A stretch of 64,000 nucleotides of DNA. It comes from a virus. Lineage: Duplodnaviria; Heunggongvirae; Uroviricota; Caudoviricetes. The position numbers and the translations under genes are program-made. Positions within the stretch are counted from its first letter, which is position 1. The number at the start of each line of letters is the position of its first letter. Below the pieces are notes generated by a model. It saw only the letters and a program-made list of their open reading frames with translations. It did no database searches and had not been told where the DNA came from. The DNA is taken from the IMG/VR virus record IMGVR_UViG_3300042885_000900; one strand, written 5' to 3'. This document shows positions 1 to 64,000 of this stretch, piece by piece.

Positions 1-646
1 GGAATTTAATACCCGAATTATCCAAATATCTTTTGTAAATTCTCATATCGGGAGACATATCTAAATATTTTTCAGTACCAGGAATGGCATTTACAAATGA
101 GTTAATGATTTCATTTATTTTTTCCGGAACATCCTCAATAATACCTTTAGCCAAAAAACCATTTAGAATCTCTCTTAAATGAACTCTTATTTTATTTATT
201 GGGTCAACATTAAACATACACCTTCTAACATTTTTTCTACATTTTGTTTTAAGATGATAATTAGTTAAGGAACCTGTGTATAATGAATTACTTTTAGAAT
301 TAAATGTTACGAATTGACATTTAGTATTCACCTTGAACCACTTACCAGCAAGTCGTCGTCGTTTAGCGTATTGGAAAATTTTAAATGATATTTTATCCTC
401 ATCGGTGGTAACACAGATTATTACTCTCTCAAATGATAAGGAACACAATGGGTTTGAGTAATTATTTTTAAACTCATCTTCAGTGTTATGAGTGTCTTTA
501 TAGGTAAAACTACCCCAAGGAGTCATATTAGCGTCATAATCATCAGAAAAAGGACACTCGGTCAACACCTGTTTTATAGGGTTAGAACTATGATATTCTT
601 TTGTTTGATGTTGTCTGATTGTGTAATTATATATCTCTTGACGCAT
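1..646 (-). CDS. Hypothetical protein, partial (runs off left edge); not in ORF track
   Basis: Hand translation gives an open frame from ATG 646 (MRQEIYNYTIRQHQTKEYHSSNPIKQVLTECPF...) to the edge; TATCTTTG element at 663-670 just upstream. Confidence 0.8.
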   Translation of the reverse strand, partial: MRQEIYNYTIRQHQTKEYHSSNPIKQVLTECPFSDDYDANMTPWGSFTYKDTHNTEDEFKNNYSNPLCSLSFERVIICVTTDEDKISFKIFQYAKRRRLAGKWFKVNTKCQFVTFNSKSNSLYTGSLTNYHLKTKCRKNVRRCMFNVDPINKIRVHLREILNGFLAKGIIEDVPEKINEIINSFVNAIPGTEKYLDMSPDMRIYKRYLDNSGIKF

Positions 647-662
647 AGGTATCTATTTTTAT

Positions 663-693
663 CAAAGATACAATAAATTTTGGGATAAAACAA
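663..693 (-). promoter_or_regulatory. Bacteroidota-type sigma-A promoter (-7 TATCTTTG, partial -33 TTG)
   Basis: caaagata at 663-670 on + strand = TATCTTTG; TTG 20 nt upstream. Confidence 0.6.
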
Positions 694-984
694 TTAATTT
701 AAAGAAAAAGACGCAAATTGGGTTCGTTGGATAATTGATTCAACATTTTTGGCCTCTATCTCATCATATTGGATATTTTTTAATTCAACAACAACACTAA
801 TTAATTGTGTTTTTGTTAATTCAACAGGTTCGTTGTTTTCCACATTCTTATAACATTGTTCTTTAACTTTTTCATAGAAGTCATCTTTCAATAAGTCCCC
901 AATCAAATCTATTAAATCATTGGGGTTCTTATCGAAGAAAGTTATAAATTGATTAATGTAGATTTCAACATCAACATTTTTCAT
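694..984 (-). CDS. Hypothetical protein (96 aa)
   Basis: ORF tiles with neighbours; no recognised motif. Confidence 0.75.
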   Translation of the reverse strand: MKNVDVEIYINQFITFFDKNPNDLIDLIGDLLKDDFYEKVKEQCYKNVENNEPVELTKTQLISVVVELKNIQYDEIEAKNVESIIQRTQFASFSLN

Positions 985-1009
985 ATCATTATTTTTTAAA
1001 AGGTGAAAT

Positions 1010-2389
1010 TTAGGAAACTATCCAAAACCCTGGTTCTTGTTCACTAAGATTTTCTAAAACTTTTTCCGGTATCTTAATATTTGGATTACTATTTCTTAAA
1101 TTAATAAAGACCAATTCAGGAAGTTCAGAAACACTCTCCGGAATACTTTCAAGACTAGGATTGTTTTGTAATGATAAAAATTGTAAATTTTTTAAATTAC
1201 CAATTGATTCCGGTAAACTTTTACAAATGTTTTGTAATAATAAAGCTTCAAGATTTACAAATCTACCAACCGAATCTGGAACTTCTAATACAATATTTTC
1301 ATTAGATTTGTTGCTGATTAATAAACGAATTATGGTATCAGGTAAACTTTCAAACAATTCGTCAAACCCATAAAGAGCAACAAATTTACCTGATGAACTT
1401 TCCGGATAATTTACCTCAACAGTATCTCCACCAGTTTTTACCAAACCTTCGGCAAATTCTTTTTTGAAGTATTCTTTAAGTTCTTTCCCTTCACCATTTA
1501 AGAATTCAACAAGATTTATTTGTCTATCTCTTCTATTCATAAATTGACTAGACGGGAAATGGAATTGGTATCTGTTTTTTGGTAATCCGGTTTTATCACT
1601 AAATTCTGTATCGTTATTTGGTAATACAACATAATATTGTCCACCTTGGTTTAAGTAATAATCAAAATATGTTCCGTCAAGTTTTGATGTACACCAACTT
1701 GTTTCACCAAATTGGTCAGCAGTATCATAATACCCACCAAAAAAAGCACCCGCCTCTTTTGCCGGTTGACTCATATCACTAATTGTTACAACAGTCCAAC
1801 TTGGACTTACAAAATCAATTTTTGACCCAGGATAAGCAAAAGGATTTTCTTTAGTTAATCTTTCAGCCTTATTTGATTTAGAATCTTTAGATAATTTAAA
1901 ATCTTCTACGGCGGTATATAATTGTTCTGGAGTTATTTTATTAATATCCCTTAATTCCTCCGGAATTCTTCCTTTAAAACGCTCGTGTTTCAATAAATCA
2001 ACACCAAGTTTATCAATGTCTTCTAAAAACATTCTTCTATATTCTTGAGCAACTCTCTTATATTCCGGAGTACCAACTTCAATGTCAGCTCTCTCATCAG
2101 TAAAAGTCGGTCTTATAAAATGTTTTAACATCCATTGAGTATACTTACCAACTTTAACATTATCCATATCTTCTAAAGTAGCCCCTTCTTTATCAAAATC
2201 TTGAGGAACTCTAGTTGTTGGGTCAGCAAATATTATTGTTTTTAATGTGTCCAAATCCATAGCTCCTTTAGGTTTTTGTCCCGGAGCTGTTGGTTTTGCC
2301 GCAACAGTTGGTTTAACTAATTTGTCGTATAATACTTGGAAACGAGATTGTTCTGTAATCAAATTTGATAATACTGAGGTTATTTTCAT
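1010..2389 (-). CDS. Leucine-rich-repeat protein with unknown N-terminal domain; possible virion-internal protein
   Basis: C-terminal LRRs (SLPESIGNLKNLQFLSLQNN, SIPESVSELPELVFINL); N-terminal LITEQ motif; two TATTTATA motifs upstream. Confidence 0.75.
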   Translation of the reverse strand: MKITSVLSNLITEQSRFQVLYDKLVKPTVAAKPTAPGQKPKGAMDLDTLKTIIFADPTTRVPQDFDKEGATLEDMDNVKVGKYTQWMLKHFIRPTFTDERADIEVGTPEYKRVAQEYRRMFLEDIDKLGVDLLKHERFKGRIPEELRDINKITPEQLYTAVEDFKLSKDSKSNKAERLTKENPFAYPGSKIDFVSPSWTVVTISDMSQPAKEAGAFFGGYYDTADQFGETSWCTSKLDGTYFDYYLNQGGQYYVVLPNNDTEFSDKTGLPKNRYQFHFPSSQFMNRRDRQINLVEFLNGEGKELKEYFKKEFAEGLVKTGGDTVEVNYPESSSGKFVALYGFDELFESLPDTIIRLLISNKSNENIVLEVPDSVGRFVNLEALLLQNICKSLPESIGNLKNLQFLSLQNNPSLESIPESVSELPELVFINLRNSNPNIKIPEKVLENLSEQEPGFWIVS

Positions 2390-2405
2390 TTTAATAGTTT
2401 TTTAT

Positions 2406-2430
2406 TATAAATATTCGTTTTTTATAAATA
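2406..2430 (-). promoter_or_regulatory. Two tandem putative late-promoter motifs TATTTATA
   Basis: tataaata on + strand at 2406-2413 and 2423-2430, upstream of ATG 2389. Confidence 0.6.
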
Positions 2431-2464
2431 ATTCACCAAACACCATTACTTTTGTTTGACGGGA

Positions 2465-2495
2465 CAAAGATAATGATAATTTTTAATAATCCAAA
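2465..2495 (-). promoter_or_regulatory. Bacteroidota consensus promoter TTTG-N19-TATCTTTG
   Basis: -7 at 2465-2472, -33 at 2492-2495, 19-nt spacer. Confidence 0.75.
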
Positions 2496-3341
2496 TTAAT
2501 TTTTATAATTCATAATTAAAATTTCTTCACCCATTGTTTGTACCTTACCCTTCTTAGCCGCAGCCGCTTTTGCAAATAATTTTCTCTCCCATTGATATTG
2601 ATTCTGAGGAAACCATACTTGTAATTGGGGAAAATCATAGTAAGACATCCCAAATTTACCCTTAACCCTTTTTAATGTGTTAGCTAATCTTTCGTGGTCT
2701 TTACTATCAAAGTCATGATTATTGTAATAGTTCTCTGTTTTCCAATATGGCGCATCCACATAATGAAACGTTTTATCAGAATCATATTTTAATATTAAAT
2801 CTTCAAAATCCATATTTTCAATATGAGTAATATTAAGAAAATATTCCACCCAATCAGGTTTAGATAATTTGTCTCGGAATGTTAGATATTTTGATTTATA
2901 CTTTCCTTTAAGGTCAATAAACGAACTTGTTTCAGGTTTAGAACCACTAAAAACTTGAGTAACCACATAAACATATTTCGCGGCGACTTCATAATTATAT
3001 TCACCAACATTAAACCCTTCTTTAAAAATTTCAGACTGAAATTTAATAAATTGTTCTTTACATATTTCTGGTGTAGGAAACACTCCTTTTTCTTGACAAG
3101 GGATTTTATTTATCTCCTCTAATAATCTTGAGGGATTTTTAATACACTGAAATAAATTATAATTTAACGGATTCAAATCATTATATACAATTTTTTTAAG
3201 ATTTGGATATTTACTTAAATCCATATTAAAATAACACCACATCATTCCACCGAAACTCTCGGTATATATTTCCATATCATTTGGATAATATTCTATTAAC
3301 CACTTACCTATTCTACTCTTACCACCAATCCAACTTAACAT
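2496..3341 (-). CDS. Dam-like (D12 class) N6-adenine DNA methyltransferase
   Basis: WIGGKS start, motif I ESFGG, YNDLN, catalytic DAPY; probable start at M24 (3341) rather than 3410. Confidence 0.85.
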   Translation of the reverse strand: MLSWIGGKSRIGKWLIEYYPNDMEIYTESFGGMMWCYFNMDLSKYPNLKKIVYNDLNPLNYNLFQCIKNPSRLLEEINKIPCQEKGVFPTPEICKEQFIKFQSEIFKEGFNVGEYNYEVAAKYVYVVTQVFSGSKPETSSFIDLKGKYKSKYLTFRDKLSKPDWVEYFLNITHIENMDFEDLILKYDSDKTFHYVDAPYWKTENYYNNHDFDSKDHERLANTLKRVKGKFGMSYYDFPQLQVWFPQNQYQWERKLFAKAAAAKKGKVQTMGEEILIMNYKN

Positions 3342-3345
3342 ATTA

Positions 3346-4110
3346 TTAAAATTTAAAATTATATTCTGATTCAGGATTTCTTGGAAATCTTGAAAGTTTA
3401 TTAAACGCAATATAACTCACGTATTTATTAAATGTAATTAAATTATTCTTTTTAATCAAATCACAAAATTCTTCTTTACTAACAAAATTATTTATAACCT
3501 CATTAAATTTATTTTTTTTTCTTTCTAAAAAAACAGTATCATCACTATATATAATATTTTTAAATTTAAAAACATCCGTCAAATTAGTTATTGATAATAT
3601 TTTTATTTTACCGGAAGAGTAAATGTTTAATTTATAAACACCATTGTCCGATAAAAACTTTTTCAATGAAATAATAAACCCCTCATTCCCCGCAATCGAG
3701 ACGTGATGCCATTTATTTTTAATCTTACTAATACACCCATCCCCGTCAAAATAACCCCTAACAAAATGTTTAATTAAATTAGGTTCAATATTGGGGAATA
3801 TTATTTTAAATGTTTTATTATTAACACAACCTAAATCAAATAATCTATTAACCAATAAATTTGAATAAACCGTTACCGAACAAAATTTAGATTTACCATC
3901 TATGCCGCATTTTATTGGCTTGTCACATTCTATATCTGTAAGAAATTTTTCAATATGGGGTTTATCAGTATCTTTTAATTTTAATTTTAACTCTCCACTT
4001 TTACCATCTTTCATTCTGGTATACCCATCCGCATATAAAAACCCTAACCAATATGACGACTTCTCATTTAACTCATCAAAAAAATGTTCATTAAAACTAT
4101 ATTTTCTCAT
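3346..4110 (-). CDS. Free-standing two-motif LAGLIDADG homing endonuclease
   Basis: YWLGFLYADG and FVRGYFDGDG motifs; short C-terminal extension (...FPRNPESEY). Confidence 0.88.
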   Translation of the reverse strand: MRKYSFNEHFFDELNEKSSYWLGFLYADGYTRMKDGKSGELKLKLKDTDKPHIEKFLTDIECDKPIKCGIDGKSKFCSVTVYSNLLVNRLFDLGCVNNKTFKIIFPNIEPNLIKHFVRGYFDGDGCISKIKNKWHHVSIAGNEGFIISLKKFLSDNGVYKLNIYSSGKIKILSITNLTDVFKFKNIIYSDDTVFLERKKNKFNEVINNFVSKEEFCDLIKKNNLITFNKYVSYIAFNKLSRFPRNPESEYNFKF

Positions 4111-4255
4111 AATACTCTTTAACTAATTTTTGGATAAACTTGGAAATACTAACCTCCTCGTTTTTCATTTTATCAAAAAGATATCGGTTAATACTTATTC
4201 CGTATTTAACTTTCTTATCTTCGTCATTTTTATTAGGTCGTCCAATCTTTCCCAT
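4097..4255 (-). CDS. 52-aa ribbon-helix-helix protein (not in ORF track)
   Basis: MGKIGRPNKNDEDKKVKYGISINRYLFDKMKNEEVSISKFIQKLVKEYYEKI; strand-helix-helix pattern; overlaps LAGLIDADG start by 14 nt; TATTTATA at 4260-4267. Confidence 0.72.
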   Translation of the reverse strand: MGKIGRPNKNDEDKKVKYGISINRYLFDKMKNEEVSISKFIQKLVKEYYEKI

Positions 4256-4259
4256 ATAT

Positions 4260-4267
4260 TATAAATA
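4260..4267 (-). promoter_or_regulatory. Putative late-promoter motif TATTTATA
   Basis: 4 nt from ATG 4255. Confidence 0.6.
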
Positions 4268-4346
4268 TCCCAAAGAATAGTAAAAGTGCGTTAAAAAGTG
4301 AAGTTTTTTTGAGAAAAAAATAGTTTTTCTTTTAAAATTTTTCCCC

Positions 4347-4376
4347 TATATTTGATATAAATTAATATTATTTATA
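4347..4376 (+). promoter_or_regulatory. -7-like TATATTTG (4347-4354) and TATTTATA (4369-4376)
   Basis: Both directly upstream of ATG 4376 on the coding strand. Confidence 0.5.
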
Positions 4377-4594
4377 TGGAAACAGTAGAAGGTCAGATTA
4401 TCGACGAAAAAGACATTAAAACAACAGAAAACATTAATCAAAATACAAAGGGTGAAAAAGCAGGTTGTAAATCTTGCAAAAAAAAAGGAATATCAAACAC
4501 CGATTGGCTTATGATAATCCTTTCATCTTATATTTTATTCTCATCAGTTTATGGTACTATAAAATTGATTAAAGAACTTATGTTGTTATTCTAA
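4376..4594 (+). CDS. Small membrane protein with CxxC (GCKSCKKK) and one C-terminal TM helix
   Basis: 72-aa ORF with hydrophobic WLMIILSSYILFSSVYGTI segment. Confidence 0.7.
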   Translation: METVEGQIIDEKDIKTTENINQNTKGEKAGCKSCKKKGISNTDWLMIILSSYILFSSVYGTIKLIKELMLLF

Positions 4595-4596
4595 AA

Positions 4597-5520
4597 TTAC
4601 TTACGAGAGAATTTAACATTTAATTTTATAAACAAATCCCCAACATTATTAAACCCTTTAGATTTAACTCGAAGGGGTTTTGTTGTGTCAAAGTCAATCG
4701 GCAATTTAACCGATATATTACCTTTTGGATGATTAACATCTAAAGTATCTTTCTTTAACGACTCTAAATCAAAAAAGGTATTATACACTAAATCATTACC
4801 AAGTTTTTCAAAATTATTTTCAGGTGAAACTTTAATCCTTAAAACTAAATTTCCGTAAATACCATTATGGAAATCACCTTTCCCTTGTAATCTTAAAAAT
4901 TGTCCATCATCCACAGCATGAGGTAATTTAATTGATAAATTTTCAATAGAACTTTTGGTTGTTTCTCCATTACAAGACCCACAAACTCTTGAATATGAGA
5001 ACCCTTTTCCATTACAAGAATAACAAACTTGTCTCACCATCTGAATAAACATTCCTGTACCAATTCTTTGGATTGTGAACCCTTCTCCTCTACAAGTACC
5101 ACAATTTACCCTATCACCACCACTACCATTACAACCGCCACATTTATGTTTTCTACTATATGTGATTGTTTTATCAGAACCATTATAACTTTCTAAAACC
5201 CCAACCATAACTTCAATCACTTTATCCGGAACTGATGGTTGTCTATGAGAGTGCATGTTATTAAACATATCTTCAAATGGGTTTCCACCACCACCAAATG
5301 GGTTAAAACCACCACCAAAAGGATTTGACCTTTGATTATCGTATTGTTGGCGTTTATCGTTGTCCCCTATTGTATCAAACGCTTCAGAAATTTCTTTAAA
5401 CTTATTCTCATCACCACCTTTATCCGGATGATGTTCCACCGCCAATTTTCTATAGGATTTTTTAATCTCTTCTTGGGTAGCTGTTTCATTAACACCTAAT
5501 GTCTCATAAAAATTTTTCAT
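4597..5520 (-). CDS. dnaJ: DnaJ-type co-chaperone
   Basis: J-domain with HPD, G/F-rich linker, CxxCxGxG zinc repeats, C-terminal G.GDL motifs. Confidence 0.93.
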   Translation of the reverse strand: MKNFYETLGVNETATQEEIKKSYRKLAVEHHPDKGGDENKFKEISEAFDTIGDNDKRQQYDNQRSNPFGGGFNPFGGGGNPFEDMFNNMHSHRQPSVPDKVIEVMVGVLESYNGSDKTITYSRKHKCGGCNGSGGDRVNCGTCRGEGFTIQRIGTGMFIQMVRQVCYSCNGKGFSYSRVCGSCNGETTKSSIENLSIKLPHAVDDGQFLRLQGKGDFHNGIYGNLVLRIKVSPENNFEKLGNDLVYNTFFDLESLKKDTLDVNHPKGNISVKLPIDFDTTKPLRVKSKGFNNVGDLFIKLNVKFSRK

Positions 5521-5574
5521 ACTTATTTACTTATATTTAATTTAAAACTAATCTATTTAATAACAACTATCAAC

Positions 5575-6216
5575 ATGAATTACTTAATTGTTCTATTCAA
5601 AAATAAAATAAAAAAGAAAATAATCAATAAATTTAAGACACATAAAAAGTCAGATGATTTATTTATTACCTTATCTAATCAAAGTAATGATGTTATTTTT
5701 GAAAAAAAGTATACGAATGGGGATGAGTGTAGTTATGAATTAGCAATATTGGAAAAGTCTCCCGATACATTTCTTCCTGTATATTTAAAAGATGAGTTGG
5801 GTCGACAAATTAAAGTTAATTTAGACGATGATGATTATACAATAACAAAAATAATAACCTATAAAATTGAGGAGACTTTATTAGACCTCACTTTAAATAA
5901 AAAAATAAACTCTCTCGAGTTTATTAAATTATATTTAGACCCAGTGGGGTTTAAATTAGTATCAAAATTAAATAATAAAATTATCGTTCAGAATGACGAT
6001 AAAGTTAATTTATTCATTTTAAAAAACGAGTATGATTCCTCTCGTTTTATAGATTCTATTTCAAATAAATTCATTTCAGAAAAAAGAATGGATTGTATGT
6101 TTGTTAAAGATTATTCCATCACCCAAAAAAAATCCCTGTATAATTTATTAATTAATCAGGGGTTTTCAAAAGACTACCTTCTTCGGTATTCAACAACTCA
6201 TCCAGTAAAAAAATAA
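5575..6216 (+). CDS. Hypothetical protein (213 aa)
   Basis: Long ORF divergent from dnaJ. Confidence 0.75.
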   Translation: MNYLIVLFKNKIKKKIINKFKTHKKSDDLFITLSNQSNDVIFEKKYTNGDECSYELAILEKSPDTFLPVYLKDELGRQIKVNLDDDDYTITKIITYKIEETLLDLTLNKKINSLEFIKLYLDPVGFKLVSKLNNKIIVQNDDKVNLFILKNEYDSSRFIDSISNKFISEKRMDCMFVKDYSITQKKSLYNLLINQGFSKDYLLRYSTTHPVKK

Positions 6217-6418
6217 ATTCAGTGTTTGAAATATCAATTTTGAATTGTTTATAATTTCGGTCAACATCTCTGAAATTTTTTTGAACTGTTTTATAATCTT
6301 TCTCTTTAAGTTCAAAAGCTATCATACATTTTCCATCGGGGAATAAACTTTCAATAGCATCAGATATCATCGCCAATTTTTGAATTATCCCATCAACACT
6401 TTTTTTATTCTCATCCAT
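6152..6418 (-). CDS. Hypothetical protein
   Basis: Part of a tiled minus-strand run. Confidence 0.65.
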   Translation of the reverse strand: MDENKKSVDGIIQKLAMISDAIESLFPDGKCMIAFELKEKDYKTVQKNFRDVDRNYKQFKIDISNTEFIFLLDELLNTEEGSLLKTPD

Positions 6419-6576
6419 AATGTAAGTTTTTCTGGTATTATTTGTTTTGGAAGAATGTCCTCCTTTTTTATTTTTACTATATCTTTGATTAATTTTGATT
6501 TTTCATTATGTAAATCAATCTCATCTTTTTTAATCTCATTCTGATACCAGTTTAGGTGTTTTAAGCTCTTCTTCAT
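6385..6576 (-). CDS. Hypothetical protein
   Basis: Tiled minus-strand run. Confidence 0.6.
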   Translation of the reverse strand: MKKSLKHLNWYQNEIKKDEIDLHNEKSKLIKDIVKIKKEDILPKQIIPEKLTLWMRIKKVLMG

Positions 6577-6964
6577 TATCTTCTAACTCAATTTTAGTAT
6601 TTTTTATATTAAATTTTAAACTTTTCAAATTATTTAAATTTTGTTTTTCAAAAATATTTTTTAATTCATCCACTTTGTTTTGGAACAGTTTGTCTTTTTC
6701 TTCTCTCTCTAAATTATATTTAATAATATTTTGTAAATTTTCAGAAGTTTTTTCAACATTACTCTCACTTATTTCACTAACAAATGAAAAAAATCTATGG
6801 TCAGTCATTGTACTTTCTTGTTCCATTACTTTATCTTCCTCAACATATTTTTTAGGTAGTTTCCAACTCATTGGGAAAGCAACATCAAAACTTAAATATT
6901 TTTCAATTTTTCTAACTGATTGTAAGTAAGGGAATAGTAGTGAAAATTCTTTATATAAGCTCAT
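6536..6964 (-). CDS. Hypothetical protein with coiled-coil C-terminus
   Basis: Probable start MSLYKEF at 6964, right after the upstream stop. Confidence 0.72.
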   Translation of the reverse strand: MSLYKEFSLLFPYLQSVRKIEKYLSFDVAFPMSWKLPKKYVEEDKVMEQESTMTDHRFFSFVSEISESNVEKTSENLQNIIKYNLEREEKDKLFQNKVDELKNIFEKQNLNNLKSLKFNIKNTKIELEDNEEELKTPKLVSE

Positions 6965-6966
6965 AA

Positions 6967-7152
6967 TTAATATTTTATAATATAGGTTAAACAATAGGAT
7001 ATTGCCAATCCTAAATAAATAAGTTCCCCATTATTCAATAAAAACCTTTTCGGTGGATTTGATATTAGGGAACCTATTAATCTAATAACCGTTCTTGAAA
7101 CGGTCAAAATCGAAAAGATAAATATAAACAATAAAATTGTTTTAATATCCAT
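6967..7152 (-). CDS. Small two-TM membrane protein
   Basis: Two hydrophobic segments in 61 aa. Confidence 0.7.
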   Translation of the reverse strand: MDIKTILLFIFIFSILTVSRTVIRLIGSLISNPPKRFLLNNGELIYLGLAISYCLTYIIKY

Positions 7153-7154
7153 AA

Positions 7155-7331
7155 CTACTCGTCTTTTTTTCTTTCCGATAAAATTTCTTTTCGTAAAGTA
7201 TCTAATGATTTTTTTAAATCTTGTGCTAATTTTCTAGCTCTAGTACCAGCACTTTTATTACCTGCGAAGAATTTTGTTGCGTCCACCGATAATTCTTCGG
7301 TTAAAGCCTTAATTTGTTCTAATGTTTCCAT
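7155..7331 (-). CDS. Histone H1-like Hc1-family protein (58 aa; not in ORF track)
   Basis: METLEQIKALTEELSVDATKFFAGNKSAGTRARKLAQDLKKSLDTLRKEILSERKKDE; GNKxAxxRAR signature. Confidence 0.8.
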   Translation of the reverse strand: METLEQIKALTEELSVDATKFFAGNKSAGTRARKLAQDLKKSLDTLRKEILSERKKDE

Positions 7332-7411
7332 TTCAAAGTTTGTTAATAATTTATTTTATATCTTTAAAAGTAAATTTAATTATACCATTGTAAACACTAT
7401 ATGGTGTTTTT

Positions 7412-7879
7412 TTATGTTTTGAGGTTATTATTCAATACTTTGTATATCATTAAAATCATTTCTAAATCAGATTTTGTAAATGTCTTATCTAAATTAAATA
7501 AATCGGTAAAAAATTCACCTACAGAAATTCTAATTTTTTCTTCCTTTTGATGGTAAAAAATTTCATCAAAAAAAGATTCAAAATAATCGTAATGACCACC
7601 TTTAAGATGGAAATTAATATTTTCTTTTTTAAAGTTTTCAATTGTTTTTTTCCAACACCAATCAAAATGGTTTAAATTATCTTTATCAGACAAAATTATT
7701 TTTGTTTCGTTAGAAATAGTGTTTTGACCTAAATAGGTCTGTAAAATTAGAGAATTAAGTGAATGGGAAAAGTCTGAATATAATTCTAATTTTTCGGGAA
7801 TAACATTATTCACCCTAAACCAGACTTCTACATCTTCGGGGGACATTGGCTTTGTTATATAATTAAAAAAATTCTCCAT
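7412..7879 (-). CDS. Hypothetical protein (155 aa)
   Basis: ORF; start codon lies inside a 10-bp hairpin. Confidence 0.75.
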   Translation of the reverse strand: MENFFNYITKPMSPEDVEVWFRVNNVIPEKLELYSDFSHSLNSLILQTYLGQNTISNETKIILSDKDNLNHFDWCWKKTIENFKKENINFHLKGGHYDYFESFFDEIFYHQKEEKIRISVGEFFTDLFNLDKTFTKSDLEMILMIYKVLNNNLKT

Positions 7880-7898
7880 AGAGTTAGTCTATGGAGAA
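7872..7898 (-). terminator. 10-bp hairpin containing the ATG of the downstream gene, followed by a U-tract
   Basis: TTCTCCATAG-actaact-CTATGGAGAA then TTTTTTT on - strand. Confidence 0.55.
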
Positions 7899-7926
7899 AT
7901 TATAATTCATTTTATTTTTTTGTAAA

Positions 7927-9195
7927 TTATTGAGTCTTACCTTTGTAAGTAATTAGTGATTTCATTCTGTCAAACTCTTCTGATATTTGTTTTGATTGTT
8001 TAGGTTCTAACGACTCTAATTTAGCCATTAATTTAGACCCTTCATCTTCACCAGCATTATCATTAACAGTTGGTTGTGGAGCTTTATTGTAAGCTTTCTT
8101 TTTAATTTGACCCAATATATTCTTTTTCCTAATTGTATTTCGTTTTTTGTTAACATCGGATTCTCCAGTGTTAGCCCATTCCGGATTATTACCTGTTCTT
8201 GATGACCCCTCAATGTTATCTGTTATCCACTCTTCATTTGGATTTATTTCATCATACATTAAATTCTCTTGTCCTGCCGCTGTTAAATTATCAGTATACT
8301 CCTCAACAGCCCCTGATGGGATATAAGCCTTTTTATCCATTTTAGTTAACTCACCATTACCTTTTGGGAAAATTTTAGGTTCTGTAGTATAATCACCTTT
8401 AGAACCATCCTTTAGATATTCTTTCATTTTTTTTGTAACAGATTTAAGATAATCATCATTTTCTTTACCTGATTTTTTATGAATTTGAATTTGTTTATCT
8501 AAACCTTTAGGTGTACCCATAGATTTAATGTTTTTTTCTTTACTCTGTTCCATAATAACACTCTCAATTAACTCAATCATTTGACTTTCAGTTAATTTAA
8601 CAGACTCTTTGTGTTTACCCTCTTCACCCATCTCTAATTTTTTACTTTTTCTTAACATTTTAAAATCTTCAGTATCTAATCTATTGTTTTTATTTTTATC
8701 TAAAACTCTTTGATTCCCTTTTAAAGATTCACCCATCTCCGATTTTTTACTTTTTCTCAACATTTTAAAATCTTCAGTATCTAATCGGTTATTTTTATTT
8801 TTATCTAAAACTTTTTGATTTCCTTTTAAAGATTCATTAACATCAGTTCCACAAAATTTTTCAATTCTATCTTTGGGAGCGTTATTTTCTTTATGCCATT
8901 TACAAGCCTCTTCATCATAATCATAATTACCGTCGGAATCAACCTCACCTTCTTCTTCTTCAATATAGTCGAAAGATTGACTTTTTGGGAATTTTTTTGA
9001 AACATCGTAAATTCCTTCACCACACTCTGAACATTCTCCTTCATACATCATTCCACCACACTCACAAATATTAGATTCTTTCTCATCCATACTAGTTTTT
9101 ATTTTAGAGACTAAATTATCTGCTCTTTCTTCTAAAGTTTCATTTAAAATTTTAGACACTAAATTTTCTAAATAAGTCGTATTTAATTTTTTCAT
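7927..9195 (-). CDS. Putative internal head/scaffold-type protein with duplicated EF-hand-like repeat
   Basis: ILNE, LTESQMIELIESVIMEQ and ISEE motifs; CECGG...CSECG; DKNKNNRLDTEDF twice; TATTTATA at 9209-9216. Confidence 0.6.
   Translation of the reverse strand: MKKLNTTYLENLVSKILNETLEERADNLVSKIKTSMDEKESNICECGGMMYEGECSECGEGIYDVSKKFPKSQSFDYIEEEEGEVDSDGNYDYDEEACKWHKENNAPKDRIEKFCGTDVNESLKGNQKVLDKNKNNRLDTEDFKMLRKSKKSEMGESLKGNQRVLDKNKNNRLDTEDFKMLRKSKKLEMGEEGKHKESVKLTESQMIELIESVIMEQSKEKNIKSMGTPKGLDKQIQIHKKSGKENDDYLKSVTKKMKEYLKDGSKGDYTTEPKIFPKGNGELTKMDKKAYIPSGAVEEYTDNLTAAGQENLMYDEINPNEEWITDNIEGSSRTGNNPEWANTGESDVNKKRNTIRKKNILGQIKKKAYNKAPQPTVNDNAGEDEGSKLMAKLESLEPKQSKQISEEFDRMKSLITYKGKTQ
8626..8835 (-). 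repeat. 105-nt (35-aa) tandem duplication
   Basis: ESLKGNQ(K/R)VLDKNKNNRLDTEDFKMLRKSKK(S/L)EMG twice. Confidence 0.92.
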
Positions 9196-9208
9196 TTTTT
9201 GTTTTTAT

Positions 9209-9216
9209 TATAAATA
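9209..9216 (-). promoter_or_regulatory. Putative late-promoter motif TATTTATA
   Basis: 13 nt upstream of ATG 9195, followed by an A-rich leader. Confidence 0.6.
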
Positions 9217-9218
9217 TA

Positions 9219-10004
9219 TTATTTTTTATTTAAAAGCATTTTTTCGTACTCATAAGAGATAATTGTTTTAATAACATTTTCACTTATATTATGTTTTTCA
9301 CTAATATTTTGAATCGCTTTCTTAACCATATCATTCTCATATAGTTTTAAAGACTTAATGTCACCTTGATTACAATATGGAAATTTTTTACATTTTTTCT
9401 TAACTTGAACAAATTTTCCACCAGGGATTTGAGTTTTAGAAGCACCTCTCCAATCTTTTTTACTTGGTGATTTAGCCCAAGCCGCGGGAGTTTCATATGA
9501 ACCAGATGAACCCGAACCTGTAGATTCAGTTGCCTCAACTTTTTTAATATCACCATCTTCATCTTCTTTTATACAGTTAGGCACCATTCTATCACCTTTC
9601 TTTTTTACACCTTTTTGTTGATATCCTACCCAACATTTTTCTTGCATTTCTTGTTTGGTTGTTGAAAATAATGGTCCTTCAAATCCACCAGCTGAAGATG
9701 CACCCATAGATTCAGTTGCCTCTTCTTTCTCACCCATAATAGGTAAGGATGATGATAATTTACCAACAGGTTTTTTTAATTTAGTATTACCAACTAATTT
9801 AGTTGCAATCCCCTTATTAATTGGTCTCTTAATCATGTCTAATTTTTTATTTTTTTTATTTGATTCACCTAACTCTTTTGTTATGTCTTGAGCAGCAATT
9901 ATAGTATCAACCACATATCCGTCCTTATAAGGAGCTGTTTGGGTTACTTCACCATTAATTTTCTTCTTTAAATCATCAGACATTTCATCTTCTTCTATTT
10001 TCAT
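9219..10004 (-). CDS. Putative head-associated protein
   Basis: CWVGYQQKGVKKKGDRMVPNC motif; repeated ES.G..S.G.(F/Y)E.P units. Confidence 0.55.
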   Translation of the reverse strand: MKIEEDEMSDDLKKKINGEVTQTAPYKDGYVVDTIIAAQDITKELGESNKKNKKLDMIKRPINKGIATKLVGNTKLKKPVGKLSSSLPIMGEKEEATESMGASSAGGFEGPLFSTTKQEMQEKCWVGYQQKGVKKKGDRMVPNCIKEDEDGDIKKVEATESTGSGSSGSYETPAAWAKSPSKKDWRGASKTQIPGGKFVQVKKKCKKFPYCNQGDIKSLKLYENDMVKKAIQNISEKHNISENVIKTIISYEYEKMLLNKK

Positions 10005-10007
10005 TTT

Positions 10008-10253
10008 CTACGCGTTTTTAAGTCTTGTTTCCCAAAAACTTCGTTGATTCCACATTACACTATATAATTCTCTGAATGACCTAATTACAATGTCTTTAAC
10101 CTCTACTTCAAGTTTCCCTCGTTTTATTTCACGACCTATCATTTCAATAAGTTTTTGTTCATATTGTTTCATTGTGGTTGTGCCAAAGAAATCTTTAATT
10201 TCTTTTCTCATCATAACCTCAATCTCTTTTTTTTCCGCTGCTGTAAATGCCAT
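10008..10253 (-). CDS. Hypothetical protein (81 aa)
   Basis: Tiled ORF. Confidence 0.72.
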   Translation of the reverse strand: MAFTAAEKKEIEVMMRKEIKDFFGTTTMKQYEQKLIEMIGREIKRGKLEVEVKDIVIRSFRELYSVMWNQRSFWETRLKNA

Positions 10254-10254
10254 T

Positions 10255-10659
10255 TTATTTAAGTATTAATAAGTATGTTGAAGTTATTACTCCGGCAAAC
10301 GTTCCAAGTTTCCATAAAAAAGATTTAAATTTTTGTCCGGTAAGTTCTTTATGTAATTTATTAGATAATTCTTCAGAGATTTTTAATTGTTCGTCTTTTT
10401 TACCTAATATAAAATTATTATTATTGTCTTTCTCTTCTAATAATGAAATTTGGACATCTTTTTGTTTTTCTCTTTCTTCAGTTTTAATTAATTTTTCTTG
10501 AGTTAATTTTAATTCAATATTACACCCATCACCCTTAATAATATCTTTAATGACTAATTTGGCAATTGGTGTTTTAATTTTTACCGTTGTTGTATCTATT
10601 TGTGAAAAACTGCTCAAGCTCGTTAGCAGTAAGAGTATCGACACTATTAATTTTTTCAT
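10255..10659 (-). CDS. Secreted coiled-coil protein with C-terminal TM; spanin-like candidate
   Basis: Signal peptide MKKLIVSILLLLTSLSSFS|Q, coiled coil, C-terminal hydrophobic helix; overlaps upstream gene by 86 nt. Confidence 0.55.
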   Translation of the reverse strand: MKKLIVSILLLLTSLSSFSQIDTTTVKIKTPIAKLVIKDIIKGDGCNIELKLTQEKLIKTEEREKQKDVQISLLEEKDNNNNFILGKKDEQLKISEELSNKLHKELTGQKFKSFLWKLGTFAGVITSTYLLILK

Positions 10660-10933
10660 TAGTTTGTTTTTTAATTATTGTTATATTATTATCTATGTGG
10701 TTAATATCTTTTGTTAAATTAATAACATTACCTTTCACAGAATCAATCTTAATATCAATTCCTTTGTTAACCAATTTAGTCGAATCAATTTTAGTTTGAA
10801 GGGACTCTATTTTATTTTTATACGATTTAACATCAGTTTTAATCCCGTTTGTTGTGAAAATATTATATCCACATAAAACAATAAGAATCACTAATAAAAT
10901 ATTCTGTTTATTATCACCAATAACATCTCTCAT
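10574..10933 (-). CDS. N-terminal TM plus coiled-coil protein; i-spanin (Rz)-like candidate
   Basis: ILLVILIVLCGYNIF TM followed by heptad-rich region. Confidence 0.55.
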   Translation of the reverse strand: MRDVIGDNKQNILLVILIVLCGYNIFTTNGIKTDVKSYKNKIESLQTKIDSTKLVNKGIDIKIDSVKGNVINLTKDINHIDNNITIIKKQTNEKINSVDTLTANELEQFFTNRYNNGKN

Positions 10934-10938
10934 TATTA

Positions 10939-11538
10939 TTATGTTTTAATTGTTTTTTTTCTTGATGCTAAAATTTTAGCCCATTTTGATTTAAATTTCT
11001 CATAAAAAGTTTTTAACTTATTAATCATTTCTAAAAATTCGTCATCAGCCTTTATCATTTCACCATTAATATAAACACCACTTTCTTCACCAATTGATAA
11101 GAAAAAATCAACATCATAGTCAATTAATTTACCTGACCATTCAACATTATTTGGATAAATATTTAATTTGTTAAAATCTACTAAATCAGACACTTCAGCA
11201 ATAAATTCATCCATTGTTTCTTGGAAAGCAATTTTTTCATCTGTAGTTAATTCTAAATCAGTTTGTTCTTTACCATGTAAGACTAAAATCCCACCTGAAA
11301 TTCTATACCCTTGTGTTTTATCATCTTTACTTTCATTATCGTCGTCAATTGTATCTTCAACAGATTTAGTTACATCATATTTTTTAGTGATATCACCTGA
11401 AGACACTTCAGTTTCTTGTTCAGTAATAACGCCATATTTTTGTCTAATATTATTAATATCTTCATTAATGGTATCGTTGGATAACATTTTTCTAGAAGCA
11501 TTAAGTAAATTTCTTATTTCATCATGTGAGTTGTTCAT
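10939..11538 (-). CDS. Hypothetical protein, possible virion-internal protein
   Basis: TINE and VITEQ motifs in N-terminus; acidic. Confidence 0.65.
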   Translation of the reverse strand: MNNSHDEIRNLLNASRKMLSNDTINEDINNIRQKYGVITEQETEVSSGDITKKYDVTKSVEDTIDDDNESKDDKTQGYRISGGILVLHGKEQTDLELTTDEKIAFQETMDEFIAEVSDLVDFNKLNIYPNNVEWSGKLIDYDVDFFLSIGEESGVYINGEMIKADDEFLEMINKLKTFYEKFKSKWAKILASRKKTIKT

Positions 11539-12127
11539 ATTCTATTTTTTTTAAAAATTCTTCAAAATTAAATGCGGGGCTAACATCTGTAAAATTAGTG
11601 TTAAAATTACTTTTAGTTACCACCCCACAATATTTTTCAATACCGGTTATTTTTGTATTATGTTCGACTATTTGACGTTTAATTGACATATCTTTAAATA
11701 ATTCATTACATAATTTTGATGTACTATCAACTTGTATAGAAGTATAAGGTTGCCAAAAATAGTAGTCTCTCCATTTTTTTTCAAACACATTACCCTTATA
11801 AATATCACCAATCCAGTTAACGTAATGATTAGTTAAAGGTTCTTTGTGTAACCACCCTAAATTTTCTAAAGAAATGATTATAGAATTTCTATTTATATTG
11901 GGATTTGAGAAATAGTCGGTGTGCCCTTCATTCCCTAATAACTGTAGTATTTTACCCTCTCTGGTTATAATATAATTGGGTATTCTGTTATATTTACCGT
12001 TATTTCTATATTTTAATAATTGTAAATAATCATTAATATTTCTAGATGTATGAGTTAGAATTATTTGATATTTCTTTTTTTGTTTTCCTTTTGGTTTAAA
12101 ATCACCATAATTAATAATGTCCACCAT
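11522..12127 (-). CDS. Amidase_2 (N-acetylmuramoyl-L-alanine amidase)-like protein, probably lacking zinc ligands
   Basis: IILTHTS, PNYIITREGKI, NSIIISLEN, QPYT..Q..S...L and TDVSP.F segments follow the Amidase_2 layout. Confidence 0.7.
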   Translation of the reverse strand: MVDIINYGDFKPKGKQKKKYQIILTHTSRNINDYLQLLKYRNNGKYNRIPNYIITREGKILQLLGNEGHTDYFSNPNINRNSIIISLENLGWLHKEPLTNHYVNWIGDIYKGNVFEKKWRDYYFWQPYTSIQVDSTSKLCNELFKDMSIKRQIVEHNTKITGIEKYCGVVTKSNFNTNFTDVSPAFNFEEFLKKIEYEQLT

Positions 12128-12154
12128 ATAATATAATGTAAAAAATTTATTTGA

Positions 12155-13144
12155 TTACGATGTTTTTACATAACTTAATCTAACAATATCGTCAACAACT
12201 TCTTCTATTGGTTCCTCTACGACATCCTCGATTGGTTCTTCAATTAGTTCTTCAACGACTTCCTCGATTGGTTCCTCGATTAGTTCTTCAACGACTTCCT
12301 CGATTGGTTCCTCGATTGGTTCTTCCACAACTTCTTCTATAGGTTCCTCGATTAGTTCTTCAACGACTTCCTCGATTAGTTCTTCAACGACTTCCTCGAT
12401 TGGTTCCTCGATTGGTTCTTCCACAACTTCTTCTATAGGTTCCTCGATTAGTTCTTCAACGACTTCCTCGATTGGTTCCTCGATTGGTTCTTCCACAACT
12501 TCTTCTATTGATTCCTCGATTGGTTCTTCAACAACTTCTTCTATTGGCCCCTCAAACACATCTGATTGTACAATATTTTTCGTATAATCCAATTCAGTCA
12601 CTGTAAATTCATCGATTATAACACCAGAAGATTCTTCAATAACACTAACAGGTATCACATTTTTATTACTTTCATCAATCAATTCATCATATTTTACAAA
12701 GAAATGTAATGAAGTTAATGATATAATTGGTAATAAACCACCACTTAAAAAGGCTAACCATCTTTTCAATGATACTATATCAGTAAGGTCTGAACCAAAC
12801 ATTTCCCATATAGGTCCTGTCAACTCTACCCACGACTTAAATAACACACTATTTGCGTCAATCTCTTTATAGGAAAAGAATATATTACCAATCATTTGTA
12901 TGAAAGTCACCATACCAAACATAAACCAAACACCACCTTTAATTTTATTTGTGGCCGCTAACAATGCTGTCATAGCTCCTATCTCAATCGCAATTGATAA
13001 ATATATTGCCCAACTAATTGGATTTGTTAAATTATACCACGAAACAACATGCGATATTGATATTCCCGCAACCAAAAAAATCGGAACTAAAAACATAGCC
13101 CTGATTGGATGAGCCTTAACCCATTCTAATATTGTTTTTTTCAT
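12155..13144 (-). CDS. Multi-pass membrane protein with acidic repeat tail
   Basis: About four hydrophobic helices, then EEPIEEVV-type repeats. Confidence 0.75.
   Translation of the reverse strand: MKKTILEWVKAHPIRAMFLVPIFLVAGISISHVVSWYNLTNPISWAIYLSIAIEIGAMTALLAATNKIKGGVWFMFGMVTFIQMIGNIFFSYKEIDANSVLFKSWVELTGPIWEMFGSDLTDIVSLKRWLAFLSGGLLPIISLTSLHFFVKYDELIDESNKNVIPVSVIEESSGVIIDEFTVTELDYTKNIVQSDVFEGPIEEVVEEPIEESIEEVVEEPIEEPIEEVVEELIEEPIEEVVEEPIEEPIEEVVEELIEEVVEELIEEPIEEVVEEPIEEPIEEVVEELIEEPIEEVVEELIEEPIEDVVEEPIEEVVDDIVRLSYVKTS
12195..12560 (-). repeat. Degenerate 12/24-nt coding tandem repeat (EEPI/EEVV/EELI)
   Basis: cctcgattggtt / cttcaacgactt units repeated on + strand. Confidence 0.9.
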
Positions 13145-13410
13145 TTCTCTATTTTAGAAATTTCTTTATCAATTTCTGATTGTCTATTAACATCCATAAT
13201 TTTTCTATCCGTAGACTGAATCATTCTTCTTTCTGTTTTTAAACCTTCAACTTTAATTTCTTTTTTTAAATTAACTTCTAATGATTCAACATTTTTAGTT
13301 AATTTTTCAATTTTAGTGTTAGTACCACAAGTTTTAAAAAATACAATTACCACCAGTAATGTCATTATTCTAATACCCCAATCGTCAATAAATTTTAATA
13401 TTGTTTTCAT
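13141..13410 (-). CDS. Small N-terminal TM plus coiled-coil protein
   Basis: IMTLLVVIVFFKTCG segment. Confidence 0.7.
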   Translation of the reverse strand: MKTILKFIDDWGIRIMTLLVVIVFFKTCGTNTKIEKLTKNVESLEVNLKKEIKVEGLKTERRMIQSTDRKIMDVNRQSEIDKEISKIEK

Positions 13411-13442
13411 AATTTTTAAATTAGTTTTACTATAAAAGTAAA

Positions 13443-13480
13443 AAACCTTCTATCATAATAAATAGAAGGTTTCTTTTTTT
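13443..13480. terminator. Intrinsic terminator after sigma gene (probably bidirectional)
   Basis: aaaccttctat (13443-13453) / atagaaggttt (13462-13472) with T/A tracts on both sides. Confidence 0.8.
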
Positions 13481-14281
13481 TTACATATAATCGAAAAGTA
13501 TCGAACTCTCATTCCTTAATTTTCTTAAGGCTTTTTCCTTAATCTGTCTTACCCTTTCTTTAGTAAGATTAAAATCACCACCAATGTCTTCTAAAGTCCT
13601 TGGAGTACCCGTCAACCCAAAATAATCACCAACAATAGTTTTCTCTCGATTATCTAAAACATCTAATAAAGAAATTAATTGTTTTTTTAATTCATCTTTA
13701 GTGTTAAAAATTGCGTCGGGCATATCTGCCTGTTCATTCTTTATAATATCAACTAAAGTATCTCCATCCTCATTAATACCCATATCTAAATCAACAATAG
13801 ATGGTAAATTTTGAAACTTGTCCGAGAGTTTACCCCCATTAGACTCAATCTCTTTTTTAGCTCTCTGTAAATCCTGAACCACATTAACCGGAAGTCTAAT
13901 CGTTCTAGCGTTATCATTTAACGATTGGAGGATAGACTGTTTGACCCACCACACAGCGTATGATATAAATCTTAAATCTCTTGACCAATCAAAATGATTA
14001 ATAGCCTTCATAAGACCTAAATTACCTTCAGCAATTAAATCAGGAAAATCTAACCCTTGGTTTTGATATTGTTTCGCCACCGTAATAACAAAACGCAAAT
14101 TTCCCTCAAGTAATTCTTTATTAATCGATTCCAATTCTTTTTCTGTTAGACCTCCCGAACTAATTAATTTGGATAACTCTCTTTCCCTATCAGGAGTCAT
14201 CACTTTAATCTTACGAATGTCTTTTAAATACAGTTGTATTTCTTCTTGATTAATTGGAATCCCCGAATTTTTTTCTTTCAT
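13481..14281 (-). CDS. RNA polymerase sigma-70 family factor (RpoD-like, no region 1.1)
   Basis: NLRFVITVAKQYQNQG, EGNLGL, FISYAVWWVKQSI, TLEDIG...TKERVRQI; probable start MKEKNSG at 14281. Confidence 0.93.
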   Translation of the reverse strand: MKEKNSGIPINQEEIQLYLKDIRKIKVMTPDRERELSKLISSGGLTEKELESINKELLEGNLRFVITVAKQYQNQGLDFPDLIAEGNLGLMKAINHFDWSRDLRFISYAVWWVKQSILQSLNDNARTIRLPVNVVQDLQRAKKEIESNGGKLSDKFQNLPSIVDLDMGINEDGDTLVDIIKNEQADMPDAIFNTKDELKKQLISLLDVLDNREKTIVGDYFGLTGTPRTLEDIGGDFNLTKERVRQIKEKALRKLRNESSILFDYM

Positions 14282-14282
14282 A

Positions 14283-14849
14283 TTATTTTGAGTATTGGTT
14301 AAGTAATTGTAATTCTTCTTCTGATAATGATTTAATTCCCTCATCGACTAATTTATCAAATAATTCGTCAAATGTTGGTTTTCTTTTCTTATATTTAAGT
14401 TGACTAATATCATCATCCTCATCTTCATCAACAAATTCAGAAAAATCTAAAAAGAATTCCGCTCTAATGTTATTCATTAACATATTTCGTACCTCATAAT
14501 CATTTTCATCACATATTTTGTTTTTACCTGACATATAGTCATTAACACCATCGTTAAATAGATGTTTTGCAACTTCATCTGGTAATCCGTATGACAAATT
14601 GTCATCTGTGTATGGTAATAAAATATAACTTATTGTGTCATAATCTAATATCATATCAATATAGTCTTTAACATCCAAATAGGAATCTAAAGTTGAGATT
14701 GTGTACACTGTCGATTCCGGACCAAAGTAAAAATTGACCTTTGGAACATCCGAAATAACACTTAATTCATCAGCAATTTGTTCTGCGAATTCTTGGGGGT
14801 TGTCGTTTTTTGTAAATACAAATAGAATGTATTTGGTTAAGTTCTCCAT
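14283..14849 (-). CDS. Hypothetical protein (188 aa)
   Basis: ORF co-oriented with sigma; TATCTTTG at 14881-14888 upstream. Confidence 0.78.
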   Translation of the reverse strand: MENLTKYILFVFTKNDNPQEFAEQIADELSVISDVPKVNFYFGPESTVYTISTLDSYLDVKDYIDMILDYDTISYILLPYTDDNLSYGLPDEVAKHLFNDGVNDYMSGKNKICDENDYEVRNMLMNNIRAEFFLDFSEFVDEDEDDDISQLKYKKRKPTFDELFDKLVDEGIKSLSEEELQLLNQYSK

Positions 14850-14880
14850 ATGTTATACGTTTAAGTTATAAATTATGTTA

Positions 14881-14888
14881 CAAAGATA
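14881..14888 (-). promoter_or_regulatory. Bacteroidota -7 element TATCTTTG
   Basis: caaagata on + strand in intergenic gap. Confidence 0.6.
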
Positions 14889-14924
14889 ATGAAATTAGTT
14901 TAATAAAAATATTTTTTTATATAA

Positions 14925-15764
14925 TTAAGTTGTTCCATTTTTTATTTCACACAAAACTTTCTCTAATCTTCGTTTTTCTATATCACAATATTCTTTAGAT
15001 ATTTCAGACCCAATATAACTTCTTTCAATTAATATACACATTTTTGATGTTGTACCGCTACCCATAAATGGGTCATAAATAATATCACCCTCATTTGACC
15101 AAGACTCTAAATGTTTTTTCACTAACTCTTCAGGAAATATCGCCGGATGTTCAAATGCCATTTTATCATTAGTAGAATTTCCACCCCCAACATAAAAATC
15201 CCATATATTATAATCTGGTACTCTATCTTTAACAAAATAATCATTTTCATTAAATTCACCATCTTTATTTCTTGAGAATTTCTTTTTTCTATAAGTTCTT
15301 TTATCATCACATTTATTACTTCTATCTCTTAACGCTATATTTGTTGTTGTCGGTTTACCTTTTGAAAATACAAACATATATTCAAACATTTGTTGGTATC
15401 TAGCACCAGCATTTGGTGGTGGATTTAATTTTCGGTATACCATAGTATCGTGAATATTAAATCCAATTTCTTTAAAAAACAACGCCTGTCTAAATGAGGT
15501 ACCAGTCTCCGACCCATTTTTAACAGCATCCGAAACAACCCAAACAACAATACCACCTTTTTGAGTAACCCTAAAAAGTTCTTTAGCTATATCCTCAAAA
15601 GGAAATGAGTACCCATTATATTCATCTTTATTTTTACCGACATTTTTATTGTAAGTCCTTAAATCATCGTAAGGTGGTGAAGTAACTGTTAATTTTATAA
15701 AATTATCAGACATTTTTTTCATTGTGTCTAAACAACTTTCGTTATAGGTTTTATTTAATTCCAT
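14925..15764 (-). CDS. Beta-class N4-cytosine/N6-adenine DNA methyltransferase
   Basis: Catalytic TSPPY near N-terminus; HPA.FP; DPFMGSGTT near C-terminus. Confidence 0.9.
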   Translation of the reverse strand: MELNKTYNESCLDTMKKMSDNFIKLTVTSPPYDDLRTYNKNVGKNKDEYNGYSFPFEDIAKELFRVTQKGGIVVWVVSDAVKNGSETGTSFRQALFFKEIGFNIHDTMVYRKLNPPPNAGARYQQMFEYMFVFSKGKPTTTNIALRDRSNKCDDKRTYRKKKFSRNKDGEFNENDYFVKDRVPDYNIWDFYVGGGNSTNDKMAFEHPAIFPEELVKKHLESWSNEGDIIYDPFMGSGTTSKMCILIERSYIGSEISKEYCDIEKRRLEKVLCEIKNGTT

Positions 15765-16449
15765 TATTTTTTATTAAATTTAAACTTTTATCATAAATTT
15801 CGTCCCAATTTATACATTCAGATATTGCATCATAAAAATGATTTTGAATTCTATTATTTTTTTCTATTAACATAGCAAGTTCAACTATATCAATATCCAA
15901 ACCTAAATAAGATAAATATTCATTATTTGTATAGTATTTTATTTCAACATTATTTTTAATTTTAATTTTGCTACCACAAGCGTTAACCATACCAACACAT
16001 ACATCCACAACATATTTTTTTCCACACTTATTTGGATTTAAATTATCCGGTAATAAATTAAAAAATTCCTTGAATGTTTCATTTAACAAGCAATCAGACA
16101 TACATTCTAATGTTTTAGATTCCGATGTTGAATTAAAACTTGCGTTATTACCTTTTTGTTGACATAGAGAAATTTCTAATACATCCTTATTTTCATTATA
16201 ATTAACCGCCATTATATCAAGTTTTTTTAAATCTTGAGGTAATTTAATTAAAGTTCGTCTTTTTTGATTTTCAATTATTAAATCTTCTCGGATAATCGCT
16301 TTTATAGTATCTTTAGATGTCTTACTAAAATAACTTGAGTATTTTTTTTTTACCTCATTACGTAATTGTTCACCATTTAAATTTGATAAATCCATTGACA
16401 TTAATATTTCTAATATAATACTTGGGTCAGCTCCTTTTTTTGTTGTCAT
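15751..16449 (-). CDS. Putative PD-(D/E)XK type II restriction endonuclease-like protein
   Basis: LDIMAV...ISLCQQKGNNASFNS resembles D...QxK plus N-rich segment; overlaps MTase start; probable start MTTKK at 16449. Confidence 0.4.
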   Translation of the reverse strand: MTTKKGADPSIILEILMSMDLSNLNGEQLRNEVKKKYSSYFSKTSKDTIKAIIREDLIIENQKRRTLIKLPQDLKKLDIMAVNYNENKDVLEISLCQQKGNNASFNSTSESKTLECMSDCLLNETFKEFFNLLPDNLNPNKCGKKYVVDVCVGMVNACGSKIKIKNNVEIKYYTNNEYLSYLGLDIDIVELAMLIEKNNRIQNHFYDAISECINWDEIYDKSLNLIKNNGIK

Positions 16450-16493
16450 TTTATTAATTATATAATTTTTTAAAAAGATAATTAAAAAAAGAA

Positions 16494-16513
16494 TACCCAT
16501 CAAGAGATGGGTA
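16494..16513 (-). terminator. Intrinsic terminator after sbcC-like gene
   Basis: tacccatc-aaga-gatgggta with U-tract on - strand. Confidence 0.75.
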
Positions 16514-16517
16514 CTTT

Positions 16518-18887
16518 TTATTGAGAAACATAACTAATATTTTCTTCTTTTTTAATCCTCACCACATTGTCCGCCCAATTCGTTACCAGTGGATTGTGTG
16601 TGATGACGAATATCTTCTCAAAATACTCTTTAATCTTGGTAAAGAACTCCGATACCATCTCCAAGTTATCGTTGGATATCTTCCCGAATACTTCATCAAA
16701 CACCACAACATTGGCTCTTGGTAATGAACATATCTTACTCAACACCGCTCTCAACGCTAATGAAGCAATTGACCTTTCATATCCTGAACCGGATGACATT
16801 GGTTTCTCAACTTGAGTATTGTTATCAATCATTAAAAAATCAACCTCATTCTTGTCGTTAATTCTAACCTCTAATCTGAAGTGACAACTATCTTCCAACA
16901 ACCTTTGAAGTTCACTATTAATAAGTGGCATCATCGTTTTCATTATAAATTTGGTTACCCCATTTTTACCAAATATTTCCAAATATATTTTATAAATTCG
17001 TTCTCTCTCGGCTTCTTCACCAATTTTCCTAATTGTTTCCAAGTTAGATGTTATATTGGTTATAAGATTGGTTATTGTAAATTTATTGTTAGAGATACTG
17101 GTTTCTATAGTTTTTTTCTCACCTTCAAGTTCATCTATTCTAATTCCGGCTTTGATTAACAATCCATCGGTTTTATTATTTTCAATAACCTTATCCTGAA
17201 CTTCGGTATATCTTTCCAATTTGGTTTTCAACGCCTCAATCATTAACTGGAATCTCTCAACACTTAATTCATATTTTTCTTTAATAAGTTTGTTTTTTTC
17301 ATACTCATCAAATTCTTTTTTAAGATTAACAAAACCGAGTTCTTTGCTGGTTAAATCACGCATTAACCCCTCTAATTCCCCTTTGTGTGTGATAAACCCC
17401 GCAAGCTCTCCAATTTTTGCGTTGGTAATTGCTGCGTTCATAAGTTCAATACCACAGTGTTCACATTTGATTCCACCATCAACAGAACTTTTAAGTTCCT
17501 CAATGTTTTTAATCTTTGCGTTGTTGTCGGCTTGTTTGGTAATTAAATCTTTAATCTCTTGTTTTACCTCATCGTGTTTATCCTCGTGGTAAAATTCGGA
17601 TGGTTCAACAACTTTAACCCCATCTCTATCAGAAACGGATTTAGATTTTTGTGTCTCCAACCCGCTAATTTCTTCCTGAACCTTATCCGGAGATACCATT
17701 GTTAATTCCTTATCAATGTTGTGTTTGGAATTTAATAACCCATCGCGATACTGTTGACCTTTAAGAATCCTTTCTTTAGTATCACCCAATTGACCATCCA
17801 ATGTAAGATTAGTTTCCGTTAGATTATCAATTGTGTCTTGACTGGTTTGGTTATCCGTTTTAAGTTGTTCTGAGTTATAAATGTTTGATAACATTCCTTT
17901 GGAAAATTCACTATAAATTTCTTTGGCAGCTTCTTCCTTACGCTTAAGAAAATCTAACCCCATAAATCTTGAAAGAACCTGACCCCTCGCTGTTGGTTTG
18001 GCATCAATTAGTTCTTCCAAGTTAGTGGCAGTTGTTAGGATGGTCATTAAGAAGTCCTCTTTAGTTCCGATAGACGTTTTGATAAACGCCTCGGTCTCTC
18101 TTCGTTGTTCTCCGGTGAAGTTCTGCAAACTACCATCAGACAATCTTTTATAAAAGTCCAACTCGGTCTTAACCGTCCATTCGTTTTTCTTTGATAACTT
18201 TCTCTCAATATTTCTCAATATGATATACTCCTCACCATCAATTGTAATTTCTCCTTTTACAGCAACTTTATTTCTTTCGGTGAATCTATTAAATATCTCC
18301 TCGGCTTTGGATGTCTTGGTGGTCTCATTAAAGAATAAGAACATAAGTAAATCTACCGTAAGAACCGTCTTACCTCCAAAGTTAGGTGGGTTTGATTCCA
18401 CAACCGTAATCCCATCACACTTCTCAAAATCTATCTTCTGATTCTCACCATAGGATAAAAAGTTTGAGAATTCAATATTTTTGATATACCATCTTTTAAA
18501 TGGTGATGCGTCGGTTTGGTCCTGCAACAATTTGTTATCCACAATACTATTAAGCTGGTAGATATCATCGTAGTGTTCCATATTCCCTTTTGACTCCAAG
18601 AATGAACGAACTAACTCTAATTGATAGTTCTCATCCAAAATGTTAAAGGAGATGTCTACGGTATGCGTGGTGTCGTCAGCAACCTTTGTTTTTGTTATTA
18701 CATTAACATTGGTTGTGTTATACTTCTTTTGAAAGTAATGACGAACACTCTTTATTTTTTCTTGTGTAAAATTTTCTACATAATCCTCCCACACAATCTG
18801 TAGGTAAGGATTATCAAAGTTTGTGATATCTAAATCTTTTATCATTATTGTGTAATTAAATTCTATTGCAGGATTAAATAAATCCAT
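16518..18887 (-). CDS. SbcC/Rad50/gp46-like SMC ATPase with ~130-aa N-terminal extension
   Basis: IEFSNFLSYG, Walker A variant NPPNFGGKT, coiled coils, zinc hook CEHC, signature variant SSGSGYE, Walker B VVFDE, H-loop ITH. Confidence 0.88.
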   Translation of the reverse strand: MDLFNPAIEFNYTIMIKDLDITNFDNPYLQIVWEDYVENFTQEKIKSVRHYFQKKYNTTNVNVITKTKVADDTTHTVDISFNILDENYQLELVRSFLESKGNMEHYDDIYQLNSIVDNKLLQDQTDASPFKRWYIKNIEFSNFLSYGENQKIDFEKCDGITVVESNPPNFGGKTVLTVDLLMFLFFNETTKTSKAEEIFNRFTERNKVAVKGEITIDGEEYIILRNIERKLSKKNEWTVKTELDFYKRLSDGSLQNFTGEQRRETEAFIKTSIGTKEDFLMTILTTATNLEELIDAKPTARGQVLSRFMGLDFLKRKEEAAKEIYSEFSKGMLSNIYNSEQLKTDNQTSQDTIDNLTETNLTLDGQLGDTKERILKGQQYRDGLLNSKHNIDKELTMVSPDKVQEEISGLETQKSKSVSDRDGVKVVEPSEFYHEDKHDEVKQEIKDLITKQADNNAKIKNIEELKSSVDGGIKCEHCGIELMNAAITNAKIGELAGFITHKGELEGLMRDLTSKELGFVNLKKEFDEYEKNKLIKEKYELSVERFQLMIEALKTKLERYTEVQDKVIENNKTDGLLIKAGIRIDELEGEKKTIETSISNNKFTITNLITNITSNLETIRKIGEEAERERIYKIYLEIFGKNGVTKFIMKTMMPLINSELQRLLEDSCHFRLEVRINDKNEVDFLMIDNNTQVEKPMSSGSGYERSIASLALRAVLSKICSLPRANVVVFDEVFGKISNDNLEMVSEFFTKIKEYFEKIFVITHNPLVTNWADNVVRIKKEENISYVSQ

Positions 18888-18892
18888 ATTTT

Positions 18893-19408
18893 TTAGTTCA
18901 CTTCTTCAACCTCTTCTTGAATGGCGTCTCCACCGTCTCTCCTATCTTGAGCTTCCAACACATTGTCTAAATTCCAACCATCATAAGCCGTTAATTTCAC
19001 ACAACCACCTTCCATCCAATAGTATTCCGACATCCATTCATCCCATTTGGAATCAACTAACTTAATGAAGTTCTCGTCATTACCTCTATCTCGGTATCGT
19101 TTGATGAACTCCTCTTTTCTATCACTATCCGGATAAACCAAATAGAAGAAAATACAATTATCCAATAAAGCGTCTCTAACTTCTTTATGTGAAGACACAA
19201 AGATGTATTTATATTTACCAATATTATCTTTGATATGGGTAATGTAGTTCTGTGGAAACTCTGGATTTCTAACCTTTTCACCACTCTCATTAACAACCCA
19301 GCTAAAACCACTTGAATCGGAATCCAAAGTGGTTTTAGGGTTGTTTATATGATAAGTTGTTTTTCCTACTCCAGGAAATGCGGATACTATTTTAGTTCTC
19401 AACTTCAA
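18893..19408 (-). CDS. Small P-loop NTPase (nucleotide-kinase-like)
   Basis: SAFPGVGKTT Walker A, LDSDSS. Confidence 0.75.
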   Translation of the reverse strand: MKLRTKIVSAFPGVGKTTYHINNPKTTLDSDSSGFSWVVNESGEKVRNPEFPQNYITHIKDNIGKYKYIFVSSHKEVRDALLDNCIFFYLVYPDSDRKEEFIKRYRDRGNDENFIKLVDSKWDEWMSEYYWMEGGCVKLTAYDGWNLDNVLEAQDRRDGGDAIQEEVEEVN

Positions 19409-19655
19409 CTTCAGGTGTTACTACCTCAGCCTCAACGATGTTAATATCATTTACATCACTTACAACCTCGGCGTTTATATCCATTGTTTCACCATTCTCA
19501 TTTTGGTATTGAGCTTTCATTGTTTCCATTTGTTTCTCAAACATTTCGGTATACTCCGCTTGAGCTTTCTTTCTTAATCCTCTAAGAGAGTTGTTTCTTG
19601 TTGTAACTCTTGTTTTGTGAGCTTTTGCTCCACCTCGTAATTTTGACTTTGGCAT
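19392..19655 (-). CDS. Hypothetical protein with basic N-terminus
   Basis: Tiled ORF. Confidence 0.7.
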   Translation of the reverse strand: MPKSKLRGGAKAHKTRVTTRNNSLRGLRKKAQAEYTEMFEKQMETMKAQYQNENGETMDINAEVVSDVNDINIVEAEVVTPEVEVEN

Positions 19656-19667
19656 GATTGTTTTTAT

Positions 19668-20174
19668 TTAATTGTTATTTATTTCTTTTTCTATTTCTTC
19701 TAAAGTTATTTCCGGTTCATTCTCAACTTGTTCTCTTAATTCTTGAGTTAACATATCAGTAATTCGTTGATATGGATTTTCATTTGACACCTCCATTTTA
19801 GACCGTTCTATTTTTTCATCTGTCGAATCATCTCTATACATTTCCAACCATTCAGGTCTCTCTTGGACTTGAATACTATTCACCTTTTCAATCATTTTTT
19901 GAACTTCTGTTTTACTACCTTGTAACATTTTAGATAGTTTAACTTTTCTCTCAATTGATTTAAATCGTGAGTAATAATCCCCCGTAATTTCATCAAAATT
20001 TATATCTATCTCATTTTGGTCCAAATATTCAACAATATTCATAACCTCAACACATTCATCACTGAGACCCATATCAATTATTAATTGAAAAAAATCCACA
20101 CATTTGATTACTTTTCTAGTTTGAGTTTTTTCTTTCAAATACTTAATTACAAAATCACCTAATTTACTTTCCAT
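19668..20174 (-). CDS. Hypothetical protein (168 aa)
   Basis: Tiled ORF. Confidence 0.72.
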   Translation of the reverse strand: MESKLGDFVIKYLKEKTQTRKVIKCVDFFQLIIDMGLSDECVEVMNIVEYLDQNEIDINFDEITGDYYSRFKSIERKVKLSKMLQGSKTEVQKMIEKVNSIQVQERPEWLEMYRDDSTDEKIERSKMEVSNENPYQRITDMLTQELREQVENEPEITLEEIEKEINNN

Positions 20175-20177
20175 ATT

Positions 20178-20525
20178 TTAATTTTTCACTGGTCTGTTCT
20201 CCTCAAACCATTCAACAATAGAATTTATTATCCACACAGCCCCTGATGATAATAGACCATCAAAGAACCAAGACACATTTTCGGAAATACCGAATAATTG
20301 GTGTATTGGAGAGTATAATAAAAAACTCAATAAAAATCCACTCCAGGTGCTAAAACACATTGGACAGGTTAATATACCCGATATAAAACGTCCTAATCCG
20401 TTAAAAGGTGTGTATTGGTTATTTCCCCATTTTTTAAAGAAATCTCTCAATCCCTGAAAGATTGACCCGTATACCATAATGTTCATAAGCCCATAACTTA
20501 AAATGAACCAAACTAATATTTCCAT
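20178..20525 (-). CDS. DUF1360-like membrane protein
   Basis: Three hydrophobic helices and LTCPMCFSTW motif. Confidence 0.65.
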   Translation of the reverse strand: MEILVWFILSYGLMNIMVYGSIFQGLRDFFKKWGNNQYTPFNGLGRFISGILTCPMCFSTWSGFLLSFLLYSPIHQLFGISENVSWFFDGLLSSGAVWIINSIVEWFEENRPVKN

Positions 20526-20526
20526 A

Positions 20527-21240
20527 TTATAAATTTTCTGTTAAGTTAGAACCTTTCATATAAACCGCACCACGCTCTATATTACTTGATTCCAATTGTT
20601 TATTTATTTTTTCAAGCTCTTCTATTCTTGTGTTCTTTAAAGATAGTTCTTTTCTTAATTTCTGTAAAGTTTCTTGGATAAGTTTTAATTTATCATTTCC
20701 GGAATCAACCTCAACTATAACTTCTTTAATAACCTCTACCACCTTCTCCACCTCAATAATTCTATCCACCGGAACTTCCTTAATAACCTCCACTATCTTC
20801 TCAATAATAATTGGTTCAGGTTCGTCCCTTTTTTCCTCTATAATTGGGACGGGATTGTCGTAAATATATACTATTTTTTCGACAGGAACTTCCACTTTTA
20901 TCTCCCTAATGACTTCTCTATCAACATATTTGATAATTTCTATTTCCGTGGGTGGGCTCGGAACTTCTTTAATGATTTCCACTTCCTTAATGACCTCAAC
21001 TTCTTTGATAACTTCAACAGGAACTTCTACCCGTATTTCACGGATTACCTCAATTTCTACCTGTTTTTCCTCAACAATACTCGTTTTTCCCGAATCATCA
21101 CCAAGCAGACCATATTTAGTTGTGTTAAATCCACCAGTAAAACATTTTACGATGAATTTATCAATGTCCTCAATATCGTTTAATTTACAATACTCATTGA
21201 CACTAGTTAATTGACTATTTGTTAACACGATTTGCTTCAC
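20527..21240 (-). CDS. Hypothetical protein with IKEV/VEV low-complexity repeats and C-terminal coiled coil
   Basis: Repeated (V/I)E(V/I)IKEV units. Confidence 0.75.
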   Translation of the reverse strand: MKQIVLTNSQLTSVNEYCKLNDIEDIDKFIVKCFTGGFNTTKYGLLGDDSGKTSIVEEKQVEIEVIREIRVEVPVEVIKEVEVIKEVEIIKEVPSPPTEIEIIKYVDREVIREIKVEVPVEKIVYIYDNPVPIIEEKRDEPEPIIIEKIVEVIKEVPVDRIIEVEKVVEVIKEVIVEVDSGNDKLKLIQETLQKLRKELSLKNTRIEELEKINKQLESSNIERGAVYMKGSNLTENL

Positions 21241-21318
21241 GCTCTTTGTCTTCTTGTTCTATTTTTTTAAGTAATTCTTCCCACTCCTCATCGGAGTATT
21301 TATGTCTAAGATTTCCCA

Positions 21319-21939
21319 TTATATTATTTTATCTCGTTTAATTATATTCTCAATAGCCCATAAAGGTTGTAAATTAGTATAATGACATAATTTTTTTAAT
21401 TCATCATCATTTTTAGCGGATGATAATGGAATAATATGGTCAATATGCCAACCAAATAATCCGTGATTCTCCCAACACATACCATCTTTAAATTGTTTTT
21501 CCAAATAACTTTTTAATTCTGAAGGTGAACAACCAATTAAATCAAAGGTGGATTCTCTATTACTACCCAAAATTTTATTTGTCTTACTTCTATACAACAT
21601 TTTTAATTTTAAGATAGGGTCATCTTTTTTTCGTTGAACCATTTTTGAGTTAATAAAATCTCTATTCCTTTCAACATAATCTTTTTTATATTGTTCAACT
21701 TTATCTTTATTATTATTCCCCCAAATTTTAACTCTATCAATAATTATTTTTTGATTTTCAATGTAATATTCTTTAGATTTTTCTAATATTTTTTCTTTAT
21801 TATCAATATAATATTGTTTTTTATATTCTTTAACACAAACTTTACAATTGTCCTGTAAACCATCCTTAGAACTTTTATTTTTATTAAAATCAAATAATGA
21901 TTTATCTACCGAACATTTTTTACAAATTTTCTTTTTCAA
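21319..21939 (-). CDS. HNH homing endonuclease with N-terminal CxxC...CxxC finger (TTG start)
   Basis: CKKC...NCKVC; WHIDHIIPLS...HYTNLQPLWAIEN. Confidence 0.87.
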   Translation of the reverse strand: MKKKICKKCSVDKSLFDFNKNKSSKDGLQDNCKVCVKEYKKQYYIDNKEKILEKSKEYYIENQKIIIDRVKIWGNNNKDKVEQYKKDYVERNRDFINSKMVQRKKDDPILKLKMLYRSKTNKILGSNRESTFDLIGCSPSELKSYLEKQFKDGMCWENHGLFGWHIDHIIPLSSAKNDDELKKLCHYTNLQPLWAIENIIKRDKII

Positions 21940-22078
21940 ATTTATAATCTTCTAATAATTTATTAACGAGTGACGACAAGTTAATATGAAGACCCCTGTA
22001 ATATTCCAACAATTCAGGTTTAATAGCTATCGATATACTCTGTTTTTTTTCTTCATTATTTTTTTTGTTTCTTCCCAT
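21920..22078 (-). CDS. 52-aa ribbon-helix-helix / CcdA-like protein (not in ORF track)
   Basis: MGRNKKNNEEKKQSISIAIKPELLEYYRGLHINLSSLVNKLLEDYKFEKENL; overlaps HNH start by 20 nt; TATTTATA at 22083-22090. Confidence 0.72.
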   Translation of the reverse strand: MGRNKKNNEEKKQSISIAIKPELLEYYRGLHINLSSLVNKLLEDYKFEKENL

Positions 22079-22082
22079 ATTA

Positions 22083-22090
22083 TATAAATA
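22083..22090 (-). promoter_or_regulatory. Putative late-promoter motif TATTTATA
   Basis: 4 nt from ATG 22078. Confidence 0.6.
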
Positions 22091-22130
22091 TCATAGTTTT
22101 TAGTAAAGTTGTTATTTTTAACAATTTTAT

Positions 22131-22913
22131 TTATAAATTTACCAATTTTTCAGTTCCATTTATTATATCATCAAATGATTTCATTTTAAACGATAAGAAA
22201 GGTTTTGGATTGTGTAAATCAACAAACGAGTATTCATCAGTTTCTAAATTATATATTCCAAATCCGTGTTTAGTAATACTTTCCCCATAGTTCTGAGCAA
22301 TCAAACTCCCTATCATTACACCTCTTTTACCATTTGGGATATTAAAGCTTGCTCTCTTATGAACATCTCCACATAGAACGAGGTCAAGACCGTTAAATTT
22401 TTCAACATCATAAGCGTGTGAACCAAAGTCAAACCCTAAATCTGTAGTTAATCCGGCAACAGGGTCGTGAAATAACCCAATCTTAAATCCAACCGCAGTA
22501 TCAACTTCCGGTGGAATATTACCTTGAAATTGTGAATATACGCACCAAGACACATTCTCATCCTCATAAATCCCTCTATTCTTGTAATAAACAATATTTG
22601 GATTATTTAAATTATCAACAATAGGTGTTATACTATCCAACCTTTCATCATTCTTTAAATTTGCGTCGTGATTACCAGGAATTAAAACTATTTTAGCGAT
22701 TTTAGAACATTCTGTTAATACCCAAGAAGACATTTCTATCGCCTCAGGGGTTAATTGATTTTTTGAATGTAATAAATCCCCCGTAAAGACAATTCTATCC
22801 GGAGCAATCTCTCTGAATTGTTCCAACATATTATTTAAGATACCACGATATAAATCGTGGTCTTTAAATAATCGTATATGTAAGTCACTAAAGTGAACTA
22901 ATTTTTTTATCAT
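22131..22913 (-). CDS. SbcD/Mre11/gp47-like metallophosphoesterase nuclease (short, ~260 aa)
   Basis: SDLH, GDLLH, GNHD, H and GDVH motifs; probable start MIKK at 22913. Confidence 0.88.
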   Translation of the reverse strand: MIKKLVHFSDLHIRLFKDHDLYRGILNNMLEQFREIAPDRIVFTGDLLHSKNQLTPEAIEMSSWVLTECSKIAKIVLIPGNHDANLKNDERLDSITPIVDNLNNPNIVYYKNRGIYEDENVSWCVYSQFQGNIPPEVDTAVGFKIGLFHDPVAGLTTDLGFDFGSHAYDVEKFNGLDLVLCGDVHKRASFNIPNGKRGVMIGSLIAQNYGESITKHGFGIYNLETDEYSFVDLHNPKPFLSFKMKSFDDIINGTEKLVNL

Positions 22914-22914
22914 A

Positions 22915-23100
22915 TTATTTTTCAATTTTCCAATTTAATAATCCCCATACTAAAATTAAAGCAGGTATTCCTACCCACCATAACCATTCATCATGACATT
23001 TAACACCATTAATTGACATAATGATATATGTTATTGTTGGTATCCACCACAATGACGCAGTGCAAGGAGCACAAACACCTTCTTTTTTAATTAATTTCAT
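22915..23100 (-). CDS. Small two-TM membrane protein
   Basis: Trp-rich hydrophobic helices. Confidence 0.6.
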   Translation of the reverse strand: MKLIKKEGVCAPCTASLWWIPTITYIIMSINGVKCHDEWLWWVGIPALILVWGLLNWKIEK

Positions 23101-23315
23101 TATTTATCAAATAATTTAAAATCCTCATTGACGTGACCACAATCATCACAACGATAAGTGGGGAATGGAACAATCGTATCTTCCTGACTTCCTGTTAATA
23201 ATTTGTTTACTTTTTTTATCATAACAACTTCCTTGAAGTAGATGCTTCCGCATTCTTCACACTCAAGTGTTGGTTGTTTTTTTAAATCAATCTTTGGTTG
23301 CAATAAATCATCCAT
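23100..23315 (-). CDS. Small zinc-ribbon protein
   Basis: CEEC and CDDC pairs. Confidence 0.72.
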   Translation of the reverse strand: MDDLLQPKIDLKKQPTLECEECGSIYFKEVVMIKKVNKLLTGSQEDTIVPFPTYRCDDCGHVNEDFKLFDK

Positions 23316-23343
23316 ATACTTTTTTTATAAATTTAGTTGTTAA

Positions 23344-24210
23344 TTACTTACTAGTCAAATATTTTTTCATATCCATATCCAAGATAGTTTGTTGAACTTC
23401 TTTTGGAATCCTAAACTCCTCAAATGTTCCATCGTCTTTAACCAAAACAATTATACACCCATAAACTTTAATGTTTTCATATTTAGACCCTTTCAACATC
23501 TTCAACAACAATTTACAATAAAATGGTAATTGTGTTGAGTAGTGACCCAAAGCAGTGTCATCCAATTTTTCAAAAGGTGAAAACATTTTTTTGGTAAAAT
23601 ATCCCGCTTCAAAGTTTTTTGGTTTGTTTGTTTTATAATCGGTACAGACAATCCCTACTTCAGTTTTATCTTTATTCTCAATTAACCACATTTTATCCGG
23701 AGCTCCTGTATAACCATATTCATTATCACCAAGAATTAACTCGGTATCTAATAATATTGCACCACGCTCTTTCATAGTTTCTAAAAAGTTGGTTCCTGCG
23801 GACACCATAGAATCACTGCGTAATATTTGTTCAAAATTACATTCAAATTCAGGTTGTCTAACTTCTTTATCTAACCCAAACATCTCTAATGATTTTTTTT
23901 CTAATAAAAAGTGAGTTCTACTCCCCACATTTATAGAATAGTCAGCCGCAGCCTTCCATTCATCTAATAGTTGTTGTTGAACTTCAGGGTCTCCCTTGGC
24001 TTTCTTTAGTGAGATACCTTCGGTATCAAACTCCTCATAGAAGTATTTCATTACCTTACTAACGGAGGGATAATCATTTCTAACAACACCCGTCTCATCT
24101 TTCATATAATAAGTGTGGGTGTCTTCAACAAAGGTTAAATCAAGTTCCTCTCTTCGTTTATCCAACAATCCTCTAATCTCTTTCGCAACCTCGTTTAAAT
24201 CTATTTTCAT
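23344..24210 (-). CDS. PD-(D/E)XK (RecB/Cas4-like) exonuclease
   Basis: PSVS, GSRTH, TE...GAPD...DYKT, HYSTQL..Y; probable start MKIDL at 24210. Confidence 0.82.
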   Translation of the reverse strand: MKIDLNEVAKEIRGLLDKRREELDLTFVEDTHTYYMKDETGVVRNDYPSVSKVMKYFYEEFDTEGISLKKAKGDPEVQQQLLDEWKAAADYSINVGSRTHFLLEKKSLEMFGLDKEVRQPEFECNFEQILRSDSMVSAGTNFLETMKERGAILLDTELILGDNEYGYTGAPDKMWLIENKDKTEVGIVCTDYKTNKPKNFEAGYFTKKMFSPFEKLDDTALGHYSTQLPFYCKLLLKMLKGSKYENIKVYGCIIVLVKDDGTFEEFRIPKEVQQTILDMDMKKYLTSK

Positions 24211-24211
24211 A

Positions 24212-24379
24212 TTATTTTTCAAATTTTGTTTTAAGATATTCAATTAGATATTTCGCATAACTAGTTAAATATTCATTACCCTCAAAGGTGAATACAGTAA
24301 TGTTGTTTTGAATGGCGTTTTGGTGCTCGTTTTTTAAATTTCTGAAGGTCGTCAAATCAAATGAAACTGTGTTGGACAT
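24212..24379 (-). CDS. 55-aa hypothetical protein (not in ORF track)
   Basis: MSNTVSFDLTTFRNLKNEHQNAIQNNITVFTFEGNEYLTSYAKYLIEYLKTKFEK fills the gap and abuts the next ATG. Confidence 0.65.
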   Translation of the reverse strand: MSNTVSFDLTTFRNLKNEHQNAIQNNITVFTFEGNEYLTSYAKYLIEYLKTKFEK

Positions 24380-24440
24380 AACTTATTGTTTTAATGTTGG
24401 GGCAAAGTAATAACATTTATTTCATATAACCAAATAAAAT

Positions 24441-25340
24441 CTACTTTATTTCATAATAATATTCACCAATATTACCCCTTAAATCCGCAACATCCTTATC
24501 ATCAGTTAGTTTAATGATTTTTATTTTACCATATAATCTACCCCCATTTAACTGGTGATACAATTTAACCGCATCTCTCCAAGCATCAGAGTCAAGACAA
24601 ATGGTAATATTATTGATTGCCTTTTCATACAATGTCTCAAATAATAACTCCGACATATGTTTTCCTAACATAGGAATACTATTGGGTAGAAACAACCCAT
24701 CAAATACACCCTCAACAATAAAAATGGGTCTAAACCAATCAATTAAATTTTCATTAAATATGATTTCATCTTTTGGTGTTTCAGGGTTTTTATATTTGGC
24801 ACGACTATTTGGGTCCCAACTTCTAGCAATAAAATAATTTAAATAACCTTTTTCATTATATGAAGGTATGATAACTCTACCACCGAAACTACCCTTATCA
24901 CAAAAACCAATACCATACTTTTCAATAATATCATCACCAATACCACGAATTTTAAGATAATTGTAGGCTTGATTCCTAATTGGATATCGTGGGCTACTAT
25001 CTTTGAATAAAGTGAATCCTTCAGGAAGTGTTAATCTTTTCTTTTTTTCTTCTCTTGGTTTATACTCTTCCGGTTGGAGAACATTATAAATTTTCTTTTG
25101 TTTTTTATTACCATATAAGTCAAATAATTTACCTAAAGGACCTTTGGTATTATCCACATCTCCACAAGACCAGCACTTATAAACATGCTGAAAATAATTC
25201 ACCTCTAAATTACCTTTGTGTTGTCCTTCATCACAATTAACACAATCAAACGATATTTGACCTTTATGTCCATAGTGTTGTTTCTCGTCTCCAAGTATTT
25301 CTCGTAATAATTCTATTAATATTTCCGCATCATCTGACAT
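24441..25340 (-). CDS. DNA primase (zinc-binding domain plus TOPRIM)
   Basis: CVNC...CWSC; YL..RGI, IIPSY, F.AR, EG.FD, CLDSDA; probable start MSDDAE at 25340. Confidence 0.88.
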   Translation of the reverse strand: MSDDAEILIELLREILGDEKQHYGHKGQISFDCVNCDEGQHKGNLEVNYFQHVYKCWSCGDVDNTKGPLGKLFDLYGNKKQKKIYNVLQPEEYKPREEKKKRLTLPEGFTLFKDSSPRYPIRNQAYNYLKIRGIGDDIIEKYGIGFCDKGSFGGRVIIPSYNEKGYLNYFIARSWDPNSRAKYKNPETPKDEIIFNENLIDWFRPIFIVEGVFDGLFLPNSIPMLGKHMSELLFETLYEKAINNITICLDSDAWRDAVKLYHQLNGGRLYGKIKIIKLTDDKDVADLRGNIGEYYYEIK

Positions 25341-25345
25341 AAAGA

Positions 25346-25377
25346 CAAAGATAATAATAAATTTTATAATATCCAAA
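25346..25377 (-). promoter_or_regulatory. Bacteroidota consensus promoter TTTG-N20-TATCTTTG, near-leaderless primase mRNA
   Basis: -7 at 25346-25353, -33 at 25374-25377; ATG at 25340. Confidence 0.75.
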
Positions 25378-25402
25378 CTACAAAAGTTTTATAAACCCTT
25401 TA

Positions 25403-25410
25403 TATTTATA
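25403..25410 (+). promoter_or_regulatory. Putative late-promoter motif TATTTATA
   Basis: On coding strand upstream of ATG 25428. Confidence 0.6.
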
Positions 25411-25427
25411 AAATATATTATAAAAAG

Positions 25428-25643
25428 ATGCCAACACAAATAACGATTAACGATATCACCGGTACACCACCATTCAATATATATATATGTGATAACCCTA
25501 TCACAATATGTGTATATGAAGAAACCATAACATCATTCCCATATTTGTTTAATATTCCATCTATAATACCAGAACAATCGTCTGTTAATTTAAAAGTTAT
25601 TGACAATAACGGTTGTGAATCAATTTTAAATTTAAATCTATAA
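25428..25643 (+). CDS. Small beta-rich structural protein resembling a single SprB-like module
   Basis: GTPPFNIY and KVIDNNGC motifs. Confidence 0.6.
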   Translation: MPTQITINDITGTPPFNIYICDNPITICVYEETITSFPYLFNIPSIIPEQSSVNLKVIDNNGCESILNLNL

Positions 25644-27206
25644 ATGGCTTGTAATTCAACATATTGTATAAGCAATACCGGTAATATCACATATGATGAT
25701 AACTATACCAGTGGTGGAACACATAACTCAAATCTTTATTGGACAGGTCAATCAAATGGGTTATTTATTTATTACTCAACAGGAGACACTCAATGGTGTT
25801 TATCATCAATTTTGGATGGGTCTTGTTTATTATCAGGAAAATCTCCTTGTGTGAGCGAATGTCCTGACTTATGTGATGTATATTTCTCATCAGGAATGTG
25901 TTTAACACCAACTCCAACACCAACAATTAATTGTGATGTGTTAGATTTTGTTGCTGTGTTAGAATGTGATAATATTCCATCACCATCATCTACCTCAACA
26001 CCTACACCAACTGTTACACCAACAGTTACACCATCTTTAAACTTATGTTTAACAAATAATATTGACGCAACAATTGAGGGTATATCTCCAACTCCAACTC
26101 CAACACAAACCGTCACACCAACATCCTCATCTATAATTGAAAGGAATTGTACTTTTGCCGCACCTGTAGATTATAATATCATTGATGATAGTATAATATG
26201 CCCTCAAAGTTATCTATTTCAAGATTGTTATAATGGTGAGATATATTCCACAACAAATCTTACAAACTCAATAGGTGATATATCTTTAGAAAAATTCCAA
26301 GTTTATTTAGCCATGATAGATGGTTTAAGTAAATGCGTTTCATATTATGATAAGAGCGAAACAACTTTAGGTGGTTATAACATTGATTTAATTGATGGAC
26401 ATTTTGGGTTTAGTAATTTGGGTGATTGCGTTTATTGTGAACAGGTAACAACACCTACCCCAACACCTACACCCACATTAACTCCCACAATGACTCAAAC
26501 CCCCACAATGACTCGCACACCAACTAAAACACCAACAATGACCCCAACAACAACAACTACTCAAACACCAACTAATACTCAAACACCAACAATGACTCAA
26601 ACACCAACAATGACTCAAACACCAACAATGACTCGTACACCAAACGCATCACTAACACCAACACCAACAATCACGATGACCCCTACTTCATCACCACCAA
26701 CTCTAATTCAGTGTTTAAACTCGTTGAATATTGTTGTAGAATATAACGAACTTAACACCGGAAATGGAAATCCTTGTTTTGGTGGACATACTTGTAATCG
26801 AGCCGTATTTACAGTTTTAGCGAATAATGTAACTATTGGTACAGTATATTTAAATAATATTGGTGGTATTTACGACCAATTAAATGTACCACCGGGCTAT
26901 ACCTCGTTACCACCTGGTTGGACTTACAATTCATCGAATATTCATGAATACAACTCATCCCCTTATAGTGATATTGACCGATATAATTCATTTACTATCA
27001 CCTCACAACAGGCGATTAATATTGCCGCCTCAGACCCTTCAGGTGAAGTTCAAATAGCTATTAATTGTAATTGTACTGCGGGTGTTAATTGTTCATCATC
27101 CAGTTGTCACGGCTCCGTTAACTTTGTTAGAGTATATAAAGATTCTACATTAATTTACGCCGGATGTCCAACAGGTAATGCTGTTAAGTTTACACCTTGT
27201 GTGTAA
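25644..27206 (+). CDS. Cys-rich, Thr-Pro-rich putative fibre/appendage protein
   Basis: Cys-rich modules separated by TPTPT/TPTMTQ linkers. Confidence 0.7.
   Translation: MACNSTYCISNTGNITYDDNYTSGGTHNSNLYWTGQSNGLFIYYSTGDTQWCLSSILDGSCLLSGKSPCVSECPDLCDVYFSSGMCLTPTPTPTINCDVLDFVAVLECDNIPSPSSTSTPTPTVTPTVTPSLNLCLTNNIDATIEGISPTPTPTQTVTPTSSSIIERNCTFAAPVDYNIIDDSIICPQSYLFQDCYNGEIYSTTNLTNSIGDISLEKFQVYLAMIDGLSKCVSYYDKSETTLGGYNIDLIDGHFGFSNLGDCVYCEQVTTPTPTPTPTLTPTMTQTPTMTRTPTKTPTMTPTTTTTQTPTNTQTPTMTQTPTMTQTPTMTRTPNASLTPTPTITMTPTSSPPTLIQCLNSLNIVVEYNELNTGNGNPCFGGHTCNRAVFTVLANNVTIGTVYLNNIGGIYDQLNVPPGYTSLPPGWTYNSSNIHEYNSSPYSDIDRYNSFTITSQQAINIAASDPSGEVQIAINCNCTAGVNCSSSSCHGSVNFVRVYKDSTLIYAGCPTGNAVKFTPCV
26450..26700 (+). 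repeat. Thr-Pro coding repeats including 3 x 18-nt actcaaacaccaacaatg
   Basis: Tandem units at 26577-26630. Confidence 0.9.
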
Positions 27207-27248
27207 TTTGAATATACAAAACAAAACAAAATAAATTAATAATCACAA

Positions 27249-27256
27249 TATTTATA
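27249..27256 (+). promoter_or_regulatory. Putative late-promoter motif TATTTATA
   Basis: 4 nt before ATG 27261. Confidence 0.6.
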
Positions 27257-27260
27257 TTAC

Positions 27261-29681
27261 ATGGGATTCATATTAAAAAATACATCAGGGTTAATTAATA
27301 CTAGATTAACGGACACCGCAAGACAAAAACTATCACAAGGTAGTTTCAACATATCTTATTTTCAAATAGGTGATAGTGAAGTAACCTATAACGCTTTTGG
27401 TTCATTAAATTTATCAAGTCTTAATATATTAGAACCAAATTTTAATTCTCAAAATTCAACAGGTTCACCTCAAAAAAACAAACAAAATATTAAATACCCA
27501 TACTATGTAGATGGAACCGAAGGTAATACATACGGAATTCCTTATATGGCATCTGATGTTAGCCCTATCTACAACAGAGCTTCAATGAGAGGATTTTTTA
27601 CTGGTGAGACAACAAATGAAACCATCAGTAGTTGGAGTGCGTTAACTGACAATCAACACGTAATTAACTCAAATTACGTTATTGATATGTTTTCATTAAG
27701 AGGTAATAACTCAGTATCCATTAAATATTCCGGTTGTAACACCAATATAGTCAGACAACCTTCTATCGGAGATTTTATAACAATTTATTACGATGGAAAT
27801 GGATATAATAATTGTTCTTGTGATTTAGGAACCCCTATTACTCCAACACCAACACCAACACCTACTGTTACACCATCTTACGATGAGTGTATTATATATC
27901 CAACACCAACACCGTCATCCACTTGTTGTATAACACCAACACCAAGTTGTGGTCCTGAACCAATAACGGAATGTGTTATGTCAGTTTCATGTGGTTATAC
28001 AATATTAACATATAAAATTATTGATATTTGTAATCTTATATTAACTGTTGATAGACCTTTACCCAATTTCACTAACTTAAACGAAGGTTGTTATTACGCC
28101 AGAACATTAATCTACCCACCAAACATGACATCATTATATGATAGTGTAACTCCTTCACAACATTGGAGTGACGATATCATTAATTTTGAATCTATTTGTA
28201 CTACAGATGAATTTGACGTTAAAATTTGGAACATGAACATTCCTTGGTCTGAAAGTCCAGCGGGATTGAATTCTGCACTAAATAAAGATTATACCAAATT
28301 TGGTTCAACATCTTATTTAGGTACAAAAGAATATTTAGGGTATATGTCTAATAGTGGACAAACCAGTAACAACACGGTTAATTATGTAAATTCCCTCGGA
28401 GATGTTATCATTGTACCACCTAAAGACCAAAAAGCGATTTCAATTATTCACTATACTAATCAAAGTATAGATTTATTTTATGGTGAAAAATTTGCATTAG
28501 AACCATACGACACCACAACACCTGAAGACACAACAGGTGAGGCCAGAAACTTTAGATTACATATACCAACATTAATGTGGCATAAATCACCGACTTGTTG
28601 TAATGGACAAACTTTTTGGGTTGACCCTCCTGGGTTTGATGATTTAACAGTATCGGGAAGCCCATTATTCAAAGTTCACTATATTCAATCAACTAAAAAT
28701 GCTAGTATGAATCAGCCAGGGATAAGATATTATAATTTATGGGACACAAACGCCAACGAATATAATAATGAATACCCTAATAGAGTTGGTAAAGTATTTC
28801 CTGACCAAAAAATTATTGTTATTGATGATGAGGAAATTATTGCATCATTATCTTATAAGTCAAATAGAAATTGGACGTTACCGTCACCAAGAATATCTTT
28901 AATCACTCCTAACACTTGTGAAATAAATAATGGTTCAATATCTGTAGATGGTGTTTTATCTGGTTCATCTGAATATATGTATGTTACATATAGATTAGGT
29001 AATACTGAATTAACCACAAATTCATTACATTGTAATTACTATTCAAAAATACAAGGAACAACGATTACACCAACTAATTTGGTTACTAATAATGTTGGTG
29101 TTAGATTTGGTAATGAATTTCCATGTTTAAATCAAAACCCAGAATATACCACCCTTAACACAGGATTTGTTGCCAATACATTTGAAATAATATGTCAGAA
29201 AGTGACAGGAAATGTTAGACCAGACCCTTCATTGTGGAGAGTTATTGATTTTACATCAATGGTTAGCGCAACAACAATTAATGGAAATATAACTGTAGAA
29301 GGTTTAACAGGTACAACATTTGTTATCACATCAGATGACTACGATAATGCCGAAAACGATATATATAATTTAGATTATCTCTCGTTACCATCTAAAACTG
29401 GTAATACCGAAACTTCATTAAATTTTGGAGATGAATATTATTTTTACGGAGCATTAGAAACCGATATAGAAGCAACAATTTATGAAATGAAATATAAAGT
29501 AAATTTAAGTGCAACTGAATTCCAAGCAAGCTCTAACCCTACATGGTCAAGCTCCGTAAAACCATATATTTCAGAAATAGGTCTTTACGATACTGAAGAT
29601 AATCTTATGATTATATCAAAGCTACAATCACCTGTTTTAAGACAAGGATTACAACAGTTTTTAATTAAATTTGATTTTTAA
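27261..29681 (+). CDS. Putative tail/baseplate structural protein (806 aa)
   Basis: Late motif, TP insert, C-terminal YISEIGLYD...MIISKL motif typical of fibre-attachment/baseplate proteins. Confidence 0.6.
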   Translation: MGFILKNTSGLINTRLTDTARQKLSQGSFNISYFQIGDSEVTYNAFGSLNLSSLNILEPNFNSQNSTGSPQKNKQNIKYPYYVDGTEGNTYGIPYMASDVSPIYNRASMRGFFTGETTNETISSWSALTDNQHVINSNYVIDMFSLRGNNSVSIKYSGCNTNIVRQPSIGDFITIYYDGNGYNNCSCDLGTPITPTPTPTPTVTPSYDECIIYPTPTPSSTCCITPTPSCGPEPITECVMSVSCGYTILTYKIIDICNLILTVDRPLPNFTNLNEGCYYARTLIYPPNMTSLYDSVTPSQHWSDDIINFESICTTDEFDVKIWNMNIPWSESPAGLNSALNKDYTKFGSTSYLGTKEYLGYMSNSGQTSNNTVNYVNSLGDVIIVPPKDQKAISIIHYTNQSIDLFYGEKFALEPYDTTTPEDTTGEARNFRLHIPTLMWHKSPTCCNGQTFWVDPPGFDDLTVSGSPLFKVHYIQSTKNASMNQPGIRYYNLWDTNANEYNNEYPNRVGKVFPDQKIIVIDDEEIIASLSYKSNRNWTLPSPRISLITPNTCEINNGSISVDGVLSGSSEYMYVTYRLGNTELTTNSLHCNYYSKIQGTTITPTNLVTNNVGVRFGNEFPCLNQNPEYTTLNTGFVANTFEIICQKVTGNVRPDPSLWRVIDFTSMVSATTINGNITVEGLTGTTFVITSDDYDNAENDIYNLDYLSLPSKTGNTETSLNFGDEYYFYGALETDIEATIYEMKYKVNLSATEFQASSNPTWSSSVKPYISEIGLYDTEDNLMIISKLQSPVLRQGLQQFLIKFDF

Positions 29682-29687
29682 TTAAAT

Positions 29688-30287
29688 ATGAAAAAAACAC
29701 TTAAAGAAACCCCTAAAGTTTTAGGTCTTGATGTATCTACCCGAACAATTGGATGGGCATTATTTGATATACAAAGTAGAGAACTATTGGAATTAACCCA
29801 TATCTCACCAGTACCAAAACCAAAAGAAGAAAATAAAATTAAAGAATTATTACTTAAAAGTGAAATTTTTAAATCAAAACTTATTCAATATAAAGATTTA
29901 GGTATAACTAAAGTTATTATTGAGGAGCCATTATTAAATTCTAATAATGTATATACCATTCAAACTCTATTAAGATTTAACACCTTAATCACTAAAGAAA
30001 TTTATGATGTATTGGGGATTGTTCCCGAATACATTTCAACCTACAACTCTCGTAAATTCGCCTTTCCTGAACTTGTTAAACAAAACGATAAAAACAAATT
30101 TGTTTTATTTGGTGGTCTTCCTAAAGATTGTGACAAAAAACAAATTATTTGGGATTTGGTCGCAAAACGAGAACCTCAAATACAATGGTTGTACACTAAG
30201 AACAATACACTCAAAAAAGAGAATTTTGACCAAACAGACGCTTACGCTTGTGTTTTAGGTCATATGACTCAAGAAAATATTTGGTAA
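29688..30287 (+). CDS. RuvC-like Holliday junction resolvase
   Basis: LGLDVST, IIEEP and C-terminal DQTDA acidic motifs. Confidence 0.8.
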   Translation: MKKTLKETPKVLGLDVSTRTIGWALFDIQSRELLELTHISPVPKPKEENKIKELLLKSEIFKSKLIQYKDLGITKVIIEEPLLNSNNVYTIQTLLRFNTLITKEIYDVLGIVPEYISTYNSRKFAFPELVKQNDKNKFVLFGGLPKDCDKKQIIWDLVAKREPQIQWLYTKNNTLKKENFDQTDAYACVLGHMTQENIW

Positions 30288-30292
30288 AAATT

Positions 30293-30317
30293 AACCCACC
30301 TTTATGGTGGGTTTTTT
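30293..30317. terminator. Terminator between convergent structural operons
   Basis: aacccacc-tttat-ggtgggtt plus T tract. Confidence 0.8.
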
Positions 30318-30320
30318 ATT

Positions 30321-33300
30321 TTAATCTTTTATTAATCTAACCGATACCCCCACACCTTCTGATACCCAGTTTCTTTCAATATTACTACTAAGATTACTTA
30401 ATTCATACTGATAATAATGCTCATTTGGGGATTTTGAAGTTGTTCCAAAAGTACCTATTGTCTGAAGTAAGTTAGAAACCCCGTTTGTACCAACAGTCCC
30501 ACCAGGTAATGCGGTAAAAAATGAACTATTATTTGGCGAATCAAAACCTGGAGACCAATAACAAGAACTAGCATCTTTTAACTTATCACCGATTAAAGGT
30601 TGGATATATCCATCATAATTTCCAGACCCATAAACATCAATCCAAGTACCCCCACCTAAAGTAGCTGTTAAAGTTGTCCACTCAGTGTCTGTTGGTATAT
30701 GATAACCATTTGGTGCTAATTTTTTTCTTAAACTAGGTGTAGTATATGACGCCGAATTCCATATTCCTAATATAGCATAAATATTGTATAATTTACCGTA
30801 AATAGGGCCATTGGCAGAATTAAATCCGTAATAACACCAACCACCTTTGGGTACAAATTGAAAAGCTTGCCATTCAGCTGCAGTATTAGCTTGTGGTATC
30901 ACAGTACCGTCACTATAAGTAGTGACATCTAAATTGCATTTTGTCCATATTTGAGACCCAATTGTTACAAGACTATTTGGTACACAATTAGGACAAGGAT
31001 TATAATTTATACAATCTGTACAAGTTGTGAATGTCTGATTTAATACTGGCGTAAAATAATTCCCAGAATTATTTATCACATCAAATAATGGACTTAATAC
31101 TGGGTAACCATTAGATATATACATAAATTCCCAACAAGTATCATCATCTGTTTTTCTTAAAATTTCCCCAACAACAGTTGTAAATCCTGGTAATACTTGT
31201 ACAACATATTGGTTAATATTAGAACAATTCCTATAAACATAATATTTTTGTGGTGATGACGGTGTAACTGTAGGTGTTTGAGTCATTGTAGGTGTTTGAG
31301 TCATTGTAGGTGTTTGAGTCATTGTAGGTGTTTGAGTCATTGTAGGTGTTTGTGTAGGTGTTTGTGATGGAGACGCACCAGGTGTTGATGTTACCGTTGG
31401 TGTTACCGTCATTGTTGGAGTTTGAGTATTTGTAGGAGTTTGTGTTGGCGTAGGTGTAGGAGTTTGTGATGGAACCGGCCCACAATATTGACACGAAATA
31501 TTATAATTAATTCTCAAACTAACAACAACATTATTTGGAACTAAAGATTCCTCATCACATTTAGTTATAATTTGAATTTGATTATTTATTGGGTCAATGA
31601 TAGTTTGCCCAACTTGGTCAAAACTATCCACTAACACCTTTAACTCTTCATAAAATTGATTATCAAACGGATAATCATTTAACGAATAACTAATATAAAA
31701 ATCATTAAATTTTAATTCATCCCCAATTGATACTGATATTCTAAAAAAAGCAATGTCTAAAACACAATTAGTGAAACCCGATACATGACTATAATATCCA
31801 TCATAATACATTTCATATATACCATTTTTACCTAATTCTCCAATATCTTCAAAATTACTATCACAAATAGTATAAGATTCATAAGACGATAATTTATCAT
31901 ACCCATAAATTGTTATTGAGTTTTGTTTAACACAATTATCTGAATCAGTCACAGTTAAAGTATATGTTCCCGCACTTAAATTAGTTATAGTATAACCGGT
32001 TTGTCCATTCACATTAGGACTCCATTGTAATTCAAATGTTGGTGTACCTCCCGTTATTGATACATTAATTGTTCCATCAGAACCATTCATTGCATCAGTC
32101 TTAACTAATATAAATCCAACATTCTCGGATGAGTCTATAACAAAATTTTGAGTTTGTCTACATGGAGTTGGACTAGAATCTATTACCTCAACAGTATATG
32201 AACCTGAAATTATATTATTTAAAGTTATAGAACTATATGGTGGGTCAATTATCACTGATTGGAATCCTACATTAACATAATAAGGTGAAACACCCCCAAC
32301 TATCCCTATTTCAGCAGTACCATTATTTAAATTACAAGTAGTTCCCGTGGTTAAAACATTAATAGTATATAACGATTCATTAATAACCTCATATGTGTTG
32401 GTATAAACACATACCCCATTTGAAATGGTTAAAGTGTATGTATCAGATTTTAAATTATTAAATGACCAACTTAAACTACTGGTCTCGTTTTCTATTGAAT
32501 CGTTATTTGAATCTGTTAATGTATACACAATGTTACCATTAGTACCATTAAGGACTATAGATATAGTACCATCTGAATTACTACATTTTGAATTAGTCAC
32601 ATTCACTGACTCCACATTAAAACCTGTTGGTGTTTGAACAGTCGTTGACGCAACAAAACTACATAAACCAGCATCCTGCACATACACTGAAACAACTCCA
32701 CCAGGAATATTAGTAAATGTATATTGGGTATCAAACGAAGTATAAAATCCTCCGGTTGAGGCTGAATAATAATATGGTGCTGTACCCCCTGTTACAAAAA
32801 CCGTTAACTCACCATCGTTTGCGAAACAACCAGGACTAACGGATGCGAAGCCACCTAAACCAATTTGAGGTACTTTTACAACTTCAGTACTTTTAGAGAT
32901 TACACACCCTGTATTATCTGTTATTGTAACGCTATAAGGACCATTAGTTAATCCTGTAATTGATGATAATGTAACACCGTTAGACCATAGATAAGTATAT
33001 GGTGGATTTCCTGTTAATCCTGTTACAAATATCTTACCTGAATTAACATTACAACCGGCATCATTAACAACATAAAACCCATAATCTAAAGTGGTTGATG
33101 ATTTAATTATACAAGTTTCAGATTTACCCGTACATCCACCACCATCGTTGGCAACAACATAATAAGTTCCAGCGGATAATGAATTAAAAGAAAAGTTAGA
33201 ATTTAATGTTGACCCTGAAGATAAATATCCACTAGTACTTTCATATAAATAGTAACTCGCAACACCATATTGATTTTGTGTTTGAGCAGTTATCGCTCCA

Positions 33301-33620
33301 TTATCAAAATCACAAGTAGTATTTCGTTGGTTTATTATGCTAACACAAGTACCACTTGATATGTAAATATTTACCGGAACTGTTGTTATTCCAGGACTGT
33401 TACATGAATCGAGAATATTAAACGAGTATGTTCCCGCCGATAAACTATTAACAGTATATCCTGTTATACCCGCACCTAGCGGTATTGTCCCATAAGCAGG
33501 TGATAACCATTCTATTGTATAATCAGGTGCTGTCCCCTGAATATCAATTGAGAAAGACCCTAATGAGAGATTAGAACAATCTCCAGTTATACTCGATATA
33601 TATGATAAACTACAAGCCAT
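30321..33620 (-). CDS. Putative tail fibre/adhesin: SprB repeats, TP linker and C-terminal FISUMP (Fib_succ_major)-like domain
   Basis: GxxPY.Y.W...L..G.Y.VTITD..GC repeats; VTIGSQIW...NL, YGKLYN, LAP.GYHIPT..EW..L, FTALPGG, SVRLIKD. Confidence 0.8.
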   Translation of the reverse strand: MACSLSYISSITGDCSNLSLGSFSIDIQGTAPDYTIEWLSPAYGTIPLGAGITGYTVNSLSAGTYSFNILDSCNSPGITTVPVNIYISSGTCVSIINQRNTTCDFDNGAITAQTQNQYGVASYYLYESTSGYLSSGSTLNSNFSFNSLSAGTYYVVANDGGGCTGKSETCIIKSSTTLDYGFYVVNDAGCNVNSGKIFVTGLTGNPPYTYLWSNGVTLSSITGLTNGPYSVTITDNTGCVISKSTEVVKVPQIGLGGFASVSPGCFANDGELTVFVTGGTAPYYYSASTGGFYTSFDTQYTFTNIPGGVVSVYVQDAGLCSFVASTTVQTPTGFNVESVNVTNSKCSNSDGTISIVLNGTNGNIVYTLTDSNNDSIENETSSLSWSFNNLKSDTYTLTISNGVCVYTNTYEVINESLYTINVLTTGTTCNLNNGTAEIGIVGGVSPYYVNVGFQSVIIDPPYSSITLNNIISGSYTVEVIDSSPTPCRQTQNFVIDSSENVGFILVKTDAMNGSDGTINVSITGGTPTFELQWSPNVNGQTGYTITNLSAGTYTLTVTDSDNCVKQNSITIYGYDKLSSYESYTICDSNFEDIGELGKNGIYEMYYDGYYSHVSGFTNCVLDIAFFRISVSIGDELKFNDFYISYSLNDYPFDNQFYEELKVLVDSFDQVGQTIIDPINNQIQIITKCDEESLVPNNVVVSLRINYNISCQYCGPVPSQTPTPTPTQTPTNTQTPTMTVTPTVTSTPGASPSQTPTQTPTMTQTPTMTQTPTMTQTPTMTQTPTVTPSSPQKYYVYRNCSNINQYVVQVLPGFTTVVGEILRKTDDDTCWEFMYISNGYPVLSPLFDVINNSGNYFTPVLNQTFTTCTDCINYNPCPNCVPNSLVTIGSQIWTKCNLDVTTYSDGTVIPQANTAAEWQAFQFVPKGGWCYYGFNSANGPIYGKLYNIYAILGIWNSASYTTPSLRKKLAPNGYHIPTDTEWTTLTATLGGGTWIDVYGSGNYDGYIQPLIGDKLKDASSCYWSPGFDSPNNSSFFTALPGGTVGTNGVSNLLQTIGTFGTTSKSPNEHYYQYELSNLSSNIERNWVSEGVGVSVRLIKD
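31270..31341 (-). repeat. 4 x 18-nt tandem repeat encoding TMTQTP
   Basis: gtaggtgtttgagtcatt four times on + strand. Confidence 0.93.
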
Positions 33621-36600
33621 TAATTACATAAAATTTCAAAATTTATTCCAACATTTAATTCAAAATTAATGCCGGTTGAGTTCTCGGAACATACAGAATG
33701 ATAAACCACTATTTGGTTAAATGGTTCTCCCTTTTCTACGAAAATATTATCTTCACTAAAATAATACGCATAACCATAATTTAGTAAACTTTCTAAACTA
33801 TTCATTAAAGCCTCCGCCCATTCATTATCACTAGGTACACTTATACTTTTGGTAAGCCCTGACCCCACAAAAAATGGGTCTTTTACAATATTTTCACCAT
33901 TAAGTCTCATATCAACATACCAAACACTTTTTAAATTTTCATACAAACAATCATTTAATTCGTAAGTTGTTCCTAAATTAGCATTTGTTGCGCTTAAATA
34001 AGTATTTAATGCATTACTTAAAACAACACCAAAAGTGTCATCCGGATACGCATTACAAGACACCGATTGAATCGGACAATCATATGTAAAAATATTTGAT
34101 GTTAGAGAACAAGGTCGACAAAGAACGGGAACAAATTTACAACCTTCTTGTCTTCTCCATACAAACTTTTGTCTATGAAAAATTGAGTTCTCATATCTAA
34201 CACCCGTATTCCATATGGTTGTTGCCGGTATCATTTGTTCCACTAATCTAATCCAATAATCACCAAGACCATTAACATACTGAATCATTGTCTGATAATT
34301 AAAATTATCGTTCTCTAATCCGGCAAGTTTTTCTGATTCTAAATATTTCCAATAAATAGATTCTAAAGTTGGGTAACCCATTGTTTTACCATCACTAATA
34401 TATTGTCTATTTCTAACATTAATTGTGTTTAACCAAAAAGTTTGAGCAAACTCAAAAAATGTTTTATTCTTTGGTTGTGGATTAATAACCGTATTATCAA
34501 TACCACCCCTATCCGGATAATTTGATACAGGATTTGGATTGCAATAAGTCGGAGCGACATAATTTAACCCCTCATTTGGTATTGGGAAATTATATTGTCT
34601 TGACATCGCCCAAACATCATACGATAATCCTTGACCAGGATTTAAAAATAAATCAGTATTTTTAGCGTTTAAAACTAATTTATCACTTTCCGTATAATAT
34701 CTTGCGTTATAATTACCATCTAAATTTTGTCGTAAACCAATTTCATTATCAACCCAACTTTTATTATTATCAATTGTTTGGGTAATGTTATACCCTAATG
34801 GCATAAACGGAAATTTAACATATCTATCCAAATATTCACCACCATAGGTATATGGTGTTAATGTTGTTTGATAATCAGGATTTGACCCTGTAAAAACACT
34901 ATTGGTAAGATTAACTTCTTCCGGAGCTCTATGTTGAGGTGTTGATTCGAACCAACCGCTACCTTTTTCATAATAATAATCTTCAGTATTTGGAGGTGTT
35001 GATGGGTATCCTTCACTATCAATAGGATATTCACTTAATGAAACATTTACATCTTTCATTATTGTTGTTGATGTAAATCCTGTGTATTCCACATTCTGAA
35101 ATCTATATGTGTTACCAGCCTCTATTGTTGGGACATTTTTAACATATGTTCCACCTGATATCGCGGCATAACTATTATTAAAATCACTTACACTAATTCT
35201 TTGGTCTGCCAAGTATATGTATTCGTTAAAATCAACTAACGCATCCGGAGCACCAATCAACCTTAATAATATCTCAACAGATTTTCTCGTTCCTTTAGAT
35301 TTAAACAAATAAGCTGAATTAAGAATTAAATTCCTATAATATTGATAATTTAATTCATCCGGAGTTTGTTGGTCGCTACTCCCCGCAAATTCGGGAACAT
35401 TTTTGTTTTTCTCACCAAAAACTGATGTTAAAAATTCATCATTAGTTATTGGAGATATATTAGTATTCCACCCTAAAGTTTGTGCTAAATTTTTTAATAA
35501 TTGAGATGGGATATCATTACCCACATTATAATTAACCGAATTCATATATGCTAAAGCGTCTATGAATTTTTTTGTTTCGTCAAAACTTCTACCATATATT
35601 TGTAGAACAGACTCCATCTTTTGACCTATAGTATCAAAGTCTTTAAACGCCCCTGTCGTTAAAAATCTTGATATTAAATTTGTTTTATACAAGTCAAATG
35701 ATTCACTCAAACCATTCAATGTTGTTAAATAGTTGGTAAAGGCTGGTGTGATAATATCAAGATTCCAATTACCATATAATGGCCAAGTAACATTTTTATT
35801 TAAAACATAATATGTACCATCATCAGCATCTGCCGGTACTTGAAATGTTGCTGTATACTTTGGTACAACATTTCTATTTAATAAAAATCTTTGAACCTCA
35901 TCTAAACTTTCATTAAACACCTGATTAACTTCAGAATCATTAGGTCTAATCACTAAATCATCATAAGTGTTAGTTTGACCCGAAAATGGATTACCCTTAA
36001 CATATATTTTTAATACTCCCGAAGACAATGATGTTGTCGGAACTATCGCAACCACATCAAATCCATTATTGTTATAATATAACGAATACTTTGCGTATTG
36101 CATTGTCATATTTCTTAACACCGATACTTGAACTTCCCTTAATTGTAAATTTCTTGTGGCGTTAACCGTAAAATCAACATCAAAAGGGTTTCTAATTCTA
36201 GAAACATTTAGTTCAAAACTAGTTTCATCATCAGAACCAATATATGTGATATTTGATGCCGTTTCACCAGTCACATAATTTTCATCCATTAAAGTCACCT
36301 CTAATGCCGCAGGAAATTTACTAATGATTGTCTCAACTGATGTTGAGATTCTTTTAACCATTGACCCATATTGGGTGAAATTGGTAACTTGGGTAAGGTC
36401 GAAATTTGGATATACTTTGAAATTATTCTCAAATATTAATCTAGATTGAGCAACACTACTAATCCCAAGACCGTCCAAATTAATTGGTTCTGAAAAATTA
36501 CCAGTGTTAAATGTCCTGTTGTTCTTTTCAGTAATTGATGTTGTAAATTCAAAATTCCCCTGCGTTAAACCACCTCCTTGGACTAATTGGAAACCAACTA

Positions 36601-36667
36601 AATCATCGGAAAATGTGCCAGCTCCTGTTGCCGATTGTGGGGGACAAGTATATTTTATTAACGCCAT
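33620..36667 (-). CDS. Baseplate wedge/tail protein (1015 aa)
   Basis: LKNLAQTLGW...FKSKGTRKSVEILLRLIG motif typical of baseplate wedge (gpI/gp7-like) proteins; operon context. Confidence 0.62.
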   Translation of the reverse strand: MALIKYTCPPQSATGAGTFSDDLVGFQLVQGGGLTQGNFEFTTSITEKNNRTFNTGNFSEPINLDGLGISSVAQSRLIFENNFKVYPNFDLTQVTNFTQYGSMVKRISTSVETIISKFPAALEVTLMDENYVTGETASNITYIGSDDETSFELNVSRIRNPFDVDFTVNATRNLQLREVQVSVLRNMTMQYAKYSLYYNNNGFDVVAIVPTTSLSSGVLKIYVKGNPFSGQTNTYDDLVIRPNDSEVNQVFNESLDEVQRFLLNRNVVPKYTATFQVPADADDGTYYVLNKNVTWPLYGNWNLDIITPAFTNYLTTLNGLSESFDLYKTNLISRFLTTGAFKDFDTIGQKMESVLQIYGRSFDETKKFIDALAYMNSVNYNVGNDIPSQLLKNLAQTLGWNTNISPITNDEFLTSVFGEKNKNVPEFAGSSDQQTPDELNYQYYRNLILNSAYLFKSKGTRKSVEILLRLIGAPDALVDFNEYIYLADQRISVSDFNNSYAAISGGTYVKNVPTIEAGNTYRFQNVEYTGFTSTTIMKDVNVSLSEYPIDSEGYPSTPPNTEDYYYEKGSGWFESTPQHRAPEEVNLTNSVFTGSNPDYQTTLTPYTYGGEYLDRYVKFPFMPLGYNITQTIDNNKSWVDNEIGLRQNLDGNYNARYYTESDKLVLNAKNTDLFLNPGQGLSYDVWAMSRQYNFPIPNEGLNYVAPTYCNPNPVSNYPDRGGIDNTVINPQPKNKTFFEFAQTFWLNTINVRNRQYISDGKTMGYPTLESIYWKYLESEKLAGLENDNFNYQTMIQYVNGLGDYWIRLVEQMIPATTIWNTGVRYENSIFHRQKFVWRRQEGCKFVPVLCRPCSLTSNIFTYDCPIQSVSCNAYPDDTFGVVLSNALNTYLSATNANLGTTYELNDCLYENLKSVWYVDMRLNGENIVKDPFFVGSGLTKSISVPSDNEWAEALMNSLESLLNYGYAYYFSEDNIFVEKGEPFNQIVVYHSVCSENSTGINFELNVGINFEILCN

Positions 36668-37575
36668 TATTCAGTTATATTTGTAAAGTTTTTACTATAA
36701 TCAATATTGCTACCTCTATCTTGTCTAACTTCATATAACAAGTTATTAAATTGGTCTCTAATTTCGTATAAGTTATATTGTTTGTATATGTTATTAGATG
36801 TGTCATATAGAGTGTAAATTCCATCATCCATTGATTTAGTTTGATTACCAAACAACGCAATTGCGAGAGTTGAGAAATCGTGTTCAGCGATTTCAACATC
36901 TAATGTTATTGGATTAAAGAAAGTATTACTAATAATAATATTTTGATTTGGCTGTCCAATATATGGTGTTGCATTTGGTTTATTAGTTGGTGCTGATGAT
37001 GGGGACATAGTACAAAATATCAAATTAGTACTATTATCCGTATATCTATATCTTATCGCCTTTTGAGATGTATTAATCAAATTTTGAACAACCGGTTCAC
37101 AAAAGAAAGAAGATGTTATTAATCTGAAAAAATTAGGTATTTTAGTGTTATCAGAATTTAAATATTCTACCCTAAACCCTACCAATCCTTGATTAACAAA
37201 TTTGTTTTTATATTCCGCCGGTACAGCATTCAAGTCAATGATAATACCTTTAACATTAGGTAATGCGGATAACACTCCACAATCCAATATAGTGGTTCTA
37301 ATTTGAGCTGGTCTAATAAATAAGGTATAGATACCTATTTTGTTAAATTGGTCAGCAGGGAGTCTTAAATTGTATAATCCACCCAATATTTCAACATCCG
37401 CAACACCACCAGTGGTTTGACTGTTAAAATACGGTCTTAATATGTCCGCCGAGTTTAATTTTGTTAAAACAAAATTATCTGTTTCATCTCTTGATGGTGT
37501 GTAATTTAAAATTATCTCCACATCCGCTGGAGATACATCTGCTGGTCTTATCGTTCCGTATGTTCCTGTTGCCAT
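36667..37575 (-). CDS. Putative structural protein (302 aa)
   Basis: Coupled within the baseplate operon. Confidence 0.6.
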   Translation of the reverse strand: MATGTYGTIRPADVSPADVEIILNYTPSRDETDNFVLTKLNSADILRPYFNSQTTGGVADVEILGGLYNLRLPADQFNKIGIYTLFIRPAQIRTTILDCGVLSALPNVKGIIIDLNAVPAEYKNKFVNQGLVGFRVEYLNSDNTKIPNFFRLITSSFFCEPVVQNLINTSQKAIRYRYTDNSTNLIFCTMSPSSAPTNKPNATPYIGQPNQNIIISNTFFNPITLDVEIAEHDFSTLAIALFGNQTKSMDDGIYTLYDTSNNIYKQYNLYEIRDQFNNLLYEVRQDRGSNIDYSKNFTNITE

Positions 37576-37576
37576 A

Positions 37577-38686
37577 TTATATTGTTATTATATTAAAAAA
37601 TCCGTAACCATATTTTTCAAGGTCACCTATATTATCAATTTCACCCATTCTTTCAAGTCTTTCTAAACCCGACTGTTTTCCTCTATCAATAAATACATTA
37701 GATTGCACTTCTGCTTCATCAATTACATTTAATAATACCTCATTTTTTGTAATAATTGAGCAATCCGTCTCAATTGGTGCAACATCACTAACCACAAATA
37801 TTGTTGTACCATCTTCATAATCGTAATAATCAATATTATTAATACTATATCCAATGTTTAAACCATCTCTTGATATTCCTGAATATATTCCAACAACACC
37901 CGATGTACCTGTGACTTGAAGTCCTATTATATAACCCCCATCAACTAAATCTGATTTTTTACCATAAAGTTGTAAATCTTTAACAGATGATTTTGTATAT
38001 CCACTAATGATTAATGGAGATGATGAAAATGGGTCTGTTTCACCTGGATAAACATCACAAGTCTCATCACCATTAAAAATATAATCATACATTAAAGGAG
38101 TTCCTGACCAATTACCTCCTGCGGGGATAAAATGAGCCGTCCCTTTTGGGTTTGTAATTACATTATTAGTGAAAGGTACCGTAACAGTTTTAACAACCAC
38201 ATTAGAACCCCAAGGACTCATCCCCGACATAGTTATTGTATAATCTGTTGGTGTAGTTGTATATGGATATGTGTGAGAGTAAAAATTTGGTGAATTTTGT
38301 GTTATGGTTTTTTGAGGTGTATTATCCCCCCAATCTATCTTATAACTAGAAAACTCCAAATATTTTTTAAATTCAGTATCTGAAGTATTATAAAAATTAT
38401 AAGTATATGCCGATAATGTACTAGCAGAAAATAAAAAATTGGTCATAGTTTCTTTTTGTAAAACCATACCATCAAACACTGAATAATACCCTATATCCAC
38501 AGTATTTTCCGTAAATAAAATGGGGATTGTTAATCCTGTTAGTATTGAGTTTCCATTCGTACCACCAGATAAAATCTGAGTCATAGATGAATACACATAA
38601 ACATCAGTGTTTTGATACTTAACTTTAAAAATATCACCCTTAATAACTTCCGGAGAAATTTTAATATAACGATTTCTTTCTTCCAT
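37577..38686 (-). CDS. Putative structural protein, possible PKD/Ig-like segment (IDWGD)
   Basis: YKIDWGDNTP...SHTY. Confidence 0.6.
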   Translation of the reverse strand: MEERNRYIKISPEVIKGDIFKVKYQNTDVYVYSSMTQILSGGTNGNSILTGLTIPILFTENTVDIGYYSVFDGMVLQKETMTNFLFSASTLSAYTYNFYNTSDTEFKKYLEFSSYKIDWGDNTPQKTITQNSPNFYSHTYPYTTTPTDYTITMSGMSPWGSNVVVKTVTVPFTNNVITNPKGTAHFIPAGGNWSGTPLMYDYIFNGDETCDVYPGETDPFSSSPLIISGYTKSSVKDLQLYGKKSDLVDGGYIIGLQVTGTSGVVGIYSGISRDGLNIGYSINNIDYYDYEDGTTIFVVSDVAPIETDCSIITKNEVLLNVIDEAEVQSNVFIDRGKQSGLERLERMGEIDNIGDLEKYGYGFFNIITI

Positions 38687-38688
38687 AA

Positions 38689-39519
38689 TTAAGGATTAAC
38701 ATATTCATACCATTTTATGGAACTAGTCGTTCCCACTCTAACATCATTATCGTTAATGTCTTTATCAAAAACTTGATATGTTTTTTTATCTAAATCTAAC
38801 TTTACTTTGTAATAAAAATTTGAATCACTAAACTGAAATAAGGTAGGTTTTAACAATATTTGAGGAGTTTTACTCATTTTAACATAAACACCTAATCTAG
38901 CATCAAAGAATTTTGCACTCATATAAAAAGTATCTATATCTATAAAATCTTTTTTTCTTAACCAATATATAAAAAACCCTTCTTTATCACCCACAAAATC
39001 TAACTGATATGACGGTATTTTTATATTAACATTTGGAATATATTGTGAAATACTAACTGATTCTGTCGCCCCCTGTTGAACCGGAATAATTATTGTAAAA
39101 TAATTTGTTTGAGATTTTCCTTCGGTTGTATCGTAAAAATCCAATTTAAAAAATGATTTGGTAAATGGTTTTTCATAATAATACACTTCCGATTTTGTAA
39201 ATCCTTCGGGTATATAACTAGTTACCCAATCATTAGTTGTTGAGGCCGTTACTTGTGTTGAAGGATTAGTTGGAACACCCCCATCAACACTAAAAAAATG
39301 AAAATCATATTTAATATCTGTCTTTGTATTTTCAAGATATGGCTCATGACTAAACCTAAACACCTCAAAATCGTAAGCGGTTCCAATAATTTCCTCAATA
39401 ACCTCATGTTCATATATCTCAATACTATCGTCTCTACCATAAAAGTCCCATTTTAACTCTATTGGTAAATCAATATACTTGTCGGTTGCCGGTAAAACAA
39501 ATTTAAATTTATTACTCAC
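38689..39519 (-). CDS. Putative structural protein (276 aa)
   Basis: Operon context. Confidence 0.6.
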   Translation of the reverse strand: MSNKFKFVLPATDKYIDLPIELKWDFYGRDDSIEIYEHEVIEEIIGTAYDFEVFRFSHEPYLENTKTDIKYDFHFFSVDGGVPTNPSTQVTASTTNDWVTSYIPEGFTKSEVYYYEKPFTKSFFKLDFYDTTEGKSQTNYFTIIIPVQQGATESVSISQYIPNVNIKIPSYQLDFVGDKEGFFIYWLRKKDFIDIDTFYMSAKFFDARLGVYVKMSKTPQILLKPTLFQFSDSNFYYKVKLDLDKKTYQVFDKDINDNDVRVGTTSSIKWYEYVNP

Positions 39520-41335
39520 AATTATCTATTATTGGTTCAGATACTATCGTCTGTTCATTATAATTAGTACCCTCCGGTATTATTCTAAAAATTATATTTT
39601 TATATGGGTAATGAACCCCATTTAAGAAAGGATAATCAACACCATTTCCTTTAGGGTCAATATAACCATAAGTGTATTTATCTCTCCATATAAACCTACC
39701 CTTACTTTCCGAGTAATAAGAATAGTATGGAATATCTGCAACATTTATTTTATCACCTTCCTCAATGTAATCAGAATATTCACTTATTGTAATACTATTG
39801 TGGGGTTGGTAATAATAACCATAAGGGTTTGTTGTTTCCATCACACCAGGAGGAGTTGTTGAACTCTTAGGTGTTCCAATATTAAACACCGTGGGATTAT
39901 AAATTAATTTGTGATATAAATTTGATATAACTCGTTCTTTCTGTTCGTAATCATTCCATTCACAAAAATCCCCATCTAATATATCACCCTTCTTTAAGGA
40001 ATCCACATATGAAAAATTTATTTGACTTCCATTAAGTTGGATACCTAAAGGTGTTGTATATGTACTCATTGGGAAATTAGTATCTGATAACCCATTAATA
40101 TCTTTCCACCAATCCGTCGGTAATTTAGTTGTAGGATTTAAAGGTAAATTAAACCCATAACCTTGTTTCATACCATATACACCTAATCCAGGTCCTTTAG
40201 ACCTACCAAACATTAACCCAAAATACCCTTTCCAAATTGTTGTGAAAAATAATTCAGTTATTGGTCTTTTTTGATTGTCTCTGATTGGACTAATATCAAT
40301 ATCGGAATTAAATGATAAAGTATATGACTGTGAACCTTCTTTAATTGACACCCTCGACAATTTATTTGGTGTAAACCCACTACTTTCAAATTTTTTAGTA
40401 ATACCAAAAATATTTTGGTCAAACCCCGCATTTACCAACACAGCATCATCAGGATTTGTTAATAATTTATGTTTTCTCACATAATATTTAGAAATAGTTT
40501 CGTTGGGTATTAAACTATTTATTACCCTCCTAAATGTTCCTTTTTTATCATCATTAAATGTGGTACCGGTAAATCCTACATTAAATAAATTAAAAATATA
40601 TTCTCCACTACCATATGCCTCATCACCTAATGAATAAACCTCAAATGTATCTACACCATTATAGATGAATGCTGACGATAATTTAACCGATTCTCCAACA
40701 GATAACCCATGTTTAATGGGACACCTAAAAGAAATAATATCTAAACCATTATATGTCGTATTTTCAATTATAAATGGAATACCTGTTGATGCCGACCAAC
40801 TTAAAGTTTGTTTTGATTTACTCTCAATAGCTTGAAGTCCTTTATTATAATCATTCTCAAATGGATAACTCATAAAAAAATTCCAATTGTATGTTGAAGC
40901 ACTTTTATTAACAAAGGTTAAATGATTGTTAGGTGGTTGAGTATACCCACTAACATTATAATCACTACGAATAAAATCAAATTCATGATATTGGGGAAAT
41001 CCTGACCATGGAATATTTGGGTTAACCGGACAACTATTTAGAGCAGCCTGTTTTTCATTCACATAAACCAAATTATTTTCTAACGGTGTATAATTTGTTA
41101 ATCCAGTGTAAGAATTTTTAAATAAAATAGAGAATTTACAAGAAGGCCTGAATATATTAGATTTTTGTCTTTCATCATCAAATACTTGTTCTAAAGAAAT
41201 ATCAATATTCCTATCAAATTCAACATTTTCTTTACTCGTTTGAACCAAAGGAACATTAAACATCAAATTAGTATTTGACGCTGTTTTATATCTTAACGAA
41301 CCTAAAACAACTCTAGTATCTGTTCTATTACCCAT
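39512..41335 (-). CDS. Putative structural protein (~607 aa)
   Basis: Operon context; probable start MGNRTD at 41335. Confidence 0.6.
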   Translation of the reverse strand: MGNRTDTRVVLGSLRYKTASNTNLMFNVPLVQTSKENVEFDRNIDISLEQVFDDERQKSNIFRPSCKFSILFKNSYTGLTNYTPLENNLVYVNEKQAALNSCPVNPNIPWSGFPQYHEFDFIRSDYNVSGYTQPPNNHLTFVNKSASTYNWNFFMSYPFENDYNKGLQAIESKSKQTLSWSASTGIPFIIENTTYNGLDIISFRCPIKHGLSVGESVKLSSAFIYNGVDTFEVYSLGDEAYGSGEYIFNLFNVGFTGTTFNDDKKGTFRRVINSLIPNETISKYYVRKHKLLTNPDDAVLVNAGFDQNIFGITKKFESSGFTPNKLSRVSIKEGSQSYTLSFNSDIDISPIRDNQKRPITELFFTTIWKGYFGLMFGRSKGPGLGVYGMKQGYGFNLPLNPTTKLPTDWWKDINGLSDTNFPMSTYTTPLGIQLNGSQINFSYVDSLKKGDILDGDFCEWNDYEQKERVISNLYHKLIYNPTVFNIGTPKSSTTPPGVMETTNPYGYYYQPHNSITISEYSDYIEEGDKINVADIPYYSYYSESKGRFIWRDKYTYGYIDPKGNGVDYPFLNGVHYPYKNIIFRIIPEGTNYNEQTIVSEPIIDNCE

Positions 41336-41336
41336 A

Positions 41337-44300
41337 TTATATTGTTGTATTAGTATTAATCCATTTTTTTGTAAATCTATCAAAAGACGATTTACCCGTT
41401 TTTAACCCAAAATAAAAATGAAAAGGTGCTCCAACAGTAATATCGCTGGCATTCCCATCATTTTTATCCCATGAAGTTACTGAAGCATCCAAAACATAAT
41501 CATTATTTGTACTTGCACTTACTGAATAAATATGCGATTTAAAAAATTGTGTTTGATTCGCAACATTAGTTCTAAAATATCTCGACGCCTTATCTAATCT
41601 ATCCAAATCTTGGTATTTATAACTAAAAAAAGCCCCATCACCTAAAGGGTTTGTTTCCCATTCATTTTTTTGTGTTCCAAAGATATTATTACTATCTTGG
41701 ATTCTCCACTGATAAAATGGTACTAATTGACTAAAAACATTAATATTACTAAACCCGCACGCATCACCTTTAGGAACTGTAGAATCAATAATTGTTCTTT
41801 TTGGTGAAATAAAATCTCTAACTCTAGTATCGGAAGAAAAGAAAACCCCAAAAATAACACTACCTTGACTACTACCATCATAATAAATTGGGTCTTGACT
41901 ATTAGGGTTATCCGGATAATTTATCCCTTCAAAAGGTGACACTCCTAATTCAGAATTAATTGATGTCATTTGTGAATAATCACCATCAATCATTAATTTA
42001 GTTCTACTAAAAAAAGAAAGGATACCAAGACCGGTTAAACTTTGTAGAAAAGAAGTGTTTGCCAATCTAGTAACTATTAACATATTTAATAATTCGGAAA
42101 CATCCCCAAATGTTGTTGAGTTTAAATCTTTTACAACATATCCATCAAAGTCATCTGACATTATAATTTCTTGTAAATAATCGCTTCTAGGACCTAAATC
42201 TAACATAGTTGTTGGTGTTTTTAAATTATACCAATTACCTCCATCACCACCACTCGGTCTACGTGCACCAATAAACCCATATTGTAATTTGTTCGGGTCA
42301 AGTAGTCCATATGGACTACTTCTATAGAAAAAATTATTATTATTTGGATTAAACACAATAACATCCGTACAATACCTATTTATTGGTAAATTTGGTTTAT
42401 TCGAGAAAGGACTAGTATAAATCACATCATTTTTAAAAGTAAATGCGTATAAAGTACCATTAATCCAATTATTGGTAAATAAATGTGAAAATACGTTTCT
42501 ACAAGCAGCAAATATTGTTTGAATTCTACCTGTCCACTCAACAACACGCTCAATATCACTAATTAAACTTAGAATTGGTTTTGTCATTAAAATATAACAC
42601 CCGTTTTTAAAATCTTGTTTACCACCACCACCTTTCCAACAAGTATCTGATTTTTCTTTAATAGTAATTTCATTATTAACATTCTCATAACACGTTAATG
42701 GTGCCATATTTTCACAACTAAACGAATCAATAACCGCACTAAAAACAGCCGGTTCGTCTGTCGTATCAAACGAACCATCCGTAAGATTTTCTGACCCGGT
42801 CGCCGCAACCGTTTGACTTGTAGATGCTCCATTATCTGATAAGATAAAAACAGCAAATTGAGTATTCGTATGTAATGCGAAACTATTATTAAGATTATCT
42901 TGGGGACTAGTTGATGTCGGTAATCTATCCGACCTCATAATTATTTGAGTTCCAGACACACCTAACCCAATATTCATATTTAAACTACTCGAGTATTTTG
43001 GAGCGTAGTAAACATTATAAGTTTCTATAGGTGAATTGGTTAAAGGTGATTTAACAATATTAAGAGCTTGATAAAATAAACTACCTCCATCTACACTTTC
43101 TCCAGGAAAATACCCTCTATTATTTGAACCCGAATTATAAACACCATATCGTCGTCGAGAATTTATATTCGAAAATCCAAAAGTATGATAAACATCATAT
43201 CCATCCACCCACTCAACTATAAAACCATTATTTCCTTGGGTACCAATTGATACTCCACCCACAGATTTAATTATGTTAGTTATACCTCCACCTAAATTAG
43301 TTGATAATAAATAATAATTATTTAAAGACACTGGTGGATAAGTAATGGTGTTATAATTATTAACATTAAAATAATAAGTTAATGATGGTGTATATGGTAT
43401 TGTAACATAACCCGCGTATGTCCCTTGGAAGTATACTTTAACATCACTACTTTGTTCAACATTCGCAAATATTTTTACAATAATTCTATCAGAACTACTA
43501 TATGTGTCTCCTATTATAGGTACTAAAATCGTATATTGTTGTGGAATAATAAAATAATTAATAGTCATTGGTGAAACAATACTACTCCCCAATAAAACTT
43601 CACTTCCAGTTGAGAAATCCCATCTATAAATGTTTACATATAAGGATGTTTGACCATTCAAAGTGGTTGAGCTTCTATTCGCGTAAATCTTAATTGTTGC
43701 CGTTACACCCAATTCTGTTGTTGATAAATTTGGAATTGAGGATGGTGTTATAAATCCCGCAACTAAAATGTCTCTTTGTGGTGGTAAATAATTATTATTA
43801 TCATTGGTCCAAGTATCACTAACTCTAAAATAATCACCAGATAACACAGGATTAGTTGTACTACCAAGTGTTGGTGGTACTGGGTCACCAGGGTAATTAC
43901 CTGAAGTAAATGATAAATTTTGTTTGTCTAATTTAGAATAATAAGTATGTAAATTAGTTGAGAATCCACTAAAACTGAATACCCCACTTGTCGATGGTTT
44001 AAAATGAAATGAATCGTAATATAAATTCTGACCGGTTAAACCGTCCATTAATGTATTATCATTCAAATTATGTGTGGTACATTTTAACCCCCCCTTAATA
44101 GGATGATTTAACTTAAAACTATTCACGGTATCACCCGTTATAATTGTTGGCACATTACCAAAATCATAACCAAATAAACGACTTAAATCATAACTTACAT
44201 TAACCCTAGATGAATTGGGGTCAACCCCTCTAACCAAAAAGACAACTCTTTGTTTCTCTTGTTTTTTATAATAAACTATTGGTGAAAAAATTCTATTGTT

Positions 44301-47090
44301 AGAGTTAAACTCAATGCTTGGATTATCTGGGTCTATACGATAAAACGACATTGTGTTACTTAAAAATCGATTATTAAACGAATTAATATTACTCCAATCA
44401 TTAGGTATTGACACTGTTGTTGTATTACACATACCTGTATATTCAACATAAGTCATTCCTGTAATAACTTGGAAGTATTCTATATCCATTGGAAATTTAG
44501 CATAATTAGCATCTCCCGATTGAGATATATTATACATGACACTACTGTTAATATTAAGATTTCCCGTATTACTTGGGTCAGCATATTGAACATTTATTGT
44601 AGCACTATTATTAATTGGTGAGCCAGTTATTGAGTAAGTACCGTATTCATTTAATGATACCCCATCTCCGGTTATATTTATATCCTTTGATAATGAAATA
44701 TCTTGAAAAGTAATAATAGACCCTGATATTACCTTACTTGATGATGAATCACAAACAACCGCAATAACATTATCGTAATGAAATTTACCAGCATTTAGTT
44801 CCGGTTGGAATGTTACTTTTATCCTATTAACCCCCCCTCCAGGATTATTAGGCGAATCATTAAAATATTTTCCTTTAGTGTTAAAAAGATTTAATCTTTC
44901 CGACACTGTTAAGCTAGATGTAAAATAACTATATTCAGGGTCGGTTCCGGTTAATTCTGCAGTAGGGTTTTTATCATCTGTTGTTGTAGTTATCAGTTCC
45001 GGAACTCTACTTTCTATTATCAATGTTTCATCCTCAACACTACCTAAAGAACGGCCAGCAAACATACCCTGATACACGAAATCTCCCGTATAAATTGTGT
45101 CACTCCTTTTTCGGTTATAATAATTACTCAATATTTGATATTGAGTTAAAAGTGATGGTCCACCACCTTCCGGAATTGTAACACCTTCCATATCAATCTG
45201 CAACTCTTCAACATCTTTATCTTCCTTTGGTAAATTATCTGGGTCACCACAATCGCAAAAAGAACAATCAGGATAAGATAAATTAGGTATTTTAATATTT
45301 TTTAACTTATCAGGAAAAGAAAGAAGTTGATTTCCAAGGTCTTTAATCTGCGCAAGTGTCATACAACTGAAACTATCTCTAGTTCTTCTAAATCTTTTAC
45401 CAATACCAAATGGAAGTATTCCTAATATACTTAAAATAATTTTAATAACATTACAAATTGCTGAAACTACAAGCAATACAGGAACAAGAATTATAATACA
45501 GATAATCGCCAAAACTTTTAAAACAAACCATAAAATATGTACAACAGGGATTAAAACAATAAAAATTGGTCTAAATAAAAATAACATTATCCAAAAGATA
45601 AAATAAATTAAATCAAATCTAAATACCGAATCATTAGCCGGAAATTTATTATTATCACTCTCACACGCATCATCTAAAATATTTTTTATACTAATAATCT
45701 GATTAGGAAAACTACCATTCCTATATTGGTCAATTAATTGAGATACTGTATAAACTTTATTATACTGCATTAAATAAAAGGTATCATCACAATTAATACC
45801 TGATTGTATATCCGCATAATCATTCCAATCTAAACTAAACGAATACGATTTTAAAGCTTCTTGATAATTCGTATTATTTACATTTGATAATGGGTCTTGG
45901 GAGCTAGTATCCCAACCGTGTTCTTTAATGTTAGGAACTAAAAAATATCCTCGTCTAACTGTTTCCGATAATGATGGCGATTGATTCCATTTAACCTTAA
46001 ATCTGTATTTAGCCTTAGTTGGTATACCTTTCTTAGGGTCATCAGATATAACTTGTTCACCAAATTCATTAGTCACTAAATAATCCAAATTCATTGGCAC
46101 ATCCAATAACCAAGTACCATTCTCATCAATTACTTGACCCCCTTCTTCTAAATCGACTGTCTCAAGGACCGGATATCCATTAACATCCTTAAAGATAGTT
46201 TGTCGTATTGCCAATATTTCTCCCGGACCAGCAATTAAAGAACATTGAGCCCCTGACTTAACTCTTGGTTTACAATTTCGTTTTACAACATCATCATTAT
46301 TTGTTGATACTATTGACCCCATAAAAATAGATGTTGGTCTAATGTCAATACTAGCCTCAGATGATAAGTCAAAATCTGTTCTAGTTATACCCAAATTACA
46401 TATTTCAGGTTGTCCCCATAATGGTTCAACTGTTATTACCTTATTAATTGATATAATTTGAGGTAATTCCCGTAAATTACTTGATGATTTAAAATTAACC
46501 CCCGCAACTTGATTTGGTGTTGCAATACCCATTCTAACTAAATCTTGAGGAGATAATGAAAATTCACCTATATCAGATAAATCAACATCTAAAACTATTG
46601 TTTGAGAACCAGGTGGTACCCCAAAAATCATATAGTCACCACTACTATTAGTTGTTGTTGTGTATTTATAATACTTATCAAAAACCTCAATTAGGGTTGG
46701 GTCAGTTAATACATCTTGTCTAGTGAAAAAAGTTCCCGTTGGGTTGTGACCACTATGTGATTTAGTGTATGGTAGTAAGTTGTATCTATACCCATCTTCA
46801 TTTAAATCAATTAATGATTTGTAAGGATATAAATCAGATATAACAGGATTTGATTCATCTGCTTTATCTAATGGAATAAATACAGATACTTTAGCATTTG
46901 GAATACCAAATCCATTGTTAACACTAACACGACCAACAATAACCCCATAATCGGAGCATTGTCTAGTGTAGATTTGACTTTGCAATACTTTCAAAGAAAG
47001 TATTTCCAAATACTCAAATTCTTGGTCTATTAAAACTTTAATTGAGGTATCAACACCAGGTTTGGTTCTTATTCTAAATGAATTGGACAT
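41337..47090 (-). CDS. Very large putative baseplate/tail protein (1917 aa) with internal hydrophobic stretch
   Basis: Directly downstream of gp6-like gene; long hydrophobic segment FWIMLFLF...ILPFG; TATTTATT upstream at 47104-47111. Confidence 0.62.
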   Translation of the reverse strand: MSNSFRIRTKPGVDTSIKVLIDQEFEYLEILSLKVLQSQIYTRQCSDYGVIVGRVSVNNGFGIPNAKVSVFIPLDKADESNPVISDLYPYKSLIDLNEDGYRYNLLPYTKSHSGHNPTGTFFTRQDVLTDPTLIEVFDKYYKYTTTTNSSGDYMIFGVPPGSQTIVLDVDLSDIGEFSLSPQDLVRMGIATPNQVAGVNFKSSSNLRELPQIISINKVITVEPLWGQPEICNLGITRTDFDLSSEASIDIRPTSIFMGSIVSTNNDDVVKRNCKPRVKSGAQCSLIAGPGEILAIRQTIFKDVNGYPVLETVDLEEGGQVIDENGTWLLDVPMNLDYLVTNEFGEQVISDDPKKGIPTKAKYRFKVKWNQSPSLSETVRRGYFLVPNIKEHGWDTSSQDPLSNVNNTNYQEALKSYSFSLDWNDYADIQSGINCDDTFYLMQYNKVYTVSQLIDQYRNGSFPNQIISIKNILDDACESDNNKFPANDSVFRFDLIYFIFWIMLFLFRPIFIVLIPVVHILWFVLKVLAIICIIILVPVLLVVSAICNVIKIILSILGILPFGIGKRFRRTRDSFSCMTLAQIKDLGNQLLSFPDKLKNIKIPNLSYPDCSFCDCGDPDNLPKEDKDVEELQIDMEGVTIPEGGGPSLLTQYQILSNYYNRKRSDTIYTGDFVYQGMFAGRSLGSVEDETLIIESRVPELITTTTDDKNPTAELTGTDPEYSYFTSSLTVSERLNLFNTKGKYFNDSPNNPGGGVNRIKVTFQPELNAGKFHYDNVIAVVCDSSSSKVISGSIITFQDISLSKDINITGDGVSLNEYGTYSITGSPINNSATINVQYADPSNTGNLNINSSVMYNISQSGDANYAKFPMDIEYFQVITGMTYVEYTGMCNTTTVSIPNDWSNINSFNNRFLSNTMSFYRIDPDNPSIEFNSNNRIFSPIVYYKKQEKQRVVFLVRGVDPNSSRVNVSYDLSRLFGYDFGNVPTIITGDTVNSFKLNHPIKGGLKCTTHNLNDNTLMDGLTGQNLYYDSFHFKPSTSGVFSFSGFSTNLHTYYSKLDKQNLSFTSGNYPGDPVPPTLGSTTNPVLSGDYFRVSDTWTNDNNNYLPPQRDILVAGFITPSSIPNLSTTELGVTATIKIYANRSSTTLNGQTSLYVNIYRWDFSTGSEVLLGSSIVSPMTINYFIIPQQYTILVPIIGDTYSSSDRIIVKIFANVEQSSDVKVYFQGTYAGYVTIPYTPSLTYYFNVNNYNTITYPPVSLNNYYLLSTNLGGGITNIIKSVGGVSIGTQGNNGFIVEWVDGYDVYHTFGFSNINSRRRYGVYNSGSNNRGYFPGESVDGGSLFYQALNIVKSPLTNSPIETYNVYYAPKYSSSLNMNIGLGVSGTQIIMRSDRLPTSTSPQDNLNNSFALHTNTQFAVFILSDNGASTSQTVAATGSENLTDGSFDTTDEPAVFSAVIDSFSCENMAPLTCYENVNNEITIKEKSDTCWKGGGGKQDFKNGCYILMTKPILSLISDIERVVEWTGRIQTIFAACRNVFSHLFTNNWINGTLYAFTFKNDVIYTSPFSNKPNLPINRYCTDVIVFNPNNNNFFYRSSPYGLLDPNKLQYGFIGARRPSGGDGGNWYNLKTPTTMLDLGPRSDYLQEIIMSDDFDGYVVKDLNSTTFGDVSELLNMLIVTRLANTSFLQSLTGLGILSFFSRTKLMIDGDYSQMTSINSELGVSPFEGINYPDNPNSQDPIYYDGSSQGSVIFGVFFSSDTRVRDFISPKRTIIDSTVPKGDACGFSNINVFSQLVPFYQWRIQDSNNIFGTQKNEWETNPLGDGAFFSYKYQDLDRLDKASRYFRTNVANQTQFFKSHIYSVSASTNNDYVLDASVTSWDKNDGNASDITVGAPFHFYFGLKTGKSSFDRFTKKWINTNTTI

Positions 47091-47161
47091 AATATTCTTT
47101 TTTAATAAATAGTTTATATACTATTTTCAAAAGATAGTCCATATTATTTTAAAATAAATTA

Positions 47162-49000
47162 CTAAGAGAAATTAACGGTTTTAAGATTTTTAACTCTAAT
47201 GTTAATATCTTTACTCGGATATCTAACTTGATAAGTCTGTTTTGGTTCTGCGAAAATGGTATCATCAACTAATTCAATTTGTTTTGTTCCAGGGTCAGAG
47301 TATCTTTGAGATGTTTGAGACGAAGAATATTGTCCCCCCACTTTATTAAAGAAAAGTATATCAGACAATGATATTACACCGTTTTCACTTTGAATTAGTC
47401 GTCTTAATTCAGAAACATTAACATTCTCACCCATTTGTCTATTAGTCGGTGCGAAGTAATCCGAAACAATGTTTATCACTTTAGAAATGATTGCCCCCTG
47501 ATTTTGTGTATTATCTAATACAATATCAACATTAACACCTAAATCAATTACGCTAGCAACCTCAATTGATATATAATCATTAATCATTCTATAATTTGAC
47601 AAATAGTTCGCCACATTATTTTTTAAAGTATTTGAAACAATTTCAGTAAGACTACCATTCTCATCATAAGATAACATTTGGATTTTTATCTTATTATTTT
47701 CTTCAGTTATTGAGACTTTTGCCGGAGCCCCGAATTGAGACGGCATTAATCTAATTAACGATTCATAATCATTTATCGTTACTGCTCTATTTTGAGCCGC
47801 AAAATTATAAGTAACTAAATTTCTAACTTCTTCTGTTGTTGGGTAATTACCACCACCGATTGCCGCGGTAACATTCGTACATCTTAACGAATTAACAACA
47901 CTGGTATTGACAGAGTCTGAAGGTCCATTAACACTAAACGAAACATTACCAATTTGAGTAATAACATTAACACCTAAATTAGAACCAGTTCCACCACCAA
48001 TTCTATATTGGATAAAGATTGTACTATTAGATTTAAGCGTACTACCTAACCCTAAATTATTGGAGTATTTGTTTAAATTCATTTCATACCCGTTTCTCGC
48101 AAACTCTCTTAATTGTTCATCAGCAGATTGACTACCACCACCAAATGTAAGTTTAAAAAATCCTTCCGGAGTATATTCAGTAATAAATTTATCATTAGTA
48201 GTCATATATTTACCAACTTTAATTCCTGGTGAATCCGATACTTTAGTTGGGTCTTCAATAAAAACTCTATCTTGAGCTAAAGCTTGTACTTCATACCATC
48301 TATCATCTAACCCTAAAAACTCCTGTGATGATGGAATGTTGGCATATTGTGTTCCATCCTTTAATAAAACACTAGTTACACCCAATACATTTTTTTCAGG
48401 TAAGAACATTTCAAAAAATGGTTTAACATCGTTTGATGTTACCACTCTTTTAAAGACTTTTGTAATACCATTAACAATGGTCTCCCTTTTAGTTATTGTA
48501 TAGTTTAATAACTTATTATTTGAATCAAAATTTGGTATTTTTAATCTATTTGGGTATCCGTCAGCGTTTAATGGTGATGAAAAATCAATATCATATACCG
48601 TTTCAAATACTTGTCCGGCACCATTAACTTGAGAACCTCGTCTTAATATACCACAATACCTTAAATCTTCCTTATCCCCATAAGCAGGAACTGTAATTGA
48701 GAAATCAACTAAAGCAACCGATGGTCGTTGACCAGGAACTTTTAACCCATAAGTTCTTGCAATATTATAAATTGATGACCTTTGTTGAGCATATTGTAAT
48801 ACAGTCTCTTGGATACTTCTATCAATATTAAATTGTAGATTATCCGTTACCGCAGCATTTAAATCAATTAATACCGAAAATACTGAAGCATCGTTAAAGT
48901 TCTCAATGGTATCAGGATAATAAGTTTTTGTAAAATTTATTAATTCCGTTCTGATTGATTGGAAGTCTCTTGTTGTGTATGAAATTTTCTTATTTGCCAT
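47162..49000 (-). CDS. Baseplate wedge subunit (T4 gp6 / Baseplate J-like)
   Basis: RDFQSIRTEL, YRIGGG.GSN, AAIGG, AQNRAVT..DY motifs. Confidence 0.85.
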   Translation of the reverse strand: MANKKISYTTRDFQSIRTELINFTKTYYPDTIENFNDASVFSVLIDLNAAVTDNLQFNIDRSIQETVLQYAQQRSSIYNIARTYGLKVPGQRPSVALVDFSITVPAYGDKEDLRYCGILRRGSQVNGAGQVFETVYDIDFSSPLNADGYPNRLKIPNFDSNNKLLNYTITKRETIVNGITKVFKRVVTSNDVKPFFEMFLPEKNVLGVTSVLLKDGTQYANIPSSQEFLGLDDRWYEVQALAQDRVFIEDPTKVSDSPGIKVGKYMTTNDKFITEYTPEGFFKLTFGGGSQSADEQLREFARNGYEMNLNKYSNNLGLGSTLKSNSTIFIQYRIGGGTGSNLGVNVITQIGNVSFSVNGPSDSVNTSVVNSLRCTNVTAAIGGGNYPTTEEVRNLVTYNFAAQNRAVTINDYESLIRLMPSQFGAPAKVSITEENNKIKIQMLSYDENGSLTEIVSNTLKNNVANYLSNYRMINDYISIEVASVIDLGVNVDIVLDNTQNQGAIISKVINIVSDYFAPTNRQMGENVNVSELRRLIQSENGVISLSDILFFNKVGGQYSSSQTSQRYSDPGTKQIELVDDTIFAEPKQTYQVRYPSKDINIRVKNLKTVNFS

Positions 49001-49006
49001 ATAATA

Positions 49007-49465
49007 TTAAATATTAATAATTACAAAATCTTTTTGATTAAACACATCATTATTAACTTTATAATCTATTCTAACTTTAGCGGTATGTTCTTTAGTTCCA
49101 ATACCAGGAACTCTATATACTCTATCATCATTACCATCAACATAAGTACCTTTATCCTCCTCACCATCTGATGCGGCGGTAATACTAATATTTATTATTG
49201 TAATATTAGGAATGTAGTCTTCCACTGAAGACCTAATTTCAGCGTCTATATCCGAAAATGTTGGACCATCTAAAGGCTCAAAAATAAACTCATATAATCT
49301 AGTACCAAAATCAGGTAAATAATATCTAGTACCCTTTCTTGTCAATAATAAATGAACTAAACTACTTCTAATCTCTTGGTCATTATAATCAGAAAGGTCT
49401 AAATACTTACCATCATACGAATCTCTAAAAGGAAAATTAATCCCATATGTTTTACCATCACTCAT
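49007..49465 (-). CDS. Baseplate wedge subunit gp25-like
   Basis: GINFPF, LLLTRKGTRYYLPDFGTRLYEFIFEP; probable start MSDGK at 49465. Confidence 0.88.
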   Translation of the reverse strand: MSDGKTYGINFPFRDSYDGKYLDLSDYNDQEIRSSLVHLLLTRKGTRYYLPDFGTRLYEFIFEPLDGPTFSDIDAEIRSSVEDYIPNITIINISITAASDGEEDKGTYVDGNDDRVYRVPGIGTKEHTAKVRIDYKVNNDVFNQKDFVIINI

Positions 49466-49468
49466 AAC

Positions 49469-49476
49469 TATAAATA
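49469..49476 (-). promoter_or_regulatory. Putative late-promoter motif TATTTATA
   Basis: 3 nt before ATG 49465. Confidence 0.62.
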
Positions 49477-49515
49477 TAATGCCACAATTATTTCTAATAA
49501 ATACCCCAAAATAAA

Positions 49516-49539
49516 AAATCACGACATATGTCGTGATTT
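49516..49539 (-). terminator. Intrinsic terminator after nrdA
   Basis: aaatcacgac-atat-gtcgtgattt perfect 10-bp stem with U-tract on - strand. Confidence 0.82.
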
Positions 49540-49558
49540 ATATCATATTTTATTTTAA

Positions 49559-51973
49559 TTAAGAACCACACCCAAAACATTCAAATTCCGAATCCTCCGG
49601 TTTATTACTTATATCAACAGTTGGTTTTTCAACTATCTTTGGTTGTTGGATTTTTGAAATATCCATCGCCAAATGTTTTGCTCCAGTTGATATCGCTTTT
49701 GTTCTAACATAATAACATAAAGTTTTTAATCCTTTACCCCAAGAATGGAAGTGAGATGAAGAAATTTTTGATAATGTCGGTTCTGACATATAGATATTCA
49801 TTGATTGTGATTGGTCAATGAAAGGTGCTCTATCGGCCGCCATATCAATTAATTCTCTTTGAGATATCTCCCAAATTGTTTTGTATTTAGGAATTAAATG
49901 TTCAACTCTCTTAACTTTCTTTTTGTAATTTTTATCTTCAGGGTCAAGATAGTTATTAAAATTAATATTTTGGATTGACCCTTCATTCATAATTATCTCA
50001 TTCTTCAAGTCTTCCCCCCAAATACCTAATTTCTCAAAATCGTTAATTAAATATTTGTTAACAATTAAAATCTCACCACCAACAACTCTACGATTAAACA
50101 ACGCCGAATGAGCTGGTTCAGTCATTTCAAATGAACCGGTAATTTTAGCCGAAGACGCCACAGGCATCTGAGCCGTAAATAACGAATTACAAACACCATA
50201 TTTAGACACTTCTAATTTAAGTGAATCCCAATCCCACATACTACTTAAACCTTCATAATCCAACCCCCACATATCAAATTGGAAGACACTTTTGGACATT
50301 GGTGAACCTTCAAAAAATTGGTAAGGTTTATATTCCCCTGATTTACATAATTCCATACTAGATGTAATCGCCGCAAAGTAGATAGTTTCAAAAATTTGTT
50401 TGTTTAACTTTTTTGACTCTTCTGATGTGAAAATATAGTCCATTAAGAAGAATACATCTGCAAGTCCTTGAGTTCCAATTGCGATTGCTCTTTGTTCTAA
50501 CCCACCTTTTCTACCTTGTTCAGTAGAATAACTATTAATATCAATAACCTTATTAAGGGCTCTCACTACTTTTTTAACTTCACTATACAGCCAATTAAAA
50601 TCAAACTTACCATTAACAATAAAATTCTTTAATACCATTGATGATAAGGTACAAATCGCTGTCGTACTCTCATCAGTATATTGGTAAATTTCATTACATA
50701 AGTTAGATTGTTTAATCACCCCGATGTTTTGATGGTTAGTTTTTCTATTAGCACTATCTTTAGAACATAAATAAGGAACACCCGTTTCAACTTGAGATTC
50801 AATAATCTTATTCCAAATATTTTGAGCTTTCACTTTTTTACCAAGACCTAACTCAACCGCTCTACCATAGTTATCTTCATATTCATCACCATAACATTCT
50901 TGTAATGGTTTAATACCCGCTTTAACAATGTCATTAGGACAAAACAAATACCAATCAGAATTATTCTTAACAGCATTCATAAAATTATCCGGTAACCATA
51001 TTGATGTGAATAAATCTTTAGCTCTTAATTCTTCCGACCCAGTGTTTTTCTTAATTTCAAGTAAATCAATAATGTCTTTATGCCAAGGTTCTATATAGAT
51101 TGCCGCACTTCCTGGTCTTCTACCTTGTTGGTTAAAGAAACGAAGAGATTCATTAACAATTTTAAGGTATTTTAACAATCCACCAGCAAATCCACCGGAT
51201 GAATTAATACGACTCTCTTTACTACGAATATTAGACATACACAACCCAATTCCCGCAGCATCTGAAGAATATGTTGAAATGTCATTTAATGTCTCTAACA
51301 ATCCTTGTCTTGAATCCCCATTGTTATAATGTAATACACAAGACGCCAATTGAGGTGTTTTTGTACCCGCATTAATCATAATTGGTGTTGCCGGAGAGAT
51401 AATTTGATTGGATAATGATTGGTAATACGATATAGCCTCTTCAAATGATTTTGTTACCCATAAAGCCACCCTCATATACATATGTTGTGGTCTTTCAATC
51501 ACCTTACCTTGGGGTGTTTTTAACAAATACATTTCTTGTAATGACCTCCAAGCAAAATAGTCAAAATTATAATCATTCTCGTGATTAATTGCTGAATCAA
51601 TATTAGAAGGACCATAATTTAAAATAGTTTCCATCAATTTATCATTTACCACACCATCAACGTGTAATAAACCCATTGTAGTACTAAAACTTTCTTCAGT
51701 TTCTTTATGGTAAGAAGAAATAGCCACAGAAGACGCTAAACGAGAGTAATCATGATGACTACCGGTGTAAGCCGCTGCAATCTCATAAACCAGTTTATCA
51801 AGTTCTTTAGTAGTAATAAAACCCTCTGTTGGTACAGAGGTTATTACTTTAATGAATATCTCATCAGAATTAACATTTAACCCTTTAGCCGCTCGTTTAA
51901 CTCTATTGTATATTTTTTGGGGATTAAAGGAAACCTCTTCTCCCCCTCTTTTTTTAATTTTTAATGACATCAT
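49559..51973 (-). CDS. nrdA: Ribonucleotide reductase class Ia alpha subunit with ATP cone
   Basis: KKRGG ATP cone, PATP, ASC, QGGRRPG-like QQGRRPG, SNLCNEI, C-terminal CxxC. Confidence 0.95.
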   Translation of the reverse strand: MMSLKIKKRGGEEVSFNPQKIYNRVKRAAKGLNVNSDEIFIKVITSVPTEGFITTKELDKLVYEIAAAYTGSHHDYSRLASSVAISSYHKETEESFSTTMGLLHVDGVVNDKLMETILNYGPSNIDSAINHENDYNFDYFAWRSLQEMYLLKTPQGKVIERPQHMYMRVALWVTKSFEEAISYYQSLSNQIISPATPIMINAGTKTPQLASCVLHYNNGDSRQGLLETLNDISTYSSDAAGIGLCMSNIRSKESRINSSGGFAGGLLKYLKIVNESLRFFNQQGRRPGSAAIYIEPWHKDIIDLLEIKKNTGSEELRAKDLFTSIWLPDNFMNAVKNNSDWYLFCPNDIVKAGIKPLQECYGDEYEDNYGRAVELGLGKKVKAQNIWNKIIESQVETGVPYLCSKDSANRKTNHQNIGVIKQSNLCNEIYQYTDESTTAICTLSSMVLKNFIVNGKFDFNWLYSEVKKVVRALNKVIDINSYSTEQGRKGGLEQRAIAIGTQGLADVFFLMDYIFTSEESKKLNKQIFETIYFAAITSSMELCKSGEYKPYQFFEGSPMSKSVFQFDMWGLDYEGLSSMWDWDSLKLEVSKYGVCNSLFTAQMPVASSAKITGSFEMTEPAHSALFNRRVVGGEILIVNKYLINDFEKLGIWGEDLKNEIIMNEGSIQNINFNNYLDPEDKNYKKKVKRVEHLIPKYKTIWEISQRELIDMAADRAPFIDQSQSMNIYMSEPTLSKISSSHFHSWGKGLKTLCYYVRTKAISTGAKHLAMDISKIQQPKIVEKPTVDISNKPEDSEFECFGCGS

Positions 51974-51984
51974 ATTTTATTTAA

Positions 51985-52932
51985 TTAGAAATCTTCGGTA
52001 AATGTTAATGATTCGCCTAACTTAGCCTTTTGATATTCCATTGTTCTACTTTCAAAAAAGTTTCCTTTAGTCTCAATAGCAATTTGTTCCATAAATTTAA
52101 ATGGTTGTTCAACATTAAAATGTTTTTTACAACCAAACTTCACCAATAAACCATCGGTAACAAATTCAAGGTATTGTTTCATTAGATTTGAATTCATACC
52201 AATTAAAGATACAGGTAATGATTCAGTAATAAACTCTTTTTCAATTTCTAAAGCCGATAATAATATCTCTTTAATTCTTTTCTCACTTGGTTTGTTTTCC
52301 ACATGATTGTTAATCAAATGAATAGCGAAATCACAATGTAAGTTTTCATCTTTAAAAATAAGTGTGTTAGCATTACATAATCCTTGCATAATCCCTCTTG
52401 ATTTTAACCAAAATATGGAACAGAACGACCCCGAGAAAAATATCCCCTCAACAGCCGCAAAAGCAATCAATCTTTCTTGGAAAGAACTACTTTCTATCCA
52501 TTTTAATGCCCAATTAGCCTTTTTCTGAACTGCTGGTAATCTATCAATAGCGTGAAAACATTCATCTTTTTCAGTCGGGTCAGAAACATAAGTATCAATC
52601 AATAATGAATACATCAATGAATGAATATTCTCCATCATTATTTGGAATCCGTAGAAAAACTTTGCTTCAGCATACTGAACTTCTTTTAAAAAGTTTTCCG
52701 CTAAATTCTCATTAACAATCCCATCTGATGCTGCGAAAAACGCCAATACATTTTTAATGAAATATCTTTCATTATCAGATAAATTTTCCCAATCTCTAAT
52801 ATCATTTGATAAATCTACTTCTTCTGCCGTCCAAAACGCCGCTTGGTGTTGTTTATAGTACTCCCAAATATCATCATGCTCTATTGGAAATAAAACAAAT
52901 CTATTTTTATCCTCTTTTAATATTTTTTCCAT
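51985..52932 (-). CDS. nrdB: Ribonucleotide reductase class Ia beta subunit
   Basis: RFVLFPI, FWTAEE, ASDGIV, ENIHS..Y, VEGIFF, DENLH; probable start MEKIL at 52932. Confidence 0.95.
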
Positions 52933-52948
52933 TTTTTTTATTTTATTT

Positions 52949-53656
52949 TTATTTTTTATACTCCCATTTGAATCCACCACAGGTTTTTCCTCTACCCTTA
53001 CAAACACCAATCAAATTACTTATAACTTTTTCAAGACCATTTAATTTTACTGCTTCAGTTATTGATTCATATTCATCAATAACTTTATTTGTTTTAGAAC
53101 AAATTTTAATAACAGGTTTTTTTAAATGTGAATGACTTTTAACTAATGATTCTACATGTTTTTCAGATAATTTTCTACCTAATAAAGAATTACTAATATT
53201 TTTTTTAGTTATTTCACTTCTTTTTTTCCCTAAACCTCCAACACCTATTTTTTCTTTATGTTCTTCTGTCATTTTTTTATCTTTCCAATAACCAACTTTA
53301 CCTTTATTACCTTCTGATATTTTTTTTCTAGTTTCTTCTGAAGGAGAATAATTTAAATTAGAACCTCCCCCGTCAGATAAGTTAAGTAAATTATATTTTT
53401 TACGATAAAATGACACCCAATAAATTTCTCTGTCACACCATTCATTTATATTAGTTTTCTCAATTTCAATAATTTCCGGAGAAATATTGTTATCTAATAA
53501 TTTTTTTATCCATAAGTTTATAGGTCTTTTAACACCATTTTTACTTAAATAGATATGTTCATTTAACCTTTGGTTTATTTTTTTTTTAGTTTTACCAACA
53601 TATCTAATAACTTCAGGTTTGTTAGGGTCGTAAATCCCATAAATAACTATTTCCAT
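52949..53656 (-). CDS. GIY-YIG homing endonuclease with NUMOD3 repeats and C-terminal NUMOD1/HTH
   Basis: IYGI...YVGKT...R..EH...E; [10 protein letters not shown]-type repeats; probable start MEIVIY at 53656. Confidence 0.88.
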
Positions 53657-53658
53657 AA

Positions 53659-53702
53659 ATTTGTTTTTATTATAAATATACAACTTTTTAATAAAAACAA
53701 AT
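53659..53702 (-). promoter_or_regulatory. 14-bp inverted repeat with TATTTATA in its loop, occluding the GIY-YIG leader
   Basis: ATTTGTTTTTATTA (53659-53672) / TAATAAAAACAAAT (53689-53702); motif at 53671-53678. Confidence 0.72.
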
Positions 53703-53712
53703 CTATCAGTGT

Positions 53713-55101
53713 TTAATTATTTTGACCTTGTTGTTCTTTTTGTTTTCTTTTATCCAACAAATCTTTGATTCTTTGTCTATTTCTTTCTTCAGTTTGTTCT
53801 TCCAACCCTAAAAAGGTTACAGAACTTTCCGTATCAATCTCTAACATACCATTATCAAACTTACAATTCTCAAATACAACCCCGTCATCACCAATACGTG
53901 ATTTAGTAATTGCAATTGTTGCTAGTTTCATTTCTTTCTGTTGTAGTGATTTTGCCACCGAAATAATTACGTGTCCAACCTGAGCTTTCTTGATAGAACC
54001 ACCCATTTGGTCAGTAGTTACAACATCTGAAGATATAGAACTTCTATTACCTTGAGTTGCCGTCCACCCAACCATATCCAATTCGTGACACATAGATTCA
54101 AACGCTCTCATTACAGAACCTTCAGATTTCCATTCATCACCTAAATTTCTATCCGGTACAACACAATCAATATAATCTAATAAAACCATATCAATTTTAA
54201 TCCCCTCGGAAATCATTTTTCTAATTTGGTTTTTAATTTGCATCATTGTCATAGTGTCAGATGGAAGTTTTTTCAAGATAAGTTTATTACTCATCGAATC
54301 TTTAACTTCATTCACTTTGAGAATAACCTCATCTTTTCTAGATGACAATTCATCCGGGTGAATTTTTGTCCATAATGTAATATGTTTTCTTTGAATAATT
54401 TTTGGATTATCTTCGAAAAATATTTGTAAGACATTATACCCCAAGTTAAATGCGTGATTAGCAACTTTAGTTAATAATGTTGATTTTCCAACACCTGTTG
54501 GTGCCAAAATAACACCAATTTCTCCTTTAGCTAAACCCCCTTTTAAGAGTCTATCTATGCCCGGAATACCCATTGGTATCGGATGACGATAATCTTCATT
54601 TAAAACATCGTCCAAGTTGTGAAAAACATCTTCAGTACCCTTGTCTAACTCACCCACTTGAAGGGCTTTACTAACCAATTGTTCCAAAGTGTCGTAATTC
54701 TCAAATTCACCACCATCGATGATTTTTTGTGCCTTAACCATTACTTTCTGCAATTCTTGTTGTTTACAGAATTTCATAGATTTTTCTTGTACAAACTCTT
54801 CCCCTTCAGTTGGGGCTTCTTTCACTTTATTAAGTGTGTCAATAACTATTTTTGACGCTGTAGCCTGTTGTAGCTCGGATTTGGTAATTTGTTCCAACGT
54901 ATCAAATGTTGGTGTATGTTCGTATTTTGAGTAATATTCCTTAATCATCTGAATGATAATTTTGAAATATTTATTCTCAAAATAACTTGTTTCAATCACA
55001 TCAATAATTGACCTAGAGAAGTCTTTATCGATGACGATTTGGTTTAATAATTGTAGCTGAAATGTGCTACCTAAATAATCAAAATTTTTGTTTGAAGCCA
55101 T
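53713..55101 (-). CDS. DnaB/gp41-like replicative helicase
   Basis: Walker A APTGVGKS, LDYID, TATQGNRS, SIKK; no intein. Confidence 0.9.
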   Translation of the reverse strand: MASNKNFDYLGSTFQLQLLNQIVIDKDFSRSIIDVIETSYFENKYFKIIIQMIKEYYSKYEHTPTFDTLEQITKSELQQATASKIVIDTLNKVKEAPTEGEEFVQEKSMKFCKQQELQKVMVKAQKIIDGGEFENYDTLEQLVSKALQVGELDKGTEDVFHNLDDVLNEDYRHPIPMGIPGIDRLLKGGLAKGEIGVILAPTGVGKSTLLTKVANHAFNLGYNVLQIFFEDNPKIIQRKHITLWTKIHPDELSSRKDEVILKVNEVKDSMSNKLILKKLPSDTMTMMQIKNQIRKMISEGIKIDMVLLDYIDCVVPDRNLGDEWKSEGSVMRAFESMCHELDMVGWTATQGNRSSISSDVVTTDQMGGSIKKAQVGHVIISVAKSLQQKEMKLATIAITKSRIGDDGVVFENCKFDNGMLEIDTESSVTFLGLEEQTEERNRQRIKDLLDKRKQKEQQGQNN

Positions 55102-55130
55102 ATATTTTCTTTTAGTGTATTAGATAAATA

Positions 55131-55583
55131 CTATACACTTAGACTAACTTCCATGTAGTCGTATGTTAAATTTTCATCAGAAAAAATGTCAGTCAGGTTC
55201 ATCAATAAGTTTTTTAGGTGTGGGCGTACATCCACAGTGTATCTTACCTTCGGAGGGTATATTTTAGCATCCACCTGTCTATGACAAATTGTCACATCAT
55301 TTTGTTTAATAAAAATATTAAAGTACTCCGGACCATCAATATACGATGTTTCTAAAATAGCCGGGTTGTTAATAATTTCGTACATATTGTCCGTCATGTA
55401 TGTCACCGTTTTCAATGATAATTGAGTTTGGATATCATCCTTAAACTCACGAATTAATTCGTATAATTCTAACGAATATTTTGCCTTTTCGTTAAATTCT
55501 CTAACGTTAAAAAATCTCTGTACTATGATGTTATCATTTACCATCATTAAGAATTCTAATTTTACCGATTCTTGGTCTTTCAT
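55131..55583 (-). CDS. Hypothetical protein (150 aa)
   Basis: Tiled in replication operon. Confidence 0.75.
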   Translation of the reverse strand: MKDQESVKLEFLMMVNDNIIVQRFFNVREFNEKAKYSLELYELIREFKDDIQTQLSLKTVTYMTDNMYEIINNPAILETSYIDGPEYFNIFIKQNDVTICHRQVDAKIYPPKVRYTVDVRPHLKNLLMNLTDIFSDENLTYDYMEVSLSV

Positions 55584-55591
55584 AATTTTAA

Positions 55592-56596
55592 TTAATTGTT
55601 TTTATAATTTCGTTTTTCTTTTCTTGTTAATTTCATAAAGGGTTTAACAAAATTCACCCACGCATCATCACCTTTTGGTAGATACTTAAAAAACCCGTCT
55701 TCCATCATCATTTTAATTAATCCCTTATAACCCCTACCATCAGGGTCTAAAGTTTCTTTATAATATAACTCAACAAGCTCTTTAGCATCATCAGTTATCA
55801 ATGGAGAAGATAAATTTATGATTTTTTCGTTAATAACAAAAAATTCATCACCATAAATTCCACTCTTTGTTTTACCGGACAAAAGATTTTGTAATGTCTT
55901 ATTTCCTTTGTTCTCCTTTAATAGGTTATCAGCCCTTTCTAAAATATCGGTAACTGAAACCGGTTTTTCAAGTAGCTCGGGAAAAAACTTTATAAGTGTT
56001 TTTTCTCCCAACCCTGAAATACCATCAATGTTGTCCGATTTATCCCCCGACAATATTTTATAAGTTTTAATGTTTTCATGGGGAAATTCGTAAAAATCAC
56101 ATTTGATTTTACTTCCTAAATGATAAGTTTGTTTGGTTCTCGGATAAAACACCGATACCTTATCCGAAATAAGTTGGGTAAGGTCTTTATCCCCCGAATA
56201 GATGGTCTTTTGTTCGTTTTCCGAGATTTGGCAGTAATAAGCAATCAAATCATCGGCTTCGTTATTATCGATGTTGATTTGTCTTATATAACAGTCCTCC
56301 AAGTATTGTTTGATTCTTTCTTTCTGCTCAGTGAAAGAATCTAACTTATACTCGTTTTCTCTGTCTCTACGATTTTCTTTATATTGGGGATAAATAAGTT
56401 TGCGAGCAGATGAATTATCATCACCATCCCACATCACAACAACCTTATCAAAGTTTTGTTCGTCTATGAAACGCCTAACGGTATTAATGAAGTGCCATAG
56501 GGCACCTATATGTTTTCCGTTATGATAATAATCTTTTACTCCGTGGAATCCAATTTTTGTTAAATTGTTACCATCCACTAATAGGGTTTTAACCAC
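55592..56596 (-). CDS. 5'-3' exonuclease / flap endonuclease (T4 RNase H, PolI N-terminal family)
   Basis: LVDGNN, WDG, YK.NR, EADD, SGDKDL.QL, GDKSDNIDGI.G.GEKT. Confidence 0.92.
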   Translation of the reverse strand: MVKTLLVDGNNLTKIGFHGVKDYYHNGKHIGALWHFINTVRRFIDEQNFDKVVVMWDGDDNSSARKLIYPQYKENRRDRENEYKLDSFTEQKERIKQYLEDCYIRQINIDNNEADDLIAYYCQISENEQKTIYSGDKDLTQLISDKVSVFYPRTKQTYHLGSKIKCDFYEFPHENIKTYKILSGDKSDNIDGISGLGEKTLIKFFPELLEKPVSVTDILERADNLLKENKGNKTLQNLLSGKTKSGIYGDEFFVINEKIINLSSPLITDDAKELVELYYKETLDPDGRGYKGLIKMMMEDGFFKYLPKGDDAWVNFVKPFMKLTRKEKRNYKNN

Positions 56597-56617
56597 TGTT
56601 TTTGTTTGTATTCGTTA

Positions 56618-57622
56618 CTACTCTTTTTCTTCTACCTCTTTCAAATCGTAATCACCATCTGTTCCGATAATGTTTTTCCAATATTCAGAGTATTCTTTTT
56701 TGTACTTCTCAATTGAAGCCTTTTCTTCTACTGTCTCTTTACCCGCTAAAAATCCGTGAGGTGTTACAATAATTTTACCATCCTCATAACCTAATCCATT
56801 GATGTGGTTTTTCATAACGGACACTTTAGTTCTTACAGCAAATTTGATAGTTCTTTTATCTTTAGTAGCTGTAATCTTTGTTGTTCCCGCTCCTTTTTCA
56901 TTTCCAAATCTAAATACTAATGAAGAGTTCAACCAAATCGCTTCACCACCCTTAGCTTTAATTTTTGGTTGTCCGAATGGATTATCCGGAAGTTCAACCC
57001 ATGGTTGGTTAACAATCACCAAAGTATTCTCGTATTTAGAATCAGATTTACGACTTCCCGAGATTCTTTGATTGATACCCATACCAATTTTATCAGCTAA
57101 TGCCGCCGCGTTATGTTGTTTACCACCCTTACCCTCAAAAGTCATTTTACAAGGAACTGAACCAACAGAATCCCATAAAAATAATAAACTATAATCTAAT
57201 TCACCCTTTTCTTGAGCATCAAGTAAACTGTTAATGTAATCTGTTATTTGTTCAATATAACTGAAGTTATTATTAAAGATGTAGAACCCATCCCATTCTA
57301 ATTCACCTGTTTCTTCATCAACTAATTCTTCACAATCAAAACCCATAAGTTTTGCGTGTTCAAACGACCACTTCTGTTCGGTAATGATGAATACAGGTAA
57401 TATTTGTTTTTTCTGAGCATCAACCGCACATTTAACTAAAGCTGTGGTTTTACCTGTATCGGAATGACCCAAGAACATATTTAAATGTCCTATCGCTGGT
57501 CCCGGAATACCAACAGCATCTAAAAAGTCAGGACCTAAGTCAAAAAACCTTTGTGGTTTGTATTTTGCCGATGTTGAGAATTTGTCCTTAATAGACTTAA
57601 AATCGTGTTTTTTAATTGCCAT
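56618..57622 (-). CDS. RecA/UvsX-like recombinase
   Basis: Walker A GHSDTGKT, WDSVG, IVNQ, GG.A. Confidence 0.88.
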   Translation of the reverse strand: MAIKKHDFKSIKDKFSTSAKYKPQRFFDLGPDFLDAVGIPGPAIGHLNMFLGHSDTGKTTALVKCAVDAQKKQILPVFIITEQKWSFEHAKLMGFDCEELVDEETGELEWDGFYIFNNNFSYIEQITDYINSLLDAQEKGELDYSLLFLWDSVGSVPCKMTFEGKGGKQHNAAALADKIGMGINQRISGSRKSDSKYENTLVIVNQPWVELPDNPFGQPKIKAKGGEAIWLNSSLVFRFGNEKGAGTTKITATKDKRTIKFAVRTKVSVMKNHINGLGYEDGKIIVTPHGFLAGKETVEEKASIEKYKKEYSEYWKNIIGTDGDYDLKEVEEKE

Positions 57623-58151
57623 TTTTAATTATTTTATTTAAGTAACTGATATGTTTTTCTTTTGTATCCAATAGTTCACCATCAATTGTGTTATATTTCA
57701 TAAGTTCAGGATTATAAATCATTAATCTATGTAATAAATTATGGTCTTTAATATTTAACTCTATTATATCTAACCAATCTTCTCGATTATAAGACCAATG
57801 ATGTAAATGAATACCTTTTATTTTAGTTAAGAAAATTTCAGTATATTTAGCCGCTAAATATTTTTCAGGATATTTTTGTCTATAGTTTTTTATATATTCT
57901 CTTTTTTTCTCTGTCGTGGGACGCTTTTCCTTATAATTTAACCTATGATATTTTTCTCTATGTCGTTCTTTTTCTTTTTTAACCCATTCGGAGTCGTTTA
58001 TTAATTCGGACTCTCTTTTCCTGACATCAATCTTAGTACATTTTTTACATTTATTCAAATGTCCGTCAGTCATTTGGTTATGTTTATAAAACTCACATAA
58101 GGGTAGGTTTTGATTACATTTAAAACATTTTTTAATAACATTTTCCTCCAT
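57612..58151 (-). CDS. HNH homing endonuclease with N-terminal CxxC...CxxC finger
   Basis: CFKC...NKCKKC; HLHHWSY...L...DH.LLH; probable start MEENV at 58151. Confidence 0.8.
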   Translation of the reverse strand: MEENVIKKCFKCNQNLPLCEFYKHNQMTDGHLNKCKKCTKIDVRKRESELINDSEWVKKEKERHREKYHRLNYKEKRPTTEKKREYIKNYRQKYPEKYLAAKYTEIFLTKIKGIHLHHWSYNREDWLDIIELNIKDHNLLHRLMIYNPELMKYNTIDGELLDTKEKHISYLNKIIKNGN

Positions 58152-58210
58152 AATAATTTCTTTTATATATAAATATATCAAGTCTGTTAAAAAGGTAGGA
58201 AAATGTTATT
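58134..58210 (-). promoter_or_regulatory. 14-bp inverted repeat enclosing TATTTATA and the HNH start codon
   Basis: aataacattttcct (58134-58147) / aggaaaatgttatt (58197-58210); motif at 58168-58175. Confidence 0.68.
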
Positions 58211-58221
58211 TATTTACCATT

Positions 58222-59085
58222 TTAAAAAGGCATTTCATCATCTGCATCGTCATTCGCTTGTGGGTCAACAGGTGCAGATGTTTTACCACTACCACCAAAT
58301 GATGATTCACTATCTTCAGCATTTCCATATACATAACCACCTTTTTCAGTACTCCATTTAGGACTTTCTCCTCTTGCAAGAGCTTCTAAATACTCAACAG
58401 GTTTTTTAGAATAAACATCTTCCCAAGTTAATTCGTCATTAACCCATTCATCACCAATTGCTTTAGTTTCGTGGATTGCAGATGGGTCGTCATACATAAC
58501 AGTTTGAATAACCGTGTAAAACGCTCCTTTTGGGGTTTTTGCTTTAGTTAATTCCAAGATAATGTCTCTACCTTTTTCAGGGTCAGCAATATCACCTTTG
58601 TTTCTGTAGATAGGGATAATTTTGTCTAAAATACCCTCATTTTTGTAGTTATCTTTAAATCTCCAAAATTTAACACCATCAGCCTCATTATCTCTATCAA
58701 TAACTTTTACAATGTAAAATTTACGAGATAAGTACTGTTTAGCTAAATCTTTATCAGAATCTCTACCGGTTGAACGCAATTCTTCATAAACCTCATTTAA
58801 AGGTGAACGCTCATTATCGTTTTTTCCTGGGTCATAAAATTTTTGGAATTTTCCGTCAACTTGGATTTCGTGATACCAAACAACTTTAAATGGTGAAGAA
58901 CCGTCTTTTGTTGGTAAAATCCTTAATCGTCTTTGCCCTTGAGTTTCCTTATCTTGAAGGATTGCAGCAAAGTATTTTTTCATTCTTTCTTCTTGTGTAA
59001 ATTTTGAGGTAGAAGAAGAACCTCCTTGTTTTGATTGCTCATATTGAGCCAAAACCGCGTCTAATGAATTGTTGTTTGTCGCCAT
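58222..59085 (-). CDS. T4 gp32-like single-stranded DNA-binding protein
   Basis: RLRILP, aromatic OB-fold segments, G.DI, acidic tail DDADDEMPF. Confidence 0.85.
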   Translation of the reverse strand: MATNNNSLDAVLAQYEQSKQGGSSSTSKFTQEERMKKYFAAILQDKETQGQRRLRILPTKDGSSPFKVVWYHEIQVDGKFQKFYDPGKNDNERSPLNEVYEELRSTGRDSDKDLAKQYLSRKFYIVKVIDRDNEADGVKFWRFKDNYKNEGILDKIIPIYRNKGDIADPEKGRDIILELTKAKTPKGAFYTVIQTVMYDDPSAIHETKAIGDEWVNDELTWEDVYSKKPVEYLEALARGESPKWSTEKGGYVYGNAEDSESSFGGSGKTSAPVDPQANDDADDEMPF

Positions 59086-59114
59086 AGTGTTTAAAATGTT
59101 TTAAAGTTTATAAA

Positions 59115-59143
59115 AGTATAAGTGTCTACGAGTGGTTTGTCAA
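59115..59143 (-). promoter_or_regulatory. Canonical sigma-70-like promoter TTGACA-N17-TATACT
   Basis: tgtcaa 59138-59143 and agtata 59115-59120 on + strand, 17-nt spacer. Confidence 0.55.
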
Positions 59144-59153
59144 ATTGTTTTGT

Positions 59154-59180
59154 AAAAAAAAATGGTCCGAAGACCATTTT
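59154..59180 (-). terminator. Intrinsic terminator with cUUCGg tetraloop
   Basis: AAAATGGTC-TTCG-GACCATTTT then U-tract on - strand. Confidence 0.85.
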
Positions 59181-59182
59181 AA

Positions 59183-59851
59183 TTATCTAATCTCTTTAAA
59201 AGATGTTGCTTCATCTTCAAAATTCCTAAATGTTTTTTTAATTTCATTTGGTGAATAATCCTCTACCTCATCTTGAGTTAAAATATATTCATTTTTTCCC
59301 GATTTGTCCATTTCTTCTTCTTTATCAACAAAAAAATCTGTTAATTTTTGATTAAACGGTCCCGAGTCTAGGCTTCTTAATTCCAATTTTTCTTGTGGGG
59401 TTTTTTCTCTGTATTTTTCAACTTTGGCCTCCAAGTCATTTAATTTATTCATAATACCGTCCATCTCACCAAGTTTACTTTCTAAATCCGTTAGATGACT
59501 GAATAAATTATTAAAATACTCTTCTTGTTTTTGTTCAGTATTTTTTTGAGATTTTACTAAATCGGTAATATCAATTTCTTTAGTATTACTTTCTTCTTCA
59601 CCCACTTTTTCAACATCGGGGTCAGCGGCAACATCTACAGGTTGTGGTTCAACCGGCGCTGCAGGTGCTGGTGACATATTTGGGTCAATAGGTGGTACAG
59701 CATTTGGGTCCGCTGGTGGAAGAGCGTTAGGGTCTTCTTCAGGGTCTAACCCTGGTGGTGGAGGTAAAACAGCCTCTTGTTCCATAATATAATTATTGAT
59801 TGAGTTATATCTCGCCAATTCCTCTAATATTTGATTATCTATTTTTTTCAT
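59183..59851 (-). CDS. Pro-rich, acidic putative head-associated protein
   Basis: ILEE...YIMEQ N-terminus, PP-rich linker, coiled coil. Confidence 0.6.
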   Translation of the reverse strand: MKKIDNQILEELARYNSINNYIMEQEAVLPPPPGLDPEEDPNALPPADPNAVPPIDPNMSPAPAAPVEPQPVDVAADPDVEKVGEEESNTKEIDITDLVKSQKNTEQKQEEYFNNLFSHLTDLESKLGEMDGIMNKLNDLEAKVEKYREKTPQEKLELRSLDSGPFNQKLTDFFVDKEEEMDKSGKNEYILTQDEVEDYSPNEIKKTFRNFEDEATSFKEIR

Positions 59852-59855
59852 TTTA

Positions 59856-60080
59856 TTATCCGTTTAATAATTGTTTTACACCGGTTAATGTTTCAACCTG
59901 AATTTTTTTATTTGTTGTCATCGTATTATCTACTCTTTCAATTAGACCATCTTTCATTCTAATTGTATAACAATCACCTGTGTCTAAATCGCAAACTTGT
60001 TTAGAACCATTTCCCAAATCTTTTTCGGTACTTCTAGCTTTTTTCCCTAAATAGTTGTCTAATATTAATTTTGTGTCCAT
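59856..60080 (-). CDS. Hypothetical protein (74 aa)
   Basis: TATTTATA at 60092-60099 upstream. Confidence 0.72.
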   Translation of the reverse strand: MDTKLILDNYLGKKARSTEKDLGNGSKQVCDLDTGDCYTIRMKDGLIERVDNTMTTNKKIQVETLTGVKQLLNG

Positions 60081-60091
60081 AATCTTTTATT

Positions 60092-60099
60092 TATAAATA
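60092..60099 (-). promoter_or_regulatory. Putative late-promoter motif TATTTATA
   Basis: 11 nt upstream of ATG 60080. Confidence 0.6.
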
Positions 60100-60126
60100 T
60101 CATTTAATTGTGAAAAATTTAATCTT

Positions 60127-63100
60127 TTAACTTTTATTAGTAATCGCATTATAAAGTGAAATAGATTCGCCTATCTCAGATTCAATATTTTTTAATCGTA
60201 CAGAATCAGTTGATTTTATAGAATCATAAACATTTTGATTATTACTCTTAGCATTAAAGTATAAAATATAGAATTTAGCTATATCAACAGGTGTTGTTTC
60301 CCCAAAAGCACTGGATTTACCTTCAAACCTAGCAATTAACATTTTAACATGATTATTAGCACTATCAAAATAAACATAGGGTATTTGTTTAGGTGAACAA
60401 TAATAGTATTTTGAACTACTAAAAAACCCTGAACTACCATCACCCCAAAATTCACTAATATCAATACCTGCGTAATTATGTTCATAAGATTCTAATCCTT
60501 GAGTTTTACTTGATTGTAAATACATTATTGCGAATATAATATATCTTAATTTAATATCGTTAGTATTTGTGTTTATTATCTGAATAATATTTTTATAGTT
60601 TATAACTGTTTTATTCGGGGTACCCACTTTATAGGTGTTATATTTTGTTGACGCCGAACAAGTCTGTTGTGCCGACGCAACCGTCGCATCATTATCTAAA
60701 CCTTTATCTAAAGCCTCATTTCGTTGACTAATAATATCACCTTTTTTAACATTACTATCAGATTTTTTAGGAACTTTATCCTCTTTAATTTTGTTTACTA
60801 TTGTTGTTAATAAAGTCGTTTTTAATGATTGTATGTAAGCACTTATTTTAGGTAATGACGCAATAGGTTGTCTAACCCCCTCTACAATTGTTTCAAACGA
60901 ACCCGGACTTATTATGTGATTAACACTTGTAATCATATAAGGACCACTAAACATTGGAACATATCGTAAATTAAAATACATTGTGGGTTGAATCATTGCA
61001 TTACCCATCATATTCACCGTACAATTATAACTTCTGGTTTTATATAAATTAAATAAAGACACATTTTGTGTTGACGCTTTTCTATTTCCGGATTGATTAG
61101 CCATTTGATTTAAAAGTTCTAATGATTCAGCAGTTGCTGTACTTCCTCTTTGGTCAACTTGAAATCCGTGGAATATGGATTGATTTTGAGTTCCAATATC
61201 AACATTAAAACCAACAACTTTATTTGACATACCCCAATCTTTTTTACCTATCTGACTTTCAACTAATGGATTATCACTTGCTCGTCTTAAATCAAAAGCA
61301 TCACTTCTAAACCTATAATCAATATTATCTTTTAAATCTAATTGTTCACTTGGTTTACCACCATAAAAACAAACTAATTTTGGCGAAGAGTTTCTATAAT
61401 CAACATTTAAAAATGTTCCAAACATTGTGTTGGCAAATTCTAATGAACCTTCCGCTCTTGGTTTAGGATTTTTAACAGCATCTTGCACATTATAAAAATT
61501 AACATATGATGGTAAATTCATTACTACAAAATTGTTGTCGACCAATATTGATTGAACAAACACCAACATTGACATTGTTGGCTTAATAGTCGCCAAATAA
61601 TCCTTTAATTTTATAACATCCACCAATATTTTATCACCTACATCACGACTTGCTCTATCAATTAACATAATATCTTCAAATAATGTTTTTGTTTTAAAAT
61701 CATTTCCTGATATCCACTTATCATTAATTGCCTTAAACGATTCCCATAGTTCAACTTTGGTTGCCGGTCCTTCTAAAACCGAATTAATTGTTTGTTGAGA
61801 CGATGTCACAATTTTTGGTAATTTTGTCTGTAATTTAGGCATTAAATTATTAATAACTTTACCTTTAAATGTTTCATTAGATGTGATATATTCATCCATC
61901 AACATAGTAAATTTTGAAATATTTAAAGTGGGGTCATTTAATTTTTGAGTTGTATAAATTTTTATAATAGGTGCTAAATTCTTAATGTTATCAACATTAA
62001 AGGCAATATTTAAATCAATGAAAAAGTCAGTTATGTATGAACCATTATTACTATACATTAATTTATCAACATCAGAAAATCCAACATAAGTCTCTAAAGT
62101 TTTCCATTGTGTCGGATAAGTTGTTTTTGAATTACTTAAAGTGATTCCCCCACCACTATACGGTAAAGTATTTGGTGTGGTAAGACTATATTTCTCCCAA
62201 GTATAAGGGTCAGAAATTTGATATGTTGAAAAACTATAAAATAATTTTTTATCAAAGTTTGACGGGTTACCGTATTTAAAAACAACATCAGTATTAATAA
62301 ATTTAGTTAAAATATTAGATATTGTTGTTAGTTGTTCTTGTTGTTGTTTAATAATCACATCTGTTGGTGTTGTTCCGGTAAGTTTTGTGGTTTTCATTAA
62401 ACTAATCATCAACATCTGAAAATTCTTAAATGATTTTTCAGTATCAGTTTCAAATTCACCTATAGATATGTTTGACGAATTTGATAATGTATACGATGAA
62501 TTATCTTCAAAATCATACATTGATTTTGAGAATTTTAAAAACTCATACTCAAATCCGTCTAATATGTTTTTCTCAAAAACTGAAAATATTTCATCAATAC
62601 TACTATAATCTGTTGAACCCCCATTTATTGAGAAGTTTTGTTGATTACTTTGACCTGAAAACACTTCTTTCAAGTAATTGAGAGGACTTGGTTTTACCAC
62701 CTTACTATTATCAAAATATCCATAATTAGGGGCTGTCCAAAATAACCTAGTTGAACCATTATACATTGCGGTATTACCACTAATTTCATATTTTAATTTA
62801 TTGTTGGATGTAATACATTCATCTTTGGTTTGATTAATTAACGACCCTTGTGATGGTAATAGATATGTAAACTTACCATCAAAAGTATTGATAGCAACCG
62901 ACCAAGGAATCACCCTTAAATTTCTGTTAAGATTTTTTTCATCAAAACCTTTACCCATATCAATGATAGCATCTTTAACATAGTTAAGAGTTACACCTGA
63001 ACTAAATCCGTTTTGGATATCGGTACTTGTATACGCTGAATAAATTTCAAATCCCTGATAAAAAACATTAAAATCATTAATTAATTTAGGGTAAAAACCA

Positions 63101-64000
63101 GTATTAATTAATGTTGAGGTCTCAACCCCTAATGTACTATTTTTTTCTAAAACAATATCAATGTTTGAATTGTTTATAGTTAAACTATATATTTTTGTTG
63201 GGTCTTTGGTTGTTGGGTCATAATTGTCAACATATTTAAAATCAGACCAAGATGTGTTAATAATATCCACACCATTTTCCACATAATTTTTATATCTATG
63301 GTAAACAGACCCAAATTTTAGAACCCAAGCGTATGGCATTTTATGGATTGCCCCAAATTTCTTTAAAGATGCGAAAATATAATCTAAAGGTTTTTCAGCA
63401 TCATTTTCATAGGTTTTATATTTTTCTTTTAAAGTCGCTATGGGTAAACTATTAATGAAAAGATATGCCGAACTCACATATGGTGTTATACTATCATTCC
63501 TAAAATTTTTCACACCTTCCTGTATTGAGTTAATAAAATACGGTGTGTTAAGCATTGACACTGTTTGGTAAGAAGTTACCAATCCATCATAATTAATGTA
63601 ATTTAAATTACCTTCAGTTAATAATTGTGATTTTAACTTTCTATCATTATAAAAAGTTTTTAAATCAGGATTATTTAATACCGGCTGTTGGATATTTTTA
63701 TAAGAAAAATTAGTAAATGGTCTTTTAGTATCATCATTTGTTGTATCTAAAAAATTAGATATTACTTTTTTATTTAAATTATATGTTAAGACTTTTCTAG
63801 TATCAAAAGATGATTTTGCATCTATAAGAGTTCCACCATCAGCTAATTTATTATTACACCAAGTTAAATCTGTAAATGGGTAGATATCACTAAAATCAAA
63901 AGAATTAGTGGTTGTTGAATCTGAAATATAATCAACCATAGCCTTTTCATTTGATAATGAAACTAATGGTTGTGAAATTGAATCATTCAAAATACCAGAA
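60127..64000 (-). CDS. Large tail/baseplate-hub-like protein, partial (5' end beyond window)
   Basis: Frame stays open to the edge (track start at 63990 is an internal TTG); GPYMITSVNHIISPGSFET hub-like segment; C-terminal glucosaminidase-like segment. Confidence 0.65.
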   Translation of the reverse strand, partial: SGILNDSISQPLVSLSNEKAMVDYISDSTTTNSFDFSDIYPFTDLTWCNNKLADGGTLIDAKSSFDTRKVLTYNLNKKVISNFLDTTNDDTKRPFTNFSYKNIQQPVLNNPDLKTFYNDRKLKSQLLTEGNLNYINYDGLVTSYQTVSMLNTPYFINSIQEGVKNFRNDSITPYVSSAYLFINSLPIATLKEKYKTYENDAEKPLDYIFASLKKFGAIHKMPYAWVLKFGSVYHRYKNYVENGVDIINTSWSDFKYVDNYDPTTKDPTKIYSLTINNSNIDIVLEKNSTLGVETSTLINTGFYPKLINDFNVFYQGFEIYSAYTSTDIQNGFSSGVTLNYVKDAIIDMGKGFDEKNLNRNLRVIPWSVAINTFDGKFTYLLPSQGSLINQTKDECITSNNKLKYEISGNTAMYNGSTRLFWTAPNYGYFDNSKVVKPSPLNYLKEVFSGQSNQQNFSINGGSTDYSSIDEIFSVFEKNILDGFEYEFLKFSKSMYDFEDNSSYTLSNSSNISIGEFETDTEKSFKNFQMLMISLMKTTKLTGTTPTDVIIKQQQEQLTTISNILTKFINTDVVFKYGNPSNFDKKLFYSFSTYQISDPYTWEKYSLTTPNTLPYSGGGITLSNSKTTYPTQWKTLETYVGFSDVDKLMYSNNGSYITDFFIDLNIAFNVDNIKNLAPIIKIYTTQKLNDPTLNISKFTMLMDEYITSNETFKGKVINNLMPKLQTKLPKIVTSSQQTINSVLEGPATKVELWESFKAINDKWISGNDFKTKTLFEDIMLIDRASRDVGDKILVDVIKLKDYLATIKPTMSMLVFVQSILVDNNFVVMNLPSYVNFYNVQDAVKNPKPRAEGSLEFANTMFGTFLNVDYRNSSPKLVCFYGGKPSEQLDLKDNIDYRFRSDAFDLRRASDNPLVESQIGKKDWGMSNKVVGFNVDIGTQNQSIFHGFQVDQRGSTATAESLELLNQMANQSGNRKASTQNVSLFNLYKTRSYNCTVNMMGNAMIQPTMYFNLRYVPMFSGPYMITSVNHIISPGSFETIVEGVRQPIASLPKISAYIQSLKTTLLTTIVNKIKEDKVPKKSDSNVKKGDIISQRNEALDKGLDNDATVASAQQTCSASTKYNTYKVGTPNKTVINYKNIIQIINTNTNDIKLRYIIFAIMYLQSSKTQGLESYEHNYAGIDISEFWGDGSSGFFSSSKYYYCSPKQIPYVYFDSANNHVKMLIARFEGKSSAFGETTPVDIAKFYILYFNAKSNNQNVYDSIKSTDSVRLKNIESEIGESISLYNAITNKS

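Follow-up and report, generated by a model that had tools for sequence, protein, structure and literature searches.

In plasmid pMV158, the genes of the RHH protein CopG and of RepB are co-transcribed and the operator of CopG covers the -35 element (PMC2724298). Arc, an RHH protein of IS605 elements, is the repressor of their nuclease/transposase promoter, and the nuclease TnpB acts as a homing nuclease (bioRxiv 10.64898/2026.09.24.754181). I-TevI represses its own expression, and the overlap of nrdA and mobE may act by translational coupling (PMC2988022). An acknowledged gap concerns the means by which free-standing homing endonucleases are prevented from damaging the phage that carries them. 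In the literature that was searched, no description of an RHH microgene paired with homing endonucleases was found.

The window, i.e. the whole stretch of 64,000 nucleotides that was analysed, contains two such pairs (Table 1). As in the CopG-RepB system, an RHH protein of ~45–50 aa, dimeric in the predicted model, is encoded first; it would be co-transcribed with the downstream gene from a single promoter, with an operator over the -35 element. There, the system resides on a plasmid, the downstream gene encodes a replication initiator and binding has been demonstrated, whereas here the host is a phage, the downstream gene encodes a homing endonuclease and binding is predicted. The RHH gene shares with Arc of IS605 its microprotein size, its residence in a selfish element, the overlap with a neighbouring gene and a frequent absence from annotations; repression of the promoter of the element's nuclease is likewise to be expected. 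IS605, however, is a transposon with an RNA-guided nuclease, whereas the present cassettes are free-standing, occur in phages and encode a protein-only homing endonuclease. The two RHH proteins belong to distinct families, and the sole link is a weak match of the window protein to the PHROG 'Arc-like repressor' (E 0.03). As for I-TevI and the seg and mob genes of T4, expression of the nuclease would be limited by repression at its own promoter combined with translational devices. In T4, repression is exerted by the nuclease itself, or the ribosome binding site is sequestered in RNA hairpins. The present proposal, by contrast, assigns repression to a dedicated gene separate from that of the nuclease, and a hairpin that would mask the nuclease start is unsupported (z-scores -1.3, 0.1, -1.9 and -0.9).

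Table 1. Features of the two RHH-nuclease cassettes and of the adjoining methyltransferase gene in the window.
Feature	Position	Strand	Details
D12-class (Dam-like) adenine methyltransferase	2496-3341	(-)	starts 4 nt past the nuclease stop
Free-standing double-motif LAGLIDADG homing endonuclease (putative), 254 aa	3346-4110	(-)	Pfam LAGLIDADG_3 E 5e-7; phrog_4645 E 1e-42
LAGLIDADG motif 2, VRGYFDGDG	3736-3762	(-)	residues 117-125, D124
LAGLIDADG motif 1, LGFLYADG	4024-4047	(-)	residues 22-29, D28
RHH/nuclease overlap, 14 nt	4097-4110	(-)	nuclease ATG within conserved Tyr-Tyr codons (TAT TAT G), end of helix B
RHH microgene, 52 aa	4097-4255	(-)	basic arm with GRP; strand ~16-22; helix A 24-32; helix B 37-50
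ATATTTATA, -10-like promoter element	4260-4268	(-)	ends 4 nt ahead of the RHH start
ACGCACTTTT box, candidate RHH operator	4282-4291	(-)	overlaps the -35-like ACTTT element of the cassette promoter
CACTTTT direct repeat	4294-4300	(-)	12 nt upstream of the ACGCACTTTT box
Cassette 2 HNH endonuclease (putative), 206 aa, TTG start	21319-21939	(-)	phrog_1035 E 1e-20
Cassette 2 RHH paralogue, 52 aa	21920-22078	(-)	31% identical to the cassette 1 RHH protein
Cassette 2 ATATTTATA element	22083-22091	(-)	4 nt from the RHH ATG
Cassette 2 candidate operator, perfect palindrome TTGTTA-AAAA-TAACAA	22109-22124	(-)	abuts a -35-like CTTTA box

The 52-aa ORF of cassette 1 belongs to a family of ~50-aa genes that the annotation track missed here. 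Its coordinates and sequence agree with those given in the initial annotation, and its last codons TAT GAG AAA ATA TAG hold the ATG of the nuclease, as had been claimed. The protein has 375 close homologues (identity mostly 77–100% among the 120 best of these), and the family comprises 316 clusters at 50% identity. The dN/dS values of 0.03–0.21, obtained at saturated synonymous sites (pS 0.4–0.9), indicate purifying selection. Judged from this conservation, the ORF is a real gene, far beyond a chance open frame. A tblastn search of the protein against GenBank phages gave chance matches only (NrdA, E ~3–4).

Assignment of the protein to the RHH superfamily (MetJ/Arc/CopG) was made at the level of the family. 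Among 91 family members, Pfam matches were obtained to CcdA (41), RHH_3 (32), RHH_1 (19) and BrnA (14) with a best E of ~1e-5; a Pfam search with the window protein alone gave no significant match to an RHH model. Its neighbours in the Atlas are CcdA/CopG clusters. The AF2 monomer (pLDDT 79) contains both helices at the residues listed in Table 1. The fold has the order strand-helix-helix with a Gly-x-Ser/Thr/Asn turn preceding helix B; column S38 does not vary across the family, and G-x-S occurs in many of the members. The homodimer model reaches an ipSAE of 0.44 compared with 0.00 for the best control. Among solved proteins, 20 of 30 homodimers and 1 of 23 monomers attain this level; part of the score may stem from resemblance to solved RHH dimers. 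Contacts between residues 19-19, 20-18, 16-22, 41-41 and 44-44 define an intermolecular antiparallel two-stranded sheet of residues 16–22 and the packing of helix B. At least 87% of the contacts are shared between dimer runs, and the pLDDT of the partner is at least 69. The family-level matches to the Pfam RHH clan and the predicted dimer thus bear out the RHH fold that had been proposed from the sequence. Profile searches of the PDB and Foldseek returned weak RHH matches only (SvtR with E 1.1 by sequence and E 4.4 by fold; NikR with E 1.6). The PDB searches also gave spurious matches to PPR repeats.

The ORF overlapping the RHH gene of cassette 1 had been described as a LAGLIDADG endonuclease. 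It matches the corresponding Pfam and PHROG models, and both LAGLIDADG motifs are intact in the single chain, each with the conserved acidic residue. The HNH protein of cassette 2 has an N-terminal CxxC region that resembles a zinc finger, in addition to an HIDH...N...N motif. A phmmer search with both cassette nucleases against PDB sequences gave no match at E ≤ 0.01.

Pairing of the RHH gene with nucleases is not restricted to the window. In a survey of 43 further, independent IMG/VR viral contigs carrying the RHH gene, 41 loci had a complete downstream ORF, which encodes a nuclease in 38 cases. Three unrelated types are represented, namely HNH (25), LAGLIDADG (10) and NUMOD3/TnsA-like (3). 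The end of the RHH gene is overlapped by 11–32 nt in 39 of the 41 loci, always in the same relative frame (2 mod 3). In the relatives G003 and G005, all five detected RHH copies (L049-L053) overlap a LAGLIDADG or HNH ORF. Of 11 nucleases from either family in related genomes, 4 have no RHH gene; the repressor is therefore not obligatory. Since RHH fold, purifying selection and nuclease adjacency are all borne out, the two-gene module of RHH and nuclease suggested by the initial annotation is real and general.

The distribution of the cassettes is sporadic. Both cassettes are missing from the nearest relatives. Cassette 1 is present in L009, L015 and L055-L065 and absent from the nearest relatives L011 and L012, whose flanks are 91–93% identical and where homology breaks from 4322 to 3065. 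Neither the RHH gene nor LAGLIDADG or HNH cassette nucleases were found in the complete genome G004, and tRNA genes are absent from the window. Sporadic occurrence at a fixed intergenic site with disturbed flanks, as known from homing endonucleases, is thus observed for the LAGLIDADG gene. RHH proteins of the subfamily of cassette 1 (type A, 73–100% identical) are always encoded at the locus of the Dam-like methyltransferase, where the nuclease varies between three LAGLIDADG lineages and one HNH protein. The methyltransferase gene is a mosaic, its 5' part having 42–56% identity compared with 96% for the 3' end. At the sequence level, its native promoter is replaced by cassette 1. As it also starts 4 nt past the nuclease stop, the methyltransferase is probably co-transcribed with the cassette.

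The initial annotation had drawn attention to TATTTATA (4260-4267) ahead of the RHH gene. Its position, ending 4 nt ahead of the ATG at 4255, is correct, but the element is not special to the cassette. ATATTTATA has 12 copies in the window, roughly as many as expected from base composition. As 11 of the 12 copies precede an ORF start by 3–17 nt in the sense orientation, ATATTTATA is a general promoter-like element of this phage, and it was rejected as an operator of the RHH protein. It precedes at least 10 other genes of the window at a distance of 10–17 nt from the ATG; in the cassettes, this distance is 3–5 nt. The spacing of 4 nt in cassette 1 implies a leaderless or nearly leaderless mRNA.

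A better candidate operator than TATTTATA is the ACGCACTTTT box, for which a single exact match exists in the window. In all 13 type-A cassettes ACGCACTTT is invariant, with synonymous sites saturated and the sequence farther upstream unrelated. This architecture of promoter and box is conserved beyond type A: a CTTT box is located 28–34 nt (mostly 29–32 nt) ahead of the ATG in 39 of 49 tabulated cassettes. The promoter-like ACTTT box lies at about -30 and the bases adjacent to it are specific to the RHH subfamily. The type-A box is non-palindromic, a 12-nt direct repeat at best. In the type-B palindrome AAAGT-N3-ACTTT the arms are kept and the centre is flipped between copies (GAA/TTC; ATA/TAT), and the type-D box is a perfect palindrome. 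Candidate sites for the RHH proteins are accordingly ACGCACTTTT together with the CACTTTT repeat, palindromes of the type AAGT-N3-ACTT, and TTGTTA-N4-TAACAA. The boxes track the sequence of the RHH β-strand by subfamily. Each subfamily is confined to one genomic locus, so that common descent confounds this match. The arrangement of box and promoter occurs in cassettes only. Additional ACGCACTTTT sites in genomes without the RHH gene lie inside coding DNA and have no promoter context.

A self-contained, autorepressed homing-endonuclease cassette is the best reading of these observations, with a probability of roughly 0.6. The mobile cassette of this freshwater jumbo myophage of ~320 kb consists, in this order, of the promoter (a -35-like ACTTT element and a -10-like ATATTTATA near the start codon), the 52-aa RHH gene and the putative homing endonuclease gene; both genes would be on one transcript. 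A Shine-Dalgarno-like core is present in just 3 of the window's 44 genes, and the internal start of the nuclease therefore most plausibly needs upstream translation. Low-level translation of the nuclease, which lacks a leader and a Shine-Dalgarno sequence of its own, would depend on ribosomes that are finishing or reading the RHH frame. The RHH dimer would bind the subfamily-specific bases over the -35-like box, ACGCACTTTT in cassette 1, and switch off its own promoter. Such negative feedback would keep the DNA-cutting enzyme at a low and buffered level and limit its toxicity. In cassette 1, the same feedback would extend to the Dam-like methyltransferase, which now appears to depend on the cassette promoter. 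The question of how the phage is protected could have a simple and testable answer, widespread in a large group of phages from the environment: a repressor microprotein dedicated to this task, used with at least three nuclease folds and with compact candidate operators.

Two other readings assign the RHH protein a different main task. It may target or anchor the nuclease, as a sequence-specific subunit that binds near the homing site. If the RHH protein supplied the choice of site, the interchangeable nuclease folds behind the same RHH at one locus would be explained, as for the type-A protein that stays constant at the methyltransferase locus while the nuclease varies. Nucleases of relatives without the RHH gene bear N-terminal HTH-like extensions instead, and positions 1–90 of the phrog_4645 profile have no counterpart in the LAGLIDADG protein of the window. 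We nevertheless consider a targeting subunit unlikely. The empty sites in L011, L012, L016 and L021 do not contain the invariant ACGCAC box, and the other copies of the box are those within coding DNA mentioned above. L009, L064 and L065 encode an RHH protein together with a LAGLIDADG protein that has a long N-terminal extension of its own. LAGLIDADG cores recognise long sites unaided, and a shared docking surface on three unrelated folds is improbable. A similarly small chance, if anything a smaller one, is given to an RHH protein that chiefly controls the resident downstream gene (the Dam-like methyltransferase here; FEN, DNA polymerase neighbours and others elsewhere), cut off from its own promoter by the insertion, with the nuclease as a passenger. 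The replaced methyltransferase promoter and the close spacing to the nuclease stop are in line with this. The RHH gene has also stayed intact at loci with a decayed or missing nuclease (split in L073, remnants only in L091 and L092), and in L081 and L085 it lies directly ahead of a C5 methyltransferase. On the other hand, the genes after cassette 2 and after the type-B cassettes are small or convergent and do not form a dependent operon, and the nuclease is still present at the 38 of 41 RHH genes given above. Furthermore, the RHH protein would still be the autorepressor of the same promoter, and control of the downstream gene would extend the autorepressed cassette rather than replace it.

The remaining alternatives concern the relation between the gene products. 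In type II toxin-antitoxin systems (CcdA, ParD, RelB, BrnA), a small RHH gene likewise comes first, the gene of a harmful enzyme overlaps it and an autoregulated promoter is expected; the best Pfam matches include the antitoxin families CcdA and BrnA. Neutralisation of the nuclease by direct binding (immunity) in addition to DNA binding is nonetheless improbable. The proteins have 50–55 aa, consist of an RHH core of ~45 residues and a basic arm, and end at helix B; the Pfam matches span the DNA-binding part of the RHH families only. One RHH subfamily pairs with unrelated nuclease folds, and three folds of DNA homing nuclease occur as partners, in cassettes found sporadically at specific intergenic sites of phage genomes. 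The antitoxin analogy of the initial annotation thus fails at the protein-protein level, as a C-terminal toxin-binding tail and a single toxin family are both lacking. In all type-A loci examined (11 IMG/VR loci, L009, L015 and the window) the order RHH-nuclease-Dam-like methyltransferase recalls a restriction-modification operon with controller, endonuclease and methyltransferase, but such an operon is highly improbable. The methyltransferase stands alone in L011, L012, L016-L019 and L021, unrelated nuclease folds are swapped beside it, and cassettes of other subfamilies lie beside SbcD, DNA polymerase B, FEN and HtrL-like genes, without a methyltransferase. LAGLIDADG is not known as a restriction-enzyme fold. 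Since co-inheritance of nuclease and methyltransferase with matched specificity was not found, this explanation was rejected. Hardly credible is a fusion of RHH protein and nuclease through programmed +1 frameshifting at the overlap, which could be supported by the nuclease lying in the same +1 frame at all 39 overlaps. The constant frame results from the position of the nuclease ATG in the conserved TAT TAT G. No slippery site is conserved (the last sense codons are ATA, TTG, AAC and AAG), no stimulatory RNA structure was found (z-scores -1.9 to +0.1), and fused genes were found neither among 150 listed of the 316 clusters nor in a search for longer proteins; the frameshift was therefore rejected.

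With 81–87% identity, the RHH protein exceeds every neighbour in conservation, including the nuclease with 33–63%. This hints at a role beyond the damping of one nuclease. The RHH module might be a portable, locus-specific adaptor made up of promoter, operator, DNA-binding protein and fixed start codon, with unrelated nucleases swapped at the same ATG. Beyond repression, the RHH protein would then provide site recognition or silence rival cassettes with the same operator in trans at co-infection; we regard this proposal as speculative and unlikely to hold as stated. The RHH microgene can serve as a marker to find mobile nuclease cassettes in metagenomes, and small orthogonal repressor/operator pairs as well as new LAGLIDADG and HNH enzymes could serve as tools.

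In cassette 2, the RHH and HNH ORFs overlap by 20 nt. In the nearest relative, G001, a 68-aa ORF stands in place of this cassette. The exact palindrome ahead of its RHH gene occurs once in the window, and the orthologue in L053 reads TTGTTAA-AA-TTAACAA.

In cassette 1 the nuclease ATG lies inside the last codons of the ribbon-helix-helix (RHH) microgene and the two genes overlap by 14 nt. The positions given by the initial annotation for the 52-aa ORF and the endonuclease ATG are borne out. Both LAGLIDADG motifs are present in the downstream ORF, which Pfam LAGLIDADG_3 and phrog_4645 also match. The layout recurs in cassette 2, there with an HNH endonuclease. The start codon of its HNH gene (21937-21939) is ATG in orthologues, and the start context reads AAA TTT GAA in the window versus AAA AAT GGA in relatives. 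Initiation at the TTG may be weakened.

Features of the cassettes and of related loci (coordinates without a prefix refer to the window; L- prefixes denote related viral loci)
Feature	Coordinates	Strand	Remarks
RHH microgene, cassette 1	4097-4255	-	52 aa
LAGLIDADG ORF, cassette 1	3346-4110	-	254 aa; ATG at 4110
D12-class adenine methyltransferase (Dam-like)	2496-3341	-	begins 4 nt past LAGLIDADG stop
RHH microgene, cassette 2	21920-22078	-	52 aa; 31% identity to cassette 1 RHH
HNH endonuclease ORF, cassette 2	21319-21939	-	TTG start; 20-nt overlap with RHH
72-aa ORF	4376-4594	+	CxxC motif, C-terminal hydrophobic helix; divergent from cassette 1
RHH-less homing endonucleases, same phage group	L104:588-1322, L106:530-1489, L051:238-1035, L105:493-1578	-
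Intein-containing C5 cytosine methyltransferases	L081:322-2457, L085:2703-4781		directly behind type-C RHH
HNH split behind intact RHH	L073:2637-3243
Truncated HNH remnants behind intact RHH	L091:2643-2768, L092:2643-2804
ATATTTATA examples	2406-2414, 9209-9217, 27248-27256, 49469-49477, 53671-53679, 58168-58176, 60092-60100
Tandem ~105-nt copies	8623-8835	-	within ORF 7927-9195

A word-indexed search retrieves 375 homologues (28-91 aa) of the 52-aa protein, the best 120 of which are mostly 77-100% identical. An exhaustive profile search yields 316 clusters at 50% identity, and almost all of the best 150 of these have lengths of 45-85 aa. No RHH-nuclease fusion is present among these best 150 profile matches or among the longer proteins searched. 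Copies of type A, the RHH subfamily of cassette 1, have dN/dS values of 0.03-0.21 with saturated synonymous sites (pS 0.4-0.9). Judged by this conservation, the 52-aa ORF is a real gene, as initially proposed.

The small protein has the ribbon-helix-helix fold. On its own, the window protein has no match in Pfam; among 91 diverse family members CcdA (41), RHH_3 (32), RHH_1 (19) and BrnA_antitoxin (14) are matched, all of them ribbon-helix-helix families. In the language-model Atlas the protein falls among CcdA/CopG clusters. Matches to solved structures are weak, with SvtR at the top both by sequence and by fold. The AlphaFold2 model (pLDDT 79) comprises helices 24-32 and 37-50. The two-copy model passed its controls, with an ipSAE of 0.44, compared with 0.00 for the best control. 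Among solved structures, 20 of 30 homodimers and 1 of 23 monomers reach this mark. Contact agreement between runs is at least 87% and pLDDT at least 69. The modelled contacts 19-19, 20-18, 16-22, 41-41 and 44-44 correspond to an antiparallel intermolecular ribbon and packing of helix B. The dimer model backs the predicted fold, not binding, and likeness to solved RHH dimers may be part of its score. Together with the Pfam matches, it upholds the fold proposed in the initial annotation.

Five RHH copies (L049-L053) were detected in the related genomes G003 and G005, and each of them immediately precedes a LAGLIDADG or HNH ORF and overlaps it. A search of IMG/VR using the family alignment found 43 loci, 41 of which have a complete downstream ORF. 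This ORF overlaps the RHH 3' end in 39 of the 41, by 11-32 nt and always by 2 mod 3. It is an HNH nuclease of the cassette 2 family at 25 loci, a LAGLIDADG ORF at 10, and at 3 a member of a third nuclease family, which has NUMOD3 and TnsA-like motifs. Accordingly, 38 of 41 RHH homologues adjoin a nuclease of these families. The others precede intein-containing C5 methyltransferases (2) or a FEN-type exonuclease behind an HNH remnant (1). In most cassettes the nuclease ATG is located within the conserved pair of Tyr codons at the end of helix B; in one subfamily a GAT GGA (Asp-Gly) pair takes their place. Across these loci, the RHH-nuclease pairing is general. The methyltransferase ORF of L081 opens with METK residues typical of HNH genes, which would fit the deletion of a nuclease from this site. 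In L073, L091 and L092 the HNH gene is decayed and the upstream RHH gene is intact.

Of the 11 nucleases of the LAGLIDADG and HNH families encoded in the window and in four related records, 4 have no RHH; thus, nucleases are not bound to the pairing. Three of these four have N-terminal HTH-like extensions of 55-120 residues instead of RHH, and in one RHH-less HNH the zinc-finger region is duplicated. Homing endonucleases of this phage group may thus come in two alternative architectures.

The nearest relatives, L011 and L012 (flanks 91-93% identical DNA), are without cassette 1, and a divergent 72-aa gene is followed directly by the methyltransferase. Homology to the window stops at 4322 and restarts at 3065. 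The 72-aa ORF is kept in relatives (29-92% identity) and marks the insertion site's fixed left border. The methyltransferase is mosaic: the first 120 residues are 42-56% and the last 40-60 residues 96% identical to L011, and the first 60 are 82-96% identical to the distant relative L021, versus 42-56% to L011. This fits recombination tracts beside a homing site, although the distribution of the methyltransferase allele types does not follow that of the cassette. Where the window has cassette 2, the nearest relative has a 68-aa ORF instead. Neither RHH nor nucleases of the cassette families are encoded by the complete genome G004, and the related genome G001 has one HNH without RHH. By these comparisons the cassettes are sporadic. 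G001, the nearest relative, has ~620 nt upstream of the SbcD-like gene, before the next gene (G001:C1:104789-105409), that are missing from the window; they represent another indel, at a nearby intergenic site.

The type-A locus is constant (DnaJ ... RHH, nuclease, Dam methyltransferase, LRR protein), and its nuclease is variable, with three LAGLIDADG lineages and one HNH. Other RHH subfamilies adjoin DNA polymerase B, FEN-type exonuclease, SbcD or HtrL-like genes. Among the loci compared, each RHH subfamily is bound to one locus. A restriction-modification operon is excluded as a general reading, because the type-A nuclease is swapped and the loci of the other subfamilies differ.

Two upstream elements are common to the cassettes. 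ATATTTAT is found 3-5 nt ahead of the RHH ATG, and a CTTT-containing box precedes it, at a distance of 28-34 nt (mostly 29-32) in 39 of the 49 cassettes tabulated. ATATTTATA also precedes at least 10 other window genes, there at 10-17 nt, and is therefore a general promoter-like element. It occurs 3-17 nt upstream of many window gene starts, often with a CTTTT box ~15 nt further up. These sites resemble a class of phage promoters whose leaders are short and A-rich, similar to those of Bacteroidota-type translation. Only 3 of 44 window genes have a Shine-Dalgarno-like core, so translation here does not depend on Shine-Dalgarno sequences. The cassette mRNA probably has no leader or almost none. 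No significant RNA structure was found around the nuclease start.

The bases immediately 5' of the CTTT box differ by RHH subfamily. The type-A box ACGCACTTT is invariant in 13 of 13 cassettes, and all sequence further upstream is unrelated. Most type-B/B' cassettes have AAAGT-N3-ACTTT, either exactly or with one base changed; copies differ in the orientation of the central triplet and retain the arms, as expected of a dyad read by a dimer. The candidate box of cassette 2 is a perfect palindrome, TTGTTA-N4-TAACAA. Exact matches to the subfamily boxes are unique within the window, and the few other ACGCACTTTT sites of related genomes are inside coding DNA and have no promoter context.

The best-supported model is an autorepressed, co-transcribed and translationally coupled homing-endonuclease cassette, for which we infer DNA binding, repression, co-transcription and coupling alike. 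By covering the -35-like element of the promoter from which it is expressed, an RHH dimer would keep nuclease expression low; the nuclease would be co-transcribed with RHH and translationally coupled to it. RHH is better conserved (81-87% identity) than the nuclease (33-63%) and the flanking genes, in view of which RHH may, with lower probability, act in targeting or in trans, or help to drive the resident gene behind the cassette. The autorepressed cassette resembles CopG-RepB (PMC2724298) and the recently described Arc repressor of IS605 elements (bioRxiv 10.64898/2026.09.24.754181). Functionally, it is similar to T4 I-TevI autorepression and the nrdA/mobE overlap (PMC2988022). In contrast to T4, the proposed repressor is a separate, dedicated gene common to three nuclease folds. 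The full-text literature searched, which gives partial coverage, contains no description of an RHH gene paired with free-standing phage homing endonucleases; within it, the pairing is apparently undescribed.

The window (G+C 30%) codes for baseplate wedge, DnaB-like helicase, NrdA and SbcC/SbcD-like proteins, and the closest relatives found are viral contigs of ~320 kb from lake metagenomes. Thus, it belongs to a freshwater jumbo myophage. The tandem ~105-nt copies specify a repeated peptide (ESLKGNQ.VLDKNKNNRLDTEDFKMLRKSKK) of a 422-aa protein, and their alignment varies among relatives.

Follow-up and report, generated by a model that had tools for sequence, protein, structure and literature searches.

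Why should two unrelated endonuclease genes in one phage genome each follow a gene for a 52-aa RHH protein, in the same arrangement? The two gene pairs lie in a 64-kb stretch of DNA (64,000 nucleotides, here called the window) from an uncultured freshwater giant phage. The original prediction saw in them a portable promoter-plus-RHH module that swaps nuclease cargo, and suggested that the module might be toxin-antitoxin-like. We find that the RHH and nuclease genes form a mobile cassette with exchangeable cargo, an observation far beyond chance, and that the RHH protein is, as judged from sequence comparisons, most likely an autoregulator of the cassette promoter.

Genes and borders of cassette 2

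All genes in the part of the window around cassette 2 lie on the minus strand. The whole mobile unit (21320–22136, 816 bp) consists of a candidate promoter/operator region, the RHH gene (21920–22078) and a gene for a 206-aa CxxC zinc-finger HNH (His-Me) homing endonuclease (21319–21939). Outside the cassette are, upstream, a gene for an SbcD/Mre11-like phosphoesterase (22131–22925; Pfam Metallophos, 3.9e-13), which is conserved in the nearest relative, and, downstream, a conserved 34-aa ORF (21215–21319) that is near-identical there. Junctions in contigs from other samples place the borders at about 21320/21321 and 22135/22136, slightly beyond the 21319–22125 given originally.

From N- to C-terminus the nuclease contains a CxxC...CxxC finger, a linker of lysine-rich repeats and a HIDHIIP...N...N motif. 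It matches PHROG 1035, 'endonuclease VII' (1.3e-20); the match to Pfam HNH is weak (0.13) and below the cut-off. Compared with the cargos of other cassettes it is 44–49% identical, with the HIDHIIP...N...N motif intact. Its stop codon overlaps the ATG of the next ORF, and its start overlaps the stop of the RHH gene by 20 nt (21920–21939), the nuclease frame being +1 relative to the RHH frame. The start codon is TTG, as had been proposed; relatives have ATG at exactly this position, giving METK/MEKK-x-C-x-x-C, and the TTG start is therefore real. Cassette 2 is a free-standing homing-endonuclease cassette whose three parts move together, presumably by homing.

Properties of the RHH protein

The RHH ORF begins MGRNKK and contains an alternating strand, QSISIAI, and a helix, INLSSLVNKLL, with two helices predicted in all, so that every statement of the original prediction about this sequence (52 aa, MGR start, SISIAI strand, INLSSLVNKLL helix) holds. 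It scores 26.1 bits with Pfam CcdA (PF07362; cut-off 22.4), the match being confined to profile positions 1–34 of 71, the N-terminal RHH DNA-binding half. An AF2 model of the monomer (pLDDT 76) has an extended N-terminus and helices at residues 21–29 and 34–51. Model and Pfam match together give the strand-helix-helix topology, over about 45 residues, of the RHH superfamily (Arc/MetJ/CopG). The top structural matches found with an aligner independent of Foldseek are mostly RHH proteins, namely omega (1irq, Z 4.0), CopA_SO, ORF56, PutA-RHH, NikR, ParD2 and ParG; the Z scores are low (at most 4.0) because the protein has only 52 residues. A Foldseek search of the model against the PDB gave no match, and a profile search of PDB sequences gave nothing below E 0.29. 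Among the PHROGs, the cassette 2 peptide (peptide 2) matched one weak unknown family and the cassette 1 peptide (peptide 1) none, and NCBIfam and PADLOC gave no family for either. A tblastn search against 50,697 deposited phage genomes returned chance-level matches only. Like its superfamily, the protein would form homodimers and read the DNA major groove with the paired strands, at sites that are repeats or palindromes.

Comparison of homologues demonstrates that the RHH is a real protein under purifying selection, and that its cargo is much less conserved. Mean pN/pS over codons 1–44, with the overlap excluded, is 0.32 for the family of cassette 2 (family A, 55 sequences) and 0.16 for that of cassette 1 (family B, 21 sequences), and third codon positions are 3–7 times more variable than second positions. 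Contigs from four RNA libraries cover, within 20500–23000, the flanks together with two short conserved stretches inside the HNH gene and leave the RHH gene uncovered, which says nothing about expression of the cassette since RNA libraries may contain DNA too.

A sister cassette before dam

Cassette 1 also lies on the minus strand. Its RHH gene (4097–4255, family B, 52 aa) overlaps by 14 nt a gene for a 254-aa LAGLIDADG homing endonuclease (3346–4110), which matches Pfam LAGLIDADG_3 with 30.3 bits against a cut-off of 22.5, and PHROG 4645 with 1.4e-42. In the promoter-like region (4260–4297), TTTTTAACGCACTTTT is followed by 14 nt (ACTATTCTTTGGGA) and then by TATTTATA. The two nucleases thus belong to different superfamilies, as had been claimed, His-Me/HNH in one case and LAGLIDADG in the other, both of them recognised homing-endonuclease families. 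The two 52-aa peptides, for which the original prediction had considered that they might prove unrelated, are related (31% identity over 45 aa, E 1e-7); peptide 1 does not match Pfam CcdA. Cassette 1 is a sister module of cassette 2 carrying LAGLIDADG cargo.

Presence and absence of whole cassettes

The nearest relative is a 322-kb record rated complete that has 29% of the window's words in common with it. No match to the RHH peptide was found in this genome. At its sbcD/34-aa-ORF site a 68-aa DUF2061 ORF stands in place of the RHH and HNH genes, and at its dam site neither the family B RHH gene nor the LAGLIDADG gene is present. In a contig from another lake sample, position 21320 is joined directly to 22137, skipping 816 bp; in a further one, 21319 and 22136 are bridged by 212 other letters that replace the same 816 bp. 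The states of the relative and of these contigs indicate that the promoter region, RHH gene and nuclease gene are gained and lost as one block. An intergenic site that is occupied or empty among close relatives, with sharp borders, is what is expected of a free-standing homing gene.

The stretch of cassette 1 absent from the relative is 3346–4321, with borders that are approximate because the 5′ part of the adjacent dam gene has diverged. Identity to the relative is 92–100% at the 3′ end of dam and about 50–60% over its 5′ 600 nt, and on the other flank of the cassette it is 90–98% right up to the border. Divergence confined to the 5′ part of dam fits a co-converted, cleavage-resistant target allele and may be a hint of homing.

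Searching by RHH similarity fetched 186 loci, among them 122 distinct cassettes with a nuclease gene after the RHH gene, which is the tabulation of downstream genes that had been proposed. An RHH gene kept in the absence of the nuclease, the case said to speak against a portable module, was rare: few of the fetched loci lacked an intact nuclease, and a remnant was visible in all of these but one (L088). In one locus (L138) the remnant consists of an 18-codon zinc-finger stub and a C-terminal piece, and the other decayed loci have internal deletions, frameshifts or truncations. Such loci are decaying cassettes, as expected of homing elements. The intact RHH genes of decayed cassettes could mean that the RHH protein has a role beyond its own nuclease, which should not be over-read since the loci were fetched by RHH similarity. 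The RHH gene is also a four- to five-fold smaller mutation target than the nuclease gene.

Distribution and exchange of cargo

The close homologues found in word-indexed searches formed more than 149 clusters in the case of peptide 2 and more than 375 in that of peptide 1, of 49–55 aa and 70–100% identity, on contigs of up to 316 kb. An exhaustive profile search with no length limit gave 258 clusters at 50% identity, nearly all of them stand-alone proteins of 45–75 aa. Among the best 150 of these 258 clusters there were no RHH–nuclease fusions, and the few long matches were gene-call extensions or decayed fragments. Fusion by frameshifting was likewise rejected as an explanation of the overlap: the +1 frame is constant, the nuclease has its own conserved ATG and there is no slippery site. 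More distant members of the RHH superfamily are ordinary regulators (one adjoins a Rep_1 gene on a 6-kb replicon), and the link to nucleases is therefore confined to particular RHH subfamilies.

Family A (HINLSSLVNKLL type, as in cassette 2) precedes 56 CxxC-HNH genes, 5 NUMOD3/TnsA-like genes and a few truncated genes. The TnsA-like cargos combine a CxxC finger, NUMOD3 motifs and a TnsA-like PD-(D/E)XK domain, and for one of them (L104) the NUMOD3 and TnsA-like Pfam matches are both above cut-off. Family B (KYGISI...SKFIQ type, as in cassette 1) precedes 41 LAGLIDADG genes of several lengths, 4 CxxC-HNH genes and 3 chimeras of a CxxC Zn finger with a LAGLIDADG core. In nearly all cassettes the RHH and nuclease genes overlap by 14, 17, 20 or 23 nt, with the nuclease frame always +1; a nuclease beginning METKTCGRC... 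likewise comes after the RHH gene in a more distant RHH subfamily, there with an overlap of 23 nt.

Cassettes occupy five or more genomic sites overall. Family B is always found between dnaJ and dam, directly before dam. Family A occupies at least four sites. One follows sbcD, another lies between homologues of the genes at 56618–57622 and 55592–56596, a third separates primase from an exonuclease gene and a fourth precedes primase; there are also cassettes in unrelated contexts. Several of these sites host identical strand/operator classes (described below), and single contigs can carry two cassettes of one class.

Conservation of the RHH exceeds that of its nuclease in 93% of the HNH pairs and in 88% of the LAGLIDADG pairs. 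When two RHH proteins are at least 90% identical, the median identity of their cargos is 53% for HNH and 38% for LAGLIDADG, with a minimum of 30%. Such low cargo identity, together with the different nuclease folds behind one leader, indicates exchange of cargo and not simple co-divergence. The proposed promoter–operator–RHH front end is modular, and recombination appears to join HNH, LAGLIDADG or TnsA-like genes to it. Absence of the whole unit from the relative, occupation of several sites, and HNH, LAGLIDADG, TnsA-like/NUMOD3 and chimeric cargos all bear out the portable, cargo-swapping module of the original prediction.

Nucleases of this type also occur alone. In a scan seeded with HNH genes, 23 of 77 related genes had no RHH gene upstream, and one more locus had a broken RHH gene and an intact HNH gene. 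Several of the RHH-less HNH genes begin right at the stop of the upstream gene, as in promoter-less T4 cassettes. A related HNH gene in a cultured Flavobacterium phage also has no RHH gene.

A general box and a class-specific element upstream of the RHH gene

The upstream context was originally described as common to the two cassettes, and on this point the prediction was partly right. The composite motif TTTACTA-N8-12-TATTTATA occurs at only two places in the 64 kb, upstream of both RHH genes, where 0 occurrences are expected. ACTTT-N10-17-TATTTAT, the perfect palindrome TTGTTAAAAATAACAA and TTTTTAACGCACTTTT are each confined to the cassettes within the window. The palindrome (22109–22124, minus strand), which we propose as the RHH operator, abuts CTTTAC and is the sole exact copy in the window; about 14 nt separate CTTT from the TATTTATA box. 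However, the promoter-like TATTTATA box, which in cassette 2 lies 4 nt before the RHH ATG (22083–22090, minus strand), is general to the phage. In the 64-kb window, 11 of its 22 copies lie within 25 nt upstream of an ORF starting with ATG, as against 1 of 22 for the reverse complement and 1–3 of 10–24 copies for four other AT-rich octamers. The GATATTTATA box common to both cassettes is a general start-proximal motif of the phage, not a cassette-specific one. While the TATTTATA box was accepted as a general promoter-like motif, the upstream half of the motif was rejected as such, having two occurrences only. A transcript starting 6–7 nt after TATTTATA would begin inside the first codon.

Across the cassettes the upstream layout is fixed: a class element, CTTT(T), about 12–14 variable nt, (GA)TATTTAT, 4–6 nt and the ATG. 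The class element is conserved at 90% or more and the adjacent spacer at about 50%. Its sequence depends on the class of the RHH strand. For the class QS[IV]SIA it is TGTT(A/T)-N4-(A/T)AACA, in the form TGTTA-N4-TAACA in 9/9 distinct upstream regions, and KSISVA has the same TGTT(A/T)-N4-(A/T)AACA in further loci. TKVSVA has TCACAC in 37/40, with the full TGTGA-N4-TCACA in 15; VKLAVS has TATAA-N4-TTATA in further loci; VKIGVSI has TTACA or TTATA in 7/8; and family B has ACGCAC (ACGCACTTT in upstream regions) in 31/42. Co-inheritance may explain part of this match between class and element, as the RHH gene and the element are about 50 nt apart. In three classes the changes in the palindrome are mirrored in both half-sites, as expected if a dimer binds a symmetric site; family B and VKIGVSI have one half-site or direct repeats instead of a clear palindrome. 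It is unlikely that the palindrome is a terminator of the upstream gene, with its AT-rich stem of 5–6 bp, its absence in family B and its variation with the RHH strand class.

In the HNH-seeded scan the TATTTAT box was present in 48/48 distinct loci led by an RHH gene. The strict class element was found in 21/48 of these, as against 0/19 of the loci without an RHH gene. The class element travels with the RHH gene.

Role of the RHH protein

We favour, with reasonable though far from complete confidence, the view that the RHH protein regulates the promoter of its own cassette, probably as a repressor, and that the nuclease is made by translational coupling. The cassette would be transcribed from its own promoter as a bicistronic, near-leaderless mRNA. 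A dimer of the RHH protein would bind the class element, located at what would be the –35 position, and its binding would feed back on transcription, most likely repressing it and leaving a small pulse of nuclease. Coupling of nuclease translation to that of the RHH through the 14–23-nt overlap would limit the amount further. The nuclease would then cut cassette-less genomes of co-infecting relatives, and repair would copy the whole unit. The front end of the cassette is probably a portable on-board control switch. The RHH protein may instead be an activator, like the controller proteins of restriction–modification systems at low dose. A more speculative extension, with a small but real chance of being right, is that the RHH repressor/operator classes, of which there are at least five, form a diversifying family and act in trans in mixed infections. 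A resident cassette would silence incoming cassettes of the same class, a form of repressor-type immunity, and the conserved leader would double as a recombination arm for cargo exchange.

We consider it unlikely that the RHH protein is mainly a trans-acting regulator of a wider set, controlling other phage genes or cassettes such as rival cassettes or the downstream dam gene. Several cassettes of one class can occur in a genome, as on the contigs with two copies, family B always lies directly before dam, and the RHH gene is intact where the nuclease has decayed. But the class element is found only upstream of RHH genes, and survival of the RHH gene in decayed cassettes is biased by the fetching of loci and by the smaller size of the gene as a target for mutation.

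A role as a homing helper or immunity factor, with the RHH protein binding near the nuclease target or the donor copy and so protecting the genome or aiding repair and recombination, seems quite unlikely to us. A predicted DNA binder that always accompanies the nuclease would suit such a role, and so would the protected or co-converted allele suggested by the diverged 5′ part of dam between outer flanks of 90–100% identity. Binding close to target sites is, however, hard to reconcile with one RHH class serving different sites with different flanks. The sole conserved class-specific element sits inside the cassette at the promoter position, and the 64-kb window has no further good copy of the palindrome.

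The toxin–antitoxin-like unit of the original prediction did not stand up, and is very unlikely. The RHH protein would bind and neutralise the nuclease as CcdA does CcdB, with control of transcription secondary. Peptide 2 does match Pfam CcdA above cut-off, and, as in type II systems, a small RHH gene comes first and overlaps the gene of a toxic enzyme. Yet the match is to the DNA-binding half of CcdA, stopping at position 34 of 71, and the protein ends after the second helix and so is without a toxin-binding tail. What it shares with CcdA is the N-terminal RHH domain; it differs in having neither the CcdB-binding segment nor a CcdB-like partner, its neighbour being an HNH nuclease without the fold of CcdB, and in that family B does not match the profile at all. 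Identical RHH classes precede three unrelated nuclease folds, and the nuclease is kept alone in 23/77 related HNH genes and in the Flavobacterium phage. PADLOC and NCBIfam point to no family of this kind. A predicted complex of two RHH copies with the HNH protein scored 0.00, which counts neither for nor against binding.

That the RHH gene is a resident phage gene beside which nucleases land is highly improbable. In favour of this view, all family B genes lie at a single locus, before dam, and lead many different cargos. But the RHH and HNH genes are absent together at the sbcD site with exact borders, and the nearest relative also lacks the family B gene. Classes of family A are spread over at least four sites, each time accompanied by a nuclease or what is left of one, and RHH-only loci, the expected uninvaded state, are nearly absent.

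Comparison with known systems

Little is understood of how phages are protected from the free-standing homing genes that they carry, and the control of these genes has been named an open area (PMC2988022). If autoregulation by the RHH protein is correct, a dedicated portable regulator with matched operator classes, present in hundreds of cassettes and in front of no fewer than three nuclease folds, would answer this question in a new way. The cassettes would also be a natural set of small orthogonal repressor/operator pairs. They account for a large set of microproteins that lack annotation in the genomes of environmental phages.

Among the closest known systems are the seg and mob genes of T4-like phages, nuclease genes wedged between conserved phage genes and variably present among relatives. 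They have late-type promoters, and an operator that covers the promoter and an overlapping upstream ORF limit their expression (PMC2988022). I-TevI represses its own late promoter through such an operator, and the controls described for T4 homing genes comprise autorepression by the nuclease, hairpins that sequester the ribosome-binding site and upstream-ORF overlaps, in a field where regulation is called poorly explored (PMC2988022). In T4 the nuclease represses itself or RNA hairpins act, whereas the present cassettes have a separate gene for a 52-aa RHH protein, and one front end is common to unrelated nuclease families.

The C proteins of restriction–modification systems resemble the cassettes in gene layout only: a small regulator gene lies directly upstream of the endonuclease gene and often overlaps it, and autoregulation through a palindromic operator sets the dose and timing of the nuclease (PMC3874152). 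They differ in fold, being helix-turn-helix and not RHH proteins, and they serve a methylase-protected system, whereas the cassettes have no cognate methylase.

In structure the RHH protein is most like omega of pSM19035 and CopG of pMV158 (Z 4.0 and 3.4 over 43 residues; PDB 1irq and 2bnw), at about 12% sequence identity. The heptad bound by omega, WATCACW, resembles the ATCACA/TTCACA half-site of the cassettes. Both proteins are dimeric RHH repressors of about 45–70 aa whose binding sites, short repeats or a pseudo-palindrome, cover the –35 region of their own operon, as is the case for CopG at its own promoter (PMC2724298); they differ from the cassette protein in serving plasmid copy-number and partition circuits.

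A further parallel is Arc, an RHH protein that represses the promoters of IS605-family transposons, and homologues of which are briefly mentioned as also adjoining homing endonuclease genes (Moon et al., bioRxiv 10.64898/2026.09.24.754181). There, too, the promoter of a mobile element is bound by a tiny RHH protein that the element itself encodes and that represses its nuclease and transposase genes, much as we propose for the cassettes. The IS605 elements are bacterial insertion sequences, and the paper describes neither cargo exchange nor strand-class/operator classes. In our full-text literature searches no publication on a phage homing cassette led by an RHH gene came to light. Taken with the controls known from T4 and with Arc and IS605, this indicates that the arrangement consists of known parts newly combined.

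Sequences adjoining the two nuclease cassettes

The LAGLIDADG cassette of the window lies beside dam, and this gene was compared with its counterpart in the nearest relative, a 322-kb record (G001) that carries neither cassette. Identity falls to approximately 50-60% over the 5' two thirds of dam (window 2700-3345), and is 90-100% at the dam 3' end and in the opposite flank. One possible reading is that this 5' stretch of dam is an allele associated with the LAGLIDADG cassette, either co-converted with it or resistant to cleavage. In the second cassette, the HNH gene of the window starts with TTG (21937-21939), at a position where nearly all relatives have ATG. The TTG codon may weaken HNH expression, or may mark an early step of decay.

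G001 has an additional gene, encoding a 215-aa FkbM-type methyltransferase (Pfam Methyltransf_21; L003:2285-2932), between sbcD and a 61-aa membrane ORF; it is absent from the window at 22925/22915. The window encodes a 237-aa protein built from EVIKEV/VEVIKEV-type repeats (20527-21240, minus strand), which differs in length from its G001 counterpart and shows repeat-unit skips in contigs of other samples.

Other genes associated with ribbon-helix-helix (RHH) sequences

Two loci in other contigs (L100:322-2460 and L102) encode a 712-aa C5 DNA methylase to which the RHH leader is fused, together with the initial codons of the usual METK nuclease start. A LAGLIDADG-containing intein in turn splits this methylase. 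Three further loci (L188:2646-3491, L139 and L141) encode 281-aa chimeras that combine a LAGLIDADG core with the CxxC zinc-finger N-terminus typical of HNH cargos; each of the three is preceded by a family-B RHH gene at the dam site. A 48-aa distant member of the RHH superfamily lies directly 3' of a Rep_1 replication gene in a 6.3-kb replicon (L190:374-1647), a placement resembling that of plasmid copy-control RHH genes.

The TATTTATA box

Half of the TATTTATA copies in the window (11 of 22, between 2406 and 60099) lie on the coding strand no more than 25 nt from an ATG; in the same count, the complement was so placed in 1 of 22. Examples are at 2406, 4260, 4369, 9209, 22083, 27249, 49469, 53671, 58168 and 60092. 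A third nuclease-like gene (57612-58151, minus strand), which follows a gp32-like gene and encodes CxxC...CxxC and HLHH motifs, has the box and lacks an RHH leader; BLAST detected no similarity between it and the HNH gene of the second cassette. TATTTATA is likely to represent a promoter class of this phage, from which several mRNAs would be nearly leaderless. The box corresponds to the T4 late box in reverse complement.
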